Below are positions 1 to 64,000 of a stretch of DNA of 64,000 nt, piece by piece. The notes under the pieces are model-generated. The model was not told the DNA's origin. It saw nothing but the letters and a program-made list of their open reading frames with translations, and did not search any database. The number at the start of each line of letters is the position of its first letter. Position 1 is the first letter of the stretch. The DNA is taken from IMG/VR virus record IMGVR_UViG_3300028805_000081, positions 1-64,000 of that record. One strand, 5' to 3'. Both the position numbers and the translations under genes were made by a program. This DNA comes from a virus (taxonomy: Duplodnaviria > Caudoviricetes).

Positions 1-1
1 C

Positions 2-397
2 TCAATGTTTTGATACGATAACTCTTTGTTTATATTCATCAAGTAATACCTTTGCATAGTATTCATGCACTTCAGTTTCAGTTGGAGTCTTTTCTTCAGC
101 TTCTCCAAAGATAACTCCATAGACCTTGCTAAAGCCTTCGTTCTGCAAAGTAATATATTTATACCCTGATATGTCTGCATAGTAAACATCATCGGTCAGC
201 AACTTCTTTCTCTTTGCTAAGTCATTGCAGCGTATCAGTCCTATGTTTACCGGAGCTGTATTATCAGATAGTATTCCTTTAAGTGTTGCCGTTCCGCTTC
301 CCGTCCCCTGAAGTTTGATTGCCGTCCCGTTTTCGACAGCGATGTATGGTGATTTCTTTCCGTCATAAAGCCAGCCACGCCAAATTATTTTAATCAT
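2..397 (-). CDS. hypothetical protein, distal tail module
   Basis: Complete 131-aa ORF co-oriented with the tail genes; no motif recognised. Confidence 0.6.
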   Translation of the reverse strand: MIKIIWRGWLYDGKKSPYIAVENGTAIKLQGTGSGTATLKGILSDNTAPVNIGLIRCNDLAKRKKLLTDDVYYADISGYKYITLQNEGFSKVYGVIFGEAEEKTPTETEVHEYYAKVLLDEYKQRVIVSKH

Positions 398-403
398 ATG
401 TTA

Positions 404-760
404 TCACCCCGATTGTGGATCTGCCGGGTTATCGTCACCTCTTAGGATTTTACCTACGGGGATAGTCTGTTTGTAAATCGGGATGATGACTTTGGAGTGT
501 TTGCCTTTGTATCGTTTTTCAATTCTTGGTGGTTTAGGCATCTGAGGGAAAGCTAATCTGAATGGATCGTCACCGTCTATGATTCGCCAAAGTGAAGCAG
601 GAGCATTATTAATTATGTGTGATTGTGGAAACGCTTGCCTAAATGGTGGATTGCCATCGACTATATTCCATAATGTAATAGGCGAATTATTTATTTCATA
701 TGCTTGTGGAAAGCTATCAAGAAAAGGCAGGTCACCATCTATGATTTTCCATTCGTCCAT
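404..760 (-). CDS. Trp/Pro-repeat protein (3 x ~27-aa W-x-I-x-D-G-x-x-P-F repeats); paralog of 1633..2649
   Basis: Repeats WKIIDGDLPF / WNIVDGNPPF / WRIIDGDDPF, followed by MPKPPRIEKRYKG as in the paralog. Confidence 0.7.
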   Translation of the reverse strand: MDEWKIIDGDLPFLDSFPQAYEINNSPITLWNIVDGNPPFRQAFPQSHIINNAPASLWRIIDGDDPFRLAFPQMPKPPRIEKRYKGKHSKVIIPIYKQTIPVGKILRGDDNPADPQSG

Positions 761-762
761 GA

Positions 763-1614
763 TTAACCACCTACTACATTTTCAACTAAAAATCCTTTTG
801 ACCTAAGTGCAGCACCGTTTCTTATTTCTGCGGTTGTACATTTAATAAACCCCGAATTAAATGCAGATGATGAGACATCTAATACCTCTGAATTTATAGC
901 AGATGATGTAACTGTTCCACCAGAGATGGTGTTACTAATTGTAGGCGTTTCTATCTCTAAATCTATAACACAATTAGTAACATTTGAATGAGTTATTGCA
1001 GAACCATTATATTTTTTTAGTCTACCTCTTAGTCTACTCTTGATCATTGCTGCGCCAATATATGTACTCCAGTATCCGCCACCACCTGTTCCTATAGTGT
1101 CTACATCACTGTCAACCCAAATGTCCGTTTCGTTTATAGTAATATAATTACCTGATCCGTCATGTATAAGTGCTTTTTTAGTATTTCTTGCATATATTGC
1201 ACAAGAATTAATATCGGTTTGCGATCCATAAAATACAGCGACATAACCACCAGATATTTCTTGTGCCGTTGCATCTATAGAAAAGCTAATATTTTTAAAC
1301 TTACAATCTACTGAAAAAGCAGATGACCCGTTTAAAAACACATTCAATATTTTCCCATTATGAATAAACCCGGAGCTTCCTGATGAAAAATGTGTTGAAG
1401 CTCCAACCTCAATATTTTTTATTGTGTGTCCGTCAAGATCGAAATCTGCATTACTATCAAGTGTTGACCACACAAAAGACGCTCCATAATTATTGCAATC
1501 AATATCATTCGCAAGCTTTAAGTATTTACCCGATTGTGAAATACAACTTTGTATCTCGGTTATATTATGTACAATCCAAGGATCTACCTCTGTACCGCTT
1601 CCTGTTATAGCCAT
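763..1614 (-). CDS. putative tail-tip adhesin / beta-helix protein (GSGTxxDPW N-terminus); paralog of 2655..3620
   Basis: MAITGSGTEVDPWIVHN, YLKLANDIDC and FDLDGHTIKN resemble GLUG-associated beta-helix adhesins; lies downstream of Tal. Confidence 0.6.
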   Translation of the reverse strand: MAITGSGTEVDPWIVHNITEIQSCISQSGKYLKLANDIDCNNYGASFVWSTLDSNADFDLDGHTIKNIEVGASTHFSSGSSGFIHNGKILNVFLNGSSAFSVDCKFKNISFSIDATAQEISGGYVAVFYGSQTDINSCAIYARNTKKALIHDGSGNYITINETDIWVDSDVDTIGTGGGGYWSTYIGAAMIKSRLRGRLKKYNGSAITHSNVTNCVIDLEIETPTISNTISGGTVTSSAINSEVLDVSSSAFNSGFIKCTTAEIRNGAALRSKGFLVENVVGG

Positions 1615-1632
1615 ACTCCATCACGCTCCTTT

Positions 1633-2649
1633 CTATAGTTCTATATCATCAATAACAATCTTTTGATGTTCTTGTTTACTACTATTTTGTATTGCCGGGA
1701 TTTCTCTCTGAACCCTTGCCAAATAATCAACCGAATAATCATATTCCATAAGTATCATATGACATTCTTTAATATCAGCAAGTTGATCCTCAATAGGATT
1801 GCCTTCAGGGAAATAGTCATACACATATCCAATTATTCCTAAAGTATCTGCCGCCAAAATATCTGCAAGCGTGGTATTAGGATTATCGCAAAGAGTATTA
1901 AAACTCTCCTCATAATCTACCATTTCTTCAGGCGATAAGATTCTATTCCTATTGACAATAGGCGTGAAGGCAATTCTCCAAGGATGTTCTGAATAATCAG
2001 CTATCTGATAATATGTAGTTGCTCTGCTACCGTCCGGAAAGTTAGTCCATCCAGCTTCGTGCATCTGATCAGACTCAATAAAGAAATTTCTGTCATGATA
2101 ATCAAGATTGCCATTAACTACAGCGTTATACATATCTGCATATTCATCAAGAGTTTTATCGACTGGAATAGTCCTGATAAGTTCCTCAAATTCTGCAATT
2201 TCCGCAGTAAGATCTTCTTCGAGTTGTAATAAGTCTGATAACATATAAGCTGATATACCCGACAAAATAACTGTTTGATGGTAGTCTGATAATAGCACAA
2301 TTTCACGTTCGCCTTCATAAAGTTTCTCCATGACCGGAGCTTTTGGCATTTTAGGGAACACAATCTTGTAAGGCAGTCCGTCCGGTTCTTTAACCCATAA
2401 TGCCATTGGTGCCTCATCAATAGGATACCGAGTAGCAAATGAAGTCTTATAAGGTAAGTCATCTGAGATTTTCCACATTGCTTCCGGTGCATCGTCAATC
2501 GCATACCGAGTAGGGAACATAACCTTGTAAGGAAGTTCATCCGCTACCTTATGCCATATCCAGTCCGGGTAATCATCAAAGGATGTCGGGCGAGTAGGGA
2601 AGTCATCTTTGAACGGGAGATTGCCATTAACTATTTTCCAATCAGCCAT
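1633..2649 (-). CDS. Trp/Pro-repeat protein (4 repeats) with acidic C-terminal domain
   Basis: Repeats WKIVNGNLPFK / WHKVADELPYK / WKISDDLPYK / WVKEPDGLPYK; start moved to the ATG at 2649 behind GGGAG. Confidence 0.7.
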   Translation of the reverse strand: MADWKIVNGNLPFKDDFPTRPTSFDDYPDWIWHKVADELPYKVMFPTRYAIDDAPEAMWKISDDLPYKTSFATRYPIDEAPMALWVKEPDGLPYKIVFPKMPKAPVMEKLYEGEREIVLLSDYHQTVILSGISAYMLSDLLQLEEDLTAEIAEFEELIRTIPVDKTLDEYADMYNAVVNGNLDYHDRNFFIESDQMHEAGWTNFPDGSRATTYYQIADYSEHPWRIAFTPIVNRNRILSPEEMVDYEESFNTLCDNPNTTLADILAADTLGIIGYVYDYFPEGNPIEDQLADIKECHMILMEYDYSVDYLARVQREIPAIQNSSKQEHQKIVIDDIEL

Positions 2650-2654
2650 TATGA

Positions 2655-3620
2655 TCAACTCCCTACGACTTCAACTACCGTAAAGCCTTTGCTGTTTAAA
2701 TATTCACCATTTCTGATTTGTTCATGTGTCATATAGTTCCATAATGTTGGCGGAGTTTGACCTGCAGGATAATGGGATTTGCAAATTACATTTGTATTTA
2801 AATTTCCATCGTCATATGCTATTACTAGTAATTGATGCATTGTTGAATCAGTCATATCTGTAAGATCTAAATCAATCACACAATTAGTCCATATTGTCAA
2901 GTAATCTCCATAGTTTGACTGTATACTGCCTAATACACTTGATAGCCAGCCACCATTTACCTTGCTTACCTCACCACTAATTTTTCCTTGTACTCTACAA
3001 TCTGTGAAATTACAATTAGGAAACATTGATACACTATTTTGATTTCCTACATGAAGCTCAATATCTGTGTCTGAAAGGTCTACTTTTTTTATTAAATGAG
3101 TAACTAATGTAGATGCTACCAAATATATTGCACAGTTATCCATCTTTGAACTGTCAGTGTTCAAATCAGTATGTCCAAAAGGTATTGTTGTTGTACCAGC
3201 AACATTTATAGATATTGACACATCATGCCATTCAACATACTCAGCAAATAGTTTGCTTGTAGCAGAACCCATGAATACATTTCTTAATGAACCATTGCTA
3301 ATTGATATTTTGCCTAAGTGTGCAGTACTATCCCAGTATTGTCCCTTAAACATTGTTTCACCATCAGCAATTAAGAAGTTTTTAATAGTACAACCATTCA
3401 AATTAATATAAATAGTAGCAGTTCCCTGATTACCGTTCGATGGAACAAATGCGTGCCACTTAAATTCTGAACCATAAGTGTTACAATCTATAACTTGATT
3501 AGGTGTATCAAAGAACTGAATATACGTTGTATTATTTAGTGTGCCTGAAAGCGACATAAACTCATCATAGTTATGGACTATCCAAGGATCTGTCTGAGTA
3601 CCTGAACCTGTTACTGCCAT
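2655..3620 (-). CDS. putative tail-tip adhesin / beta-helix protein
   Basis: N-terminus MAVTGSGTQTDPWIVHN and C-terminus IRNGEYLNSKGFTVVEVVG are shared with 763..1614. Confidence 0.6.
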   Translation of the reverse strand: MAVTGSGTQTDPWIVHNYDEFMSLSGTLNNTTYIQFFDTPNQVIDCNTYGSEFKWHAFVPSNGNQGTATIYINLNGCTIKNFLIADGETMFKGQYWDSTAHLGKISISNGSLRNVFMGSATSKLFAEYVEWHDVSISINVAGTTTIPFGHTDLNTDSSKMDNCAIYLVASTLVTHLIKKVDLSDTDIELHVGNQNSVSMFPNCNFTDCRVQGKISGEVSKVNGGWLSSVLGSIQSNYGDYLTIWTNCVIDLDLTDMTDSTMHQLLVIAYDDGNLNTNVICKSHYPAGQTPPTLWNYMTHEQIRNGEYLNSKGFTVVEVVGS

Positions 3621-3970
3621 TACCCAACACCTACCCCGTCTGTATCCTTTACAACATTGAACACTCCTCTTGCTTTCTTGAAGTAGTTAGTTCCGTCACT
3701 AAGAACAATCTTTGCTGTGTATGTGCCGGGTTCTAAATTTGCCGTAGTTTCAGAGTCAAGTGTTACGCTAAATACGTTTGTTGTGTCCTGTTTCAGAATC
3801 ATACTTTCCGATAGAATATTAGAATCCTCAAACCCGTACTGACTGAGAACATAGTAGGCGGTATATGTTGAGTAGTCCGGGACGCTGCCATCTTTAAGGA
3901 CAAATTCGTATTCCATCGCTACTGTATCGCCAGCCGGGATCGTGATTGGTTCTAACTGAAATAAGGTCAT
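3620..3970 (-). CDS. BppU-like / Ig-fold baseplate accessory protein
   Basis: ITIPAGDT...FSVTLDSETTANLEPGTYTAKIVL pattern typical of BppU N-terminal-like domains; follows Tal. Confidence 0.55.
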   Translation of the reverse strand: MTLFQLEPITIPAGDTVAMEYEFVLKDGSVPDYSTYTAYYVLSQYGFEDSNILSESMILKQDTTNVFSVTLDSETTANLEPGTYTAKIVLSDGTNYFKKARGVFNVVKDTDGVGVG

Positions 3971-4140
3971 GAGTCATCAACCTCACTTTCTTCTTTATCC
4001 TTTGATTCAAGCTCATTCCGGACAGCGTTGAGTGCTTTGAGGACTTCGGCAAGTTTAAAACACTGTTTGCCTTTTATCTCCATATCCATTAAAGCAACTC
4101 CTACATTATCCAAAGTTTGAACCATATCTTTGTTTGTCAT
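3967..4140 (-). CDS. small hypothetical protein (57 aa, not in ORF track)
   Basis: MTNKDMVQTLDNVGVALMDMEIKGKQCFKLAEVLKALNAVRNELESKDKEESEVDDS; upstream AAAGGA; ATGA overlap with the next gene. Confidence 0.65.
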   Translation of the reverse strand: MTNKDMVQTLDNVGVALMDMEIKGKQCFKLAEVLKALNAVRNELESKDKEESEVDDS

Positions 4141-4172
4141 TATGAAATCGTCCTTTCATTTATATTAATCCG

Positions 4173-7172
4173 TTATATTAATAAGCCATCTTTGAAGTGT
4201 AATGTTACACCGTCAATTGTTATGTCAGTTGTTTGTCCGTGCCAGTAATTATTGCCTTGCTTTACGGCAGTTCCACCTGTGATCCAAAGTCTACCGCCAA
4301 TAGTTGCATCAACGCGCTCATCTGTAGCAAAGTAATCCGACACAACAACCCTGTTTATTTTCTGATTTACTCGCAACCATTCAGCTATAAGAGTATGGTT
4401 AAAAGTAGATGTGCCGTTTTGGTCTGTGGTTGTTATACTTGCCGCAGTTACATTACCACTACACAGAACCCCACCAGCATCAGTGTTTAAATGGATGTTA
4501 CCTGCAGTTTCGAGAAAGATAGAATACTGATCCTGAATCTGCGCTGAAATATCTTCCTGTTTGCCGTACATCGTTGCACAGTTGTAAGGATTTGTAGCAG
4601 AGCCTACGTAGAATTTGCCACCAAAGAGAAGGTCTGTGGTTTGGATTTTGCCGGCTTGAAGGTTATCAACAGTGATCATATTCGCAAACATCTGATCACA
4701 ATAGATTTTATCAGCGTAAAGTTCATCCCATAAAGTAGCATTACGTCTGTCCGGATTTACGCTACCAGCTTTAAGCCACGAACCAGCCATGCCCGGTATA
4801 TTACCAGTCAAAGTGAAGATATTACCGTAGCTACCACTGCCATAATCCCATTTAAGATTATTAGCATAAACATCTCCATCAAATATAGCTGAATTTATAT
4901 TATACGATAATAACGATAATTTACCCGTACCATCGGTTTTTATATAATCACCGGCAGAGTTATATAACCCATCACTTCTGATTTCCCATCCGCCAATGTT
5001 ACCGGACTGAAGCTTTATAGAATTAGCTACAATATTACCGCTGTTATCTTCAGACAATACATCGTCCCAAACAGAACCATTCTTTTTCTGTATTTTAAAG
5101 CCATCATCAGGATTAATTAAGATCCTTGATGTGCTGTTATAAACCATAAACGGAGCATTTTCAAGTGATGCCCCGGCTGCATCTATCTTAAATGTTGAGT
5201 TAGCATCCCGGATAACTATCTGAGAACCGGCAATTAACTCGCCTACAAGAGCCTCAGCTACAACACCATAATACTCACTCTGCCCGATTGTTACTTTACC
5301 AATAGCCATTTTACAGCTCTGCCAGTTATCATCAGTAAAGGCAAGAACATTGTTAGTCATAGCTACCTGATGTGGATCATAATCGTTTTCATCATCATCC
5401 CACATACGACCTCTCAAACCATAACTGCCAAGCTTAAACTCCTGATTGTTTGCATTGATTATTTCCTGATTAGCAAGGTTAAGAGCATTATTAATATATT
5501 CTGTTACAGTTCCGTAGAACCCATTATTAACAGGTTCGTCCCATAACGGAGCTGCTAAACTTGTTTTTCTTGATGCTTTTATAGCCTGATTGAACCCATT
5601 TGAAAACTCATATGCACCGCCAATTAATCTATATGTATCAGACAAAATAGCGGTTGAGTTATCCGGGTTATCATAGTCTATTACAAGCTGAATTAATCTC
5701 GGTTCAACCCATTCATTAGGTTCTTTTTCAAGATTTACTGCACCGCCAAGAACGATATTATCCGTAAACTTCTTATATTCCGTATCAAAGAAGAAAGGAC
5801 TGATTTTGCATGTATACTGATATAATGGAGCAGATAATTTCTTCATCATCTGAAGTCCGTACTGATAAAGAGCCTTTTCAGTATCAATTTTACGTTCGTC
5901 AGGCATATCCGTAGTAAACACAAAGTTCTCGTTTTCATATACTGATCCATTGATATAATACTGGAGTTGTTCTAACTGGGTTGGTGTGAAGTTATTCTCA
6001 AAGGACAAAGACTGAACTATTATTTCGATATTGTACATATCACCACGCTTTTCAGCCTCGGCAAAGTCATAATCCATCTGTTTGTTTTTGATCTGATTTT
6101 CTTTAGCTACAATTTGTGGATATATATCTTGCAATCCCTGTTCATTATTAGCAGCAATATCTACCGCCTGTACGTCCTGAAGTGCAAGTAATTCAGATTT
6201 TAAAACCTTTAAATCAGCCTTATATGTAGTTGCTTCTTCAGATGCTTCTCTGAAATTAGCTACTGCTTCTTCATAATCTTCACGTTTTGATTCAATAAGA
6301 TCTAACCAGTCTGTAACCGCAGCTTGTAAATCTTGTGGCATACCCCATTTTTCATCGTTCATATAATAAGAAAAATCATAAATAACATCATTTCCGAGAG
6401 GATTTACAAGAGATATTCCAACACCTTCTGCACCTTTTACAGTCAGAGCTGTCACAATATCATCCGAAGATTCTGTGATAGTTTGTTCCTGAATTAAGTT
6501 TCTGAATGAAAAATTGATCCCGGTATTAATCGGTCTATACGTTTCTTCATTCTTACTGTAACAGTTTATCTTTTTATTTACTGTATCAAAGTCAAAGTAA
6601 CACTTAAATGTATCAGCTACCGTACCCATCAAGAATCCGTAAACTTGCTCATCATCAATATCCATCGTTCGATATTCTTTGAGTAAATCTGCGTCTACAT
6701 GCCCTATTGTCCAGCCTGTTTGCTGTTCAACTAAATATAACAGGGTAGGGAACTGCGCTAAAGATCCGTCCGGTTGTGGTACTTGTGAACCGTGAGCTGG
6801 ATCAATTGCATCCCACAATTTCATATATGTGTTTGCTGTATATGTTAAAGTAGTTTTATTAAGCGTTTCTTCGTAAGAATGAGCCGTAACATCTGCATAA
6901 TCTGTTTGTCCGTTCTGTGTATTGTCAACACTGTAGATTACAAATCTTCCAAATCCCTCAATTTCAAGTACCATACCTTTCTTCAAACAGTCATAATACT
7001 GTGAATTTTTATAGCACTTGAAAGTTAATTCTGATAAATTACAAAAAGTAGGTTTAATTACAACATTAAAAACATCAAGATAGCCGATCATAGCTAAGTC
7101 GAGTCTGTGTATGGAAATCTTAGGCTGCTTAATTAACCCTAATGAGTTATGATTAAAAACCATTATTAACAA
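4173..7172 (-). CDS. baseplate hub / tail-associated (Tal-like) protein
   Basis: 999 aa directly after Dit; GWTIGHVD, FKCYFDFDT, IVTALTVKG and NPLGNDVIYDFSYY motifs typical of siphovirus tail endopeptidase-like proteins; true start may be 7163. Confidence 0.8.
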   Translation of the reverse strand: MLIMVFNHNSLGLIKQPKISIHRLDLAMIGYLDVFNVVIKPTFCNLSELTFKCYKNSQYYDCLKKGMVLEIEGFGRFVIYSVDNTQNGQTDYADVTAHSYEETLNKTTLTYTANTYMKLWDAIDPAHGSQVPQPDGSLAQFPTLLYLVEQQTGWTIGHVDADLLKEYRTMDIDDEQVYGFLMGTVADTFKCYFDFDTVNKKINCYSKNEETYRPINTGINFSFRNLIQEQTITESSDDIVTALTVKGAEGVGISLVNPLGNDVIYDFSYYMNDEKWGMPQDLQAAVTDWLDLIESKREDYEEAVANFREASEEATTYKADLKVLKSELLALQDVQAVDIAANNEQGLQDIYPQIVAKENQIKNKQMDYDFAEAEKRGDMYNIEIIVQSLSFENNFTPTQLEQLQYYINGSVYENENFVFTTDMPDERKIDTEKALYQYGLQMMKKLSAPLYQYTCKISPFFFDTEYKKFTDNIVLGGAVNLEKEPNEWVEPRLIQLVIDYDNPDNSTAILSDTYRLIGGAYEFSNGFNQAIKASRKTSLAAPLWDEPVNNGFYGTVTEYINNALNLANQEIINANNQEFKLGSYGLRGRMWDDDENDYDPHQVAMTNNVLAFTDDNWQSCKMAIGKVTIGQSEYYGVVAEALVGELIAGSQIVIRDANSTFKIDAAGASLENAPFMVYNSTSRILINPDDGFKIQKKNGSVWDDVLSEDNSGNIVANSIKLQSGNIGGWEIRSDGLYNSAGDYIKTDGTGKLSLLSYNINSAIFDGDVYANNLKWDYGSGSYGNIFTLTGNIPGMAGSWLKAGSVNPDRRNATLWDELYADKIYCDQMFANMITVDNLQAGKIQTTDLLFGGKFYVGSATNPYNCATMYGKQEDISAQIQDQYSIFLETAGNIHLNTDAGGVLCSGNVTAASITTTDQNGTSTFNHTLIAEWLRVNQKINRVVVSDYFATDERVDATIGGRLWITGGTAVKQGNNYWHGQTTDITIDGVTLHFKDGLLI

Positions 7173-7975
7173 CCTACCTCTCTTATCATTCTATAAGTCA
7201 TTTTAAAATTACAACCTCCGGTTACGCTTACTGTATTCGTACCATATACAAGTGTAGGGAACACTTTATTAAATCTTCCTGTTGCATAAAGTTCCTCACC
7301 CTCACTTGATATAGCTATAAGCTTCTCGCAGTCAACAGTAATTCTTGTACCCGAAGTCATATTTGTAAATGACATTTCATCTCCGTTAACATTTACCGTA
7401 ACTGAAGTCCCGGATAAATCTATAGTAAATACAGGCATAACTTCATAAATACCGTCCTGAAGTACCTGTATAGTAAATGTACTTGACGAACCTACCGTCT
7501 TTTTTATAGTCTTTTCTTCCCATGCACCTACCGTATCACATACAGCAGTACACCTGAATCCACGTACATTACCGGCATCTTCAAAGTATTTAACATCTTT
7601 GAAGATTGTCATGAAATACATATTAGCCATCTCATCCGAAAGAATTTGAAATTTTTTGAAAGTAGTCTGATCAAATAACCAGTGTGCAGCTTTTGAAAGA
7701 CGGTTTCTTTCCAGTGTCGGATTCATGACTTCATAGCTATCACTGTCATCTCTGTGCAGATGAAATTCTATCTCAAACTGTAAAGGCTGTTCAATTGTAC
7801 TCCCGGCTGTATGCCATTTCCCACTTTTCTGACTGTGATATAAGTTAATATCTCTTTCCGGGATAGAATCTACAAAGTTAAATGCTCCGCCATCAATGTT
7901 GAATAACTTTAAATTCTCACTTATACTTGACTTGCCATCGTACACAAAATCATATCCGTTAAACATCTCTTTCAC
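7166..7975 (-). CDS. distal tail protein (Dit)
   Basis: Between tape measure and Tal; FVYDGKSS N-terminus and FPTLVYGTNTVSVTG C-terminus. Confidence 0.8.
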   Translation of the reverse strand: MKEMFNGYDFVYDGKSSISENLKLFNIDGGAFNFVDSIPERDINLYHSQKSGKWHTAGSTIEQPLQFEIEFHLHRDDSDSYEVMNPTLERNRLSKAAHWLFDQTTFKKFQILSDEMANMYFMTIFKDVKYFEDAGNVRGFRCTAVCDTVGAWEEKTIKKTVGSSSTFTIQVLQDGIYEVMPVFTIDLSGTSVTVNVNGDEMSFTNMTSGTRITVDCEKLIAISSEGEELYATGRFNKVFPTLVYGTNTVSVTGGCNFKMTYRMIREVGC

Positions 7976-7990
7976 CTGTCTTTCTATATT

Positions 7991-8022
7991 AAAATAGGAG
8001 AGCCATATTTCAGACTCTCCAT
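7991..8022 (-). terminator. putative intrinsic terminator after tape measure gene
   Basis: Minus strand GGAGAGTC-loop-GGCTCTCC followed by TATTTT. Confidence 0.5.
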
Positions 8023-8026
8023 AAAA

Positions 8027-11000
8027 TCACACACTTCTTAATGTTCTGCCATTATATATATTAGTTTGCTGATTTACAACCTTGAATACGTCATTAACAA
8101 TAGACTCACGTACTGCTTTTAACTTATCAACAGTTGATGAATCAGCATCACCATTAATAACTATGTCACCCATATTGATAACCGGGGCTACCGAGTTATT
8201 TGTTACAGGCGCATTAGCTGTAAGTTTTGGTAAGGTATTCTCCATGAAATTCCTTGCCTGTTCTGCCGTAGCTACGACTTCACCTTTAAGGAGTTTTGCA
8301 AGGACTTCACCATGAGGATTTTGAGCAACGCCTTCAACGATACCCCCATTATGATACTTAGGTGTTCTCCAGTGTGGCATATTCTTCTTTTGCTCTGCCG
8401 TTACTGTTACTGAAGATGCTTTGCTATTATACAGGTTTGTGTAACCAGTATCATAATATCTTGGATCTTGACCAACAGTAGACCATGACGTGTTAGTAAG
8501 TGCTTGCATATTAGCCTTGGTTTCATTGAGAACCTTATTGAAATTAGCCATATCATTTGTAGCCGAAGTAGTATAAGACGATGTGGCGTTCTTCAGACTG
8601 TTCATAGCATTTTCAAGATCTTTAGTCTGCTGTTCGGCTACCGCCATCTGAGCTATAAGATTTGATAGTGCCAAATCGACATTTAACTGACCGTTTGCAT
8701 ATCTTTCGATTGCAAGATACGCACTGTTCCAAAGATTATCAAACTCTGCACGACTCTTTTTAGTATAATTCATCGTGTAAGCGAGTAAGTCATTGTAGAA
8801 CTGCTGTGATTTGCCATTAATTAAATTAATAGCATCTTCTCTGATTTTGCCTTCGTGATCAAGATAATCATCAATGACTTTAATTTGTGCTTCTATCTGC
8901 GATTCGTAGTCCTCTTGCTGTTTACTTAAAGCATCTTTTCTTAGGTCAGTTTCATGTTCCAATAAGAAATCAGTTTGTTCTGCTTGTTTCTCTTTGAGTT
9001 TTTGTTCAAGTTCAGCCTTACGTTTCATATCTTCAAGCGAATAGTTTGCACCTTCGATACTTAACGCTGCTATTTCTTGTTCGATATTAAGAATATTCTT
9101 ATTTTTTTCGTTTAAATTTTTCTCGAAATTATATTGATCTTTTTCGAGATCAATTAATTGTTTCCTACGTTCAATAAGTTTCTTATATCCTTCAAGATTT
9201 TCCTTTAATTCATTCTTACGGTCATTTTTTTGACGCTTCAACATATCCATAGTAAGATCAATTAAATCTTCTATGTCTTTCTTAGCGTCTTTCATTTGGT
9301 CAGAAAGGTCTTTTATAGCGTTCTTCTGATCTTGTAAAGCCTTTGTATGATCCTGTGTTTTATCTTTTGCGCTGTCATGCACCTGACCAAGAACATTTAT
9401 CTGAACCTGTAATTTCTTGATTTGTTCTTCGTATTTCTTTGCTTTTTCAGATGCGTCAATATACTCCTGAATTGCCTTTTGCTGCCCCTCAAGATATTTA
9501 GTGCTAACTTGATATGGATCTGTAGTATTTGTTTTTCTTGCCTGTTCAAGTCTTGCATCAAGCTGCGCTAACTCTATCTTTGCCTGTGCTACTGTTTTGA
9601 TACTTGCCAGTTCATCACTGTAAGCTGCAAGTTTCTCCTTTGTAGCTTGCATAAGAGTATTGGTTTCTTCAAGTTGTGCCTGTAATGAAGTTTTCTGTTC
9701 TTCAAGTTTAGCTTTTCTCAGATTTTCAAGAGCTTCTTCTTCAATCTTATATCCGTACTGGCTTTCGAGAATTGCATCGTTAAGCTGCGGGTACAGGTCA
9801 AGAAGTTCAATAATTTCTGATGCACTAAAGTATTTATCAGGATCGTTGTTTGTCTGAAATGTCTTTTCAAGTTTCTCAAATGACTCGTTTGCATTATTGA
9901 TCTTTACAGTCATTTCAGACGTTGCATTGCCGATAAGCTGTAAGTTTCCGAGGACTTCAGCTAATGGATCTACAAGTTCTTCAACATTATCCTTTGCGGA
10001 TTCAGTTACAAAGATGAGTTCTTTAAGAGCATCAAGAACATATATATCTCCGTTTGCAAATTGTGCTAACTTATCAAAGTAATCTGAGTTAGACAGTGAG
10101 CCTTGTTCAAATAATGCAATATACTGTTCTGCCTGTGCTTTAGAATAACTCTTTACATTGTCAATATAGTCTTTATTCTTTGTTTCAAGTATTGAATACT
10201 GCTTAGAAACAAGATTAAATAATGCTTCTTCTTCATCTGACAATCCACCAACTCTTGTTGCCCGGATGTCAGCAAATTCTAAATACTTCTTTTCAAGTAT
10301 ATCGAAATACTGTATTTCATCCCGGTAAGAGTTAGGATCAATACCTAATTTGAATTGATATTTGCCGTTTTCAGATGTAATACCAGCACTATCAAACAAT
10401 TCTTGAATGTCTTTGCTGATAACATCCTTATCTTGGGTATCAACTCTAATTGAAAATTCGCCAATAGATTGTTTGTTTCCAGCAAAAGCATCTTTAATGC
10501 CTGACCAACCGGTAACAACCCAATTATCATTTAATTCTTTCTTTGCTTCCTCATATGCTTTACGGTTTTGAGCATCATTAAGATAAATACTTCTTTCATT
10601 AATCGACTCTTTTTCAATAGCATCATTTAAATCTTTACGTGCTGTAGTAAGATCTCTGATGTTTTCGATTTCCAAACCGTATTTCTTATTCAGTTCATCC
10701 TTGATTTCATTTAAGCTATTGATTTTATCATACTCTGACTGTTCAGAATCAATTATCTGATCAATTTGTTCAGTGTATGTTTTAAAATCAGCTACATTAT
10801 TTTCAAGTTGTTGTGAATTATCTTTAAGTGACTGAGTAAGTTCCTTGCTGGCATTAACAAGTTTTGAAATGCCTGTTACAACAAGTGAAATAACAAGTCC
10901 GATACCGGCATTAATAACCGCATTGAGTGCTACTGTTGCTGCATTAAGTGCTATAGTAGATGCCGTTGCAGCTCTTTGAGCATTAGCGAATCCTCTTGTT

Positions 11001-11752
11001 GATGCCTGTGCGCCATTAAGAGTAGTAAGATATGCCGCAAAAGTCGGGTTAGATGTTGCCATCTGATTAATGAATTGTCTTTGAGCTTCTGCTCCTTGTG
11101 CGATAGTGGCGTTATAAGCAGCCACAAGATTCTTTGTTTTGCCCAAATTCTGAATGCTAAAGAATCCGCCACCAGCACCACCAATAATACCGGAGATTAC
11201 AGGGATGAGTGTCTTTAATCCGTTTCCGCTTGCTGTAAGTTTGTCTATCGCTTCAGATAAGTTAATTACAAAGTCAAGTACAGCTTTATAATCATCTGAG
11301 TTAAGTATATTTGACGATACACTTTGGAATATAGCAGCTATCTTTTGCTGTTTTGCAATGATAGAGTCTTGCCATGCTTCCTGTTCCGCCATTGCTGAAC
11401 CGGTTGCGTTAGAAGTAGCTTCGATTACTCTTTCTGCATCTTCAAAATTAGTCATAATTGCAGAGAACACGTTTGCCTGTCTCGCACCGGCAAGAAGTTT
11501 TTCTATCGCAGCCTGTTCGTTTACTGTGAGTTCATTCCAAACATGAGATAACTCTCTTAATATTTGTGTTGTATTTTTGTATTCTCCGTTTGCCTTCTGA
11601 ATATCTACCGGGGCAGAAGTTTTTGAAGTGAGTCCTAATACCTGATTTCTGTAGTCAGATATGGTTTCAGCTGCATATTCAGCTTCTTCGCCCATTTCTT
11701 CAAGTTCTGCCTTAGTTGACATAAGACGGAGAGAAATTGTTTTTAATGCTAT
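8027..11752 (-). CDS. tail tape measure protein, exon 3 (spliced product predicted 1940 aa)
   Basis: Begins IALKTISLRL immediately after the intron terminal G at 11753; long coiled-coil with hydrophobic segments. Confidence 0.9.
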   Translation of the reverse strand: MALKTISLRLMSTKAELEEMGEEAEYAAETISDYRNQVLGLTSKTSAPVDIQKANGEYKNTTQILRELSHVWNELTVNEQAAIEKLLAGARQANVFSAIMTNFEDAERVIEATSNATGSAMAEQEAWQDSIIAKQQKIAAIFQSVSSNILNSDDYKAVLDFVINLSEAIDKLTASGNGLKTLIPVISGIIGGAGGGFFSIQNLGKTKNLVAAYNATIAQGAEAQRQFINQMATSNPTFAAYLTTLNGAQASTRGFANAQRAATASTIALNAATVALNAVINAGIGLVISLVVTGISKLVNASKELTQSLKDNSQQLENNVADFKTYTEQIDQIIDSEQSEYDKINSLNEIKDELNKKYGLEIENIRDLTTARKDLNDAIEKESINERSIYLNDAQNRKAYEEAKKELNDNWVVTGWSGIKDAFAGNKQSIGEFSIRVDTQDKDVISKDIQELFDSAGITSENGKYQFKLGIDPNSYRDEIQYFDILEKKYLEFADIRATRVGGLSDEEEALFNLVSKQYSILETKNKDYIDNVKSYSKAQAEQYIALFEQGSLSNSDYFDKLAQFANGDIYVLDALKELIFVTESAKDNVEELVDPLAEVLGNLQLIGNATSEMTVKINNANESFEKLEKTFQTNNDPDKYFSASEIIELLDLYPQLNDAILESQYGYKIEEEALENLRKAKLEEQKTSLQAQLEETNTLMQATKEKLAAYSDELASIKTVAQAKIELAQLDARLEQARKTNTTDPYQVSTKYLEGQQKAIQEYIDASEKAKKYEEQIKKLQVQINVLGQVHDSAKDKTQDHTKALQDQKNAIKDLSDQMKDAKKDIEDLIDLTMDMLKRQKNDRKNELKENLEGYKKLIERRKQLIDLEKDQYNFEKNLNEKNKNILNIEQEIAALSIEGANYSLEDMKRKAELEQKLKEKQAEQTDFLLEHETDLRKDALSKQQEDYESQIEAQIKVIDDYLDHEGKIREDAINLINGKSQQFYNDLLAYTMNYTKKSRAEFDNLWNSAYLAIERYANGQLNVDLALSNLIAQMAVAEQQTKDLENAMNSLKNATSSYTTSATNDMANFNKVLNETKANMQALTNTSWSTVGQDPRYYDTGYTNLYNSKASSVTVTAEQKKNMPHWRTPKYHNGGIVEGVAQNPHGEVLAKLLKGEVVATAEQARNFMENTLPKLTANAPVTNNSVAPVINMGDIVINGDADSSTVDKLKAVRESIVNDVFKVVNQQTNIYNGRTLRSV

Positions 11753-12946
11753 CAATCTGTTGCTTTTATGACCTATTATTAATCAATAGGCGGCAAGGAA
11801 TTTCTTCCTTACTCTGCAATTTTATATATAGTTGCAGTTCAGATCATACCTTTCACCTTGTCATCACGACAATGCTTATTCTGCATACGCTTAACATTAC
11901 TGTTAAACTGTGATCGTTACGGGATTCTATATCAATTTAATATAAAGAATTAATTATTTCGTCTTTTAATATTATTTCGTTGTCTTTAAGGGTATAGTTG
12001 TAAGAATGATAATTTGATAAAGCGCCATTATTTTCAATGTATAATTGAATTAACTTTTTACATAAATCAAAATTATTTATAATATCGTACTCCCACAAAT
12101 ACAATACCTCAATATTTAAATAGTTTTTGATATATGTATGTTTGCGTCTATCGGCATCTATTCTATGCTTTTGTATTTTATTGGGTTCATTTTTATTGAT
12201 TTTAGGATTAGAAATATTATAATGCCAATAATCTCCCATGACTTCGATAATCAAATTATAATCATCTAAATAATTATCAACAGAATAATACTTAACACAA
12301 TATTCATTCTGATAGTTTATTTTCATTGAAGATAAACATTCATTAACTATAATTTGTGGGCGAGTATTGCATTTTCCGAGTTGCATTTTAGTAGTTTCCG
12401 CACCTCTTATTCTTGATTTTTCTTTCCATTCTTCGTCTTGTGAAAATACTTCTCTATGCCAATCTTTTCTACATTGAGCACTACAAAAATGATGTTCATA
12501 TTTATCAAGATTATATTTATGTATTTCAAATAACTCTCCACAATAATCACATGGGATAGTTTTCCCTTGAAATTTAGGATTTTTAAATCCTGTATTGGTT
12601 TTCTGCCATCCCCATTGACATTCCACACTACAAAATCTTTTTGGACTTCCGGGTTTACAAGAATACCATTCATGACAAAATTCACATTGTCTTATCTCAG
12701 TAAACATAAACTTCTTCAATTCTGAAGCACATTCGGCACTACAAGTATATGTTTTCTGTTTCTTAATTCTTGATTGAATCATGTACATTAATTTTCCACA
12801 CCATTGACAACGAATATATTTACCAGTTTTATGCATTTATTAATTCTTCCTTTATTTTTTTTATTTGATATAGTCTTACCCACGGTATTGACCATTTTCA
12901 GGCTGTTCACCGTTTTGAGCAGAATTTAACGTAAGCCTTATTAAAA
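11753..12946 (-). mobile_element. group I intron (TMP intron 2, 1194 nt) containing an endonuclease ORF
   Basis: 5' exon ends in U; P1 CGUAGGU/GCUUACG with U-G at the splice site; P10 UUUUAAU/AUUAAAA; P3 UUCUGC/GCAGAA; P7 GAUCA/UGAUC; terminal G; removal restores the frame (QNPQTVG|IALKTISLR). Confidence 0.9.
11937..12836 (-). CDS. intron-encoded homing endonuclease: N-terminal Zn-finger repeats plus Vsr/DUF559-like (EDxHD-type) nuclease domain
   Basis: Three CxxC...CSxxC units, then YSVDNYL...IIEVMGDYWH...DADRRK...LYLWEYDI. Confidence 0.8.
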   Translation of the reverse strand: MHKTGKYIRCQWCGKLMYMIQSRIKKQKTYTCSAECASELKKFMFTEIRQCEFCHEWYSCKPGSPKRFCSVECQWGWQKTNTGFKNPKFQGKTIPCDYCGELFEIHKYNLDKYEHHFCSAQCRKDWHREVFSQDEEWKEKSRIRGAETTKMQLGKCNTRPQIIVNECLSSMKINYQNEYCVKYYSVDNYLDDYNLIIEVMGDYWHYNISNPKINKNEPNKIQKHRIDADRRKHTYIKNYLNIEVLYLWEYDIINNFDLCKKLIQLYIENNGALSNYHSYNYTLKDNEIILKDEIINSLY

Positions 12947-13093
12947 ACCTACGGTTTGAGGGTTTTGCAAAACGTCGTTGGCTGATACAATAAGTCCAAT
13001 AGACTCTGATAAGCTGTTGTTCGCAGTAGCTAAACTGGAGGCTGAACGCTGAAGTGCTTCACCTACGCCCTCCGCTGAAATGCTAAAATTGTT
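12947..13093 (-). CDS. tail tape measure protein, exon 2 (147 nt, 49 aa; not in ORF track)
   Basis: Translates to NNFSISAEGVGEALQRSASSLATANNSLSESIGLIVSANDVLQNPQTVG, a TP901-type tape measure core segment. Confidence 0.9.
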
Positions 13094-13420
13094 CTTAAAC
13101 TGTTACTTTTTGTCTAATAATAGACATACTGACCATACATAAAATATGGCGGATAGGTATTTCTGCCTATCTCTCACGTTTCATTGTTAAGATTATAGCG
13201 TGAGGTCGGACTGTATATTATACCCTCTTGTCTATATAAAATAGAGTAGGGCAGATAGATTCGGGGCATATGTTGCCACACACCCCACCGCAGTCTCTAC
13301 AATCAGATTACTTTTTATATTTCATAAATAATCTAATCTCGGTCTGAATTATCTCTAACCTTTAACCGATTTATCTATCTACTTATCAACATATTACTAT
13401 GCTGAATCGGCAACAATTCT
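13094..13420 (-). mobile_element. group I intron (TMP intron 1, 327 nt, ORF-less)
   Basis: P1 GUCGGU/GCCGAU with U-G; 9-bp P10 AGAAUUGUU/AACAAUUUU; P3 AGAUAGA/UCUAUCU; P7 GACUG/CAGUC; terminal G; restores DKFNLVG|NNFSIS. Confidence 0.92.
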
Positions 13421-15370
13421 ACCGACTAAGTTAAATTTATCCACTATCTCCATAACGTTTTCAGCTTCAATACCAAACGCCTTCATGGTAGAAATAATGG
13501 ACTGGCTTGCTTCTTCCGCACTCGAAATTTCACCAACATTCTGATAAATTACAGATGCTTTAGCTAATTCCTGTGCTTCATTGATGTTATATCCCAGCTT
13601 TGCGTATTCAGCTGTTGCTTCAATAATATTAGTTATCTCAGTATGAAGTTCCTTTGCAGTAGCCGTGGCATTTTTGAATACATCTTCATAAGTTGCCTCA
13701 GATTCATCAGTAACCTTTCTGAGATTTACCATTGCTGTGTCAAGATCCCGGACGTTCTCTAACAGTTCTCTAAATCCACGGCTGAGTGCCATGAACATAG
13801 ATGTGATACCAGTGAATCGTAATACTCGACCAAAGGTTTCCTTCATTCTCTCACCAAAGGTCTTACCCGCTAACCCAGCATCCTGAACCGCTATCTTTAA
13901 TGATCTAAACTCATTCTGAAGTCTGCGTAAATCATTAACATTGGTAGCATTAGCAATGCCATCACGTAACAACTGAAACTGAACTGTATATGTCTGTGCA
14001 GCTCTTGTATTAGCATTAGCAAACGCTTCAACCTGTTGCTGTAAAATTCTCAGCCTTTGTGTGAACTGTTCATCTCTTGACATAGTTCTCAGCTGAGTCT
14101 GTAATTGCTGTGCATTGTTTGTCAAGACTTTAAGCTTGTCATTAAATGCATCAAGCTCCTGATTGGATTTTACGCCCTCAAGACTACTTCTAAGACCGTC
14201 AACCTTAGTCTTAAAATCTCCGGTATATACTCCGGCTTGTTTCCATCTTTCAATAAGAAGATCAATTTTACTCCGGGCAGTATCTACATTCCGGGCAAGT
14301 GTGGCAGCCGACTCATCACGATCAATATTATTACCCGATTCTTTACGTAAAAGTTTCAGTTCAGATTGTAACTCTTTTACTTTGATCAAAAAATCATTAT
14401 ACTGTTCAGTAGGAACGATTTTACCACTCTGATTGTCAGCTACCATCTGATCCATGATGCTCTTGATGTCGTTATACTTATCAACTACACCTTGTAACTT
14501 ATCAGACTCGCCAACAAACATCTTTGATTCCGGATTAAGACTAAGCTGATTAATCTCATTAAGAGTTATCTTATATCTTTCAAGTGATACCCTTTGTGAT
14601 TCAAGCTGTTTAGTAGTCTGTTCAAAAGAATTTGCTCTTACATTACCGCCAGTATATTTGAAAAACTCCTGAATTACATTACCTTCATCGTCTTTTATCT
14701 TGACAAGATTGTAATGAAGTTTCTGTAACTGATCATTAGCATCCTTGATTTCAGCTGTGAACCCGGTAATCTCATTATTCTTATTGAAAGTATAATTAAT
14801 AGTCGGATTACCAGTCTTACCAAGTACAGATGCCTGATAATCTGCTAAGAAATCCTGTCTTGTATCATATGTTGATTTAAGTGAACCCCATCCTTCGACA
14901 ACATGATTAAGAGTTTTGCCCATTGCCTGAAGTTGAGCATCGACAGCTCTTATTTCTTCAACATCTCTTTCGACAGATGACTTCAGAATAAATCCTTCAG
15001 TATTATCAGTAAACTTTGCTCTGTCAAAATTAAGAGTTTTAATAGCTTCTCCGGCTTCAGCAATTCTCGCCTTGAATTTAGAAAGTCCCTCGTTATCAAA
15101 TATTTCATCAATTTTAATATCAAGATTCTTTGTGCCAGTAGGATCAAACATCTTCATAAGCTGACTCTTAATGTCATTTGCACTTTCAAGATATTTACGT
15201 CCCTGTGCTTCAAGATCTGCTTTATCAAATATAGTTATCTGCCCGGCTTTACCTTTATTATTGACATTTACAGAACCACTGATATTATCTAACGCACTCT
15301 GAACATTCTTTTTGGTTTCCTTTTCGTCAAGTCTGCCTACCAAGGTCAAAATAAAATTTTCGTCTGCCAT
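13421..15370 (-). CDS. tail tape measure protein, exon 1 (650 codons)
   Basis: LDTAMVNLRKVTD, YAKLGY and IISTMKAFGIEA...IVDKFN motifs; the ORF reads 7 codons into the intron before stopping. Confidence 0.9.
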
Positions 15371-15383
15371 TTACTCACCACCT

Positions 15384-15866
15384 TTATAACAATGTCCAGC
15401 CATTTTTGGCTTCGCATTTACATCCCGTTTTATGTTCTATATTCTTTGCAAAATCTCTCATAACAGCATCGTTCCAAGTAACAACTAATGCATCGTCCCA
15501 AAAGTGATTATTTGATTGATAACCTATGGTTTCGACACCGTGTTCACCACGATTGGCAGCAACTACAACTTCATAGCCATTGCCTTGAAACTGCATATCT
15601 TCACCATAATCATATACATACGTCATGCTCTCATAATCAACAGCAACCGAGCTAAAATATGTACCACCTATAAGTTGCACTTCTTCAGTGACAACAGAAT
15701 TCCGGAACTGATTTGTTCTGTTATAACGTTTTGGATTAAACTCATCATAGTAAGTCCGGATTGTACCTTTTACTTCATTTGTAGCAAACTTAGTAATATC
15801 CTTCATCCCGTCCTTAACGAGTTTATTTAGCTTTTTGTTTAGATTTGCGTATGTTCTTATTCCCAT
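15384..15866 (-). CDS. putative neck/tail-completion protein (HK97 gp10-like)
   Basis: YYDEFNPKRYNRTNQFRNS motif; start reassigned to the ATG at 15866 behind GTGAGG. Confidence 0.55.
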   Translation of the reverse strand: MGIRTYANLNKKLNKLVKDGMKDITKFATNEVKGTIRTYYDEFNPKRYNRTNQFRNSVVTEEVQLIGGTYFSSVAVDYESMTYVYDYGEDMQFQGNGYEVVVAANRGEHGVETIGYQSNNHFWDDALVVTWNDAVMRDFAKNIEHKTGCKCEAKNGWTLL

Positions 15867-16347
15867 TGTCCTCACTATCCTTTTCCAACTGTTCGCCAGC
15901 CTTTGCGAGAACCTCCATAGCCTTTGTAATTCCCTTATCTTCAATCCAAGTATTGAGTTTATCAAGAAGTGTACCGAGATAAACGTCTGTAATAGAATAC
16001 ACTGATTTCTGAAGTGAAAGATCTTTTAAGTAACCAACCTTGTTATATACCGCAGCCACTAAAGCACTGAAGTCCGGGTTTCCGTCAATCTCCATCTTCT
16101 CATCTAAGTTGAGTTTATCAAATTCCTTCTCAATATTTTCAAAGAATCCAAGACTGAAGATGTCTGTTTCGAGATCATAATTTTCCTCAAACTCAGCCTT
16201 AAGAATGTACTTAGCGTAGTAGTATTTGTACAGAAAATCTTCTCTTTCCGGGTGATATTCCCACTGACCGAGAGCGTTTACAAATATGATCTGATTTGTA
16301 ATCACGTCTACAGCCTTTTCAAACTCTTGTAAAGTAAAATATTTCAT
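15823..16347 (-). CDS. hypothetical protein (tail module)
   Basis: 174-aa ORF with AGGAG RBS, in the operon. Confidence 0.65.
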   Translation of the reverse strand: MKYFTLQEFEKAVDVITNQIIFVNALGQWEYHPEREDFLYKYYYAKYILKAEFEENYDLETDIFSLGFFENIEKEFDKLNLDEKMEIDGNPDFSALVAAVYNKVGYLKDLSLQKSVYSITDVYLGTLLDKLNTWIEDKGITKAMEVLAKAGEQLEKDSEDNGNKNIRKSKQKAK

Positions 16348-16365
16348 TATATTTTCTCCTATATA

Positions 16366-16932
16366 TTATCGAATTTTGCAGTCTACAAACATATCAATGA
16401 GATTATCTACTGCATAATCGTAGTTTACACGTTTGATTGTTTGCGGAATGTGTATGCCTGAGTTTTCAATTACGTCCTGTTCATTGAACGACTTCTTATT
16501 AGTCCTTTCAGTGAACTTCAGAAAATTCTTTATCTCCCAAAAGTATGTATGGTTAGTAGTTTCTCTGAAATTAATCACAAGACCGGCTACAATTCCTTCA
16601 TGATCATTAGCTTCCTTTAATCCAAGAATCTGATGTTTCTTTATCATAGATTCATTTGCAGCTCTCAGATTTGTAAGCTCAATTTTTTCACTCCAAAACG
16701 ACAGGGAAGTGTGTTTAGTAGATTTTAATTCAAAACAGAATAACGTTCCGTCTACATAAACGAGGCAGTCATAAGGATTATCCGGAGTGAATTTAATATC
16801 CGTTGCATTACAAAAACTGCTTGCACTGTCCTTTAATCGTACATAGTAATATCCACGGCTTTTTATACTGTCTTTGAAATTCTTCTCAAAGATTTTGCCC
16901 GGATTCAGACTCATCTCAATTTCTCCCTTCAC
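16366..16932 (-). CDS. recU: RecU-like Holliday junction resolvase (PD-(D/E)xK)
   Basis: GKIFEKNF...PYDCLV...CFELKST...IKKHQI..L; start probably 16914. Confidence 0.75.
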   Translation of the reverse strand: MKGEIEMSLNPGKIFEKNFKDSIKSRGYYYVRLKDSASSFCNATDIKFTPDNPYDCLVYVDGTLFCFELKSTKHTSLSFWSEKIELTNLRAANESMIKKHQILGLKEANDHEGIVAGLVINFRETTNHTYFWEIKNFLKFTERTNKKSFNEQDVIENSGIHIPQTIKRVNYDYAVDNLIDMFVDCKIR

Positions 16933-16933
16933 G

Positions 16934-16972
16934 AAAAAGAAAGGGGCAAGAACATTACATCCTTACCCCTTA
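16934..16972 (-). terminator. putative intrinsic terminator
   Basis: Minus strand AAGGGGTAAGGA-loop-TTCTTGCCCCTT then TCTTTTT. Confidence 0.6.
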
Positions 16973-16978
16973 TCATAT

Positions 16979-17299
16979 TTATTTTTTGAACCCTTTATTT
17001 TTGTTAGTGATCTTAGGTTCTTCATCACTTTTTTCTTCAACTTCACCTTTAGCATAAGCATCAAGGATCAATTTCTTTACGTCATCAAGATAATCTTCTG
17101 CCTTGTCTTTTGTGATACCATATCCTTTAAACTTAGATACAGCCTTTTCAGCATCAATGATCTTGTCACGATATTCAATAACTGTCAGCCATGCAGCATA
17201 GCAAGTTGGCGTATCAACTATATCCTTGTAACTTGCACTCGGCTCACAGTCAGGGCAATATTTATACGCTTTGCCACATACTATACAGTCTTTAGTCAT
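16979..17299 (-). CDS. small Zn-finger protein downstream of major tail gene
   Basis: CIVCGKAYKYCPDC motif. Confidence 0.65.
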   Translation of the reverse strand: MTKDCIVCGKAYKYCPDCEPSASYKDIVDTPTCYAAWLTVIEYRDKIIDAEKAVSKFKGYGITKDKAEDYLDDVKKLILDAYAKGEVEEKSDEEPKITNKNKGFKK

Positions 17300-17314
17300 T
17301 ACTACACCTTCTTA

Positions 17315-18136
17315 TTAGGTCGATGGGTTCTCCGGTACAAATACCTTAAAGAGTACGTCATCTGTTGCGCAATACTTCTTGTTTGCAGAAAGTGAGTAGC
17401 TATATGTTGAGTCAAACTGAAGTCCGATTTCACAGTCAGGTGAGATCTGTGCTGATGGGAACTCAATTACACCGCTATACTTAACTTCCTCATTGCATAC
17501 GTCCTTGAAAATAACAAAGAGTCTAAAGAGTCCAGCGTCTGTATTAGCTGCCGCTGTGTTAGTTACTGATGCACCATCTTCAACATTAGAATCGTAATAT
17601 ACAACAATTACAGAATCCTTAGTGAAAAGACCTGTACCTGTAGGAAGTGTAATAACCTTGCCTGAAATAGAGAACTTATCATCTGATGCTGTAGCTGCTA
17701 CACTATATCTTGTACCGAGTGAACGGTCGCTGTTCATAACATAAATATACTTAACTTCTGAACCTGAAGTACCTACTGGTGTACGTGAAAGTGTTACAGT
17801 AGTGTTAACTGTACCGGATGCTTCACCAACAGTAAGTTCCTCTCTGAAAGCAGTCTTAATTGGTGCTGCATTTGATGCAGATACTACGTCTGTACCTGAC
17901 TGAGCTGCGATAAGACCAAGTGAGAAGAAAGCAGATTCAAATGATACTTCAGCCTGTTTACCCTGATAAAGCTTAGAAATAACATTCTGCATAGCATCAA
18001 GCTTATCTGTTGATGTTGATGTTACATTAATTGTTGCATTTGAAACGTCAGCAGCAGTCCATCTGATTGAACCGTCTGAGTTAAACATTGCAGCTTCTTT
18101 AACCTTTTCGATTAAAAGATTGTTAATGTTTGCCAT
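17315..18136 (-). CDS. major tail (tube) protein
   Basis: 273 aa, Ser/Thr-rich and beta-rich, located between neck genes and tape measure. Confidence 0.7.
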   Translation of the reverse strand: MANINNLLIEKVKEAAMFNSDGSIRWTAADVSNATINVTSTSTDKLDAMQNVISKLYQGKQAEVSFESAFFSLGLIAAQSGTDVVSASNAAPIKTAFREELTVGEASGTVNTTVTLSRTPVGTSGSEVKYIYVMNSDRSLGTRYSVAATASDDKFSISGKVITLPTGTGLFTKDSVIVVYYDSNVEDGASVTNTAAANTDAGLFRLFVIFKDVCNEEVKYSGVIEFPSAQISPDCEIGLQFDSTYSYSLSANKKYCATDDVLFKVFVPENPST

Positions 18137-18162
18137 AATAATCTCAATCCTTTCTTTAAAAA

Positions 18163-18918
18163 TTAAAATGATCGCATAGGATCAAGTGATTTCTTTACTT
18201 CTTTCTTTTTCAGATCTACCATTCCGGTATAAGCCATGAAAGGTATTTCTTTTGCCGTTTCGATAGCAGATACACGCTTGATAAGATCAAAGAAAAAGTT
18301 TATTCGCATATCCATTACATCATCTACGGTATAACCAAGAGATGCAACAAGATATGATAAATATGCTTTCATTTGCGATTTTTGCTGTTTAGGCTTTAAC
18401 TCTGCCCACTTTTTTCTGTCATGAGCATCATCAATAAGATCCTGATGAGTATAAGCATTACCAGCCTTTACAACATTCTTTTTCAACCCGTGTACAAATC
18501 GAATATAATCAGAAATGTATTGAAATATATTCCTGTCAATCGTGATTTTATCAATAGGATCATACAAGTTTATTTCATGATTGTCCGGGTTTTCAATTAA
18601 TTTAAAATTCTTGATACATAGTGTTGGTAGAAAAATGTGTATCATTTTTTCGCTCATCAATAAGAAGTTCATAATAAACAGGTCAAAGTCAGACACTTCT
18701 TCCCAGTCTAATCCCTTGTCATCCAATTCGGCAATAAGATCACTTGACGTGCTTACAAAAGCAAACACTGTAGTCCAGTAATCTTTCTCACCAATGTCAA
18801 ATAAAACTTCTCTGACGGTAGGGAAATGAACATAAATCTTATCGTTTATCTTATAATCCCCACTCAAATAACACTTAGCATCTTCATCATAATTAATTAA
18901 TGCAGAGGTTGTTATCAA
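18163..18918 (-). CDS. putative tail assembly protein/chaperone
   Basis: Position; PTVREV...Y and VMDMRINFFFDLIKR patterns. Confidence 0.5.
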   Translation of the reverse strand: MITTSALINYDEDAKCYLSGDYKINDKIYVHFPTVREVLFDIGEKDYWTTVFAFVSTSSDLIAELDDKGLDWEEVSDFDLFIMNFLLMSEKMIHIFLPTLCIKNFKLIENPDNHEINLYDPIDKITIDRNIFQYISDYIRFVHGLKKNVVKAGNAYTHQDLIDDAHDRKKWAELKPKQQKSQMKAYLSYLVASLGYTVDDVMDMRINFFFDLIKRVSAIETAKEIPFMAYTGMVDLKKKEVKKSLDPMRSF

Positions 18919-19384
18919 TATCCACTCCCCTGAAAATAACTACTCGCTCACGATAAGTTGTTGATACGTCTGCGGCTGCATTGGCTATAAGTTCAAGTTC
19001 ATTACTGCCATTTATACTTTTGCCGTTATATTTCTTATCAATGATCTCTGCGATGTAGTCCAACCTTGTTTTATAAGTGTTCAGATTTGTAATTCTGTTA
19101 TCGTCCTGATGAGCAATTATTCTGAATGTAATGGTTGGTCTTACATAAATTTTTGAACCATATCTTCTATCGGAGTTTCTGTCAATATTGATTTCAACAC
19201 AGATATATGATTTAACAACATCCTGTCTGTCTATGATATAACGAAACGGATAGAAACGATTGTACATTAATCCATTTTCAATTTCTTCTTCAGATACATT
19301 CATTACCTGTAACAGAAATTCATCATTCTGAAGATCTGAAAGTATTTGGTTCTTCCAATCACTCACACAACTACTGTTAGCCAA
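18893..19384 (-). CDS. putative tail terminator/completion protein
   Basis: FYPFRYI...SYIC...HQD...TRLDYIAEIID; position. Confidence 0.55.
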   Translation of the reverse strand: MANSSCVSDWKNQILSDLQNDEFLLQVMNVSEEEIENGLMYNRFYPFRYIIDRQDVVKSYICVEINIDRNSDRRYGSKIYVRPTITFRIIAHQDDNRITNLNTYKTRLDYIAEIIDKKYNGKSINGSNELELIANAAADVSTTYRERVVIFRGVDIDNNLCIN

Positions 19385-19399
19385 GAATTACACCTTCTT

Positions 19400-20347
19400 T
19401 CACACGTTTGATATTATATCCACATATATAAAGCCTGTGTTTGTACCGTTTGTAAAGTCAAGCTTTACTGTAGTTCCAATCATGTTTGTTTTATTAAGAC
19501 ACTTTAACGTGCACTTGTTGCCGGCAGTCTGAGTAAGTATAATGTTTTCTGCCCCGGAAGCAACTTCAAATGAGAACGTAACATCCTCACTGGCAGTAAA
19601 TGTTTTAGCAGTACCGCCACATCTGATAACAGGATCGCCAACATATGATATAGTAATATCTGATACTGGCGGAACGTCCGGAGTTTTGTAGTCACAAATT
19701 CCAAGTTCAATATTATCAGTAGCTTCATTTAACTGATCCTGAGTTAAAATCAAACTAATGCATCCCACACCATAATAAGATGATGATACCGTATCAACTC
19801 TTGTGAGTCTGTACGGAGTAGGGGACACAGTGTTGTTGTCAATAAAAAATCTCATATCAGCATGAAGTTTAATTGTTTCTTCATTAAGCGGAGCAAATAT
19901 AGCAAACTGGTTAGATCCGATTGTTACTGTCTTTATTGCATATTCACCGGAATTATACTGAGATGCCGTTAAAACTTCACAGTCTGAAGTTACAATATTA
20001 CCGGTTTCATCTTGCCACTTTAATTGCCAGTTGCATCTTTCCATGTATCCACGTGTATAAACATCATCATCTGCATCAGCTCTGAGAATGATATACTTCG
20101 CTTCGTTATACGTTACTATATTGCCAATATCAAAAGACTCTCCCGGAATAGAGCAAATATTCTTTTTGTGCTGCATAGTAGCTGCATAAATGATCAAATT
20201 TCTTGCTACACCATCAATTAAAACATCTTTAAAAGATGGGTTATCCTTTTCAAGTCTTAAAAAATCAGCTTGTGCCTTGTTTATATTTCTTTCTCTCCCA
20301 TTAGCACCGACCTTTGAAATAATTTCATTCCATTGTGACCGTTCCAT
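19400..20347 (-). CDS. head-tail joining protein
   Basis: MERCNWQLKW and ETIKL...RFFI motifs; position after the adaptor gene. Confidence 0.55.
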   Translation of the reverse strand: MERSQWNEIISKVGANGRERNINKAQADFLRLEKDNPSFKDVLIDGVARNLIIYAATMQHKKNICSIPGESFDIGNIVTYNEAKYIILRADADDDVYTRGYMERCNWQLKWQDETGNIVTSDCEVLTASQYNSGEYAIKTVTIGSNQFAIFAPLNEETIKLHADMRFFIDNNTVSPTPYRLTRVDTVSSSYYGVGCISLILTQDQLNEATDNIELGICDYKTPDVPPVSDITISYVGDPVIRCGGTAKTFTASEDVTFSFEVASGAENIILTQTAGNKCTLKCLNKTNMIGTTVKLDFTNGTNTGFIYVDIISNV

Positions 20348-20780
20348 TTACTTTAAAATCCTTTACAGAGTTTGTGTCATATGAATATTCGTTCATAAGT
20401 GATCGGCACTCTTTCGCACACTCTTTGTATGCTTCCTGAACAGCCTTTAAAAGATTTGCTGGGGAGAACAGCGCATAATCTTTTGTTGACAGACCGTTCT
20501 TAAATAAATCACTGTCATTTCTCTTAGTTTTAAGAAATGCATAGCACATCCATTCACCAAGAATATCTATTTCTGTGTCTGACAGATCGACATTAAACTC
20601 TTTATTTACATCATCTCTATCAGACAGATCTTTTTTACAGGTATTACAAAAGCGTGAAATAGCAGTTTTGAGATACCCGTACAGAACAGCCTCTGATGTA
20701 TCCTGACTCAGCTCATAAAGCTGATAATCTCTTGATTTGTCAAAGAATACATCATATATTTTTTCAAAGGTTGTTGCCAT
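20325..20780 (-). CDS. head-tail adaptor protein
   Basis: TTFEKIYDVF...FNVDLSDTEIDIL...KDYALFSPANLL. Confidence 0.6.
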   Translation of the reverse strand: MATTFEKIYDVFFDKSRDYQLYELSQDTSEAVLYGYLKTAISRFCNTCKKDLSDRDDVNKEFNVDLSDTEIDILGEWMCYAFLKTKRNDSDLFKNGLSTKDYALFSPANLLKAVQEAYKECAKECRSLMNEYSYDTNSVKDFKVNGTVTME

Positions 20781-20785
20781 TTTTA

Positions 20786-21385
20786 TCAACCCATTTCTTC
20801 TTCAAAAACCATGTTAAATGCATCTTCAAACATCTTAACACGCTTACTGCTGTCAAACAGGTCGCTGCCTTCAGAATAAAGATATCTTGCTCTCTGAATA
20901 ATGTTATCCTTTAATCCCTTTGATGCTTTCGCAGCAATCTCACGGACAGTCTTTTCCGGGAAGCTAAAAACATCATCAATGCTCTGAATATTAAATTCAT
21001 AATACTTCTGTATTGATAATGCTCTGTAAACATCTTCAGCTGTATAGTCGCTATCTTCTACGATAATCCAGTTGTTTTCAAAGAACTTTCTCTGAGTGTT
21101 ACGCATTGAAACAAGTTCAGAATATTCGATATATTCTATATCACCGTTTCTTTCCCATCTGTATTCAAGCCCCTTATTACGTCTTGAAACGTAAGTAAGT
21201 CCACCGGCTACATTGCTCTTGACAGGAATTTCATAATTATTCGGTATATCAAGCTTACGCTGATTACGTTCCTTTGCTTCAGTAACACTATCAGGTTCAG
21301 TCTTAATTGGTTCTACCGGAGCAGTTTCAACCTTTTCTTCTTTAATTTCAGCAACAGGTTCAACAACTGTTTTCTTTCTTGCCAT
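20786..21385 (-). CDS. conserved head-module hypothetical protein (SPbeta YonA-like position)
   Basis: Follows the capsid gene; YRWERNGDIEYIEYSEL; start reassigned to MARKK. Confidence 0.6.
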   Translation of the reverse strand: MARKKTVVEPVAEIKEEKVETAPVEPIKTEPDSVTEAKERNQRKLDIPNNYEIPVKSNVAGGLTYVSRRNKGLEYRWERNGDIEYIEYSELVSMRNTQRKFFENNWIIVEDSDYTAEDVYRALSIQKYYEFNIQSIDDVFSFPEKTVREIAAKASKGLKDNIIQRARYLYSEGSDLFDSSKRVKMFEDAFNMVFEEEMG

Positions 21386-21410
21386 TATATAATTGCACCT
21401 TTCATTAACA

Positions 21411-21437
21411 GGAAAGGGGAGCATTGAAACTCCCCGT
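21411..21437 (-). terminator. putative terminator/attenuator after major capsid gene
   Basis: GGGGAG-loop-CTCCCC followed by TTT. Confidence 0.45.
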
Positions 21438-21464
21438 ACCCGTTAGTATTTTTGTTAAATTAAA

Positions 21465-22460
21465 TTACATGTCATAAAGACCGATCTTGTCAGCAAGTTC
21501 AACAGCAACAGCGTATGTGTTGATTACTGTGTAGTCCTGTGTAAGATCAGAGTTATCACCGAGCTTAGATTCAACGATGAGAGCATCGCCTTCGTTGTAA
21601 TACTTGATGAACTGTTCATCTGTAGCGATTACATAGAGCTTTGTATCGTCAAGAATCTTTGTTGTACCGTCTGCCTTTAAGCCGTTCTTCAGTTCAAATA
21701 CTTCTGTACCATTGAACTTGCCCATGTAACCCATGTTGTAGTAGTCATCCTTGATTGTTTCGCCAACCATGTTAGATGTTGATACATTAAGGTTTCTGAG
21801 AGCTGTCTTAGTACCGAAGATTCTTGCTGTTTTACCCGGATTGTTCATCTCAACCTTTTCGATAAGAGCAACCATTGATGCTTCTGAGAATGAACCTGTT
21901 TCAGGGATAACGTTTGGAGTTGTTGTTGCAATAGATGCAAAAGCGTTAGCAATTGCTCTGTTTGTATCGAGAATAAATGATCTTGATACTGCATTTACGA
22001 AGTCAACCCAGTCTGCACGACCAGCAAGGAGACGCTGGAGTTCTTCGTAAACCTTTACTGCATGTGGGATTGGTGTGAGAGTCTTAGTTGTATCACCGAA
22101 GATTCTCTGTCTGCGGATGCCGAGTGTGCCGTTAGCAACTTCAGCTACTGCAAGAACTGAATCCTTGTGAACTTTAAATTCAGGCTTATCGCCAGCTTTG
22201 CCGTTCTTTGTTTCTGCCCACTTAAAAATAGGGTTGCTTTCCGGAAGTCCTTCGATAATTGATGCTACGATAAGTTCCTCAACGAGTTCAAAGAAAGAAC
22301 CGTTTGTCTTACGCATAGCCTTTACGTCAATCTTTGTTGAACCGCCATTTGCTTCAATAAGAGCATTACGGATTACGTCTGACGGATTGCCTTCAGAGAA
22401 AGCTGAAGGAACGCCCTTTACAGTGTCAACTGCAAGTTTAATAAGCTTATTTGTTTCCAT
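21465..22460 (-). CDS. major capsid protein
   Basis: 331 aa after scaffold and decoration genes; KVYEELQRLLAGRADW and IFGTKTAL motifs. Confidence 0.85.
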   Translation of the reverse strand: METNKLIKLAVDTVKGVPSAFSEGNPSDVIRNALIEANGGSTKIDVKAMRKTNGSFFELVEELIVASIIEGLPESNPIFKWAETKNGKAGDKPEFKVHKDSVLAVAEVANGTLGIRRQRIFGDTTKTLTPIPHAVKVYEELQRLLAGRADWVDFVNAVSRSFILDTNRAIANAFASIATTTPNVIPETGSFSEASMVALIEKVEMNNPGKTARIFGTKTALRNLNVSTSNMVGETIKDDYYNMGYMGKFNGTEVFELKNGLKADGTTKILDDTKLYVIATDEQFIKYYNEGDALIVESKLGDNSDLTQDYTVINTYAVAVELADKIGLYDM

Positions 22461-22494
22461 ATCTATTTCATCCTTTCTTTCAAGATTTCAAAAA

Positions 22495-22998
22495 TTAAAG
22501 TGCCTCGAATGAGTAGTATGTTGTGCCCGATGCCGCATCAACTGATGTACCAATGTACTTAGCAAAATCATCAGCGTCAGCTGCTGCTACTGTCCACTTG
22601 CCATCTGCTGCTGGCTGGATGCCTGGCTTTGCTGCTGTTGGTGCTTCAGAAAGAACTTCGATTGTAAGACCGAAAATATCACCCTTTTCGAGTTTAACAA
22701 CTCTCATAGGTACTTTCTTGTCAGCTGAGTCATTAACGCCATTGTAGAAGTCCTTGATTGTCTTATATGGAGTTTCAACATAATCAACTTCAGGAGTTGT
22801 TACGATCCATACGTCAGCCTTTGCTGTAGATGCTGTACCTACTGCTGCTGTCCAAACCTCTCTTTCACCAGCTACAAGACCACTGAGTGTTACTACTGAA
22901 CCGTTATCAAGTGCTGCTACAGGATTAAGAGCAGAACGGATCTTGCTGCCATCCTTTGTATATGAGCAATTTTCTGATATAAAAATTCCGTGTGCCAT
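22495..22998 (-). CDS. capsid decoration/head protein
   Basis: LDNGSVV...EREVW...LEKGDIFGL; lies between scaffold and capsid genes. Confidence 0.65.
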   Translation of the reverse strand: MAHGIFISENCSYTKDGSKIRSALNPVAALDNGSVVTLSGLVAGEREVWTAAVGTASTAKADVWIVTTPEVDYVETPYKTIKDFYNGVNDSADKKVPMRVVKLEKGDIFGLTIEVLSEAPTAAKPGIQPAADGKWTVAAADADDFAKYIGTSVDAASGTTYYSFEAL

Positions 22999-23016
22999 AT
23001 TCTATCTTCCTTTCTT

Positions 23017-24237
23017 TTAGTTATTACCGTATCTCTCAAAGAGATCACCATATTTTGATTCTTTCTTTGTGTTTTCTTCAGGAACCACACTGAACTTTGT
23101 TACAGGTTCTGTTTCCTGATTTTCAGCTGAGAAAAGATTAATACCATTCTTACCGGCAATTGCATAACACTTTTCTTCAAGTGCTTCAATTGTGTATTCA
23201 GCTGAATTTTCTTTGAGCTTCTTATATTCTTCAAGCTCATTTAACTTTTCAAACTTTGCAAAAACAGCTTCTTCCTGTACAGCTCTTTCCTTTGCTTCAA
23301 CATCAGCCTTAAACTGTCTGAGTGTTTCAACTTCGGAATTAAGTGCATCATACTGTGATTTCAGCTCATTATACTGTAATTCATAATCTACAGGATCTGT
23401 TTCAGGTTCACTCTGACCATCTGTATTCACTGGTTCATCATCATTGGTTGCCTCCGGTGTTGCTGGTTCAGTGTTTTCTGTTTCAGACTCAGTATTTGTA
23501 AATTCGCCTTCGTTTGTTGTTTCAGGTTCTGCAACAGCCGGTGTTACTTCCGGTTCTGTTACTGTTTCATTTTCGTTTGTAAACTTGTTCTCGTTTTCCA
23601 TTTCGTTTGTCACCTCTTTTTGTAAACAATATTGCTTATATTGTTCCATCATCTGAGAGATTTCGGCATCAAGAGAATAGCCAAGTTCAAGTCTACTGTT
23701 CTCGAAACATGGTTCAACGTCACTACCTAAAAGACAGAGTGCTTCAAAACGCATCTTGTCAATCTGAGTATATCCGTCATCTCTGAATGTATATTCAGAT
23801 GCTTCGATTTCCATTGAATGATTAACTCTTTTGCTTTCAGCAATCTTTTCAAATCCGTACTGGCGTTTCCATAACAGACATTCTGTCCAAAAGCAACGCT
23901 TCATTTCGCCATCTACCATCTCATCAGTAAACCATTGTTTAGCAGACTCAGGTACAAGTCCAAACGGAACTGTTGCTGCATAAATATCAATACCATCCTT
24001 ATTCTGAACAATCTTTACGTCATGACCACCAAAATCATTTTTGTCTGAAATAAAGTTTGCTACAACCGGGATGTTCTTGATCGGAGCATTAGCAAAAGCA
24101 TCTTCGGTAATACTACTCCAGTTTCTGTTGTCACCGCAGTAACCAATAAGGATCTTTGCCGGGGCAAATACCTCATCATTTGAGCCAATCATTTCAATTT
24201 CTGATTCAAGATCATATCTGAACTTTTTTGTTTCCAC
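23017..24237 (-). CDS. prohead protease/scaffold fusion
   Basis: NRNWSSI, HSMEI, FEALCLLG and VEPCFE protease motifs plus an acidic coiled-coil C-terminus. Confidence 0.75.
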   Translation of the reverse strand: METKKFRYDLESEIEMIGSNDEVFAPAKILIGYCGDNRNWSSITEDAFANAPIKNIPVVANFISDKNDFGGHDVKIVQNKDGIDIYAATVPFGLVPESAKQWFTDEMVDGEMKRCFWTECLLWKRQYGFEKIAESKRVNHSMEIEASEYTFRDDGYTQIDKMRFEALCLLGSDVEPCFENSRLELGYSLDAEISQMMEQYKQYCLQKEVTNEMENENKFTNENETVTEPEVTPAVAEPETTNEGEFTNTESETENTEPATPEATNDDEPVNTDGQSEPETDPVDYELQYNELKSQYDALNSEVETLRQFKADVEAKERAVQEEAVFAKFEKLNELEEYKKLKENSAEYTIEALEEKCYAIAGKNGINLFSAENQETEPVTKFSVVPEENTKKESKYGDLFERYGNN

Positions 24238-24257
24238 TTAATCACCGCCTTCCCCTC

Positions 24258-24461
24258 TTAAAAACTCATCTTTAATTTATTATCAAAACAGCACGACTGT
24301 TTGATAGTATCAACTGTGAAATCCCTATTGAATAGGGAAGTGTCGTTCTTAAATACATAGATATTACCGCTTGTTGCGTTCTGTGTATTTAAAAGCCTAA
24401 AACCACGCATGATAAGTCTGTTCTTTACATCCTCATCATAACAATATATATACTTCTTCAT
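24258..24461 (-). CDS. small hypothetical protein (67 aa)
   Basis: MKKYIYCYDEDVKNRLIMRGFRLL; AGGTG RBS; the longer ORF call overlaps the portal gene. Confidence 0.6.
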   Translation of the reverse strand: MKKYIYCYDEDVKNRLIMRGFRLLNTQNATSGNIYVFKNDTSLFNRDFTVDTIKQSCCFDNKLKMSF

Positions 24462-24465
24462 TGTT

Positions 24466-25974
24466 TCACCTGTTTTCTGTGTTATTATCCTTTCCTCGTT
24501 CAGTATTATCAGAGTCACCAAGCCCCTTGCTTTCGTTCGTAGGTCTGCCACTTTCTTTGTCCGGGGACATTGTACTCGACTGTAACAGCGGAGTATTAAG
24601 CATCGTCTTTGTAAATCCAAGAATATTATCTTCAAGATTCGACATTGTAAGCACCTGATATGGTTCAAGTCCATATGTAGCTAAGAGCTGTGACTTTACC
24701 GGGAGTCCGTATGTAGCTCCTTTGGTAAGAGAGTCAATAAATGCACTCTTATTGAAAATACTTTGTGGTAAGAACGTAACAATGAAGATATAATCATTAA
24801 TATTATGATTACGCTTATATCTTGTATTGAACGCCTTTGCTATATTAGCATCAACATCAAATACAATAGCTTCGTCTGTTCTGATGCTAAGTTCAAGAAC
24901 TGCTGATGTAGGATTTGCACCAATACCAAACAGCATCGGATTAACACCTGAGTTTGCCCAAAACTGCTTTGTTGCATCTTCAGCAAGATCCGCATCTGTA
25001 TTGCCAGTGTTTCTTAAACTGAAATCTTCCATCTTAAAAGGAGTAAGAATAAGTCCTATACCTTCCGGTAAGTTCTGTGCTGCCTGATCATAATACTTCT
25101 TAGCTTCACTATACTTCATAGTAGGGATGCCATATTCATCTGTAGCCATTTGCATAGCAAGAAGTTTATAATTGTCCATGATTGCCTTATCTTTTTTGAT
25201 TTCTTTATAAACATCAATTTCGAGAATTGCAGTAAATAACCCCATAAAATAGGGCAGAGAATATTCAAGAACAGAATTATTAAGCTTTACACATATCTGA
25301 TTCTTTGGTTCAAACCAGCGTTTTGTTTTATCGCCCGGCAAACCACGTTCTTCATCGCCTCTGTATATCTTATAAGCCTTTACAAAGTCATTTCCGTACT
25401 GATCTAACAGCATGAAATGAGCTTTAGTATTGAAATAATCAAGGTCAAAACTGAATATTGGAGTTCCATCTTCGATAGATGAGATTTTACAGTAATTTAT
25501 ATCAAGCTTTTTAAGACAGAAACTGTTCTTAGCTTCAAAGCATATTCCACAAAAAATGCCCTTTAAAAAAACCTCAAGCCGTATAAGCGGATTGGCAGTC
25601 TTAAAGGACACAAGTGAATATGATTTAGCTGTTTCATAGTATGTATTTTTAAAGTTTTCAGGATTTGAAATATTGTATTCAGTCGGAGTGAGTGTGTAGT
25701 TATCACATGACAGATTTTTCATATAATCAAGTAATCGCCTATAATGTGGCGATGCGTTGTACAGAAATTCTGACATTTCCTGAAGCTGTTTTGAGTTTTT
25801 ATCCGGAGCAAGTAAAGCTCTTTCTATCTGATCCTTCGTGTATTTCTTTAAGAATATCGAAGTTTGAGCATAGTTGCTATTTAAGTCTGTTATGATAAGT
25901 TTACGCATTTTCGCATAGTTCAGAGCTGCGAACTTCTCAATTTCATTACTATCTGTTATCGCTTCAACTTTCAT
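24466..25974 (-). CDS. portal protein
   Basis: 502 aa directly after terminase; LYNASPHYRRL, LPEGIGLILTP and C-terminal SGRPT. Confidence 0.85.
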   Translation of the reverse strand: MKVEAITDSNEIEKFAALNYAKMRKLIITDLNSNYAQTSIFLKKYTKDQIERALLAPDKNSKQLQEMSEFLYNASPHYRRLLDYMKNLSCDNYTLTPTEYNISNPENFKNTYYETAKSYSLVSFKTANPLIRLEVFLKGIFCGICFEAKNSFCLKKLDINYCKISSIEDGTPIFSFDLDYFNTKAHFMLLDQYGNDFVKAYKIYRGDEERGLPGDKTKRWFEPKNQICVKLNNSVLEYSLPYFMGLFTAILEIDVYKEIKKDKAIMDNYKLLAMQMATDEYGIPTMKYSEAKKYYDQAAQNLPEGIGLILTPFKMEDFSLRNTGNTDADLAEDATKQFWANSGVNPMLFGIGANPTSAVLELSIRTDEAIVFDVDANIAKAFNTRYKRNHNINDYIFIVTFLPQSIFNKSAFIDSLTKGATYGLPVKSQLLATYGLEPYQVLTMSNLEDNILGFTKTMLNTPLLQSSTMSPDKESGRPTNESKGLGDSDNTERGKDNNTENR

Positions 25975-25990
25975 TTACTCACCCCCTGTT

Positions 25991-27853
25991 TTAAGCATAA
26001 CTTTTCGGCTTTTTGAAGATGACGTGAAATTCTTCATCTGATTCTCTTGTCTGACGTACCGTGTTTTTACGCCTAAGTTCATAAAGCCTGTGTGCTAATA
26101 AAATAAGAACGTATGCTCTATCGTCATGGTAGTTTTTATGTACCGCTTCAGGACTAAGAGCATACGTTACTGTTGTTTTTTCTTTATTTGTTGTTTTCTC
26201 AATAGCAGTTATTTCAGCCTTCATTAAGTCGATATTTGCAAGAGCAAGTTTTTCTTCGTTTGAGAGTTCATGTTCTTGAAATTTTTCTTCGCCCTTTTCG
26301 ACTTCCTTAACCTTTATAAAATCTCTGCCATCATATTCATAAGGGAATCGGATTACACCTAAATCCATAAGCTCAATACATTCTTCAAACATCTGAGTTC
26401 TATATTTCTTAGGTGAAACAACCCTTATCTTATCCGAATTATCCGGGTATCTTGTTTCATACCCTTTATATACATCACTTTCAGGATCTAAAAATCCACG
26501 ATGCTTTCTACCGTGACTATCAGTATATTCATTAAGAAGCCCATCTGCGTAAGTGCTAACGCCACCGCCACCGCTTCCCGCATCCAAAAGCAGCATGTTT
26601 ATATATTCATAATCCGGATTAGAACCATTATAACGTAATATAAGTTCCCATAGATTTTTTAACTGCCTATTTGAGTCGAGTTTATATTTTTTAGCTGATG
26701 CAATATCAATCATATTGACTACATTAACTACATCTCCACACCAACCGAGATCTTTATCTTCATAAACTCGCATCACACCTACAATTGAATTATCTCCTGT
26801 ACGTGCCGGATCGAACGCTATCACATATTCTTCTCCCGGTTTCCATGCCATTGTAGGCAGATAAAAACTTTCAGCTCTACGAACGGCAGACCATTTTACC
26901 GGTTGGTTAATATTATTATCCGATATAACCTTGTTATAGTATTCTCTTTCTGCTTTCAGCCTGTTTTGACTCAGGGCTGTATCAACCGTTTTTCTTGTTA
27001 AAAGCGGATGATATTTCTTACCATCAAGATAAGTTTCAATTGCAACATCACAAATCATATCACAAACAAAATAATCTCTGTCACCAGCAATCATTTTCTT
27101 TGAGAAATCTTTGTAGTATTTATAAAACAAAGTCATATTTGTATTTTGTGATGATGCATATATTATTTTGTTAGGCACTTTTCTTTTTTCTGCTTCCGGA
27201 CTATAGTTTTCATCAGTTGATGTCACAAAATCAGACGATTGTGAGCAAAATGCTTCACAAACTATAATCAATTCATCAGAACAGAAAGATGCTTCATCAA
27301 AAAATACCAAATTTGCCCTGCGAGAGCGAGCCGAATCAGGTTTACTATTTAGTGTAAATATTTTACTTCCGTTATAAAATTCGACTTCATAACCGGCTGG
27401 ATTATGACTGAAACCAGTCTTGTTGCTATTCGACTTTACAGTTTCTTTTTCAGCAATATCCTGTAAAGATTTAATGCTGGCTGAAGTTTTACCAACCCTT
27501 GTTATTAAGCTTTCAAGTACGGTAAAAGTTTGCTTTGCCTGATCACCGACAGAAGATACAATATAAATATTTTGATTTTCATAAAGCATTGCAAAAAGAA
27601 TGATCAAAATACTTGCTAAAAATGATTTACCAAAGTTACGGGAACACGCCCAAAGACACTTTGATGAAATCCAACTCATTTGTAAGATCCACTTTTGGCT
27701 ATCGAGAAGATTAATACCCAACAAGTCCCGGCACGCAATGACCGGGTTGCGTCTATAATATGCTATTGTTTCAGCGTCACATTCATAAATTCTTCGTTTA
27801 ATTGGAGTAAGAATAATTTTATTCTTTTTTTTCATATGCTTTTTAGTCAGCAT
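25991..27853 (-). CDS. terL: terminase large subunit
   Basis: Walker A SRNFGKS, Walker B VFFDEA, motif III YASS, nuclease AFDPA...DNS...HDDRAY. Confidence 0.92.
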   Translation of the reverse strand: MLTKKHMKKKNKIILTPIKRRIYECDAETIAYYRRNPVIACRDLLGINLLDSQKWILQMSWISSKCLWACSRNFGKSFLASILIILFAMLYENQNIYIVSSVGDQAKQTFTVLESLITRVGKTSASIKSLQDIAEKETVKSNSNKTGFSHNPAGYEVEFYNGSKIFTLNSKPDSARSRRANLVFFDEASFCSDELIIVCEAFCSQSSDFVTSTDENYSPEAEKRKVPNKIIYASSQNTNMTLFYKYYKDFSKKMIAGDRDYFVCDMICDVAIETYLDGKKYHPLLTRKTVDTALSQNRLKAEREYYNKVISDNNINQPVKWSAVRRAESFYLPTMAWKPGEEYVIAFDPARTGDNSIVGVMRVYEDKDLGWCGDVVNVVNMIDIASAKKYKLDSNRQLKNLWELILRYNGSNPDYEYINMLLLDAGSGGGGVSTYADGLLNEYTDSHGRKHRGFLDPESDVYKGYETRYPDNSDKIRVVSPKKYRTQMFEECIELMDLGVIRFPYEYDGRDFIKVKEVEKGEEKFQEHELSNEEKLALANIDLMKAEITAIEKTTNKEKTTVTYALSPEAVHKNYHDDRAYVLILLAHRLYELRRKNTVRQTRESDEEFHVIFKKPKSYA

Positions 27854-28976
27854 CTTCTTCGACCTCCAATTGCTCCTTTAATTTCTGAATTTCTGCATGT
27901 AACTGACGTTTTTCTTCACGGAGATCATCATTTTCTTCCTGAAGTTTCTGAACAAGTTCTGCACGATAACCACCTATATCACGCCAGTCATTTTCATCAA
28001 AGTAGGCGTTCTCTGACAAAGCTTTAAAACTCATATCAACTGCCCATTGAGTGCCTTTTGACTTTAACTGATCATAAAAATCCGTTTCCGCCTTGTCAAA
28101 ATCAAGATTTCTTAGTTTCTTCATAAGGAACGTAAGTGTATTCTTACCAACTTCCTTGTTCGACCTGTTCTTAACAGAAATCTCATTTTCTTTTGCTATC
28201 TTATCATTTGATAAAACAAGATCCTTCTTGATAGTATTCAGCTTGCTTATTTCATCAGCGTTCTGAAGCGGGGAGAGTAAAGCAATCTGATTGTCCAAGC
28301 GTCTTATTTGATTGTTGTTAATTACAAGCTGTATAATCATTGACAACTTATATGGATCATCCGCAATATCATCATCAAAATATTTGATAAGTTCTCTGAA
28401 CAGATATTTTCTGTCCATTGCAGAATGTTCCTGAAACGGATCATAGCCTACTATTTCAACAACCGTCTGACGTGCTTCAAATTCTTCATCATCAAAGATT
28501 TCTTTCTCAATCTCCTCACGGTTATCCGAAGTAGCAATAAGAGCCTTTTCTTCTCTGATGATTTCAACTAACGTATCTTTAAAAGAAAGATTACGATACG
28601 CAGCCGAACATATCTTTCTCAGATAATCACCAAAGACAAAATTATCAAACTTTTCAGCTTTTAATTCAAGATATATTTTTTCACTCCAATACCAGTTAAA
28701 CTTACTGCACAAAACCGCACAGGCAAAACTTTCACTGGAGAATGTCTTTTTTAATTCTTCATAGTATTTCTGAACACAATCCTTACATACATGAATATAT
28801 CCTTTATTGCCTTCAGCTAAAAAAGGTTCATTACCGGTTACTTTATAAAACTTATCCGGTTCAAACCACTTCTTGCCACAACAATGGCACATATAAATAT
28901 CAGGATAGATGTAAGGCGTTTTCTCGGTTTTAGGCGTAGGCAAAACTTTATTTAAAGTGTTTTTAGGAATTGCCAT
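27843..28976 (-). CDS. Zn-finger protein upstream of TerL (terminase small-subunit candidate)
   Basis: CHCCGK...FYK...VCKDC; position. Confidence 0.55.
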   Translation of the reverse strand: MAIPKNTLNKVLPTPKTEKTPYIYPDIYMCHCCGKKWFEPDKFYKVTGNEPFLAEGNKGYIHVCKDCVQKYYEELKKTFSSESFACAVLCSKFNWYWSEKIYLELKAEKFDNFVFGDYLRKICSAAYRNLSFKDTLVEIIREEKALIATSDNREEIEKEIFDDEEFEARQTVVEIVGYDPFQEHSAMDRKYLFRELIKYFDDDIADDPYKLSMIIQLVINNNQIRRLDNQIALLSPLQNADEISKLNTIKKDLVLSNDKIAKENEISVKNRSNKEVGKNTLTFLMKKLRNLDFDKAETDFYDQLKSKGTQWAVDMSFKALSENAYFDENDWRDIGGYRAELVQKLQEENDDLREEKRQLHAEIQKLKEQLEVEEDAD

Positions 28977-29425
28977 TAGATTTCACCTTCAAGTCCAAGT
29001 TCTTTTTTAAATTCTTCAACAGTTCCGGGTTCAACAAACCATGTCTGTAATGCTTTGACTTTCTCTTTAAACTGCGGGAGAGTTTTAGCAGTACAAGCAT
29101 TGAACCCCGGTTTATCAGTGATCATACCTTGTCTGACATTGTAACTCTTAGATGGCTTTCTCCGGGTAATTTTAATTGTCATAAATCCCGGCATCACAAC
29201 GCCACCATTAGTAAGGCAAGCTCTGATCAATGCTTCAATTACAATGTCATATGCAAACTTACAGGTATCAAGATCCCACGACCTACCAAGTGCTTCTTTA
29301 GACACTTCACGCATAATCTTTGCAACCTTCAACTTGCCACAATGATTGTCACGTTCTCTAATCTCTGCTTCCATCAATTTCACCGCCTTTTCTTTCGATT
29401 GTTCATCTGTAAATCTATATTTCAT
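28976..29425 (-). CDS. HU/IHF-like DNA-binding protein
   Basis: VVMPGFMTIKITRRKPSKSYNVRQG resembles the HU beta-arm. Confidence 0.65.
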   Translation of the reverse strand: MKYRFTDEQSKEKAVKLMEAEIRERDNHCGKLKVAKIMREVSKEALGRSWDLDTCKFAYDIVIEALIRACLTNGGVVMPGFMTIKITRRKPSKSYNVRQGMITDKPGFNACTAKTLPQFKEKVKALQTWFVEPGTVEEFKKELGLEGEI

Positions 29426-29471
29426 GTAATATCACCCGTGAATAGTATAACATTTTTTTACAGATGTTCAA

Positions 29472-30692
29472 CTACATTGAATTGATTAGATTTGGCGTTA
29501 ATAAGATTTTATGCGTATCAGTCACACCCTGATTGTTAGTCAGAGTATAAATCATGCACGCTGGATTACTTGCTTTCATCAGTGAATCTGAATAAGGGCA
29601 AGTTCCGATAAATGATGGAACAACATAAGTTTCAACGTCCTTATCTTCACTTGCACCATTCACGACCGACTGACCGGAATGATAGTGCGCAAGGAAAAGA
29701 ATGTCGTAGAATTTACGATTATGAAAACTTATATCTTTTATGGCAGTCGAGATATTAGTTATAGTATGACCATGCATAGCAATTATGCTGCTACCCATGC
29801 AATCAAAAGTTATATAGTCCTTGCCAAAGTTATTATAAACATCAACTCTCGGATTGTCTGCAAGAGTATCATTTATATAGTTACCAATAATATACTCAAC
29901 ATCTTCGTCCTTCAGTTCATTTCTATCCGAACCAAGGTTTCTTGTTTGAGTGTGATTACCGGTAGGGCAATGATAGTAGTCAATAACAACGTATTTACTA
30001 AGTGCATTTAAGAAATTAGAAATTGTCTTTGCAATAAATACAACAGCTGCGACTACTGAACTTTCATTCAGTTTAAGATCTGATTTTCTCAGAATACCCT
30101 GAACCGTATCTGACAGACAGAGTATATTTAAGTGATTCAAATTCTCACGTTTGCAGTAAGCTACTGTTTCAGACAACAGATATTCAAATCTTTCTGTTAT
30201 TACATCAAAACTGTACTTATTCTTGCCAATATCAAACTTTGCTCCGGCATGAATGTCAGCAATCGTAAGAATACAATCCTTATCTTTATATGAATACGTA
30301 TCGATAATCTCAAAATCCGGGACTTCAAGAGTCTTAATATTTTCAGCAATCTGAGTATAGAAAAACTCCTGTCTGCCATCGCTCCTGATATTCTTCTTAT
30401 ACTCACGTTGTACAAGAGATAGCCGGTCACGTTCCGCAATGATTTCACGTTTCTTTTCTTCCAGTGCTTTTAGTTCTTCTATCGAATCAACACTGTTAGC
30501 CTTCGCATACTCAATGCCTTTTCTGAAAGAAGCATAGTGTTTGCGGTACTTCGATTCATCATAGTTCTTGCCGGTTTCCTTATTCAGAATATCAGCAATA
30601 TCCTGTGAATTTAATCCGTATTCATGTTTATTTTCATATAGTCTAAGGGCATAAGTATTTAAATCTTCACCCTCAAGCCTTTTATAATTCAT
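29472..30692 (-). CDS. calcineurin-like metallophosphoesterase (YonJ-like)
   Basis: ADIH, SD, GNH, HGH and HYH motifs. Confidence 0.8.
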   Translation of the reverse strand: MNYKRLEGEDLNTYALRLYENKHEYGLNSQDIADILNKETGKNYDESKYRKHYASFRKGIEYAKANSVDSIEELKALEEKKREIIAERDRLSLVQREYKKNIRSDGRQEFFYTQIAENIKTLEVPDFEIIDTYSYKDKDCILTIADIHAGAKFDIGKNKYSFDVITERFEYLLSETVAYCKRENLNHLNILCLSDTVQGILRKSDLKLNESSVVAAVVFIAKTISNFLNALSKYVVIDYYHCPTGNHTQTRNLGSDRNELKDEDVEYIIGNYINDTLADNPRVDVYNNFGKDYITFDCMGSSIIAMHGHTITNISTAIKDISFHNRKFYDILFLAHYHSGQSVVNGASEDKDVETYVVPSFIGTCPYSDSLMKASNPACMIYTLTNNQGVTDTHKILLTPNLINSM

Positions 30693-30739
30693 TTGTTATT
30701 CCTCATATCTTGTCACGATTATCATATATTTTTCGTGAC

Positions 30740-32167
30740 TTATAAAGTCAAAGTCGTACCTGAATTAACACATACAACCTTTGTAGTTTTATTCTTATCC
30801 GCTATTACTTCCTGAAGTTCTTTGCTGAATTTTTCTTTGTCAGCAAAGTTGCCATGCACTAAAGCAATCTTTTCACAGTTTATTTCAGAGTAATATTCCA
30901 ACATATCATCATGCTGAATATGACTCGAAAATGATACAAGATTAGTAACGAACGCCTTATTAGGTATTGATTTACCTTCAACTGTAATGTACTTCTGAGT
31001 GCCGGTTTTTATTTTATCAGCAAGTGATCCCTCCGGGGCATATCCACAGAATAAGAAATGATTTTTACTCGATCCTAACAGCTTCTGAGTCCACGCTACA
31101 CTTCTGCCAGCAGTCAGCATACCGGAGGATGATAGCACAATACAAGGTTCAGAGTTATCCTGTAAAGCTTTACTATCGTTATATTCACTGATAAAGTGAA
31201 CGTTTTTCCAAGTCATAACTCTTTCCCAATAATGCATCTGTGATTCGTTCACGATATGACACATAAGGGCAGAAATTTTGCAAGCCATAGGGGAGTCAAC
31301 ATAAATTGGTACTTTCCAGTCAGAATCATTGCCGTACAATTCATACAGAACTGTAAGCATAGTCTGACAACGATGATTAGCAAACACCGGAATAAGAACT
31401 TTGCCTTTCTTTTCCATAGTCTGCTCAATAACACATTTGATCTTTTCTAAATCTTTTTCTCTGTCTTTTGCCTTTACCTGACGAAGCGGATTAGCATATG
31501 TACTTTCCGCTATCACAAGATTAGCTTTATTAACAGGTTCAAAGTCATGAACATAATATAATGGTACATTTCTGTTACCAAGATCTGATGTGTAGTATAT
31601 TTTCTTTGTAATATTGTTATCAGTAAGCCACAACTCACAATGAGCTGAGTTTGTTATATGCCCGGAGTGCGTAAACTTTATCGTTGCATAGTCATTGATC
31701 TTAAATTCTTCACCAAATGGCACTTCTTCAATAAGTTCAAGTGCAGCTTTAACATCATCCATGTTATAGATTGGTTCAAGATTATGACCTTGCTTTTTCA
31801 AAAGTTCTGCATCTTTTTCGAGAATATAGCAACAATCTTCAAGAAGAATTTTGATAAGTCCGTAGTTCATTTCCGGGACGTACACCTTGCCGGTAAATCC
31901 ACGCTTCACAAGCAAGGGAAGTAGTAAACAATGATCACCATGAGAATGACATATTACGGCAAATTCGATTTCTTTTGCCTTAAAATCAAACTTACGATTA
32001 TTGATTTTATAGCTTTCAAGCGTACTCTTAGTTGACTGGTTAATCCCACACTCAATAAGAAACTGATGTTCGCCAACAGATATATGAGTACAGCTGCCGG
32101 TCACTTCTGTTGCATTTGTACCAACAAAAGAAACCTTGATGCCGGTTTTAACTTTCTTTTTTGCCAT
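30740..32167 (-). CDS. MBL-fold beta-CASP nuclease (YSH1/CPSF73-like)
   Basis: VTGSC, HSHGDH, SGHI, TSDLG, ESTYA, SSGMLTAGR, FSSH and LVHG motifs; start reassigned to MAKKK. Confidence 0.9.
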   Translation of the reverse strand: MAKKKVKTGIKVSFVGTNATEVTGSCTHISVGEHQFLIECGINQSTKSTLESYKINNRKFDFKAKEIEFAVICHSHGDHCLLLPLLVKRGFTGKVYVPEMNYGLIKILLEDCCYILEKDAELLKKQGHNLEPIYNMDDVKAALELIEEVPFGEEFKINDYATIKFTHSGHITNSAHCELWLTDNNITKKIYYTSDLGNRNVPLYYVHDFEPVNKANLVIAESTYANPLRQVKAKDREKDLEKIKCVIEQTMEKKGKVLIPVFANHRCQTMLTVLYELYGNDSDWKVPIYVDSPMACKISALMCHIVNESQMHYWERVMTWKNVHFISEYNDSKALQDNSEPCIVLSSSGMLTAGRSVAWTQKLLGSSKNHFLFCGYAPEGSLADKIKTGTQKYITVEGKSIPNKAFVTNLVSFSSHIQHDDMLEYYSEINCEKIALVHGNFADKEKFSKELQEVIADKNKTTKVVCVNSGTTLTL

Positions 32168-32912
32168 CGCAATCTCCGTGACATTCTTCACATTCACACT
32201 GAACAGGTGCACCAAAGATTTCTTCAAAGTCTATATCTTCACCGATAATATAGTCAATAACACCAAGGTCTTTAGCTTCATCAGCAAACATATACTGTTC
32301 CACTCGTTTTTCATCCTGAATCTGCTTAATAGTCAGCTTGCTTCTTGATGCAAGCATCTTATCAAGTCTTTCATCAATACGATCAAAGAACTTAACTTCA
32401 TCTCTGAACTTTGATGAGCTGTTGCCGATAAATGTCTGACCATCATGATTTAAGAAGATAGAGTTAGGCATAGCAAATCTCATATCACCAAGAGCTGCGA
32501 CATAAAACGCCATTGAACATGCATAACCTATAACAACTGTGAATACCGGAGTGATAGACTCACGAATTACATCAACAAGTCCAAGTCCATTAAACACATC
32601 TCCACCATAGCAATTAATAACAATCTTAATTGGAACACGCTGTTCAACAGGAATATTTGCATCTTCTACGTTCTTCTTGATAATAAACATGGTAAGATTT
32701 CTGAATGTATCTTCAGATACTTCTTCATCAAGATAGAATATTCTTGAATCAAGATCTTCCATGACCATAAGTTCACCAAGACCATACGAAAACATAGTAG
32801 CTGGTGCTGCTTCCAATGTTTCAGTTTCTTCCTGTGCCGGAGCTTCCGACAGAGTTTGTACTAAAGTTTCGATTACTTCTTCATTCTTCTTTTCGGTTTC
32901 CTTTTTAGCCAT
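32148..32912 (-). CDS. clpP: ClpP-like serine protease
   Basis: INCYGGDV, ACSMA (catalytic Ser), LNHD (His) and A+EA+++G++D motifs. Confidence 0.85.
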   Translation of the reverse strand: MAKKETEKKNEEVIETLVQTLSEAPAQEETETLEAAPATMFSYGLGELMVMEDLDSRIFYLDEEVSEDTFRNLTMFIIKKNVEDANIPVEQRVPIKIVINCYGGDVFNGLGLVDVIRESITPVFTVVIGYACSMAFYVAALGDMRFAMPNSIFLNHDGQTFIGNSSSKFRDEVKFFDRIDERLDKMLASRSKLTIKQIQDEKRVEQYMFADEAKDLGVIDYIIGEDIDFEEIFGAPVQCECEECHGDCDGKKES

Positions 32913-32958
32913 AGGAAAACCTCCCTTTTTAAAAATTAAAATTAAGCCGAAGCTTTTA

Positions 32959-33030
32959 TTGCAGCACCGGGAATTGAACCCGGATCTACAGGTTATGAGC
33001 CTGTTGTGTTACCATTACACTCATGCTGCG
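32959..33030 (-). tRNA. tRNA-Met(CAT), initiator-like
   Basis: Cloverleaf: acceptor CGCAGCA/TGCTGCA (C1:A72 mismatch), anticodon arm ACAGG-CTCATAA-CCTGT, T arm CCGGG-TTCAATT-CCCGG; CCA not encoded. Confidence 0.9.
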
Positions 33031-33091
33031 ATCTATAAAAAATCACTCCCGGTAGCAGGAGTATAGACTACCGGGAATGTAAAAAGGGGAC

Positions 33092-33253
33092 TTAGTTATT
33101 GCGAATTTGGTTAAGGACTTCAAGAACTGCGGGATCTTCTTCAACCCAACGCTTCTTTCTCTTAGCTTTGTGATACTTTGATGTAATCGTCATCCTAACA
33201 TCCGGTATCTTTTCCTTAATTTTTTCAAATTCCTCTTTTGTTACGAATATCAT
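33092..33253 (-). CDS. small basic hypothetical protein (53 aa)
   Basis: MIFVTKEEFEKIKEK...KRKKRWVEED; first gene ahead of the tRNA/late block. Confidence 0.6.
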   Translation of the reverse strand: MIFVTKEEFEKIKEKIPDVRMTITSKYHKAKRKKRWVEEDPAVLEVLNQIRNN

Positions 33254-33413
33254 GTTACAACTTCTTTCCTGTATTTTTGGTATTATTATACCATGTATAA
33301 ACTCATGCTTATTTAAAAAGAAAATCTTCCCAAAACCACGCAAATACGTAGTTCCAAGAAGATTGTAGATTTTTGTTTACTAAAAGTGCACCGCCCACAA
33401 ACCCTAAGATGTC

Positions 33414-34268
33414 TTATGGTTTCTCCGATTTTTTCTTAGCTCTCGATTCTCTCATGTTACGTCTTTTCTGTTCAAGTCTTACTTCTCTTTGGCAACACTC
33501 ACAGCGTTTTCTTTTACATTTCCCTTCGGGTATTTCAAACGCTCTGCCACAAACCTCACAAACGCATACTCTTGATTTTACATGTTTATTACAATGATAG
33601 TGGTTATTTGAGTTTGGTTTAAATATCACACCACAGTCAACACAAACTCTATAAAATGCACCGTTCGCTTTTTCCCACCACATTCCAAGATTGGTAATGT
33701 TGGTGACTTCAAATACCGGTTCTCCTTCCAAATCCAAAATCTCGACTGCAATACTTGTTTTTAACATACTTCTTGCTGGCGTGATATATTTCTGCATGTA
33801 AAGATCATGAAGTATACACAAGAAGTTGTCAAAATTGTGGTTGATGTTTGCCAAATGGATAATTTCACTATCGGTTGTATTTACCCAATTATGCCTGTAT
33901 GTGATGTAATTCATCTTTGCAAGAACAAGATATGTGAACATAACTTTTTTGATTGGCTGCGTAGACAGTTCATTGATTTTATCAATTTCTTTCTGAGTTA
34001 TCGGAATTGATTCAATATCTCTAAGCGGTTTCTTATGAGCATCATTTGCAATCGCTTCCATTGTGTTATGCCATTGATTTTCATTAAAACCAGCTCTGTT
34101 TGCCTTCAAATACTCTGACACTTCTTTTACAGCAGCTTCTGGACTATACCCTTTATTATTCACATAGTATCTGATGAGTATATTCACTATTTGTCTTATC
34201 TTACACAATGAAAGATTTATGTCTTTCAGGATCAGTTCAGCTTCTTTAACTTCATTAAGGATTAACAA
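33414..34268 (-). CDS. protein coupled to the RNAP gene, with C-terminal Zn ribbons (possible transcription factor/subunit)
   Basis: Overlaps the RNAP stop; CVDCG...CNKH and CEVCG...CECC; probable TTG start at 34268 (ORF track starts at 34325). Confidence 0.6.
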   Translation of the reverse strand: MLILNEVKEAELILKDINLSLCKIRQIVNILIRYYVNNKGYSPEAAVKEVSEYLKANRAGFNENQWHNTMEAIANDAHKKPLRDIESIPITQKEIDKINELSTQPIKKVMFTYLVLAKMNYITYRHNWVNTTDSEIIHLANINHNFDNFLCILHDLYMQKYITPARSMLKTSIAVEILDLEGEPVFEVTNITNLGMWWEKANGAFYRVCVDCGVIFKPNSNNHYHCNKHVKSRVCVCEVCGRAFEIPEGKCKRKRCECCQREVRLEQKRRNMRESRAKKKSEKP

Positions 34269-35349
34269 CCTTACACTTCCTTTCAGAAAATCTGTAGCCA
34301 TTAAATTCAATATCCCCGGCATCATCTCTTGTGATGTAGCTCAGTTCAAAATTGTTTTTGACAAGAAGATTTTCTATGATTTGTTCTCCACATATATCCC
34401 ATGCAAACGCCTTTGTTCTCTCGCTTGTATAGCAAAGGTCAAGGATAATTTCACAAAGTATTTTTGAGTTTGGGCAGATCTCAAAAGCCTTTTCCTTGAA
34501 CTCTCTGCCTATTTCCTTGAATCTATCTGTGTAATCATCGCCTGACGTTCTCATTTCGTTCTTCTCAATATCCAGCCTTGCCTTACGCTTCGTATATTCA
34601 ACATAAAGCTTTACAATTTCAGATGCAATCTTTGGATCATATCTTGTGTTGGACTTCATAATAGTATAGTCGAAAGGAGTTTTAGCCTTTACGCTGCTTT
34701 TAAATCCTTTAAACTCATCTTCTACCATATGACAAAGGCGGTTCATAGTGCTGATGTTATCATTAACAGGATAGAGCTTTTCATACCATTCAATCCATTC
34801 TTTCTGTTCTTCAGTATGTTCAGACAGAGCAAATAATTCTTTTGTACTCATTCTGAACAGCATCTTGCACTGGCGTTCCGCAGTCTTGACAAACGACTTA
34901 TATTTCTTATCAAGATCCGGATAGATGTATCTCATAAAGTATGGTTTCTTGTCTGCACATATTGTATTATTAAATATATCTTCTTCAGATAATTCGGCAT
35001 CACCTTTCGGTTTGATAGGGGAGTACCAATATTTTGGCATATTGTAACATATAGTACCTTTTACTGCATCTATGTCGCTTTGCTGAAAGTATTCTCCACA
35101 TATAATCCTATATGTTAAAATATTTGACTCTATACTATCAGCCGGGAATAGTGGCAGCAAATCATACATGCTCGTTACCCTGTTGGTGATTGCGCCAACC
35201 TTTGAACCAAACGCCTTTTTATTTCCTTCTCTTAAAAGATCCTCTGTAACTAAAGTTTTTTCGGCTGAATTTGACGCACACATTATCGTAGGTTCATATC
35301 TCCAATTTTTAATTAGCACATCATTATTTGTTGTAAAAACAATATCGCT
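34255..35349 (-). CDS. yonO: YonO-like RNA polymerase, exon 2
   Basis: Starts SDIVFTTNN after the intron; VGAITNRVT, IDAVKG and KPYFMRYIY motifs typical of RdRP-like phage RNAPs. Confidence 0.85.
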   Translation of the reverse strand, partial: SDIVFTTNNDVLIKNWRYEPTIMCASNSAEKTLVTEDLLREGNKKAFGSKVGAITNRVTSMYDLLPLFPADSIESNILTYRIICGEYFQQSDIDAVKGTICYNMPKYWYSPIKPKGDAELSEEDIFNNTICADKKPYFMRYIYPDLDKKYKSFVKTAERQCKMLFRMSTKELFALSEHTEEQKEWIEWYEKLYPVNDNISTMNRLCHMVEDEFKGFKSSVKAKTPFDYTIMKSNTRYDPKIASEIVKLYVEYTKRKARLDIEKNEMRTSGDDYTDRFKEIGREFKEKAFEICPNSKILCEIILDLCYTSERTKAFAWDICGEQIIENLLVKNNFELSYITRDDAGDIEFNGYRFSERKCKVVNP

Positions 35350-35663
35350 CCTTGATACCCTCGGTTTCCCGATATTTATTAGGGGAGTAGATCATCTCAT
35401 CACCTTATGTCAATTCATAAGCATCACTGGGATTTCTCCGTGTTTGGCACTTGCTTTTAGGATTTGCACCTATCGCTACGGATTTCATAGGCTCATTAGA
35501 GTCCGTATATCCTGATCGTTACACCTTCAAAAACATCACTGTTTAAGCTTGGCACGGTATTTTCATGAAGTTAATTACTTTTTAGATTTCCACCGTTAGC
35601 ACGTATTTACGCACACCTTACATTTGTAAGTTCACCAAATTTTACAAGGACAATGGAATGTTT
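35350..35663 (-). mobile_element. group I intron (314 nt, ORF-less) within the RNAP catalytic motif
   Basis: 8-bp P1 ACAAGGAU/GUCCUUGU with U-G; P7 GAUCA/UGAUC; GAAA-capped 3' hairpin; terminal G; removal joins NGADKD|SDIVF in frame. Confidence 0.9.
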
Positions 35664-37313
35664 ATCCTTGTCTGCCCCGTTTAAAGCGTGACAGAAACTA
35701 TCATGACAATTCAGCATGATTAAATTTCCACAATACCTGTACCAATAATCAGCTTCAGTATTATTTGAACATACTTTCATCTTCCTGATATTTGCATGAC
35801 AGCTCATCGGACTTCGATAACAGGCTACTTCTTCAGATCCTTTATCTTTCCAAAACTTATGATAAATCTCACCCGCTTTCAGCAATCCATAATCTTCATT
35901 TTTTACATCAAGCTTAAAAATATACTGGCACAAAGCATATGGATCTCCAACGATTATACCAAAGTTGCCTTTAACCTTTACAACACCTATTTCCGCATCT
36001 TTTATTTTCTTAGCAATCAGTGAGCTTACTCTGTTGATTACATACGGATCATTCATCATTTCCGGGCAAATCTGAATTGCCTTAATCCAGTCATCTTCAC
36101 CGATAGCATTTTCATCGGTAATCTTCATGCCTTTCAGAAATAACAATGTTTTTTGCCTGTCGTAATGAATTATATCCTTTATTTCATCAACAGTAGGGGA
36201 GATGAGTTCATGTATCTGACCGTTTGTCAGCTCATAACTCTGTATAAACTGGTAATTCAGCGTCCGGACTTCATCAAGTTCCTTCGGAGTGACCTTTGTA
36301 ACAGACAGCGTATACATATTTTTATGACATTTCTGAATGTATTCGTCAATGCTATCATATGCACTCCAAAGTTTCAGCATTGAAGTAGTAAGTATAAGAT
36401 CAATGTCAAATATATCATGCTCCTTGCCCCAAACATCTGTAACAATCTGCTTGTTATGAACTCTCGCAAACTCCTTAAAATCGAACGTAGCTACCATACC
36501 TTTGGTAAAGGCATATCGTATGCAGCATCCACTCATCAGATAATCAAGATGCATATCATCTGACCATATCTGAGCCATCTCCGGACTGATTAATCCGTAC
36601 CCATCTGACTCATCAAGTTCTATTTCTGCGGTCTTATACTGCATAACAGGTTCATCGCTCTCACTGTTGTCAAGGTAAATAACATCTTCAGTGAAGTGAG
36701 TAATAAGATCATCTACAACAAGAATCCTGTCAGTATTTGTAACCGGATAGCTGCCACTCAGAGTTAAAGCCTTATAAGCTTCATACTTTGCCGGAACAAT
36801 CTTGTAATCTGATCGTCTGCCGTTCTCAACAAGCCCGTTAAGATAATCACGTATATCTTCCCGGCAGTACATTACAGTACACTTCTTTACCTGATTTGGA
36901 GAACCGATAAACCTATAATACTTCATTCCGTTTACGCTAAATCCGTCCATCCTATCTATGTCACTTGGCTTATCCATCACAACATTGATAAGCTCCGGGA
37001 TAAACTGCATAGTATTAAGTTCATCATACAAAGTCTTGATGTACTTCTTATTCTCAGGCGTATTATCTTTCTTCTTAGTATCTTTGATTATCTTCTTGAT
37101 CCGTTCGTAGCACTCCATCTCATGTGCCCGGTCTTTATGATTGTAGAAATCCAGCCATCTGACAACCTGACTGTCAGATATTGAAATCACCTGATCATTC
37201 GTTCTTGCTGTTACAAAGGGTAACTGCAATACCTTATCCGAAAGTATATCCTTGCTGTGCAGTTTATAAATATATCTCGGAAACATAATACTTTTCATGA
37301 AGTACACCTCCAA
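35664..37313 (-). CDS. yonO: YonO-like single-subunit two-barrel DNA-dependent RNA polymerase, exon 1 (spliced product predicted 914 aa)
   Basis: SDGYGLI, CIRYAFTKGM, LNYQFIQS, YRSPM and LNGADKD motifs (RdRP/YonO family). Confidence 0.88.
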
Positions 37314-37391
37314 ACCGGCATCATAAATACTTCACGAAGTATCTCTGCTTTTTTACGCCTTAGTTTTCTTCTCATTTTCCTTGTTTCCTTG

Positions 37392-38036
37392 TTAGTTTAT
37401 AATAAATTCTTCCGCATAAGGAAGCATTTTAAGCCATTCGCAGAACTCTCGCCATTCCGGGAGTCGATGATTTTTACGCTGTTTATATATATTTCTTAAA
37501 CATCTGTAGTTGGTTGTAAGTCTTGCTGTCAGCTTCAATCCGGTAGGGCAGCTGTAAAGTAAATTCAGATACTTTTCTTTCTTCTTCTCCGGATCTGTTT
37601 CGACTTGATAATCATTGATAAGCTCACCGATTATCTTCTTGCATCTCGGATCAACATGTCCGTCAAAGCACTTAGATAAATCAAATCTTGTAATGCGATG
37701 CATGGAACTTTCACTCGAAATAAAGAAAACAAACTTATATCTTTCCGCTTCAGTCCATGCCTTAACTGTGAATGTAAGATCGAACGATACCAAGATGCCG
37801 GTTAAGAATTGCCCATGCGCAGCGTTGTCACTCTCTACTGCTTTAATAAGAGATTTACACCTATTAATGTCAGGTGTTAAATCGTATCCTTCATGATCGT
37901 TCCAAATCCATGACGAAATATAATCTATCTTTTCTGTCCTCATAGGATAACCCGATGCCCTAAGTGTTTCATACAGGTCATAGACTCTCGCCCCGGAAAC
38001 TATATCGTTATCTGAATTTATTATTATTTCGCTCAT
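37392..38036 (-). CDS. thyX: ThyX-like flavin-dependent thymidylate synthase family protein (divergent)
   Basis: HGQFL, WTEAERY, SESSMHRI, P.G, TTNYRCLRNIYKQRKNHRLPEW. Confidence 0.7.
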   Translation of the reverse strand: MSEIIINSDNDIVSGARVYDLYETLRASGYPMRTEKIDYISSWIWNDHEGYDLTPDINRCKSLIKAVESDNAAHGQFLTGILVSFDLTFTVKAWTEAERYKFVFFISSESSMHRITRFDLSKCFDGHVDPRCKKIIGELINDYQVETDPEKKKEKYLNLLYSCPTGLKLTARLTTNYRCLRNIYKQRKNHRLPEWREFCEWLKMLPYAEEFIIN

Positions 38037-38073
38037 TTATTTTCTCCTTTATTACTTTTGTCGTAGTAATAAC

Positions 38074-38277
38074 TTAAAAGCCTGATGCTCTTTTCTCAAA
38101 CTCCGCCATCTCATCAGCATCAACTACTTCTTTAGCATACAAGACCGTCAGATCTCTGTTTTTAAAATACTTCATCAGATTGTCCATGCAATCAAATTCA
38201 AAGTAGTTAAGCACCGCTTCCGGACTGCTGTATTTCCGGTCATAATTATAAAATACCTTAAATATCATCTTTCTCAT
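38074..38277 (-). CDS. hypothetical protein
   Basis: 67-aa ORF with AAGGGG RBS in a co-oriented string. Confidence 0.5.
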   Translation of the reverse strand: MRKMIFKVFYNYDRKYSSPEAVLNYFEFDCMDNLMKYFKNRDLTVLYAKEVVDADEMAEFEKRASGF

Positions 38278-38288
38278 ATCCCCTTTAC

Positions 38289-38486
38289 TTACTTACCGTC
38301 ACCCCAATAAGTTTCCCCAAAATTCACGTTCCATCTCAGTTTTACAAGCTTGATTCTCGGCTTCTCCGGACTGGTCACAAGGTAGGTACTGTCATTTATC
38401 TTCCGCCATGAACCGCCTTTCGCCACTGACTCTGCCTTTCTGTCAAGGAACTCTTTTGAGTTGCTTATGATCCACGTATCAATCAT
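38289..38486 (-). CDS. hypothetical protein
   Basis: 65-aa ORF, adjacent to neighbours. Confidence 0.5.
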   Translation of the reverse strand: MIDTWIISNSKEFLDRKAESVAKGGSWRKINDSTYLVTSPEKPRIKLVKLRWNVNFGETYWGDGK

Positions 38487-38846
38487 TTAGCTTTCTCCTT
38501 GTTGCTCCAGCAATCTCCTTGCCGTGTCCATAATCTCAGGCAACCTGTACGCTTCCTGAAGGTCTGATGCTGTATCGCCTGTCCAGCCAATAAAATGTTT
38601 GTAATAAACACTCTCCTTGGCAAGCTCCGGGTACTCATCAAACAGGAATACAAGTTCTTTCGCCCAAAGATCCCACGTAGCATCATCAATAAGATTCTTA
38701 TTCAAATCCTCATAGATGTAACTGTGAACTAAAATCTGTCTTTCTCTCCGGTTTATGAACTCAACAATAAGCTTATCATCGTATGATCGGCATAACGCCC
38801 GCAGTTCATTCAGCTTCAGATTTACGTGTTCTCTGTATCTGTCCAT
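38487..38846 (-). CDS. stand-alone NAD-dependent DNA ligase domain Ia-like protein
   Basis: QILVHSYIYEDLNKNLIDDATWD...EL...YPEL matches the LigA N-terminal Y-Y...I-S-D-x-x-Y-D...L...PEL pattern. Confidence 0.7.
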   Translation of the reverse strand: MDRYREHVNLKLNELRALCRSYDDKLIVEFINRRERQILVHSYIYEDLNKNLIDDATWDLWAKELVFLFDEYPELAKESVYYKHFIGWTGDTASDLQEAYRLPEIMDTARRLLEQQGES

Positions 38847-39049
38847 ATCTTATCCTTATCAATCTCACATTCAGGCAGCACATCTGTAGTATCTCCTGTA
38901 TACTCCAGCATCAGCTTTTCGACATGATCTGCACCATAGTATTCAATGATTTTTTCAAGTGCTTCTTTCATATCACTACCGTATGTAATTCCTTTTTCTT
39001 TATACATCTCATCATCGTAATATTCTACATAATAATAAAAGAAATACAT
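38822..39049 (-). CDS. small acidic hypothetical protein
   Basis: 75-aa ORF with AGGTG RBS. Confidence 0.55.
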   Translation of the reverse strand: MYFFYYYVEYYDDEMYKEKGITYGSDMKEALEKIIEYYGADHVEKLMLEYTGDTTDVLPECEIDKDKIWTDTENT

Positions 39050-39084
39050 TGTTTTTCACCTAAATTCCTTAAAATTTCACTATT

Positions 39085-39639
39085 TTACACTATTTTGAAG
39101 TAATTTTTCGTATTTTCTTCAAAAATTTCAGTAATTCTTTCCCTAAATAACTGTACGCCAACACCAAAGTCATCCCAGTCCTTACACCTCAGAATCTTTC
39201 TGACTCTATCGACATCAAGTTCTTTCACTTTGTAAGAAGGGGAGTGTACCCCGTATTTATTCCGCCAGCCTGTTACATACTCACCGTTATGATTGATCAT
39301 AAGGCTATCATATTCAAATGGGAGTCCGGTAAAGTAGATATTGTATCTCTGCCCGGCATAATCAACCCAAAATGAACCGTAAAACGCCTTTCCATCCTTT
39401 ACACCAATGTCACCACGCAATGTATAGTATAAATCATAATCACCAGCAACCTTATGTGTGTAAAGATCAATAGTCATGATGCTTGAAATAATAGAATTAC
39501 CTTTTGATATTTCTATCATTTTATCGTACCATTTCTCATCACGATGTTCTTTAGGCTTATCAGCATACAGGATTTCAGAAAAGTTATTAAATGAAAAGGA
39601 AGGGAACTGTGATCTTAATTCTTCTTCAGTCTTACGCAT
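39085..39639 (-). CDS. hypothetical protein
   Basis: 184-aa ORF with AAGGAG RBS. Confidence 0.6.
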   Translation of the reverse strand: MRKTEEELRSQFPSFSFNNFSEILYADKPKEHRDEKWYDKMIEISKGNSIISSIMTIDLYTHKVAGDYDLYYTLRGDIGVKDGKAFYGSFWVDYAGQRYNIYFTGLPFEYDSLMINHNGEYVTGWRNKYGVHSPSYKVKELDVDRVRKILRCKDWDDFGVGVQLFRERITEIFEENTKNYFKIV

Positions 39640-39650
39640 AAAAATACTCC

Positions 39651-39848
39651 TTAATAAAATTTATTAACATTATGCCTTTCGTGACAATTCCTACATTCCA
39701 CAAACTGAATCAGCTTATCTCCGAACGGAACACTATCAAATATGAAGTTGTAACATTTACAGGTCTGATAGTGATATTCCATGAATCTTCTTTGTTCTTC
39801 AAGCTCGCACTGGTTCAGCTGCGGTTCGTTTTGTTTCCTTACTTTCAC
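39651..39848 (-). CDS. small Zn-ribbon protein
   Basis: VECRNCHE motif; in a co-oriented string. Confidence 0.5.
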   Translation of the reverse strand: MKVRKQNEPQLNQCELEEQRRFMEYHYQTCKCYNFIFDSVPFGDKLIQFVECRNCHERHNVNKFY

Positions 39849-40350
39849 AATACCATTCCTTTATTTCTATCTCTCTTTTTATCTTTGAAGCCATTCTGTT
39901 CACACTCTGAGTGCCTTTAAACTTATTAACCACCATGCTATAGCATTTCTCACAAGTGTTCTGACCGGGTAGGCGAGGATTTTTAAGGCATAAAGAGCAA
40001 ACACCGTATTCCTTTGCTTCGGATCTCGGTATTAATCCAAGTGCAGCTCTCTGTTCATTACGCTTCTTTTTAGCTTCTTCCCGGCAGTAGTTACATGTTT
40101 TATGCACTCCGTCAGTCTTACGCTTATAGCAATGCGTGCAGACACCGTTTGAAATAGCTTTCTCACGACTTCTTTTACGTGATTCTGACTGATCAACGCC
40201 ACGCATTTCTTCAGATTTGCGTTCACAGCAATCAAAACACAATGGCTTTCCTATTAAAGTCCTTGCATCCTGACCACCACAACGAACGCATTTGTGAAGT
40301 CTTTTACAAGTCTGATAATAACTGCTGTTCTGTTCGCTCTTTGTCATCAT
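39799..40350 (-). CDS. Cys-rich protein with three CxxC...CxxC repeats
   Basis: CVRC/CFDC, CTHC/CNYC, CSLC/CEKC. Confidence 0.65.
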   Translation of the reverse strand: MMTKSEQNSSYYQTCKRLHKCVRCGGQDARTLIGKPLCFDCCERKSEEMRGVDQSESRKRSREKAISNGVCTHCYKRKTDGVHKTCNYCREEAKKKRNEQRAALGLIPRSEAKEYGVCSLCLKNPRLPGQNTCEKCYSMVVNKFKGTQSVNRMASKIKREIEIKEWYCESKETKRTAAEPVRA

Positions 40351-40847
40351 AGCTCTACATCATCAACTCCGTAAGAACGTGCGTATAAACGCCACGGTGA
40401 ATCGGTAAACATTTCATAAACACTATCCGGGATCTTAGTACCATAGAACATAACGTATGGATTTACAAAGTATGTGGTTACATTCTCTGTCGGATGTCTG
40501 TATCTGCCTATAACTTGTGCTTTTATCAGCTTCGTAAGAATGTTTTCCTGATGTCTTGTTGCACAATCAAGAGCAGAAAGGATTTCATTCTTTGTAGCAG
40601 CCGGGCTTCCCAGTCTGTTGAGAAGTACATTCTCATTCTTGCGCATAACCTTTATCAGACTGAACATAAGATAAATATCTGACTGGTTAAGCTTTTTAAG
40701 AAGATCCCTTAAACACCATGTTGATACATGAATGTATGCGTACTGGAATGGCTGATCAACAATTGGCGTATCAGGCAGTTTCGGCTTCGGTATGTGAAGT
40801 TCATACTTACGTTTCTTTCCGATATCCGGACGTAAAAAGTTTGGCAT
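40347..40847 (-). CDS. RepL-like winged-helix protein
   Basis: ILTKLIKAQVI...YFVNPYVMFYG pattern of RepL-type HTH proteins. Confidence 0.55.
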   Translation of the reverse strand: MPNFLRPDIGKKRKYELHIPKPKLPDTPIVDQPFQYAYIHVSTWCLRDLLKKLNQSDIYLMFSLIKVMRKNENVLLNRLGSPAATKNEILSALDCATRHQENILTKLIKAQVIGRYRHPTENVTTYFVNPYVMFYGTKIPDSVYEMFTDSPWRLYARSYGVDDVEL

Positions 40848-40884
40848 ATTCTCACTTCCTTATAGAACTTTGATTACTAATAAT

Positions 40885-40913
40885 ATTATAGCAAGTATAT
40901 TTAAGAATGTCAA
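40885..40913 (-). promoter_or_regulatory. sigma-A-type promoter flanked by two operator-like 15-mers
   Basis: TTGACA-17-TATAAT with extended TG; motif copies at 40863-40877 and 40922-40936. Confidence 0.8.
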
Positions 40914-40942
40914 GTGAATTGTAGAAATTTGTTTACACGGAT

Positions 40943-42220
40943 TTATACTTTATCAAGAAATGACTCCGTTACATCCACTTTATCTGTTTTATCTTCAGAT
41001 GAAATCTCCCCAGTATTCAGCCAGTTTATCAAAAGATTTCTCATTCTTTTACTCGGTATATATATCTTTATAGGCTTTCCATCACGTATAGCTGAACGCC
41101 ATATCCATTGAAGCATCTCAGACAATGCATACATATCCTGATCAATAGGTATCTCATTTAAAACAAAGAAGTTTGCAGTTACAGGATTAACATATCTGTT
41201 GCACAGATAGGCGAGTACAGTTCTGTCCTTATAGTCATTAGATGCCCGCATATTCATTGATATGTAGGACTTTGTATATCCTTTGCCTTGTATTTTAGTT
41301 TTATAGTCCTTAAATGTAGTCCATAAAGTATCTTGACTCTTAGATTTTACGATATTGATAAACCAGTTTGTAGTATTATTCTTCAACTCTTTAAGCAAAC
41401 TGTTCCGAGTTGCTTTCTTGTACCATGCTACTGACAACGCTGTTTCAGGATCACCGATTCGATTAATCCTTTCATTATCACATATCCGAATCAGAGTCTT
41501 ATCAATCGTTTGTGGTTTATAATTGTCATCACGTTTTTTAATTATATATTTTCCGTTCTCATAAGTAGCATAGTACCACTTATAATTAACTCCATGAAAA
41601 TCATAATACCATTTCTGAATCTGCCCATCAAACAAATATGTAAGAATGAATACTTCTTTGAATGATACAAATGATTTGATAGGGAATAGCCAAATAACTA
41701 CATTTCCATTATACTCAACTACGCTGCCAATATCACATAGTCTTTTAAGATCTGAAAATCTCCCGGCATAATCAGGCTTATCCCACACAACAAAATGGTT
41801 TTCATCAATATGAGCGTACTTTGATATATTAAGAATATCATCAATATCATCCTTAGTAATGTTATACGGCTCGACTACATCAGTTACTTCATCGAGAATA
41901 AGGATGTATTCGTTATACCTTATCAGCTCAAATACTTCATCATCAAATAAGTGAAACAAGGCGTGAGTGCTTATAATGTTTTCCTTGTTACTAAGAAGAT
42001 GTTTAATTCCGTTTATCTTGCTTCCGTCCATAGCGACCGGACTTTTAAAGTTCCTGTCAGAACACTTTTCTTTGATCCTGTCTACTTCAGATAGGTATGG
42101 TGTGATAAACATAAACTTCTGTTCTTTGCTGGCATTGTTGATTGAATTAATCATTGCTGTAGTCTTTCCTGAACCCATAATGGAGTCAACTACATTAACT
42201 GTCATCTGTTTTCCTGTCAT
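40943..42220 (-). CDS. SF2 helicase-like protein (SPbeta YonV-like; possibly origin-binding)
   Basis: DSIMGSGKTT Walker A, FITPYLSE, LILDEV Walker B, LQWIWRSAIR motif VI. Confidence 0.75.
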   Translation of the reverse strand: MTGKQMTVNVVDSIMGSGKTTAMINSINNASKEQKFMFITPYLSEVDRIKEKCSDRNFKSPVAMDGSKINGIKHLLSNKENIISTHALFHLFDDEVFELIRYNEYILILDEVTDVVEPYNITKDDIDDILNISKYAHIDENHFVVWDKPDYAGRFSDLKRLCDIGSVVEYNGNVVIWLFPIKSFVSFKEVFILTYLFDGQIQKWYYDFHGVNYKWYYATYENGKYIIKKRDDNYKPQTIDKTLIRICDNERINRIGDPETALSVAWYKKATRNSLLKELKNNTTNWFINIVKSKSQDTLWTTFKDYKTKIQGKGYTKSYISMNMRASNDYKDRTVLAYLCNRYVNPVTANFFVLNEIPIDQDMYALSEMLQWIWRSAIRDGKPIKIYIPSKRMRNLLINWLNTGEISSEDKTDKVDVTESFLDKV

Positions 42221-42615
42221 ATCTCTTGTTCCTTTACTTGTTAAATATTTTTACATTTTTTTGTTCGATTCTTCGCAACTCGCCCACCGAACAGGTGGGT
42301 GGAAATTTGGCTGAGAAAAAATTATAACTTCAAAAGTTATAAAATCAATTTTAAACCACGTATCTACGTTGATTGATGGGTATAGGTCTTAAAGGAGAAA
42401 TTGCAAGATTTAAAGGGTAAAAAATGTGTTTTTAAAGAATATGGTAATAATTGGTAAAAATTAAGGTTTACATAATGTTAAATAAAATACACTGTAAAAA
42501 CACGACTTTCCTTTAAATTTTCCTATTTCTAAGTGCTTTTTAAAAGTGCCTCTAACCCTATAGCTACGTGGATAGAAGCCTATTTTTAAAAAATTGTCCT
42601 TATAAAGTAATCAAA

Positions 42616-42891
42616 TTATAATATCATCAAATAAACTCCATAATCATCTTCAATACGATGCTTTAACTCGGATTTCAGCCTTTTAACATCCGCTGCCGAA
42701 TAAGTTGTTTTCGCACCATTTATAGCGTATTCAAAGTGTTCCCGGTATCTGTTGTAACCGAAGGTGATAAGAATCTTTACAAGATAGTCGTAATAGGTTT
42801 GTATTGACTTCTCAGTTAATTGTTTTTTAGTAGACATAACAATACTCCTTTCGAGTTTCAGTAAAGTATTCGTATAAAGAAGTTTATACAA
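42616..42891 (-). CDS. hypothetical protein
   Basis: Probable start MSTKK behind AAGGAG; has its own promoter. Confidence 0.55.
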   Translation of the reverse strand: MYKLLYTNTLLKLERSIVMSTKKQLTEKSIQTYYDYLVKILITFGYNRYREHFEYAINGAKTTYSAADVKRLKSELKHRIEDDYGVYLMIL

Positions 42892-42914
42892 TACAATTAG
42901 GGTTGTATATTTTT

Positions 42915-42943
42915 ATCATAGCATATACATGCAATAATGTCAA
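42915..42943 (-). promoter_or_regulatory. sigma-A-type promoter
   Basis: TTGACA-17-TATGAT; operator-like site at 42952-42966. Confidence 0.7.
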
Positions 42944-43038
42944 CATAACTTTAGAAAATTGTTCACTTGATAACCTAAGAAATTTCGGTAACCTAAATTC
43001 GCAGAACAGAGAAAAGAAAAGAAAATCCTTTCTTTTTA

Positions 43039-43066
43039 AGTCCCCCTTTAGGGGGATTTAGGGGGT
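43039..43066 (+). repeat. G/C-run palindromic element, copy 1
   Basis: AGTCCCCCTTTAGGGGGATTTAGGGGGT; inverted copy at 46039-46072. Confidence 0.8.
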
Positions 43067-43082
43067 ATACAACGTAAAAGCC

Positions 43083-43130
43083 TTGACATTGTTATGCTGA
43101 TGTGGTATCATGTTAGTAAACATAGTTCTA
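43083..43130 (+). promoter_or_regulatory. sigma-A-type promoter plus operator-like 15-mer
   Basis: TTGACA-17-TATCAT; GTAAACATAGTTCTA at 43116-43130. Confidence 0.75.
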
Positions 43131-43165
43131 ACTATACACAAGAACATTGAAAAAAGGAGATATAT

Positions 43166-44263
43166 ATGAACGTTTATTACAGATTAGCCGGTGTATATTA
43201 CATTAAAAACAATATCAACGGCAAGATTTATATCGGTGAGTCAACAGATATTCCGTCAAGATGGAGATCACATATAATTGATTTAAGGAATGGGGAACAT
43301 GATAATACTGCCCTTCAGGATGATTATCTTAAATATGGGTATAATAATTTCAGTTTTGGCATTTTAGAGTATATTATAATTCCCGATGGAATGAAACCAA
43401 ATCAACATATCGTTGATTATATAAAGGTTGAAATGGTTTTATTAATGCGAGAATTTTATTATCAGAATTTATATGATAAAACGCAGACTTACAATGTTGA
43501 GTTTACACTTAGAAAAGTATATCAAACAAATGTTTTCCCTAATATTCCATCAAGCTTTCTAATTTCAGATCTTAATTGTTATGATTATCATAAAGAAATT
43601 GGTAACAATAAAAGCTTGTTTACTACTGAAAATGCTGCAATATTAATATATAATTATTTTATGTCCAAAGATCTTCTTCCGATTAAACCAAATTGCAGTC
43701 GACCTATAGAAACAGAAAATTTAAATTCTAATAAAGTACAATACAAACCTAAAAAAGCAGAAGTGCCTGATACTCTCCCGGATTTCATCAGGTTCATCAA
43801 ACCTTACAATCCATCGGATATGTTGTTTTATAAATTCCAGTTTGACGAAATAAATAAATCCCTAAATGAAAATGACGAATCAAATATACCATATTACTCT
43901 TGTTCAGTCATTTACTATTATCTTGTCGTTAATAAATATTTAGCAGTAGCAGATGGTGCCCCTAAATATATTCCTACAGATAAGTCTTTTAATGAGGATT
44001 TATTTTATTTATCGGCAACTTCAACAGATAAGAATTTTAAATTATATATTACCGGTAAAGGCAAGCAGTTTATGGATAATATTGTTTCTAATATAGAGGA
44101 ATGGATTAAAGAAATCCCGACATTTATTGAATATAATCCGAAGATTAGTAATAACATAATTAAAGCAGATTGTGATTTCTTGGATTATAACGTTATACAA
44201 ATGATACCATACAGTAAACTTAAATTTTTTTCTGAAGTCGAGGAGAAATTAAAATCATCTTAA
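43166..44263 (+). CDS. free-standing GIY-YIG endonuclease with C-terminal KilA-C/ANT-like domain
   Basis: GVYYIKNNINGKIYIGES...RW..H...L...H.N..LQ; C-terminal PTDK...LF...LYITGKGKQF. Confidence 0.8.
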   Translation: MNVYYRLAGVYYIKNNINGKIYIGESTDIPSRWRSHIIDLRNGEHDNTALQDDYLKYGYNNFSFGILEYIIIPDGMKPNQHIVDYIKVEMVLLMREFYYQNLYDKTQTYNVEFTLRKVYQTNVFPNIPSSFLISDLNCYDYHKEIGNNKSLFTTENAAILIYNYFMSKDLLPIKPNCSRPIETENLNSNKVQYKPKKAEVPDTLPDFIRFIKPYNPSDMLFYKFQFDEINKSLNENDESNIPYYSCSVIYYYLVVNKYLAVADGAPKYIPTDKSFNEDLFYLSATSTDKNFKLYITGKGKQFMDNIVSNIEEWIKEIPTFIEYNPKISNNIIKADCDFLDYNVIQMIPYSKLKFFSEVEEKLKSS

Positions 44264-44322
44264 TTATCATCTCCTTCTGCATCCTTCATCAAATTTAGGA
44301 CTTATATACTTTTTCATTTTCA

Positions 44323-44571
44323 TCACTTCTTTTCGGGCTTCTTCGGATTCGGGCAGTATTCAGGATCAAACTGCACAAAGCAGTCATCGCATGTGCAGTT
44401 ATCATCATTGTGACTGCACTCTTTACACTTTATGCGTTCCATGCCGAAGTCTGAAGGATCGAGATCCCATCTGTCACAGGCTGCTTCCAGTGCAGCGTTC
44501 GGACAATGGGAAGAACAATTCCCGTTAATAAAGTTTTCACATTTACCGTTAGTAGGTACTTTTCTTTTCAT
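44323..44571 (-). CDS. Cys-rich hypothetical protein
   Basis: 82 aa with multiple Cys pairs; ATGA-coupled. Confidence 0.55.
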   Translation of the reverse strand: MKRKVPTNGKCENFINGNCSSHCPNAALEAACDRWDLDPSDFGMERIKCKECSHNDDNCTCDDCFVQFDPEYCPNPKKPEKK

Positions 44572-44945
44572 TCTATTACTCCTTCACACCATCTTTGATA
44601 AGCTCTGTCACGCTGTTCCGATGCAACTTTCCATTCGTCACTTTCAAAACCGGCTTTTGTAAGTGCGTAGCCGTTAATCGGAGGACTTGCATCACAAACC
44701 AGTTCTGTGTATTCACCATAACTTTCAATTGCCGGGTGTCCCTGAGAAGTATATTCTATAAGTCCATCTGCTATGAGTTCTTTCAGTGCTTTTCTCATAC
44801 GATATTTTGTGACTTCAGATTCCCATTCCAATAACCATGATATTGGGATAACTGCCCGGTCAGGTGCGTAACATGATTCATATATATCAAGTTCAGCCTG
44901 TATGATATGCGTTAATATCCGGTTTTTTACAAATTCTGTTGTCAT
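44568..44945 (-). CDS. putative winged-helix protein
   Basis: TKYRMRKALKELIADGLIE...GYALTKAG. Confidence 0.55.
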   Translation of the reverse strand: MTTEFVKNRILTHIIQAELDIYESCYAPDRAVIPISWLLEWESEVTKYRMRKALKELIADGLIEYTSQGHPAIESYGEYTELVCDASPPINGYALTKAGFESDEWKVASEQRDRAYQRWCEGVIE

Positions 44946-44966
44946 TTGATCACTCCGCTTTCTCGT

Positions 44967-45314
44967 TTATTCATGTTTTATCTCACATTCATCCGGGTTA
45001 AGTCCTTCAGCCGTGCAGAGTAATAATTTTTCAGCTTCTAACCATTGTATTTCATCATCACCTGACTTAAACCAGCCTGATTGATATTTCTTGTTGTTTC
45101 TTATAGCATAAGCACCGGCACGCATTGCAAGTTTTAACGGTTCTTTTATTTCTATAAGCTTTCCAGGTGATTTGTCTGACACATTGCAGGCGTATTCCCG
45201 AGTATATTTTTTACTAATATATTCAAGCCCTTCTATGAGTCCTAAAGTGTTGTTTTCCTCAGTCATTTTCATTCTCCTTATCTTCTGCGCTTTCCCACTT
45301 TCTACACACGTCAA
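44967..45314 (-). CDS. hypothetical protein
   Basis: Probable start MKMTEENN behind AAGGAG. Confidence 0.5.
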   Translation of the reverse strand: MTCVESGKAQKIRRMKMTEENNTLGLIEGLEYISKKYTREYACNVSDKSPGKLIEIKEPLKLAMRAGAYAIRNNKKYQSGWFKSGDDEIQWLEAEKLLLCTAEGLNPDECEIKHE

Positions 45315-45450
45315 TGTGGGCGTGAAGTGAATACTTGATGCAATTCTTTGATTTGACTCTCTTTATGCTTTTCAGACAAATAATAGGCAGCACATATCTT
45401 GTGTCAATCTTTCCGTATTTGCAATTAGCACAACACTTTTCTGTTTTCAT
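45259..45450 (-). CDS. small Cys-rich protein
   Basis: CCANCKY...C...VCRKWE; AAGGAG RBS. Confidence 0.55.
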   Translation of the reverse strand: MKTEKCCANCKYGKIDTRYVLPIICLKSIKRVKSKNCIKYSLHAHIDVCRKWESAEDKENEND

Positions 45451-45648
45451 TTTTCATTCTCCTTCATTATTTCAAATAACTTCTTTTCCTCATTTTCTGT
45501 GTTCCAGTCGCAAGGGATAGAACGCCAATCCTTTTCAATACTACATCTTTTCTTTAAAACACAAAATTCACACTCACGATCATGACAGTAGTTTGATTGT
45601 TTCAAGTGCTGCTAAAACAGCCATAATTCTTTTAACTTCGTATTCCAT
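45447..45648 (-). pseudogene. frameshifted small Cys-rich gene (or sequencing error)
   Basis: MEYEVKRIMAVLAALETIK stops early; an alternate frame continues NYCHDRECEFCVL...IPCDW...ENEK to a stop overlapping the next ATG. Confidence 0.5.
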
Positions 45649-45718
45649 TAAGATCATCCTTTCAAATAGATTACATAGTACCATTAGTATTCGAGAACTA
45701 TGATTACATGTATATACA

Positions 45719-45934
45719 GAAAACTCCCAACCAGTTACAGCCGGGAGCAATCTGCGATTTATCTGCTTTACCTTAAAGAGTAGGGATATAAAGAAGATAT
45801 TCTTTTTAGGAATAAAAGAAACTAAGCTGGGTAACTAATTTCTTTTTGAGGATTTCGTAGAACTGATAAAGAAATACCAAAAGCTTGGCAGCTTTAATAC
45901 CAAGGATCATCAGCTCTGTTTATCTTTAAGGTAT
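45719..45934 (-). ncRNA. candidate structured small RNA (~215 nt)
   Basis: Own promoter; 11-bp 5'/3' closing stem UACCUUAAAGA/UCUUUAAGGUA starting at the predicted +1; internal stems; terminator CUCCCGGCUG...UUGGGAG-UUUU. Confidence 0.55.
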
Positions 45935-45940
45935 GTTTAT

Positions 45941-45969
45941 ATTATAGCAGTTAGTTGTCTGCTTGTCAA
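45941..45969 (-). promoter_or_regulatory. sigma-A-type promoter
   Basis: TTGACA-17-TATAAT with extended TG. Confidence 0.8.
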
Positions 45970-46038
45970 CATAATTATGAAAATAATTTCAGAGTAGTTG
46001 GAAATGGTAATTAAGATCTGAGAAGTAATACCTGTTTA

Positions 46039-46072
46039 ACCCCCTAAATCCCCCTAAAAAATTAGGGGGACT
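46039..46072 (-). repeat. G/C-run palindromic element, copy 2 (inverted)
   Basis: Reverse complement is AGTCCCCCTAATTTTTTAGGGGGATTTAGGGGGT. Confidence 0.8.
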
Positions 46073-47842
46073 AAGAGATAAGATTTTTTTGTTTGAGTTT
46101 CGTTTTTATTAAGGTCTGTAAAACACATAGGTTTGTAGAGAAGTGTAGAAATATTATTTTTGTGTAAACAGTATCCCTACCGGGTAAAATATATGCCCCT
46201 TATCAGGGATAATACCGGGGATATTATTCATATATGTTCAAAAATATCTTCGTATATATTTCATATATACTCAGAAAATATATTTCACATATACTACGTA
46301 TATGTTCAAGAATCAAGGTGTATTAGTCGGTATAGTACACATATATTACGGTCTGAAATAGGGCGGAATTTAGCAAAACAGTGAATGTGGAATGTTTGTA
46401 GGAGATGTTAGATTGGCGTATTTTGGTGTTGCTAGGGTGGAGAGGGGAGTGAGAAAGGAGATATTTTATGGTAAAACATACAGAAAAAAATGACTATTAG
46501 TCATAAATAATTGACCGTTGGTCAGTAAAATAAATCAGAAAATATTTGTCAGTATAGGTGAGATAAATTACGACCGGCAGGGCGTTACCAGTAGGCGAGT
46601 CAGGCTTTTAGGAGAGTGGCAGTAGGAATCTGACCGACAGGGCAGTGAGAATGGATTTTTGAGCGATGAGATGTGTGGGTAACATATATGATCGTTTTAG
46701 TTTATAAGTATACGTTTTGATGTAAATATAGCCCACCAAAAAGATTTCTAAGTCTAATTACATGTATAATTAGACATAGAGCGAGGCGGCTGCCGGGGTT
46801 GCAAGCTCCGGACTGTAGACGGGTACAATTGGCGGTTATCAGGTCGAAAAAATGCGGTTTTTGGGGTTGCTCCGTCAATGTCAGCACCTGATTTTTGCAA
46901 CCTCACACACATTTCCCGTCAAAATCCCGGCTATTTCCCGCCTTCCGTCCCGGCTGACTCCGCCTAATATGCCTTATATAGTCCCGCCTATAACAGAAAA
47001 TAGCCGATTGCAAGCCGATTTCAGCAGAATTGCAAGTGCATTCATACTAATTGCAACCCGTCAAGCGTGACTATGCAAACCGATAATAACAGAATATCAG
47101 CAGAATATAACTGCTTTTCAGCAGAAAGCCCCGGCTATAATAGCAGAATACACACAATATTTTCTCGTTTCCCGCTGTCGGTGCGCTTGTTCAGGTGGCC
47201 GGCTGTTCTTTCAGGTGGTCAACCCGTCGCTGTCTGTCGTGATCAATAGCAGATTAAGAAGTATAACCGACTATTTCAGCAGAACAAAACACTGATATAT
47301 AAGAAGTAGTCAAGCTGTTTCGGTGCTTTCCCGCTGTCGCTGCTCCTGATTCGGCTTTGCCGGTGTTACTGAAAACAAAACACTAATAAACCGGCTAACA
47401 TTAAGAAGTAAACACACATAAAACAGTAATATCATAACAGTAAACCGGTAACACTAACAGAATAGCAGCTACACACAAAGAGAACTGCATACTATAAGAA
47501 GTACACACACACAAAGAAGCATAACCCTGTTCGAGGCTGCCGCTTGTTCGGCTGTTTGTCGGCTTTCGGCTTTGCCGTTGGCCGGCTCTGTTCCGGTGGT
47601 TGCTCCTGTTGCCGTGTCCATGTGTTACGCCTTCGCCCTGTTGGGTGTTGTCTTCCGGTACGGGTGCATGATGTCCGGGCGTTATGCGTTCGGCTTGCCG
47701 TGTGTCTTGCGCTGTGGTCTATGTGTCGCTGCTTCTCGGTTGCTGTGCTGTGTTGTGTATGTTGTGCCGTGTGTGGTTCTTTAAGATCTTACCGCACAAA
47801 GAATATAACTATATACAGATAGCCGGTATTAATCAGAATGCA

Positions 47843-47921
47843 AGCAAGCTATAATAAGCAATAGCAAGCTATAATAAGCAATAGCAAGCTATAATAAGCA
47901 ATAGCAAGCTATAATAAGCAA
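47843..47921. repeat. tandem repeat, 20 bp x ~4
   Basis: Unit AGCAAGCTATAATAAGCAAT. Confidence 0.95.
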
Positions 47922-48443
47922 GCCGAAAACATAAACCGGATTACTGGAACGAAAACAGAAAATTAATATACCTGGCTAAAGTATCAACCCGGAAAATTCC
48001 CGGCTATAAACGGAAAATATAAAACGGCTGTTTGTGCCGGCTCTCTGTGGCTCTGTGGGCGTTCTGTGTGGCCTCTGAATAGCTTCTATCATTCAGAATA
48101 TACAGATATATTATAAATGCTTTGCTGTTGCTCTGTGCGGTCTGTGGTGACGTTTCTGAGTGAATACAGATAAACTATCTATAAGGATAATAAACCGGTT
48201 TGTATGCCGTTTGTATTGCCGTCTGTGGTGCGTTCTGTGCCGTGTCTGAGATAGATATATATAACTTGTCCCGGTTTTTGCTTGTGGTGTCCTGTCGGGC
48301 GTGCTGGTGCGGTTGCTGTCGGTGCTGGTTTAAGATCTCGCCCGGAAAACAAATATAAAACCATACGGATATAAAAAAATAGAGTATACACAATAATAAT
48401 AACTGTGCATACTCTTTAATATTAATATTAAATTGTATCAGGA

Positions 48444-48641
48444 TTAAAGATATATAACCGGGTTCGGCTGGTATCGTTTGCAAATATCGGTCGGCTTTAC
48501 TCCGTCACTGTAACAACTATTTTTATATCCCTGATATAACAAGCAAGTTTTACAAGTCGGTTTCTGTTCGTGGATCTCTGCCCGGTGTGTGGTCTGTGAT
48601 TCTGTGGTTGTCTGTGGCTTAGTGTTTGTGTTCTCGTTCAT
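48444..48641 (-). CDS. small hypothetical protein
   Basis: AAGGAG RBS; CKTC...C...C motif. Confidence 0.55.
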   Translation of the reverse strand: MNENTNTKPQTTTESQTTHRAEIHEQKPTCKTCLLYQGYKNSCYSDGVKPTDICKRYQPNPVIYL

Positions 48642-48655
48642 GGCTTCTTCGCTCC

Positions 48656-48970
48656 TTATTCAATAACAATAAATTGTTCGGGTTTCCAATAACCTATCAT
48701 TGAGTTAGTATTAATATAATAACGTGGTTCTGTCCCGTTTCCTGTGTCAGTTTGCGGTCTATATTCATAGTTTATTTTTATATACCGCTTATTGTCTACC
48801 ATGTCCTTATATAATATATCAGGGTTCAGCTTGTCCGGGTGGGCTTTTAAAAGGTCTTGAAATATCGGTTGTGATATGAATTTATCAGCTATTGCCTTTG
48901 TAAATCTTTTGGTGCTGGCTGGTACTACATAGAAACGATTTTTTAAAAATATTGCATAACCTGTTATCAT
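48656..48970 (-). CDS. hypothetical early protein
   Basis: AAAGGAG RBS. Confidence 0.65.
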   Translation of the reverse strand: MITGYAIFLKNRFYVVPASTKRFTKAIADKFISQPIFQDLLKAHPDKLNPDILYKDMVDNKRYIKINYEYRPQTDTGNGTEPRYYINTNSMIGYWKPEQFIVIE

Positions 48971-49078
48971 GGTTTTAACTCCTTTCGGTTATGCCCGGAA
49001 CAAATACAAATCATTCCGGGCGTGGTTCGTGGGTTTATGGGTTCATTCTTCCTCGCTTGCTGGCGTTCTTGCGGTATT

Positions 49079-49813
49079 TTATGCGGTTTCTTCTTTGATA
49101 TGGTCGATAATTTCAGCGTGTCCGTTATAATCTATAAATATATCTGCATTTCCCGGTCTGCAATTAATCGGCATGATAATTGCAATTGAATTGCCGTTAA
49201 TGAGTGCCGCCGGGCGTTTGTTCTCCTGAATGTGAATTGTTTTTGCTTCTGTAAATAGCATAGCGTCAATTAAATAATCAAGTCTAACCACAATATTATT
49301 ATTAATATTAACTTTCAACGGTTCAGATTTTAATTTTCTGTTGGTGCTTTTATACTGGGCTTTTAAGATCTTTTCAAGGGCTTTCAGGTTTTCAGGGCTT
49401 TGTAAATAGTCCTCCGTTATCATGTCCGAGATTGAATTTAAAGAACTTTGGAAAGTGTTTAAATATTCGCTTTTAACGTCTGTTTGTGTTTCGTGGTCAG
49501 TATAATTCATAGTGGCGTATAATCTCCAAGGACTCGCAAATATTTGATACTGTTCTATTGTAAACGGCTTCGTCATAAATTTCATTTGTTCGGCTCTGTC
49601 TTGCTCGCCTCTACAATAAAGTTTTTCATAATTATTCAGGCTTTCGTCAAGTACATTTTTAATTGCTTTTATGCGTCCATTGCTGCCGGTTTTCTTCTTG
49701 TCTGCTTCTTCAATAAGTTCTGTTTGAAGGTCATTTATAATTGCCTGAGCTTCAAATAAATCATGATTTTTAATAACAATTGTTAGGCGTTCAATAAGTT
49801 TTTCATTTTTCAT
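49079..49813 (-). CDS. sliding-clamp (DNA Pol III beta)-like partial-domain protein
   Basis: C-terminal LDYLIDAM...I...RPAALI...AIIMPI resembles the last beta-clamp domain. Confidence 0.45.
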   Translation of the reverse strand: MKNEKLIERLTIVIKNHDLFEAQAIINDLQTELIEEADKKKTGSNGRIKAIKNVLDESLNNYEKLYCRGEQDRAEQMKFMTKPFTIEQYQIFASPWRLYATMNYTDHETQTDVKSEYLNTFQSSLNSISDMITEDYLQSPENLKALEKILKAQYKSTNRKLKSEPLKVNINNNIVVRLDYLIDAMLFTEAKTIHIQENKRPAALINGNSIAIIMPINCRPGNADIFIDYNGHAEIIDHIKEETA

Positions 49814-49908
49814 TTTAATTTCATCCTTTCATACTGTGCCGGGATCGCTCCGAGGCGTGTTTATCGCTTGAGGCTTTCCCGGCTGCTGTGGCTTCCTGAT
49901 TGTTTATA

Positions 49909-50946
49909 TTATAATATCGGGTTTAATTCCTTTGTATCTGCACTGTATAACCAAACTTTATTGCTTAGTGTGTCATCACCTCCGAAAATTCTATTAGTTT
50001 CTGTCACGTTTCTTTTTATGTTTTCGGGTTCAATACTGCCTTTTTTATGTGTCATTGCTTCATGTACACTAGTAAACGCTAAATAAAAATCAGAATTACC
50101 ATAGAGTTTTGAAATCCTTTCAAGCGTTCCCGGAAGGAATGCCGCTATTGCTCCGTTTGTCTTTCGGTCTGTTGTCAAGAGTGCAATTCTGTCCGGGTTC
50201 AGCTCTTTAACTGTATAGCCTTTTTCCATTAATGCGCATTCTTTAAATGGTGCGCCTTCAATGTCAAAAATATTAGTGTATAATCTCGGCTTGTAAATTC
50301 TGTTTGTGTTTTCAAGTGCGTTATTCAAAATTTCTTCGGTGGTCTTGCCCCATGTTTCTGTAATGATTTCCGGGACTTTGATTGTGTTTAAAATGCCGTT
50401 TCCCTGATCGTCAAGAACAATTGCGTATAATGTTAGTGCAATATCACCGATTTTATTATAAATATTTCCGTTTAACTTGCTTGCATTAATGTCATAATTA
50501 AGTGGTCTTAATATTAAACGGTCTTTTATATTTTCGTACTTGTCGAGGCTGTTTGCTGTGTCGTTTGCCTGATCTCTGATAAAAAGTGCATACTTTATAT
50601 TATCTAATACTGTTTTAATAACTGCGCTTTCTCCGGCTTCGTTGTAAAGCTTTTTCAGGCTGTCAACCTTTAAAAATACGCTGTTTTTTGGCTGCTCCGG
50701 TGTGATTGAGTATACAAACATACTTATTAAAAGGCTTTCGCTCTCGGTATCGTTGCAATACTTTTTATTAATCACCTTAAAAAGCTCTTTTTCTGCTTCT
50801 GTCTGTGGCTCTGTGCCTTTGTAATAGCTTGTTAACTCTGCACCTGTATCAAGTATATCAGCGTTATTCATAAGTAAATCAATAATATAATTATATGTGC
50901 TGTCTGCTGTGGCTGCTGTTGGTCTGTGTTCGTTGTGGTTTGTCAT
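49909..50946 (-). CDS. DUF5688-like protein
   Basis: IKDRLILRPLNY...GDIAL...W...ALENT...NGAIAAFLPG...DFYLAFTSVHE. Confidence 0.7.
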   Translation of the reverse strand: MTNHNEHRPTAATADSTYNYIIDLLMNNADILDTGAELTSYYKGTEPQTEAEKELFKVINKKYCNDTESESLLISMFVYSITPEQPKNSVFLKVDSLKKLYNEAGESAVIKTVLDNIKYALFIRDQANDTANSLDKYENIKDRLILRPLNYDINASKLNGNIYNKIGDIALTLYAIVLDDQGNGILNTIKVPEIITETWGKTTEEILNNALENTNRIYKPRLYTNIFDIEGAPFKECALMEKGYTVKELNPDRIALLTTDRKTNGAIAAFLPGTLERISKLYGNSDFYLAFTSVHEAMTHKKGSIEPENIKRNVTETNRIFGGDDTLSNKVWLYSADTKELNPIL

Positions 50947-50987
50947 GGTTAAATACCTCCGTTATAATTGTTTGTGGTTTCTTGGTT

Positions 50988-51428
50988 TTAATCTTCAAAA
51001 TAATTAATTCGTGGCGGTTCTGTGTATGTTGTGTTATCGGTTGCCCTGATCGTCTGCACTTTGTACCGTGTCAAGCTTAAAATGTAGTTTAATTCCCATG
51101 TATACGGCTTTGCAATTGCCTTTAAATTTTCAGGGACTAAATTATAATTATGTCCGTCTGCTATTAAACTTTTACGCCTTTTATTTTCTTCAATTCTCCA
51201 AAGCTTAACCGCCTTTTTTAGCTTCCGAGGGTATGCAGTAAAGGTTGTTATTTTCTCGCCTGTTTCCGTGTCAATTAATAAATAATCTACGGTAAAAGCT
51301 AATCTAAACCGTCTGAAAAAAGGATCTTGTAAATCCGTTTCAATAGCTTTTCGTGTGGCTGGTTTAATGTAAGAAGTATAACTATAATTTTCAAGCGCTT
51401 TTTCTTTGAATTTTTCGAGGTGGTTCAC
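50988..51428 (-). CDS. hypothetical early protein
   Basis: 146-aa ORF behind AAGGAG. Confidence 0.6.
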   Translation of the reverse strand: MNHLEKFKEKALENYSYTSYIKPATRKAIETDLQDPFFRRFRLAFTVDYLLIDTETGEKITTFTAYPRKLKKAVKLWRIEENKRRKSLIADGHNYNLVPENLKAIAKPYTWELNYILSLTRYKVQTIRATDNTTYTEPPRINYFED

Positions 51429-51435
51429 TGTGTTT

Positions 51436-51573
51436 TCACTCCTTAACTTTATTTACTGTAACATAATAACCGGTAAATGCTTCTGCGGTTGCTTTGACTT
51501 CTTCGGCTGGTTTGTATAATCTCGCTATTAGTGCGGGGCTTGTTGCGTCCTTGTATATGTCTATTCTATACAT
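51436..51573 (-). CDS. small hypothetical protein (45 aa, not in ORF track)
   Basis: MYRIDIYKDATSPALIARLYKPAEEVKATAEAFTGYYVTVNKVKE behind AAGGAG. Confidence 0.55.
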   Translation of the reverse strand: MYRIDIYKDATSPALIARLYKPAEEVKATAEAFTGYYVTVNKVKE

Positions 51574-51580
51574 AATCAAT

Positions 51581-51862
51581 TCACTCCTTTTCAAGTTTCA
51601 TTAGTTCCCATGTTTCGAGGTCATAATAATTCAATATTTCATCATCCTCAATATAAAACGGTGTATTGTTATCACTGAGAATTATTATATAAGTTTCGCC
51701 CGGCTGGAGGCGGTCTGCGTATATCTCAAATATCTCACCATTAATATTAAAGCTTGTGTCGCTGGCTGCCGTTCCGGTTTCCTGATATATGCCCGGTTCG
51801 ATGTATTGGCATGATGTGCAAGCGGTTGCAATTAAAGCAAGTAAAGCAATTATTTTTTTCAT
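51581..51862 (-). CDS. secreted/lipoprotein-like small protein
   Basis: MKKIIALLALIATAC signal peptide with lipobox-like Cys. Confidence 0.6.
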   Translation of the reverse strand: MKKIIALLALIATACTSCQYIEPGIYQETGTAASDTSFNINGEIFEIYADRLQPGETYIIILSDNNTPFYIEDDEILNYYDLETWELMKLEKE

Positions 51863-51877
51863 GGTCTTTTCATCCTT

Positions 51878-52165
51878 TCACTGTATACCGATTTTAATAT
51901 TAAATTCTGCGTGCCTTGCGAGGTCGTAAACTGCCGAAAAATTAATATCAAACGTATAATATAATTCTTCTTTCTGTTCTTCTGTCAGATTGTAAATGCT
52001 GTTTGTTATCGCTGCCCGTCCGCCTTCATAAGCTTTGTCAAGCTGTTTTTGTGCCTGTTTTACTTCTTCAATGCTGTGCAAGTTCTCGAATATTGGCGAG
52101 GCTTTTGTGATAAGATCTTGAATATTTGAAATTATCCCGGCTTTTAATTTTGAAATGTCTTTCAT
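51878..52165 (-). CDS. hypothetical early protein
   Basis: GGAGG RBS; ATGA overlap. Confidence 0.6.
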   Translation of the reverse strand: MKDISKLKAGIISNIQDLITKASPIFENLHSIEEVKQAQKQLDKAYEGGRAAITNSIYNLTEEQKEELYYTFDINFSAVYDLARHAEFNIKIGIQ

Positions 52166-52671
52166 GGTGTCATTGCCTCCCGCTGTATTTTCAATTCTGT
52201 TTCGAGTTCTTCAACGAATTTATAAAGATTTTCTATCCCGTCTATGTCGTTTTCTTCTATGCTTTCTTTTATTTCTTCCTGATAATCATTTAACTTTGTT
52301 TCAAGCTTCTTAATATATTCAATGTGCCTGTCCGGGTGTCGTGTGTATCGGCTTTTTGCACGGTCTTTCATTTGCTGGAGTTTTTCAGCCTTGTATGCTT
52401 TGTTTGTTTCTTCGATTTCTGCCGGTGTCAAGCTAAAATTAATGGTGCTGCAACCATTTAATTTTGAATAGCTTAAAAATACTTGTCTGCCTTCCCACTG
52501 ATAATAATAATTATCATGTTTATATGTTCCGCTGGCTGTTTCAATGTGTGCCGTGCTTCTCTGCATGTACTTAATACAAATAGCTGTTTGTTTCGCTGTG
52601 ATCCATTTATCCCGGTTTGCTCCGGTCTGATCAAATAAAGATCTTAAAAAAACATCATCAAACCATTTCAT
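52162..52671 (-). CDS. hypothetical early protein
   Basis: GAGGAG RBS; first gene after the promoter at 52745-52773. Confidence 0.65.
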   Translation of the reverse strand: MKWFDDVFLRSLFDQTGANRDKWITAKQTAICIKYMQRSTAHIETASGTYKHDNYYYQWEGRQVFLSYSKLNGCSTINFSLTPAEIEETNKAYKAEKLQQMKDRAKSRYTRHPDRHIEYIKKLETKLNDYQEEIKESIEENDIDGIENLYKFVEELETELKIQREAMTP

Positions 52672-52744
52672 TTTTTAACACTCCTCAAACCTGTTGACGT
52701 GGTGGCGGTTTCCGGATCGCTCCGGATTTTCTTTTACTATCATT

Positions 52745-52776
52745 ATTATATCACTTTCCTCCGTCCACGTCAACAC
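52745..52776 (-). promoter_or_regulatory. early promoter, GTGTTGACRTGGRCGG family
   Basis: GTG-TTGACG-TGGACGGAGGAAAGTGA-TATAAT. Confidence 0.8.
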
Positions 52777-52920
52777 TTTTCAGGCGTGTTCTGTATGGTT
52801 TATGAGTTATATAATTATAACCTAAACTATATAACTTTGTTTACTTCTTAAACTGTTCTATCGTTTCTAAAATGCTGGTGATGCTGCAAAAAATCAGCGA
52901 GGATATTAATAATATTAGTG

Positions 52921-53748
52921 TCATGCTGTTTTATCCTCCTTGATGGCTTCAATGTTTTTCTTGATAGTATCAATAAAGGACTTTAATATATTAAAATCTG
53001 CATGATTTACAACTGTTTCTGCGGTTGCTGGGTTTAAGATCTCGTTTTCTATGTCCTTTATAAAAGGCGTATTTTTAAAAAGGTTTTTATTATTCTGCAT
53101 TGATACATAGAAATAATTATATAAATTATTCAAATGTACTTTTGTTAGTTGCTTCTGCTGTTCGGGCGTCAACCCGTTAAATTCTGCTGTTCTGTTGTAC
53201 TGGGTATTATCCCACAAAGCTTTAAAAACTGTATTATAATCAGGTATATTAATAAATATATGCTTTTCTTCTCGTTCTTCCTCGGTTAGTCTGCTATTAG
53301 CAAATATATTTATATTGTACTGCATACAATCAATATAGCCTTTTATAATAGCGTCCTTTAGTTCGTCGGCTGCCTTTGGTCGCTTGTCGTGTAAACAGAT
53401 TACGGTGTCATTATATCCAATGTTTTCATATGTTTTTCTGATAGTATAATTATTTATTTTTGCGTCCCTCCATATTTTTAATACTTCTTTTTCGTATGTT
53501 CTCGGGCGTGTTTCAGAATTATAAAACCATTTGATAACTGTTATATTAATATCTCTTTCTTTTAAAAACTTTGTGGCTTTTTCTATAGCTTCGTGCATTT
53601 CCTGTATGTGTCCCGGGTTTGCTTCAATCCATGCTTTCACGTGGCTTTCAAGCCCTTTTACAGTTGCAATATAGTCAAGTTCTATTAATAACTTCCATTC
53701 TTTCATAATTGTAGTACCTCCGTTTATTCTGATCACATTAGGCAACAA
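52921..53748 (-). CDS. hypothetical early protein
   Basis: Probable start MKEWK behind GGAGGT. Confidence 0.6.
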   Translation of the reverse strand: MLPNVIRINGGTTIMKEWKLLIELDYIATVKGLESHVKAWIEANPGHIQEMHEAIEKATKFLKERDINITVIKWFYNSETRPRTYEKEVLKIWRDAKINNYTIRKTYENIGYNDTVICLHDKRPKAADELKDAIIKGYIDCMQYNINIFANSRLTEEEREEKHIFINIPDYNTVFKALWDNTQYNRTAEFNGLTPEQQKQLTKVHLNNLYNYFYVSMQNNKNLFKNTPFIKDIENEILNPATAETVVNHADFNILKSFIDTIKKNIEAIKEDKTA

Positions 53749-53814
53749 ACAAAGATTATATTTCCCCGGTCGGGTTGTCTTTTGCTCGCTGCCTGTTGTG
53801 ATTGTTGGTGTGTC

Positions 53815-53928
53815 TTACTTCTTTAAATCAACCTTTTTCTTTAAATCAACTCGGTACGGCTGCGGGTGCTGTCTGTCTGTGCTGCGTGTGCGTTTGGTCA
53901 GTGTGACCGGTTTTTTTAATGTTACCAT
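53815..53928 (-). CDS. 37-aa basic peptide with four V-x-L-x-K motifs (not in ORF track)
   Basis: MVTLKKPVTLTKRTRSTDRQHPQPYRVDLKKKVDLKK behind AAGGGG. Confidence 0.5.
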   Translation of the reverse strand: MVTLKKPVTLTKRTRSTDRQHPQPYRVDLKKKVDLKK

Positions 53929-53943
53929 AGTTTTAAACCCCTT

Positions 53944-54180
53944 TCATACTCTGTTTAAATAGTCCTCGATAAATGCGAGGGCGCTTTTCTGTGTCAGGTC
54001 GTGTGCGCTCGGTGTCTGTAGTCCGTCAATCTCAAAACGGTAAACACTGGCTTTTGTTCTGTCCATCCATAATTTTAATCCGACTTTGTGCCCGTCAACT
54101 GTGTAATACTGGTTTATCCATGAGTTTTTACAGTTTTTCATGTGGTTCTTGATGTGCTGCATAAATTCCGCTTTTGTCAT
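53944..54180 (-). CDS. hypothetical early protein
   Basis: GAGGT RBS. Confidence 0.6.
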   Translation of the reverse strand: MTKAEFMQHIKNHMKNCKNSWINQYYTVDGHKVGLKLWMDRTKASVYRFEIDGLQTPSAHDLTQKSALAFIEDYLNRV

Positions 54181-54199
54181 TGTCTAATACCTCTATTAA

Positions 54200-54583
54200 T
54201 TATTTCTTAACTTTCATACTAATTTCTTTAATATCATTAAAATTGATATGTGGGCTGTATGGCTTCTTTGTTTCGTCAAGTTTCATTTCTATAAAATGTG
54301 GGTAAACTGTTTTTAAGTGTTCTATGTCTTGCATTAACTCGGTGTATTCTTCCGGGCTGAGATCCTGAAGGTGTTTATGATCCCATTTTAACCACATTTT
54401 CCGGGCTGTACCTTTTAAAAGTCTGTCTTGTGCCTGCCCGCCTGTTTTATAATCGGTTTTGGGTCTGTTGAATTCGTTTGCCGATGTGCTAAAATGTGCG
54501 CGTTTGTTAGTTGATAATGTATAGTAATGTATTTCAAATACTATCATTCTTGATACCATAAAGGCGTATAAAAATTCTTTCAT
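54200..54583 (-). CDS. hypothetical early protein
   Basis: GGAGGT RBS; FSTSA...GGQAQ...W.KWD.KHL. Confidence 0.65.
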   Translation of the reverse strand: MKEFLYAFMVSRMIVFEIHYYTLSTNKRAHFSTSANEFNRPKTDYKTGGQAQDRLLKGTARKMWLKWDHKHLQDLSPEEYTELMQDIEHLKTVYPHFIEMKLDETKKPYSPHINFNDIKEISMKVKK

Positions 54584-54683
54584 ATTCTATTTACCTCCAT
54601 TAATCACTTCTATAATTCAGCTGTACCGGGCTAACGCTCCGGTATCAGCTAAACTATAGATTTTTGTTTACTGGTTTTTAAAA

Positions 54684-55148
54684 TTAATCTGCATCGGCTG
54701 CCGGTTCAATGTTTTTGTAGGCTGCCTCGCCCATGTTGCACTGAATTTCAGTTAATACGTTACTGTATGCCGTGCCGAAGTGCTGAATACCTAACAAATA
54801 CATGTCAAGTTTTTCATTATAGTAAACAATTTCATTTGTAAAGTCTTTCAGGATATTTGCACCGGCTTCTGAGATAATAAACCATGTGTAAATCTCGTTA
54901 TATTCCTCATGGTCATAATCCTCGCCCGGCTCAACTTCGTTCCCGTCTGCATCGTAATATGTGCAATCGCTGCCGTTTTCTATTTCCCAATAATCGCAAA
55001 ATTCCGGAAGGGAAATAATTGTATTATTCATTACGGCATCGAATGACTTTAAAAGTGTTGCATAATCAACCCGGTTATGCTCGATCCCATAGTCAGAAAT
55101 TTTCTGACCGCAAAAATAAACTCCTGATACACCTTTTAATCTTGGCAT
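54684..55148 (-). CDS. acidic phage early protein
   Basis: EIYTWFIIS...EIVYYNEKLDMYLLGIQHFGT; first gene after the promoter at 55223-55251. Confidence 0.65.
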   Translation of the reverse strand: MPRLKGVSGVYFCGQKISDYGIEHNRVDYATLLKSFDAVMNNTIISLPEFCDYWEIENGSDCTYYDADGNEVEPGEDYDHEEYNEIYTWFIISEAGANILKDFTNEIVYYNEKLDMYLLGIQHFGTAYSNVLTEIQCNMGEAAYKNIEPAADAD

Positions 55149-55222
55149 AATAAATTCCTCCTAAAAATTAACATGTGCGGCTTGTATTCGTTTCGGGCGT
55201 TCTATCCTTGCCCTGTGATTAT

Positions 55223-55254
55223 ATTATAAATCAATTTCCCGTCCATGTCAACAC
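55223..55254 (-). promoter_or_regulatory. early promoter, GTGTTGACRTGGRCGG family
   Basis: GTG-TTGACA-TGGACGGGAAATTGATT-TATAAT. Confidence 0.8.
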
Positions 55255-55344
55255 TTTTAAATAAAAATATATTGCTTGTGAGTAATAATATTATAACCTA
55301 ACAGTTATATATACTATTATATAGGCTTTTCGTGGTTAGTTTGA

Positions 55345-55795
55345 GAAGTCCGGAAGGTTGCGGGTTCAGCTCTTGCCGGGATCAGATCAGCGGTGCATCG
55401 TGTGTGGCTTCTGCATCTGCTCCGGTGATCGCTTGCGGGTGTCGGGATAATGCCCTCCGGGGTGTACATCTGCAAAAGCTCCGAATGTTTCCGGGTTGCT
55501 TCTTGCCGGGGTCAGTATTTCCGGGCGCATGATCTCCGGTTGTCGGTGTCAGTGCTTAAAGAGTGCCGCCTTAATTGCTTGAGGTGGTGCGGTCTTTGCC
55601 GGCTGCCGTTGGTGCTGTCGGTATCTGCTCGGACTGGTTCAGGCGTTCCCGGTGGTTTCTGTGGGTTCTGTAGGCGTTCCCGGTGGGATCTCCGGAAGGT
55701 TTCGGGCGTTTCCGGGACTTCTGCCGGGTTTCCGTGGGTTTTCTGCCGGGGTTTCTGTCGGTGGTTGTCAACCTGTCCGAGATCTTGACCGGGAT
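55345..55795. repeat. GC-rich, CCGG-dense non-coding island with short direct repeats
   Basis: 16 CCGG counted; AGGCGTTCCCGGTGG x2, TCCGGAAGGTT x2, TTCTGCCGGG x2, TCTTGCCGGG x2. Confidence 0.75.
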
Positions 55796-55908
55796 TTATT
55801 GGCATTTGGTTGGTAACTATAATACGCTATAACTGGAGGAAAATGGATTGTCTAAGGGACTGGTAGGATGTGGGACTGCTGGTGGGTTGCGGCAGCTCCG
55901 TCCTTCTC

Positions 55909-55955
55909 TTGACAACCTAAAATATTTATGCTACAATAAAGCAAACATAGTTCTA
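55909..55955 (+). promoter_or_regulatory. sigma-A-type promoter plus operator-like 15-mer
   Basis: TTGACA-17-TACAAT; GCAAACATAGTTCTA at 55941-55955. Confidence 0.75.
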
Positions 55956-56037
55956 TAGATGAGCGATAATTCGGCAATCTATAGGACATTAAACCACAAT
56001 AGATTGTCGCAAGACAGAAAATGAGGGAGGATCTCAC

Positions 56038-56877
56038 ATGAAATACCAAAAGGAATTTCTGACAGACTTCACGAGGGTTCACAATGAATTTCTTCGTGAT
56101 AAGACACTTAGTTTACAGGCACGAGGAGTTTTGATAACTCTGCTTCAGCTGCCGGACTCATGGAATCTCAGTGAAAAGACTATTATGAGCATACTACCTG
56201 ATGGTCAGAAGAAAGTTTCAACAGCTCTGAAGGAATGCGAGAAAGCCGGTTATCTCTGCCGGGAGCGTGTTGTTGATGAAAAAGGGAAAGTGGTAGATAT
56301 GATTTATCATATCAGTGATCAGAAGCTTCCCAGTAGCGTGCTTGAAAAGTCATTTAGACACGGAGTTAACAAAGTGATTAATGCTGTTAAAAATTTTGTC
56401 ACTTCAAAACAAAGTTCCTCAAATGAAGAAAACCCACAATTTAAAAAAGTAAATGTGGTTGACGCAAATACGGGAAACCGGAGTAATATCATAACAGATA
56501 ATACATGTAATAAAAATGCATGTAACAATCAATCAATCAACCCGGATGAGATTGAAACTGAAATAAAACAGAATGTCAGCTATGATTACTTGTGCGATCG
56601 TTACGACAAAGAGCGAGTCGATGAGGTAGTAGGGATTATGACCAGCGTTTTACTCAGCACGGCAGATAAGATCCGCTGCGGAAAGCAGGACATGTGCACA
56701 TTCAGCGTCCAGAATACTTTTAAGAAGTTGAATCACATGCACATAGAGTATGTTTTTGAATGTTTTAGTAAGCTAACAACAAAGATCAATAACGTCTATA
56801 ACTACATGGTCACAGCACTTTACCGATCTTATTTTACGATGAATCACTACTATGACTCAGAATGCCGGCTGCTTTAA
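56038..56877 (+). CDS. replication-initiator-like protein (N-terminal HTH plus DUF6017-like C-terminus)
   Basis: FTRVHNEFLRDKTLSLQARGVL...LPDSW...ALKECEKAGYL; C-terminal KLNHMHIEYV...INNVYNYMVTALY. Confidence 0.75.
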   Translation: MKYQKEFLTDFTRVHNEFLRDKTLSLQARGVLITLLQLPDSWNLSEKTIMSILPDGQKKVSTALKECEKAGYLCRERVVDEKGKVVDMIYHISDQKLPSSVLEKSFRHGVNKVINAVKNFVTSKQSSSNEENPQFKKVNVVDANTGNRSNIITDNTCNKNACNNQSINPDEIETEIKQNVSYDYLCDRYDKERVDEVVGIMTSVLLSTADKIRCGKQDMCTFSVQNTFKKLNHMHIEYVFECFSKLTTKINNVYNYMVTALYRSYFTMNHYYDSECRLL

Positions 56878-56881
56878 GATT

Positions 56882-57137
56882 TACGGAAAAATCGTTTCAG
56901 TTTCTTGGAAAAATCAATCCTGAAAGTACGGAAAAATCGTTTCCATATTTTTGGAAAATCAGTATCTTGACAATTGAATAGGCGTTTTTAAAATTTCCTG
57001 AAAATATTTCTGAAAAAATTTAAAAAAAGGTGTTGACATGGGCGGAGTTCAGTGATATAATAAACTCAATGAAAGAAATGAAGTCCGATAAAACCGGAAC
57101 TTACGGGAAAAATCATTCGGATTTCTTGGAAAAATCG
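56882..57137 (+). repeat. iteron-like GGAAAAATC repeats with 22-23 bp period
   Basis: Copies at 56885, 56907, 56930, 56953 (one A short), 57106 and 57128. Confidence 0.8.
57030..57061 (+). promoter_or_regulatory. early promoter, GTGTTGACRTGGRCGG family
   Basis: GTG-TTGACA-TGGGCGGAGTTCAGTGA-TATAAT. Confidence 0.8.
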
Positions 57138-57167
57138 TTTAGAAATATTTGACAGATTATTGAAAGG

Positions 57168-57818
57168 ATGTTTACTATGAAACTTAAAAACCATGAAGCA
57201 GTACTTGAAGCACTTATTGAACAGATTAAGGAATTTCAGTGTGATCTTAACAAGTATCAGACAGATGTTTACCTTTACATCAAGGACGGGAACGGAACTG
57301 TTGATACTTTTACAAACGTAGGTGGTAACAGCTGGCTTGATGATGATCACTTCACAATCTACACCGACAAAGAACACACAACTACAATTATAGACGAGCT
57401 TTCTGATGGTGAATCGTTTAACTGGCTTATTGATGAGCTTGAAAGTAATTATAATCTTTCAGGAATTAAGGAAAAAGCATATAAGGATATTACAGCTGCG
57501 ATAGATGACGAGGACTATCTCGATGATATAAGTACCTTTGATGATCTTGACTTATATGATGTCGAGATGTACCTTAAAAAGAACTATAGCACTCAGATTG
57601 AGGATTATTATAAGAAATATTTTATCCCGGACTGTTGTATGGATTATATCTCTGAAGCTGCTGACCATGTTTTAGATGAATTTGAAGAAACACACAGCTA
57701 TGTAGTTCTTGATGATGACCGTGAATTTGTTTCAAAACACGATGACTATGACGATGCTGTAAAGGCTGCTGAAGATCTTGGAAACAATGCAATAGTCACT
57801 GTATGGCTTGATGACTGA
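57168..57818 (+). CDS. highly acidic protein; paralog of 61554..62243
   Basis: Shared LNxYQTDVY...TFxNVGGNSWxxDDH...WLIDELES. Confidence 0.7.
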   Translation: MFTMKLKNHEAVLEALIEQIKEFQCDLNKYQTDVYLYIKDGNGTVDTFTNVGGNSWLDDDHFTIYTDKEHTTTIIDELSDGESFNWLIDELESNYNLSGIKEKAYKDITAAIDDEDYLDDISTFDDLDLYDVEMYLKKNYSTQIEDYYKKYFIPDCCMDYISEAADHVLDEFEETHSYVVLDDDREFVSKHDDYDDAVKAAEDLGNNAIVTVWLDD

Positions 57819-57920
57819 TTTTTTTTAAATCCAGTATAAACAAAATCTATAGATATATCATTAAGATTTGCCAGTCGGTTGATAACGGTGTATTTATGGA
57901 AAAATCAAGGAGAAATAATC

Positions 57921-58259
57921 ATGAATAAGAAGTTTGATTTACTGCCGCCTGATGTTCAGGATGAAGTCAAAACCGCTTTAAAGGCATATAACAAGGCTTA
58001 TGTGATATACGAATACGGAAAATATAACGTGTCTGTCGGCATAGCTATCAAGAATCATTATGCAGACGATCATGAGTTCATTGGAACATATTATGCCGAT
58101 GATGTTTTCAGTCCGGAAGAACGCATTATAAACTATGTCGAGTCGTTTCACTCATATCCGGGTGAGTACAAAGGCAAGCGTGATTACAATCTGATTAACA
58201 GTCTGTCTTGGAATGATCATGTGATGTTTGATGCTGCCGGGAATATAGTAAAGGTTTGA
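57921..58259 (+). CDS. hypothetical protein
   Basis: Start MNKKF behind AAGGAG (ORF track starts at 57879). Confidence 0.6.
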   Translation: MNKKFDLLPPDVQDEVKTALKAYNKAYVIYEYGKYNVSVGIAIKNHYADDHEFIGTYYADDVFSPEERIINYVESFHSYPGEYKGKRDYNLINSLSWNDHVMFDAAGNIVKV

Positions 58260-58287
58260 TTATTATGGAAAAATCGTAGGTGATTAT

Positions 58288-58593
58288 ATGAACTTAGATG
58301 ATGTTAAGAACCTTATAAACATTCAGAAAACTATCTTTATGAGAAGGCTGCTTGTTGATGATGAGGACTTCAATGAAAGATTTAAGGCTTATTGCATTGG
58401 AGTGTTTGAAACATTCCAGCTTTACAAAGGTATTTATCCGCCTAAAGATCTTTTGTCTAAGCATACAGATTCTGAAGTAAATGAATTAGACACATTTATA
58501 TTCAAGCGTTGTGTAGAACTTTCAAGAGAACATACGCATAAAGAAGTATCAAACAGAATTTTTCAGAATATTGAAAAGGAGTTACAACCATGA
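58288..58593 (+). CDS. hypothetical protein
   Basis: AGGTG RBS. Confidence 0.6.
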   Translation: MNLDDVKNLINIQKTIFMRRLLVDDEDFNERFKAYCIGVFETFQLYKGIYPPKDLLSKHTDSEVNELDTFIFKRCVELSREHTHKEVSNRIFQNIEKELQP

Positions 58594-59168
58594 CATATGA
58601 TTCAATCCGGGACAAGATCGTTTTAATCCCACGTAAAGTTGACATTAACAGTGTAGAAGTTATCGGAGATTATCTGTGGGATCAGCCGATAAAAAATGCA
58701 GACTTTGTTTTCCTGTACGGTTATATTGATACCGAAGGTGAGATCCAGCCGATAGAAAAAGATCAGGTAAAACAGTGGGGATGCCAGCCTACATATGAGT
58801 ATGCTTTAAAAAACACGGAAAAATTGTTCCCGTCTAAGTATTTTGCTGAGTTAGACAGGGAAATCAAGATAGAAAACTGTCATTCAGATATTGTAGCTGT
58901 GTCAAATTCTAAAAGCAGACTCGGAGCTGTGTCTATCTTTTATCCGGGAAATGCTGATAAGGTTGCTAAGAATTTTGGCGGTGACTTCTATTTCTGTTTC
59001 ATATCCTTGGATGACTGTATGTGTCATAAGATTGGGACGATTGAACCGGAGAAGATTAAAGAGTTTGTTACGACTACAAACAGCATATATAATGATAGTT
59101 ACGGACTCAGCAATAAGGTTTACAAGTACAATTTCTTGGAAAAATCATTTGAAATGATTGATATTTAA
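58590..59168 (+). CDS. DUF5688-like protein (second copy)
   Basis: YDSIRDKI...W...ALKNTEKL...GAVSIFYPG...GDFYFCF...IEPEKIK...SNKVY.Y aligns with 49909..50946. Confidence 0.65.
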   Translation: MTYDSIRDKIVLIPRKVDINSVEVIGDYLWDQPIKNADFVFLYGYIDTEGEIQPIEKDQVKQWGCQPTYEYALKNTEKLFPSKYFAELDREIKIENCHSDIVAVSNSKSRLGAVSIFYPGNADKVAKNFGGDFYFCFISLDDCMCHKIGTIEPEKIKEFVTTTNSIYNDSYGLSNKVYKYNFLEKSFEMIDI

Positions 59169-59301
59169 TAGTGATTGTATACAATTATGATATAGGTGAT
59201 TTAGTTATAATATACAAATATTAAATATTAAAGTTCTAAAATAACATTAACACTTTAAAATATATCAAAAATCGTGTATAATAAAGAATAGAGGGTTTGA
59301 A

Positions 59302-59928
59302 ATGAACGCTGCTACAAATACATATGTATGTAAGTATACTAAAAAAAGGGGAAAATTTAGAACAATGATAATAAACCAGTATTATCTTGGCTTGATGTGG
59401 TGTATAGGCAGCTTGGCAAAAGACAAGTCGATATATGTACTTCAGAGTTTCGAGCCGGATAAGATTTATTACATGAACCAGCTTAGGAACATCACATTGG
59501 CTGATGTGAATACTCGCACACGTAAATACCGGGGCGATGACAGAGAAATCAAGATCCTTCGCTTCACAGATGGTGTATATGCCGAACGTCTGAGAGAGTT
59601 AGGGTATGATGATCCTGATGTCGAATATCCGGATGTTAAAAACATTGAATTTATCTGTGCTGTACTGGAGTGCAGAATTAAAGTCGCTAATACTAACAGC
59701 AAGACCATACTGTTTAACGCAAGTGTCGCAAATGTAGAACAGTGGAACAGGCTTGTCGGTACATATCTGACAGCTTCTAAGCCACCTGTCGTACATTACA
59801 GGGACAGAGATGATTATAGGATTTGCTACACAAGAGAAGAAATGTATGCATGTGCAAAAATCATGGTTCTTCAGGAGTGTAGTAATAAGGATTTTTGGAA
59901 TGGAATTATAGAACTTTGTGAAAAATAA
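59302..59928 (+). CDS. degenerate LAGLIDADG-like protein
   Basis: YYLGLMWCIG helix...LRELG...YP...FICAVLE; first catalytic Asp absent. Confidence 0.5.
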   Translation: MNAATNTYVCKYTKKRGKFRTMIINQYYLGLMWCIGSLAKDKSIYVLQSFEPDKIYYMNQLRNITLADVNTRTRKYRGDDREIKILRFTDGVYAERLRELGYDDPDVEYPDVKNIEFICAVLECRIKVANTNSKTILFNASVANVEQWNRLVGTYLTASKPPVVHYRDRDDYRICYTREEMYACAKIMVLQECSNKDFWNGIIELCEK

Positions 59929-59939
59929 GTTCTGAATCA

Positions 59940-60518
59940 ATGAGGGTACAAGGAAAGATGGAAATAATTAATGACTATAAACTTGGCATTATGTGGGCAA
60001 CAGGTACACTTGCCAAAGGGACTGATCGTTATGTGTTACAAACGAGCAATAAAGATAAACTATACTTTTTGGAAAAATTATCTGAGATTAACCAATCCGA
60101 AATAGTAGAAAAAGAACGCATCGTCCGAGGTCAAAAACAACCTTTATGGATGGTGCGTTTTTCTGACGGTTTATATTCTGCCCGGCTGAGAGAGCTGGGA
60201 TATGATGATCCGAATATTGAATATCCTGATTATAAAAATCAAGACTTTGTAGCAGCGATACTTGAATTGAAGCTTAATCCGATTGTTACTCGCAATAACA
60301 ACCTTTACTTCCGGGTACACTGTACAAAGCCTGATCAATGGATGCACTTCACAAAGAGATACTTGCCTGAGAAACCGATAAATCTTTGTTTGGAAAACAC
60401 TTATAGAATTACATATACTCGCTCCGAGATCTATATTCTTGCTACAATTATGCATAACATAAGCAAGAATAAAAAGCTGTGGAGTTCATACATTACCATG
60501 TGCAACCCATACAAATAG
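59940..60518 (+). CDS. degenerate LAGLIDADG-like protein (tandem paralog)
   Basis: YKLGIMWATG...RLRELGYDDP...EYPD...FVAAILE. Confidence 0.5.
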   Translation: MRVQGKMEIINDYKLGIMWATGTLAKGTDRYVLQTSNKDKLYFLEKLSEINQSEIVEKERIVRGQKQPLWMVRFSDGLYSARLRELGYDDPNIEYPDYKNQDFVAAILELKLNPIVTRNNNLYFRVHCTKPDQWMHFTKRYLPEKPINLCLENTYRITYTRSEIYILATIMHNISKNKKLWSSYITMCNPYK

Positions 60519-60556
60519 TTTATCATAAATTTGTATGCAAGTCAAGTCCTAAACCG

Positions 60557-60585
60557 TTGACATTGGTAACTGATAAGAGTATAAT
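60557..60585 (+). promoter_or_regulatory. sigma-A-type promoter of the recombinase gene
   Basis: TTGACA-17-TATAAT. Confidence 0.75.
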
Positions 60586-60626
60586 AATATCATGGGTAAC
60601 AATTTCGTCAACACTTTGAGGAGGAT

Positions 60627-61484
60627 TTGACTATGAATACAAATGTTTTAACTGCTGCAAATTATTATGATGTATCGAATCTGAATGAACCTACGATAAA
60701 GGTTATCAGTAGAAATCCGCATATCAAGAAGTTTCAGGCTCATACGTCAGAAATCCAGTCACGTTCTGCTGATGCCGTTCGTGATCGTGAAATCATTAAC
60801 AAGGCAGTAGAGGACTTCATGATGAATAAGGCTTATTATAAGGCACTTTACATCATCATGTCATCAAACTGCGGTCTGAGATATTCAGATCTTGTAACGT
60901 TGCGAGTATGTGATGTTCTACTTCCTAATGGAGAAATCACTGATGGTTTCTGTTTGGAAGAATCAAAAACAAGTGCGCTTCGTTCGGTTTACTTCAATAA
61001 AGCAATGAAGTCCGTTCTGAAGTTTATTATAAATTTTAAAGATCTTTCAGCCGAGTCATATCTTTTCCTCACCGATGGCAACAGAAAATCCTACTTCAAA
61101 GAGTGGGTTTACGATGACGATGGAAATATTGTTGATGTTGTCAAGACCGGGGAAAAGTATGATGCAAATGGCAAGGAAAGGCAGTATGCTCCGGTTTCAT
61201 GCAAACAGGCTTCACGCTGGTGGTCAGAGTTACATGATTTTGGTGCAGACGGCAAGCTTTCCTCTCATAGTGCGAGGAACACATTCAGGTACTTCATCAG
61301 TACCAGCGGTGTGTCTGACGAAGGTGACATTGCGTTAGCTTCACAGTGTATGGCTCACTCATCTGTGGCTATTACTGCAAAGCATTACGCTAATATCACT
61401 GAGTCTATGAAGAAAAGAGCTGCCGATACTTTAAATCTCGGTCTTGAGGCACTTGAAAGATCGTTAAGTAGTATGTTAATTTAA
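60627..61484 (+). CDS. tyrosine recombinase/integrase
   Basis: Full R-K-H-x-x-R-H-Y set: GLRYSD, ESKT, HSARNTF, MAHSS, AKHY. Confidence 0.9.
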   Translation: MTMNTNVLTAANYYDVSNLNEPTIKVISRNPHIKKFQAHTSEIQSRSADAVRDREIINKAVEDFMMNKAYYKALYIIMSSNCGLRYSDLVTLRVCDVLLPNGEITDGFCLEESKTSALRSVYFNKAMKSVLKFIINFKDLSAESYLFLTDGNRKSYFKEWVYDDDGNIVDVVKTGEKYDANGKERQYAPVSCKQASRWWSELHDFGADGKLSSHSARNTFRYFISTSGVSDEGDIALASQCMAHSSVAITAKHYANITESMKKRAADTLNLGLEALERSLSSMLI

Positions 61485-61553
61485 GAAAGGGTGGTCGGAA
61501 AAATCATTTATTAAGGGTGAATTGTTGATGTACAGTAAAAAAGTTCTACAATT

Positions 61554-62243
61554 TTGTTGATAAAGGGAGTGTTACGGTTGATAATTAGGAATTTTGCTGA
61601 AGTAAAGAAACACCTCGCAGATATTATCGTTGGTTTTGAACGTCAGCTTAACGACTATCAGACTGACGTGTACGGTTATCTTAATGATGACGGTACGATC
61701 AGACTTGAAACGTTCATTAATGTTGGCGGTAACTCTTGGAAAAATGATGATCATATCTTGGTGTATTCAGATTATGAACACACTGATGACATGATGTCTA
61801 ATCTTTCCAATGGTTGTGACGGGGGCAGCTGGACTTGGCTTATTGATGAGCTGGAGTCCCTTTACAACAAATCAGGAATTGCAGACGAGATAATTAATGC
61901 ATACAGAAACACCTCTGATTACTCCGGGGATAGTGTCGTTTGTATTGAAGATCTTGACGTAACTGATGTAGAACGCTATTTGGTTGAACATTTTCTGCCT
62001 GAGATAACTGATTATTATCAGAATGTCTTTGTGCAGAAAAATGTTATTATCGTCGATATTGTTGACGATGCTTTAAAGGAGATCGAGAAGAACTTTTGTT
62101 ATGTTGTTCTTCGGGGGAAGAAACTTGTCGGTGATGCGGAAAATTATGATAACGCATGTAAACTGGCAGAAGAATTTCCGGGCAGTACAATAGCTGTTTG
62201 GAAAAATATAGCGATTATGTCAGCGAGGGTTGCAGCCATGTAG
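61554..62243 (+). CDS. acidic protein; paralog of 57168..57818
   Basis: Shared motifs as above. Confidence 0.7.
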   Translation: MLIKGVLRLIIRNFAEVKKHLADIIVGFERQLNDYQTDVYGYLNDDGTIRLETFINVGGNSWKNDDHILVYSDYEHTDDMMSNLSNGCDGGSWTWLIDELESLYNKSGIADEIINAYRNTSDYSGDSVVCIEDLDVTDVERYLVEHFLPEITDYYQNVFVQKNVIIVDIVDDALKEIEKNFCYVVLRGKKLVGDAENYDNACKLAEEFPGSTIAVWKNIAIMSARVAAM

Positions 62244-62278
62244 CTCTTGCTTTTAAGGAAGAAAGGGGAAAAAATTAA

Positions 62279-62485
62279 ATGAAAAATTTTGAAGAAGTCA
62301 TCGAAGTAGCTGAAGCCATAGGCGTCCAGGAAGTAATTAATGAATTTGTGAGTCGTGGGGTTATCAAGGTAGATCCGGACTCAGACGATGACGAAATTTT
62401 CCAGTGTTTAATCGCTGAACATTGGGATGAATTAGAGGAGTATACAAATTCCATTAGAAAAACTGTTACTACTCTACGTGATTAG
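62279..62485 (+). CDS. small acidic hypothetical protein
   Basis: 68-aa ORF with AAGGGG RBS. Confidence 0.55.
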   Translation: MKNFEEVIEVAEAIGVQEVINEFVSRGVIKVDPDSDDDEIFQCLIAEHWDELEEYTNSIRKTVTTLRD

Positions 62486-62537
62486 GCGATTAGGAAGTCA
62501 AATCCTTGACGTTTTAAACAAAAATGAAGAAAACCTA

Positions 62538-62594
62538 TTGCAAAATAGACTGAGTTATATTATAATTAAGATAGTTATAGTGAACATAGTTCTA
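62538..62594 (+). promoter_or_regulatory. promoter plus operator-like 15-mer upstream of the degenerate recombinase
   Basis: TTGCAA-17-TATAAT; GTGAACATAGTTCTA at 62580-62594. Confidence 0.7.
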
Positions 62595-62651
62595 TGAAGC
62601 AATAGGAAAACTTCATGTGAACTTTTAAACCACTATGAGAGGAGTTAAATT

Positions 62652-63686
62652 ATGAAAAGTAAGTTATTTGACAAAGCTTTTGATACGTATGTCTTAACAC
62701 TCTCTGCGGTTAATCAAAAACGTATACCAAGATTACGGAAAAGCGTTGAGATGTTTGAGAGTCAAGGATATGATCTTTCTAAAATGACAAGATCGGAAGC
62801 AAAAGAATTATCCAGCATAATATGTGACGGACTGTCTTATACGTCTGCGGTTTCATATTGTGCAGTTCTTAACCGATTTCTTAAAGACGTAGAGGATCAA
62901 ACAGGCAAACAATACGAAAAGGTTTATGCAACGAGAAGTGTAGTAAACTGTCCAACATATGCTTCAGAAGATCAATTTCTTGATGAAGTTGAAAATCAAA
63001 TTGAAGCATTTACATCTGAGATGCAACGTGACAGAAATTTGAATGAGGAATTTACTCAGGAATACAGAAATGGTTTGAATTACATCGCTGTGTATTTAAT
63101 TCTTAGATTTTATGGAATTACAGCTGATGAATGTGTGAACATTAAAATGGAAGATGTATCTGAAGAAAATCAAATCATTATTCTAAACAGAAACGGTAGA
63201 CCGGTACTAAAGAAGTTTAATGATCGAGCGTGGAAACACATTTTAGATCTGAAAAATCAAACTTATGTAGTACATTTTTGGGCGCACATTATTAGAAATC
63301 CGCTGCCGAATACAGGTTATCTATTTAGGAATAATCGAGCAAAGAATAAAGCGGATTACAATGAGAAAAAGCCTATCAGTAAGATTCTGCTATCGTCTGC
63401 ACAATACCGATTAACTAAAGGAAGTAATATAAAAAAGAATTTATCTTTATCAGGAGCTTTTATTTCGTTCCCGAAAAGAATTAGTGATGCTAATGACTTA
63501 TTAGACTATGTACATGATTATATCGGAGATGAACCAATATCTGATGCATCTATTAAAAAGAACTGGTTGTTGTTTTTGGATTATGAAAACGAAATGATTA
63601 AGCAAGCCGAAGCGAAGAAAACGGCTCAGACTAAGAAGAAGCCGGGAAGAAAGAGAGCTGGTAATGCAATAGCAACTACTAATTAA
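62652..63686 (+). CDS. catalytically degenerate tyrosine-recombinase-fold protein (candidate master repressor, SPbeta YopR/MrpR-like)
   Basis: SAM-like N-terminus (SYCAVLNRFL); box I LILRFYGITADECVNIKMEDV lacks the catalytic Arg; GYLFR; no HxxR. Confidence 0.55.
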   Translation: MKSKLFDKAFDTYVLTLSAVNQKRIPRLRKSVEMFESQGYDLSKMTRSEAKELSSIICDGLSYTSAVSYCAVLNRFLKDVEDQTGKQYEKVYATRSVVNCPTYASEDQFLDEVENQIEAFTSEMQRDRNLNEEFTQEYRNGLNYIAVYLILRFYGITADECVNIKMEDVSEENQIIILNRNGRPVLKKFNDRAWKHILDLKNQTYVVHFWAHIIRNPLPNTGYLFRNNRAKNKADYNEKKPISKILLSSAQYRLTKGSNIKKNLSLSGAFISFPKRISDANDLLDYVHDYIGDEPISDASIKKNWLLFLDYENEMIKQAEAKKTAQTKKKPGRKRAGNAIATTN

Positions 63687-64000
63687 TATTTAAAAATATA
63701 ATTAAAGTGTTTTAAAAGAATTACAAAGGATGTTTTAAAATTTATAAAAGAATTTAATTAAAAAGTAAGTATATCAAAATGTATAGTAAGAGGGTATTAT
63801 AATGAAAAATGAACGATTAACAAACAAGCTGCTTTTAATGCAATGTAATAGGGATATAATGTGGAAAATAGGGTGAAGTGTACTTCTGTATACGGATAAT
63901 TTTGAAAACAATCCGGGATGATTCCCGTTAGCGAATATCTTTTATATAAAAAAATGAAGATCTGACCAGTGATTTTAGATTGCTGGTCATTTCTATTTAA

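Follow-up and report, generated by a model that had tools for sequence, protein, structure and literature searches.

Organization of the tape measure protein gene

The window, a 64,000-nucleotide stretch of DNA, comes from the 110-kb genome of an uncultured, siphovirus-like phage assembled from a sheep-gut metagenome. Its tape measure protein (TMP) gene lies on the minus strand and is divided into three exons by two intervening sequences, listed here in the order of transcription.

TMP exon 1, 13421..15370, minus strand: 650 aa, ending DKFNLVG, with the GGT codon at 13423-13421
Intron 1, 13094..13420, minus strand: 327 nt, predicted IA-type group I intron without an ORF, terminal G at 13094
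TMP exon 2, 12947..13093, minus strand: 147 nt / 49 aa, NNFSISAEG...QNPQTVG, last codon GGT, phase 0 at both ends
Intron 2, 11753..12946, minus strand: 1194 nt, same group I family, ORF in the P6 loop, terminal G at 11753
Predicted homing endonuclease gene, 11937..12836, minus strand: 299 aa, encoded in the P6 loop of intron 2
TMP exon 3, 8027..11752, minus strand: 1241 aa plus stop, beginning IALKTISLR at 11752

Profile searches place the TMP family phrog_4211 colinearly across the three exons, with profile positions 239-720 in exon 1, 722-771 in exon 2 and 773-1513 in exon 3. The exon 1 match to phrog_4211 and that to Pfam PF10145 (profile positions 3-86) both end at residue 649/650. Joining the exons (650 + 49 + 1241) yields a product of 1940 aa, with both introns in phase 0. 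The identification of the gene as a TMP is based on the PF10145 and phrog_4211 matches, this spliced length and a position upstream of the genes for Dit (phrog_33) and a minor tail protein, which follow exon 3. The two introns lie only 147 nt apart, within the conserved PhageMin_Tail region of the TMP.

Intron-less homologues support the exon boundaries. In three homologous loci (L006, L007 and L008) and in Brevibacillus phage Sundance, the equivalents of the three exons are contiguous and in frame, to the codon. The exon 1 equivalent runs straight into that of exon 2 in L006-L008, and the equivalents of exons 2 and 3 are contiguous in L006 and L008. Overall TMP identity to the Bacillus and Brevibacillus phage proteins is about 23-45%; a search for related loci with the start of exon 3 as the query gave no match. 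A first-pass annotation, made from the sequence alone, had proposed the same three exons and 1940-aa product, and every coordinate that it gave is borne out by the sequence and by the colinearity with phrog_4211 and the homologues. It had also named homologues lacking the 49-aa segment as evidence that would count against the map; the segment is instead present at the equivalent position of all four homologues (55-61% identity), joined directly to its neighbours on either side.

As that annotation anticipated, standard gene calling would recover the two long ORFs and miss exon 2, which has no start codon and no entry in a list of ORFs of at least 40 aa. The output would be two tail genes that look broken and a nuclease gene standing alone, without the 49-aa exon.

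Structure of the two introns

Both introns follow a GGT codon (13423-13421 for intron 1, the end of exon 2 for intron 2) and terminate in G (13094 and 11753). The helices assigned to intron 1, all on the minus strand, are as follows.

P1, 13427-13421/13411-13405: 7/7 pairs, U-G at the splice site
P10, 13418-13412/13093-13087: perfect 7-bp pairing with exon 2
P2, 13404-13398/13393-13387: GUAA loop
P3, 13380-13373/13260-13253
P4, 13369-13365/13343-13339
P5, 13360-13356/13351-13347: GAGA loop
P6, 13338-13329/13310-13301
P7, 13295-13291/13213-13209
P7.1, 13286-13277/13272-13263: GCAA loop
P8, 13251-13223
P9, 13204-13199/13178-13173
P9.1, 13170-13153
P9.2, 13150-13132
P9.3, 13125-13112

The minimum free energy fold of intron 1 (-101 kcal/mol, z = -7.3 versus shuffles) reproduces every non-pseudoknot helix of this list. 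A further pairing, GACC (13207-13204) with GGUC (13134-13131), was considered as a helix closing P9 and was dropped because the GGU covaries with GCC in the P9.2 hairpin; L022a, among others, has GCU/AGU there.

The corresponding helices of intron 2, also on the minus strand, frame the ORF.

P1, 12953-12947/12936-12930: 7/7 pairs, U-G at the splice site
P3, 12924-12919/11884-11879
P4, 12913-12909/12886-12882
P5, 12903-12901/12893-12891
P6, 12873-12867/11933-11927
P7, 11915-11911/11846-11842: GAUCA/UGAUC
P7.1, 11906-11891: GUAA loop
P8, 11872-11858
P9, 11837-11814
P9.1, 11811-11794
P9.2, 11791-11771

Relative to the family consensus GACUG/CAGUC, the P7 helix of intron 2 carries three compensatory changes. 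The P1 helices with a U-G splice pair described in the first-pass annotation are fully paired in both introns. Its proposal of P10 pairing to the 3' exon holds for intron 1; in intron 2 the sole 7-bp complementarity to the 3' exon begins 5 nt downstream of the junction, which makes this P10 weak or offset. The 3' junctions of both introns are fixed by the protein colinearity with homologues.

By the definition given in PMC4227781, subgroup IA2 is characterized by two extra domain 7 hairpins, P7.1 and P7.2, and by an extended P9 with P9.0, P9.1 and P9.2. All members of the present family have one long GNRA-capped hairpin between P7 and P3', with no second hairpin seen there, and an extended P9 region of three or four hairpins. 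On this predicted architecture, the two introns are classed as IA-like group I introns.

Intron family, covariation and models

A pattern scan of IMG/VR found more than 100 homologous intron cores, many of them at the same two TMP sites. The 3' architecture that the first-pass annotation saw shared between the two introns is real and family-wide: an AGAAAU-loop hairpin, CCGCC, a hairpin closed by GCC/GGU, and then AAAGYAACAG. In a set of 15 family members that contains intron 1, the share of paired cells was 96.2%, versus 72.8% in shuffles and about 33% with slid partners, and 31 of the 42 pairs vary on both sides. Covariation is strong in P3, P4, P5, P7.1, P9 and P9.1. P7 is invariant in this set, with compensatory variants in intron 2 and in family member L011; P6 and P8 were judged sequence by sequence, outside the formal count.

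Two covariance models, R1 for the 3' domain and R2 for P3-P5, were trained only on other contigs, with the window excluded. R1 matched intron 1 with 139.8 bits (E 7e-40, 13304-13096) and intron 2 with 63.9 bits (E 2e-17, 11924-11753), the latter match ending at the predicted 3' splice site. These were its only two real matches in the 110-kb genome, a third at 6462-6568 (15 bits) being noise. R2 matched intron 1 with 43.6 bits (E 4e-7, 13384-13328). On the 5' domain of intron 2 it scored 9.8 bits, which is not significant, although this was the best score in the region and all pairs are standard; its second match in the genome (50228-50156) is spurious and lies within an intact 345-aa ORF. With the R1 matches, the family covariation and the P3/P7 pairings, the assignment of both introns to group I holds up, and the signal at these two places is far beyond chance (model E values of 7e-40 and 2e-17; fold z = -7.3 for intron 1).

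The covariance search that had been suggested as a check gave a split result, in that the family models recognize the introns (R1 both, R2 intron 1) and Rfam does not. Neither intron was matched in an Rfam scan at the gathering score (50 bits for RF00028) or at E values up to 10, and over the whole genome RF00028 gave weak matches at two other places only. On family member L094, RF00028 recovered the same arrangement of helices at 35.5 bits (E 1.9e-5), taking the P7.1 hairpin as an insertion. RF00028 performs poorly on this intron subfamily of phages. Searches with megablast and blastn, using the region and intron 1 against 50,697 phage records, gave no match. A pattern scan of bacterial genome contigs returned 120 rows, and R1, applied to 80 of them, confirmed one real member (L196, in a Bacteroidales MAG), which is not a host assignment; the other 79 look like chance.

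RNA evidence for splicing

Sheep-gut metatranscriptome contigs join position 11752 to 12947 without mismatch, omitting exactly the 1194 nt of intron 2. The joint occurs in run X18 (252 + 27 nt) and in run X3 (540 nt, with 16 nt from exon 2), two RNA runs from one sample, and in neither of the DNA runs, X1 and X4. The contigs compared come from these four runs, those with small shares (X19-X22) being set aside. RNA libraries can also contain DNA, and the joint could in principle derive from an otherwise identical strain that lacks the intron. Of the junctions proposed by the first-pass annotation, that of intron 2 is seen in the RNA contigs, while no 13421/13093 joint for intron 1 appears in the contigs of X3 and X18. 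At the boundaries of intron 1, RNA-library contigs are unspliced only (X3 13382-13932; X18 12975-13220), so for this intron splicing is deduced from structure and comparison. The stretch 12931-13381 is not covered by any X3 contig, a gap that says nothing about intron 1.

Two joints in DNA runs involve nearby positions. A 376-nt X1 contig links 11776 to 13191 with about 25 nt of match on each side, and probably reflects the conserved motifs of another intron. An X4 contig links 13051 to 13428, leaves some 50 letters unplaced and is consistent with a relative lacking intron 1.

Taken with the exon map and the family models, the RNA contigs indicate that the TMP gene very probably contains two related group I introns of IA type, the second carrying a predicted homing endonuclease gene, and that its transcript would be spliced into an mRNA for the 1940-aa product. 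Phage genes split around free-standing endonucleases are known, and the two long ORFs are what gene finders would be expected to report if the TMP were made in pieces, as separate polypeptides flanking a free-standing endonuclease gene and with no RNA splicing. Such an arrangement is almost certainly not the case here, since exon 2 has neither a start codon nor a listed ORF, each intervening sequence matches, with an E value of 2e-17 or better, a ribozyme family that shows covariation, and the base-exact exon 2-exon 3 junction in RNA contigs contradicts it for intron 2.

The unspliced contigs at both boundaries of intron 1 could also mean that this intron has decayed or splices poorly and is retained in most transcripts. 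Full-length TMP would then be rare or absent, with translation stopping 7 codons into the intron, and the phage would be defective or its TMP level throttled. The lack of an endonuclease gene in intron 1 and the X4 contig fit such a state. However, the family models score intron 1 above intron 2, all of its helices are intact, P1 and P10 are perfect 7-bp pairings, the fold has a z of -7.3, and ORF-less family members occupy the same site in many contigs with otherwise open TMP genes. In addition, contigs prove presence and not absence, and RNA libraries may include precursor RNA and DNA. Decay or poor splicing of intron 1 is considered very unlikely.

Some transcripts might instead join exon 1 to exon 3, producing an in-frame TMP 49 aa shorter beside the full-length protein, as the phase 0 position of both introns would allow. 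Exon skipping has precedents among group I introns: PMC11878797, citing Landthaler & Shub 1999, reports it for orf142 of Staphylococcus phage Twort, which has several such introns, and 47% of the polymerase gene transcripts of phage SIOphi skip an exon (PMC11878797). No 13421/11752 joint was present in the contigs examined, and the intron 1 guide pairs with exon 2 and not with exon 3. Exon 2 belongs to the conserved core of the protein (PF10145 / phrog_4211), and every homologue examined has it, so a TMP without it may not work. Alternative splicing of this kind is unlikely beside the splicing of all three exons into one message.

Predicted homing endonuclease in intron 2

The 299-aa ORF, overlooked in the first-pass annotation, has two parts. 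Residues of about 1-150 contain three Cys4 zinc-finger-like repeats (Pfam zf-FCS; zf-FCS/TRASH-like), the part that is matched by PHROG 1271. Residues of about 155-260 form a predicted I-Bth0305I-like nuclease domain (Vsr-like PD-(D/E)xK). A profile of 23 homologues matched PDB 3r3p (I-Bth0305I, 'Mobile intron protein') with an E value of 1.5e-5 over residues 164-224. There are 484 homologues, some of them labelled Vsr by JGI, and E198, D202, H205, D229 and K232 are invariant among homologues. The I-Bth0305I-like homing endonuclease family goes by the motif name EDxHD. From these profile matches, the ORF is predicted to encode an I-Bth0305I-like homing endonuclease. Like I-Bth0305I it is intron-encoded, and its C-terminal domain matches the catalytic domain of that enzyme over only about 60 residues; unlike I-Bth0305I, its N-terminal part consists of the three Cys4 repeats.

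Proposed mechanism and related systems

As is usual for group I introns, each intron would excise itself through two transesterifications with free guanosine as the initiator, and ligation of the exons would give one mRNA for the 1940-aa TMP. The endonuclease of intron 2 presumably cuts intron-less TMP alleles, and repair would then spread the intron. Intron 1, which has no ORF, would be either immobile or co-converted along with its neighbour. If intron 1 were spliced slowly or differentially, or if the 49-aa exon were skipped, the amount or length of the TMP might also be set in this way, making the two closely spaced introns more than selfish passengers. This is a highly improbable scenario; if true, tail assembly would depend on ribozyme activity, and so on host conditions such as guanosine or Mg2+ state.

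Introns in tape measure genes were already known, which the first-pass annotation did not mention. Prophage TMP genes of the Bacillus cereus group contain the group I introns TMP-IVS1, IVS2 and IVS3a/b (Tourasse & Kolsto 2008, PMC2504315). As here, the introns are of class IA and occupy several positions within the conserved TMP region (B. cereus E33L has two in its TMP gene), related introns have guide sequences adapted to different nearby sites, and a homing endonuclease gene is present in some and not in others. The present introns differ in coming from a rumen metagenome phage and in being only 147 nt apart; blastn against phage records found no match. In Vibrio phage ICP1, introns that carry HNH endonuclease genes interrupt the TMP gene (Barth et al. 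2023, PMC10448857), and the same paper terms the TMP a frequently interrupted gene. There the endonuclease is of the HNH-3 type, in contrast to the I-Bth0305I-like one here, and phage lineage and host differ as well. Twort orf142 is likewise a tail gene with several group I introns. It is a tail tube gene with three introns, however, and its exon skipping has been demonstrated experimentally, while here skipping is a prediction from intron phase.

The locus is an ordinary example of a known phenomenon, group I introns at several TMP sites, described in 2008. It leaves knowledge of group I introns and of tape measure genes unchanged, and its main value is practical: the Rfam group I model misses both of these introns, which belong to a widespread phage subfamily. 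It also provides an example of a predicted I-Bth0305I-type endonuclease with zinc-finger repeats inside a TMP intron and, from a rumen metatranscriptome, one more observation in public RNA data: a base-exact spliced junction of an uncultured phage.

Exon organization of the tape-measure gene

In the ORF listing of the window, which covers the first 64 kb of the 109,929 bp IMG/VR virus record, two long minus-strand ORFs (13397..15370 and 8027..11755) are separated by 1.6 kb containing one 299-aa ORF. DNA runs show that the record's DNA is present in sheep gut metagenomes. The first-pass annotation had read the region as one tail tape-measure protein (TMP) gene split by two group I introns around a 147-nt exon, a finding that is well supported as real and correctly read; reading the sequence bore out all of its exon and intron coordinates, as follows.

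3' end at 13421, minus strand: exon 1, ending …DKFNLVG (codon GGT)
13420..13094, minus strand: intron 1, last base G
13093..12947, minus strand: exon 2, 49 aa, last codon GGT
12946..11753, minus strand: intron 2, last base G
from 11752, minus strand: exon 3, beginning IALKTISLR

The joined exons give a computed product of 1940 aa. Along the PHROG tape-measure profile phrog_4211, exon 1 corresponds to positions 239-720, exon 2 to 722-771 and exon 3 to 773-1513, and the Pfam match to PF10145 (201 positions) stops at position 86, where exon 1 ends. The exons are contiguous and in frame in three related IMG/VR contigs (L006, L007 and L008); in all three, the final residue of exon 1 directly precedes the first of exon 2, and in L006 and L008 the final residue of exon 2 directly precedes the first of exon 3. 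The annotated tape-measure gene of the cultured Brevibacillus phage Sundance likewise has exons 1 and 2 contiguous. Thus the 49-aa segment, whose absence from homologues had been named beforehand as a possible refutation, is present in the three contigs and in Sundance. Protein homology settles the predicted exon map. Downstream of the TMP gene lie genes for Dit and a minor tail protein, the usual gene order.

A family of related introns

No group I intron was found by Rfam on either intron at any threshold, and intron identity was therefore tested by comparison. A pattern built from the shared 3' motifs retrieved ten homologous cores in IMG/VR; a second pattern of R-like and S-like elements (AGAGACUG … CAGUCYGRAC) retrieved at least 118 stretches, a minority of which are chance matches. 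Many family members lie at exactly the two TMP sites, …VG|NN(F/Y)(A/S)IS and …QxPxxVG|xxLKTxSxR. The motif AAAGUAACAG is nearly invariant throughout the family.

Covariation was examined in 15 ORF-less members, intron 1 included, with P3 (pseudoknotted with P7), P4, P5, P7, P7.1, P9 and P9.1 assigned by eye. The assigned helices are 96.2% paired, versus 72.8% in shuffles and 29-39% with partners slid, and both sides change in 31 of 42 pairs. The search pattern fixed P7, which is therefore invariant among these 15; intron 2 (GAUCA/UGAUC) and family member L011 (GACUA/UAGUC) differ there from other members (GACUG/CAGUC) by compensatory changes. The Rfam group I model RF00028 aligns one member, L094, with the same helix assignment (35.5 bits, E 1.9e-5), and counts the P7-P3' hairpin as inserted sequence, which is why the model misses this subfamily. 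Across the family, P9 is extended and a single hairpin with a GNRA cap lies between P7 and P3', features that suggest an IA-like subclass; the two hairpins by which PMC4227781 defines IA2 are not clearly present. The family is not restricted to TMP genes, since one member (L014:2452-2749, minus strand) interrupts nrdD, the anaerobic ribonucleotide reductase gene, in phase 1 inside the glycyl-radical motif (…RRLCG|YLGSL).

Structural models of the two introns

Covariance model R1, which covers the 3' domain and was built from 52 sequences, all from other contigs, matches intron 1 at 13304-13096 (139.8 bits, E 7e-40) and intron 2 at 11924-11753 (63.9 bits, E 2e-17), the latter match ending on the predicted last base; across the whole 110-kb genome R1 gave no other credible match. 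A model of P3-P5 (R2), from 14 other sequences, matches intron 1 at 13384-13328 (43.6 bits, E 4e-7), and its best match on intron 2 lies at the predicted place, at only 9.8 bits. For the 5' half of intron 2 the support thus comes from RNA evidence and from hand-checked pairings, namely P1, P3 (UUCUGC/GCAGAA), P4 and P6 (CUAUAUC/GAUAUAG), the last closing the ORF loop. Family covariation, the R1 matches on both introns and these pairings uphold the group I assignment of both.

The minimum-energy structure of intron 1 (-101 kcal/mol, z = -7.3) contains P2, P3, P4, P5, P6, P7.1, P8, P9, P9.1, P9.2 and P9.3. In this structure the 5' guide region (GAAUUGUUGC, 13419-13410) is paired with the conserved 3'-terminal GUAACAGUUU (13106-13097), a modelled pairing that would compete with P10.

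The intron 2 ORF

12836..11937, minus strand: 299-aa ORF within the P6 loop, preceded by a Shine-Dalgarno-like AAAGGAAG

The first half of the ORF holds three zf-FCS/TRASH-like Cys4 repeats. The second half matches PDB 3r3p ("Mobile intron protein"), the solved I-Bth0305I catalytic domain, with E 0.045 for the single sequence and E 1.5e-5 for a profile of 23 homologues. E198, D202, H205, D229 and K232 are invariant. The homologues number 484, some carrying the JGI name Vsr endonuclease. In the ordinary way of such enzymes, the putative endonuclease likely cuts intron-less alleles, whose repair would copy intron 2 in; intron 1, just 147 bp away, could be co-converted.

RNA evidence for splicing

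The region is present in two metatranscriptome runs (X3 and X18), both from one sheep-gut sample. An X18 contig of 279 nt lies on 11501-11752 and then 12947-12973 with no mismatches, leaving out exactly 1194 nt. A 556-nt contig in X3 lies on 11213-11752 and continues with 16 letters equal to the end of exon 2, and in the same run intron 2 appears as its own contig (11802-12930), which stops short of the exon boundaries. Such contigs, all from the one sample, are expected if intron 2 is spliced out exactly. An identical intron-less strain would produce the same joint and retains a small probability as its source; the 11752/12947 joint was not found in the DNA runs X1, the likely source of the record, and X4. 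The intron 1 boundaries appear in RNA contigs as unspliced only (X3, 13382-13932; X18, 12975-13220), and we infer that this intron is also spliced.

Over window positions 11000-14200, the X4 DNA, from another gut metagenome, contains a 90-95% identical relative that carries intron 2 with its ORF. In one X4 contig with intron 2, the placement passes from 13051 directly to 13428, leaving some 50 letters unplaced, the length expected of a diverged relative without intron 1; judged from contig placement, this would fit an allele that lacks intron 1. Intron 1 is present in other X4 contigs, a pattern that points to a presence/absence polymorphism.

Comparison with known systems

The split TMP gene is a mild case of something already known. 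TMP has been termed a frequently interrupted gene (Barth et al. 2023, PMC10448857), and in Bacillus cereus-group prophages IA1 and IA2 group I introns occupy three TMP sites, with two introns in one TMP and related introns bearing retargeted guide sequences (Tourasse and Kolsto 2008, PMC2504315). Another IMG/VR phage (L022) has two ORF-less family introns in TMP (5934-6224 and 6409-6715), the first at the intron 1 site and the second ~10 codons past the site of intron 2 (…RIRG|MKTEL), leaving an exon of about 60 codons. The TMP of a related phage (L047, minus strand, about 3470-4580 in reversed coordinates) has two family introns, one without an ORF and one with an ORF in P6, on either side of a 22-nt exon, ACAAGATCCTGATACAGTGGGT, which reads …V|QDPDTVG|T…; the same is seen in L039 and L134. 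The frames in L047 suggest that a third interruption lies upstream of these, at the …FNEV site. For the SIOphi polymerase gene and Twort orf142, group I introns are reported to allow exon skipping (PMC11878797). Regulatory or isoform roles of the present introns are speculation.

Other features of the genome

The nrdD gene of this genome is itself split, outside the window, at L004:1560-1918 (G000:C1 about 97395-97753). The first ORF covers PF13597 positions 1-263; the second covers 286-562 as well as Gly_radical. In the roughly 360 nt that separate them, RF00028 has a weak match (21.3 bits, E 1.6e-4). A third group I intron probably occupies this gap, one of a different subfamily because R1 has no match there. 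Two further features lie within the window.

16366-16932, minus strand: 188-aa ORF, phrog_843 (Holliday junction resolvase), E 8.7e-24
32960-33029, minus strand: tRNA gene, 60.8 bits, anticodon loop CUCAUAA, anticodon CAU (Met or Ile2)

The 188-aa ORF lies ~1 kb upstream of TMP, past two small unassigned ORFs (15384-15965 and 15823-16347), an odd position for such a gene, and may encode a free-standing nuclease.

Follow-up and report, generated by a model that had tools for sequence, protein, structure and literature searches.

A polymerase gene interrupted within its catalytic motif

The window analysed here is a stretch of 64,000 nucleotides from a 110-kb IMG/VR virus record. On its minus strand lies a gene for a YonO-like two-barrel RNA polymerase, interrupted by a group I intron and overlapped at its downstream end by a further ORF:

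35664..37313, minus strand: exon 1 of the polymerase gene (YonO-like, two-barrel), with 550 codons counted from TTG 37313
35350..35663, minus strand: group I intron without an ORF, 314 nt
35607..35609, minus strand: in-frame TAA inside the intron, the stop for unspliced RNA
34255..35349, minus strand: exon 2 of the polymerase gene, 364 codons plus stop
33414..34325, minus strand: downstream overlapping ORF of 303 aa with a C-terminal zinc ribbon

The intron is placed between the codons for the second and third aspartates (Asp2 and Asp3) of the polymerase catalytic loop. Exon 1 ends in GAC AAG GAU (Asp1-Lys-Asp2) and exon 2 opens with AGC GAU AUU, in which AGC GAU supplies the Ser-Asp3 of the motif; the spliced junction GAU/AGC (here and below a slash within a sequence marks the joint) encodes NGADKD/SDIVF. 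Left unspliced, the reading frame passes through 18 intron codons to the TAA at 35609..35607. Near-identical database proteins begin at ATG 37298 (P0004 and P0006 are 563 aa long), which is likely the real polymerase start, rather than TTG 37313; the product lengths that the initial annotation gave from TTG, 568 aa unspliced and 914 aa spliced, are correct, and become 563 and 909 aa from ATG. The earliest possible start codon in exon 2, GTG 35319, lies downstream of Asp3. Because Asp3 is encoded only in exon 2, with no start codon upstream of it, an active enzyme requires splicing.

Exon 1 (PHROG 25339) matches the Pfam RdRP family PF05183 (E 2e-12; score 47 bits, cut-off 23.8) and, by tblastn, SPbeta yonO (26% identity, E 1e-20 to 1e-21), while exon 2 (PHROG 35857) has tblastn matches in c-st, PMBT24 and BUCT082. 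The exon join is colinear and gap-free with intron-less homologs, namely the genes of PMBT24 (DFDGD) and BUCT082 (DFDYD) and 66 IMG/VR loci, and all three aspartates of the spliced DKDSD triad align with those of homologs reading DFDGD, DNDGD or DMDGD. Pfam, tblastn and triad alignment agree with the first description of the gene as a YonO-like RNA polymerase whose triad is completed by splicing. DNA-dependent RNA polymerase activity and transcription of late genes are known only for SPbeta YonO, which needs its three aspartates (PMC5467207); we infer that the DKDSD enzyme is likewise active. The zinc ribbon of the 303-aa ORF has a weak likeness to the one at the C-terminus of YonO (BLASTP, YonO residues 790-819, E 0.004), and the c-st equivalent of this ORF, CST177, bears the annotation of a homolog of the YonO C-terminus. 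Judged by sequence resemblance, the ORF, which stands apart in relatives also, may encode a part of the polymerase as a polypeptide of its own.

Spliced polymerase transcripts in sheep-gut metatranscriptomes

RNA contigs in two sheep-gut metatranscriptome runs (X15 and X17) skip exactly 314 nt, and the mRNA therefore reads GAU/AGC; this evidence is at the contig level, at a depth of ~3, from one sample of one study. The joint falls at 35348/35663, which a one-letter ambiguity makes equivalent to 35349/35664. The flanks of the joined contigs are 100% identical to the window, and one such contig, 259 nt long, carries flanks of 105 and 154 nt with no mismatch. The initial annotation had proposed a 314-nt ORF-less group I intron between Asp2 and Asp3; its coordinates are exact, and the 3' splice site that it predicted is used in vivo, giving a product that carries DKDSD. 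Splice alternatives that would instead yield DxDGD were rejected on two grounds: the 3' region offers a single GGN-GAY option, which is not in frame, and the RNA-contig junction rules them out as well. Spliced and intron-containing RNA pieces are both present in the metatranscriptomes, as contigs that give no spliced-to-unspliced ratio. The joined contig is absent from DNA run X1, the probable source DNA run; derivation of the joined contigs from an exactly identical intron-less DNA variant contaminating the RNA library is a formal possibility.

A covarying group I core

The elements of the fold, in the order in which they are transcribed, are:

35664..35671, minus strand: P1 5' strand ACAAGGAU, the last 8 nt of exon 1, with the splice-site U at 35664
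35644..35651, minus strand: internal guide sequence (P1 3' strand) GUCCUUGU
35633..35639, minus strand: P3 5' strand UUUGGUG, partner UGCCAAA at 35449..35443
35554..35596, minus strand: P4-P5 hairpin ACGGUG ... UACCGU
35513..35517, minus strand: P7 5' strand GAUCA, within the R-like element GUAACGAUCAGG
35443..35449, minus strand: P3 3' strand UGCCAAA, followed by an extra hairpin and then P8
35442..35425, minus strand: extra hairpin specific to the window
35421..35404, minus strand: P8
35390..35394, minus strand: P7 3' strand UGAUC, within the S-like element GAGAUGAUCUAC
35350..35371, minus strand: P9 hairpin CGGgaaaCCG (35371..35362) and 3' tail AGGGUAUCAAGG

In P1 the splice-site U forms a U-G wobble with the internal guide sequence. 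The terminal intron nucleotide is G, at 35350, as in all homologous introns examined. Both are features of group I introns. P1 covaries with the exon codons, pairing CAUGGAU with GUUCAUG in L019, ACUUUGAU with GUCAAAGU in L022 and AUAUGGAU with GUCCAUAU in L018. Across the family the core structure comprises 53 pairs, with 92.1% of cells paired and 31 pairs showing compensatory changes on both sides, figures that slightly understate P3, since MAFFT misplaced the P3 3' strand of the window owing to its extra hairpin; none of 500 shuffles was as good, and slid controls reached 32-47%. P3 itself has seven pairs, whose outer positions differ in 9/9 family members with complementarity kept, and in P7 the window's GAUCA with UGAUC, against the family consensus GACUA with UAGUC, is a double compensatory change. 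P9 covaries too, its counterpart in c-st being CAUGgaaaCAUG. Two hairpins lie between P7 and the P3 3' strand, as in subgroup IA, and on this ground we call the intron IA-like; two further covarying hairpins, between the P3 5' strand and P4, fit no textbook subgroup scheme that we found.

The Rfam model Intron_gpI (RF00028) gives no match to the window at its gathering score, and none at E<=10 on 35000-36000. It also misses the introns of most relatives, including L003, L018, L019, L022, L006 and phi3T yonO, and matches that of L089, at a neighbouring site, with 85.6 bits. Since related phage introns are missed too, the Rfam result reflects a limit of sensitivity and is not evidence against membership. 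Excision presumably proceeds by group I self-splicing chemistry.

A dispensable intron with endonuclease-bearing sisters

Among the best 120 clusters of relatives, 66 have no intron in the polymerase gene. The locus P0005/L121, at 91% amino-acid identity, has an uninterrupted GAT TCT GAC, a precise empty site, and relatives at 83% and 78% identity are intron-less as well; the intron is present in P0004 (98%) and P0006 (86%), and the interruption recurs in independent assemblies (P0004, P0006, L120 and L125). As most relatives do without it, the intron is dispensable.

A near-identical copy, in L120, occupies a gene whose exon 1 is 83.2% identical to that of the window, whereas the intron itself is 98.9% identical over the 5' 87 nt and 98.6% over the 3' 214 nt. 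The L120 intron encloses a 225-aa NUMOD4+HNH_3 ORF, an I-HmuI-like HNH homing endonuclease; in L120 and in L019 the HNH gene sits in the loop of the P4-P5 hairpin (35554..35596 in the window), and HNH ORFs occur also in the related introns of L019, L021, L022, L059 and L130. The window's own copy contains no endonuclease ORF and is therefore not currently autonomous; the ORF of its L120 twin marks it as derived by deletion and reliant on other copies to move. Exon identity between the window and L120 is 93% in the 100 nt adjoining the intron, against 74-82% further away, a pattern consistent with co-conversion that could in part reflect protein conservation.

Introns are inserted at no fewer than three positions less than or equal to 12 nt from the motif (following NG+U, Asp1 and Asp2), and a fourth position is ~92 codons downstream of it. 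Other phage genes, among them those for terminase and DNA polymerase, harbour the same intron family, and the 3' 54 nt of the window intron share ~90% identity with introns of many genes in Firmicute phages; blastn and nhmmer detected no further copy of the family in the window or the 110-kb record. The intron is, then, an ordinary selfish mobile element of the homing type at a conserved site, not a demonstrated regulatory switch, and we infer that homing is its route of spread.

The serine at motif position 4 and its codon

The initial annotation had suggested that the Gly-to-Ser change at motif position 4 may reflect homing-site escape or drift, and had named an ordinary occurrence of DxDSD in intron-less homologs as a finding that would refute its reading. 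A survey shows just this: in homologs without the intron DxDSD is ordinary, with 11 of 80 IMG/VR loci, and DKDSD or DFDSD occurs in 20 of 88 read-through proteins (best 120 clusters), including those 91%, 83% and 78% identical to the window. The Gly of the motif is not one of the eight residues invariant across two-barrel polymerases (PMC2919709), and within the YonO-like family it is replaceable by Ser, Ala or Tyr. Ser is best explained as a variant of Gly that is typical of the lineage and tolerated, with no link to the intron itself.

The division of AGY from TCN serine codons by intron occupancy is the new detail here. Intron-occupied Ser alleles use AGC or AGT in 3/3 cases and empty Ser alleles use TCT or TCG in 8 lineages and AGT in 1 (Fisher ~0.02, uncorrected for relatedness, in a small and phylogenetically non-independent sample). 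This split hints at homing or P10 constraints on the codon. A possible P10 with the 3' exon, in which GUGAY pairs with RUCAC in L122 and L130, includes one covarying pair, and the AGY/TCN bias could equally come from P10 pairing or from co-conversion. The suggestion that Ser marks escape from a homing site draws some indirect support where the TCN-Ser alleles of other phages are concerned, but none for the occupied AGC allele of the window itself. In the relation between codon family and intron occupancy there is a modest case, open to testing, of intron and endonuclease pressure on an active-site codon.

Discussion

The account that we consider well supported, and very probably correct, is that a homing-type group I intron, its endonuclease gene lost, is excised precisely to give one 909-914-aa DKDSD polymerase. 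The intron sits in the most conserved DNA segment of the polymerase gene of an uncultured sheep-gut (Clostridia-type) phage. Once transcribed it folds, with a P1 U-G pair, a P3/P7 pseudoknot, P4-P6, P8, P9 and a terminal G, and its excision with ligation of the exons (GAU/AGC) yields a single polymerase with D-K-D-S-D; unspliced RNA gives only a truncated N-terminal fragment, presumably dead. The I-HmuI-like HNH endonucleases of sister introns would target the conserved site and copy the intron into the empty alleles of co-infecting relatives; the intron would be present because of this copying, and tolerated because it splices.

A rather doubtful conjecture holds that the DxD/xD stretch is a battleground of gut Clostridia phages, where sister-intron nickases would attack empty GGN or AGY alleles of co-infecting phages, occupied alleles (those with ORF-less introns such as this one included) and those recoded to TCN-Ser, Tyr or Ala would be immune, and the loss of Gly would be driven by introns; if that were true, a near-universal glycine would have been lost under intron and endonuclease pressure rather than for reasons of enzyme function. 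That the intron family serves phage-versus-phage competition in the manner of PhiPA3 gp210, with endonuclease-bearing copies nicking the polymerase gene of co-infecting relatives and immunity conferred by an occupied site, ORF-less or not, or by a recoded one (TCN-Ser, Tyr, Ala), we regard as unlikely. The I-HmuI-like HNH nickase of PhiPA3, encoded in an intron of an RNA polymerase beta gene, cripples PhiKZ, and single-base changes beside the insertion site give escape (PMC11620839); similar NUMOD4/HNH ORFs reside in the sister introns, and the codon split speaks for this reading. Set against it are the small, non-independent sample behind that split, its equally possible origin in P10 pairing or co-conversion, and the missing endonuclease of the window copy.

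The initial annotation had instead read splicing as a regulated, GTP- and Mg-sensing gate on the active polymerase and hence on transcription of late genes, and placed another such gate in the tape measure gene; this we find very improbable. The active enzyme does require splicing, spliced and intron-containing RNA coexist in the metatranscriptomes, and the efficiency of T4 intron splicing varies with the growth state of the host. The tape measure gene, moreover, is interrupted by two group I-like introns, either too diverged from the polymerase intron or of another subtype; for one of these (intron A) a GGU/AGA site gives a 7-bp P1 with U-G, and boundaries after GAU 13406 or GUU 13412 are worse. 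The second gene thus does look intron-split, as had been noticed, but a gating role for it is unsupported. For the polymerase, too, nothing supports the gate: retention across relatives, which would mark a regulatory switch, is not seen, the intron being absent from most of the family, even from very close relatives. Its patchy distribution, its conservation far above that of the host gene and the homing endonuclease carried by its L120 twin are those of a laterally moving selfish element, and insertion in conserved catalytic motifs is a general rule for homing introns.

That there is no intron at all, the polymerase being truly split into two assembling polypeptides or the interruption an assembly artefact, is scarcely credible: jumbo phages do have split polymerase subunits (PMC2919709), and in public records c-st, phi3T and Goe11 are annotated with separate ORFs, but here a second ORF has no start codon until after the Ser-Asp3 codons, the interruption has a covarying group I core and recurs in independent assemblies, and RNA contigs join the exons.

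What emerges under the homing-intron account is an RNA-verified, homing-type group I intron that interrupts the Asp triad with which a YonO-like RNA polymerase binds Mg. It reveals no new regulatory principle. In phages such as c-st, phi3T and Goe11 the exons are annotated as genes of their own or as 'N-ter only', so that knowledge of the intron puts right the gene models of a whole group of gut and Bacillus phages.

Comparison with known systems

A literature search for YonO and introns found no paper linking YonO-type enzymes to introns. SPbeta YonO (PMC5467207) belongs to the same family as the window enzyme and has its triad, DNDGD, at the equivalent place, but its gene has no intron, and the window enzyme differs from it in the Ser for Gly at motif position 4 and in its separate downstream zinc-ribbon ORF. 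In phi3T, Goe11 and Goe14, yonO is split elsewhere: an intron follows residue 625, and its 3' end has ~90% identity to that of the window intron. Closest in position is c-st, where CST179 and CST178 ('YonO-homolog, N-ter only') are separated by a 317-nt intervening sequence at the same codon boundary, DMD/GD; this sequence, which is not annotated as an intron, covaries with the window in P9 and diverges in its 5' half, and c-st has Gly at motif position 4 where the window has Ser.

As an RNA, the window intron belongs with those of SPO1/SP82 DNA polymerase, Bastille I-BasI and the Bastillevirinae (PMC11878797), and blastn aligns it with the DNA polymerase introns of the SPO1-like SDFMU_Pbc and phiAGATE at 80% identity over 46%. 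It resembles the SPO1-type introns in its insertion into a conserved catalytic segment of a polymerase gene and in having sister copies with NUMOD4+HNH_3; it differs from them in that its host gene encodes a YonO-like RNA polymerase, its ORF is lost and the phage that carries it is a rumen one of Clostridia type, not yet cultured. Among published cases the nearest are the introns in jumbo-phage RNA polymerase beta genes, PhiPA3 gp210 (PMC11620839) and 201phi2-1 gp273/274 (PMC2919709), in which a group I intron, likewise associated with an I-HmuI-like HNH endonuclease, directly follows two conserved aspartates, as in the window. Those introns, however, lie in beta-like (second-barrel) subunits of multisubunit enzymes, whereas the window intron interrupts a metal-A loop of beta-prime type (DxDxD) in a YonO-like enzyme made of a single chain.

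A group I intron splits the catalytic loop of a phage polymerase

Within the reach of public data, gut RNA shows the polymerase intron to be excised. The window's source, a 109,929-bp IMG/VR virus record, comes from sheep gut (run metadata) and has close copies in further gut metagenomes, among them goat and bovine ones; its polymerase is encoded by two open reading frames:

37313..35607, minus strand: 568-codon ORF, upstream half of the polymerase
35319..34255, minus strand: 354-codon ORF, downstream half of the polymerase

The upstream ORF matches Pfam RdRP (PF05183; E 2e-12, passing the curated cut-off) and SPbeta YonO (26% identity, E 1e-20), and PHROGs holds one full-length polymerase family together with separate families for each half. 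Exon 1 (minus strand) has AAC GGG GCA GAC AAG GAU as its final codons (last base 35664), and the frame of the second ORF extends open upstream to AGC GAU AUU at 35349. Joined, the exons encode NGADKD/SDIVFTTNNDVL (slashes mark junctions), aligning residue for residue with the uninterrupted polymerases of Enterocloster phage PMBT24 (NGCDFDGDAIYSTNNKVL) and Bacillus phage BUCT082 (GSDFDYDIIATTSDETVL).

In each of two metatranscriptome runs, both from one sheep-gut sample, we found a contig skipping 314 nt, with a joint at 35348/35663 that equals 35349/35664 given one ambiguous letter; one of these contigs (259 nt) matches over sides of 105 and 154 nt with zero mismatches. Because the RNA contigs skip exactly 314 nt, the mRNA reads GAU/AGC and its product carries DKDSD. 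The joined form was not found in the probable source DNA run, whose contigs cross both exon/intron borders, and intron-containing pieces are also present in the same RNA runs. This evidence comes from one sample, at a contig depth of about 3, and contigs carry no spliced/unspliced ratio. The original observation that the intron lies between the second and third Asp (Asp2 and Asp3) is confirmed; the RNA contigs strengthen it and show splicing at the 3' site that had been predicted.

Two features lie downstream. A 303-aa ORF (33414-34325, minus strand) shares 71 nt with the end of the polymerase ORF, stop codon included; at its C terminus a CxxC...FKPxSN zinc ribbon bears a weak resemblance to the C-terminal zinc ribbon of YonO (E 0.004). 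It also has a weak PriX match, and in phages c-st (CST177) and PMBT24 and in two related loci (L121, L122) its counterpart is likewise separate and overlapping. The ORF could represent a polymerase C-terminal module that has become detached. Just downstream of the operon is a tRNA gene (32960-33029, minus strand; Rfam 60.8 bits) whose anticodon loop carries CAU (Met or Ile2 type).

Structure of the intron

The polymerase intron belongs to group I, as initially proposed, and all evidence but Rfam agrees: a P1 helix with U-G, a terminal G, a covarying core and the family 3' end. The Rfam scan did not score it as group I; yet the Rfam model matches the intron at a neighbouring site in the related locus L089 (85.6 bits) and misses the other related introns, so the miss reflects a sensitivity limit. 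In P1 the splice-site pair is a U-G wobble. Among homologous introns inserted at this codon boundary, guide and exon codons change in concert:

Window, P1: ACAAGGAU/...GUCCUUGU
Related locus L019, P1 exon/guide pair: CAUGGAU/GUUCAUG
Related locus L022, P1 exon/guide pair: ACUUUGAU/GUCAAAGU
Related locus L018, P1 exon/guide pair: AUAUGGAU/GUCCAUAU

A 19-nt core motif retrieved 27 further family members from IMG/VR. RNAalifold, run on nine ORF-less members, gave a long-range helix (window strands UUUGGUG and UGCCAAA) whose outer pairs differ in each of the nine sequences with complementarity kept, and recovered P4, P6, P8, P9 and two hairpins between P7 and P3'. The named core structure, including the P7 pseudoknot, pairs in 92.1% of cells, with compensatory changes on both sides in 31 of 53 core pairs; none of 500 shuffled controls did as well, and slid controls reached 32-47%. 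P7 itself, GAUCA/UGAUC in the window versus GACUA/UAGUC in the family, is a double compensatory change. Two covarying family hairpins between the P3 5' strand and P4 (window 35599-35630, minus strand) matched no standard subgroup diagram, which may be a matter of nomenclature only.

Probably a mobile element rather than a gate

Judged by sequence comparison, the intron behaves as a homing element. In L120, a contig from another metagenome, exon 1 is only 83.2% identical to that of the window, whereas the introns agree at 98.9% over the first 87 nt and at 98.6% over the 3' 214 nt; the P4-P5 loop, short in the window, there contains a 225-aa NUMOD4+HNH_3 ORF. Exon identity between the two is 93% in the 100 nt adjoining the intron versus 74-82% further out, a pattern consistent with co-conversion, perhaps helped by protein conservation. 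HNH ORFs of a similar kind lie within related introns of five further loci (L019, L021, L022, L059 and L130). Over its 3' 54 nt the window's intron shares ~90% identity with those of many genes in phages of Staphylococcus, Listeria, Bacillus, Enterococcus and Brochothrix, terminase, DNA polymerase and phi3T yonO among them.

Of the 120 best protein clusters, 66 come from genes free of any intron; the protein ends directly after Asp2 in about 27, after NG or Asp1 in about 7, and ~92 codons into exon 2 in 21. DNA of relatives places introns at three different points no more than 12 nt from the motif. Two of these lie upstream of the window's site, by 11 nt (after NG+U) and by 6 nt (after Asp1), in L089 (5618-5855), L059/L062 and L021; counting the window's own, this 12-nt stretch has been invaded independently no fewer than three times. 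The L089 intron, recognised by Rfam, is of a different subtype.

The second site, in exon 2, is seen at L035:5957-6998, with equivalents in L043, L045-L048, L054-L056, L072 and L088 and in Enterocloster phages CB473P3 and CB457P1; the insert (~1042 nt) contains a 199-aa Cys-rich ORF without a Pfam match. PMBT24 lacks both inserts, whereas phages closely related to it carry one or two.

The initial annotation had suggested that splicing could act as a GTP/Mg-dependent gate on late transcription. One part stands: the active enzyme needs splicing, because Asp3 lies upstream of every start codon in exon 2. Regulation, however, we consider very improbable, since close relatives dispense with the intron, it moves laterally, and its family also occurs in unrelated genes.

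Serine in the motif and the homing site

The initial annotation had also pointed to DKDSD as a variant motif. In a set of 80 IMG/VR relatives, DKDSD occurs at 11 loci that have no intron at this position, and DFDYD occurs in one cultured phage; the motif is read through in 88 of the 120 best protein clusters (66 Gly, 20 Ser, 2 Ala). Ser is usual in the window's own clade, including the intron-less database proteins P0005, P0009 and P0013 (91%, 83% and 78% identical to the window protein), and the motif Gly is not among the eight residues invariant in two-barrel polymerases (PMC2919709). What YonO activity depends on is the three Asp (PMC5467207). By these comparisons DKDSD is not special.

Codon 4 of the motif is AGC (window) or AGT (L122, L130) in occupied Ser alleles, and TCT or TCG (eight lineages) or AGT (once) in empty ones, an association of codon family with occupancy at Fisher about 0.02 without phylogenetic correction. 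In L122 and L130, exon-2 bases +2 to +6 (GUGAU, GUGAC) are complementary to AUCAC and GUCAC, which immediately precede the guide, and form a P10 with one covarying pair; that of the window is weaker. Codon 4 thus belongs to both homing site and P10. It is suggestive only, but alleles with TCN-Ser, Tyr or Ala could be resistant states.

Predicted introns in the tape measure gene

Two predicted introns, within 11753-13420, interrupt the tape measure gene (8027-15370, minus strand; PhageMin_Tail domain in 13397-15370):

About 13420..13094, minus strand: intron A, P1 AGUCGGU/GCCGAUU, R GUAGAGACUGC, S AUAUACAGUCC
12946..11753, minus strand: intron B (1194 nt), P1 CGUAGGU/GCUUACG

A 147-nt micro-exon is predicted between them. 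The R/S elements of intron B carry the same P7 variant as the polymerase intron, GAUCA/UGAUC; it contains a 299-aa zinc-finger ORF (12836..11937), and its predicted protein junction reads ...QNPQTVG/IALKTISLRL.

Comparison with known systems

At the equivalent place SPbeta YonO has DNDGD, as against DKDSD here. Phage c-st carries an intron of 317 nt at the same boundary as the window, although its record says only 'YonO-homolog, N-ter only'. In the SPbeta-like phages phi3T, Goe11 and Goe14, by contrast, yonO is split elsewhere, after residue 625 (L005, Goe11, 4983-6287; L006, phi3T, 4483-4897), by sequence whose 3' end is ~90% identical to the window's intron family and which in Goe11 contains a 300-aa ORF; the records give yonO_1 and yonO_2 or two hypothetical proteins, with no intron annotated. 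Parallels in other polymerase genes have been published. The closest comes from PhiPA3: in its RNA polymerase beta gene an HNH-bearing intron directly follows two conserved Asp and has a role in phage-phage competition (PMC11620839).
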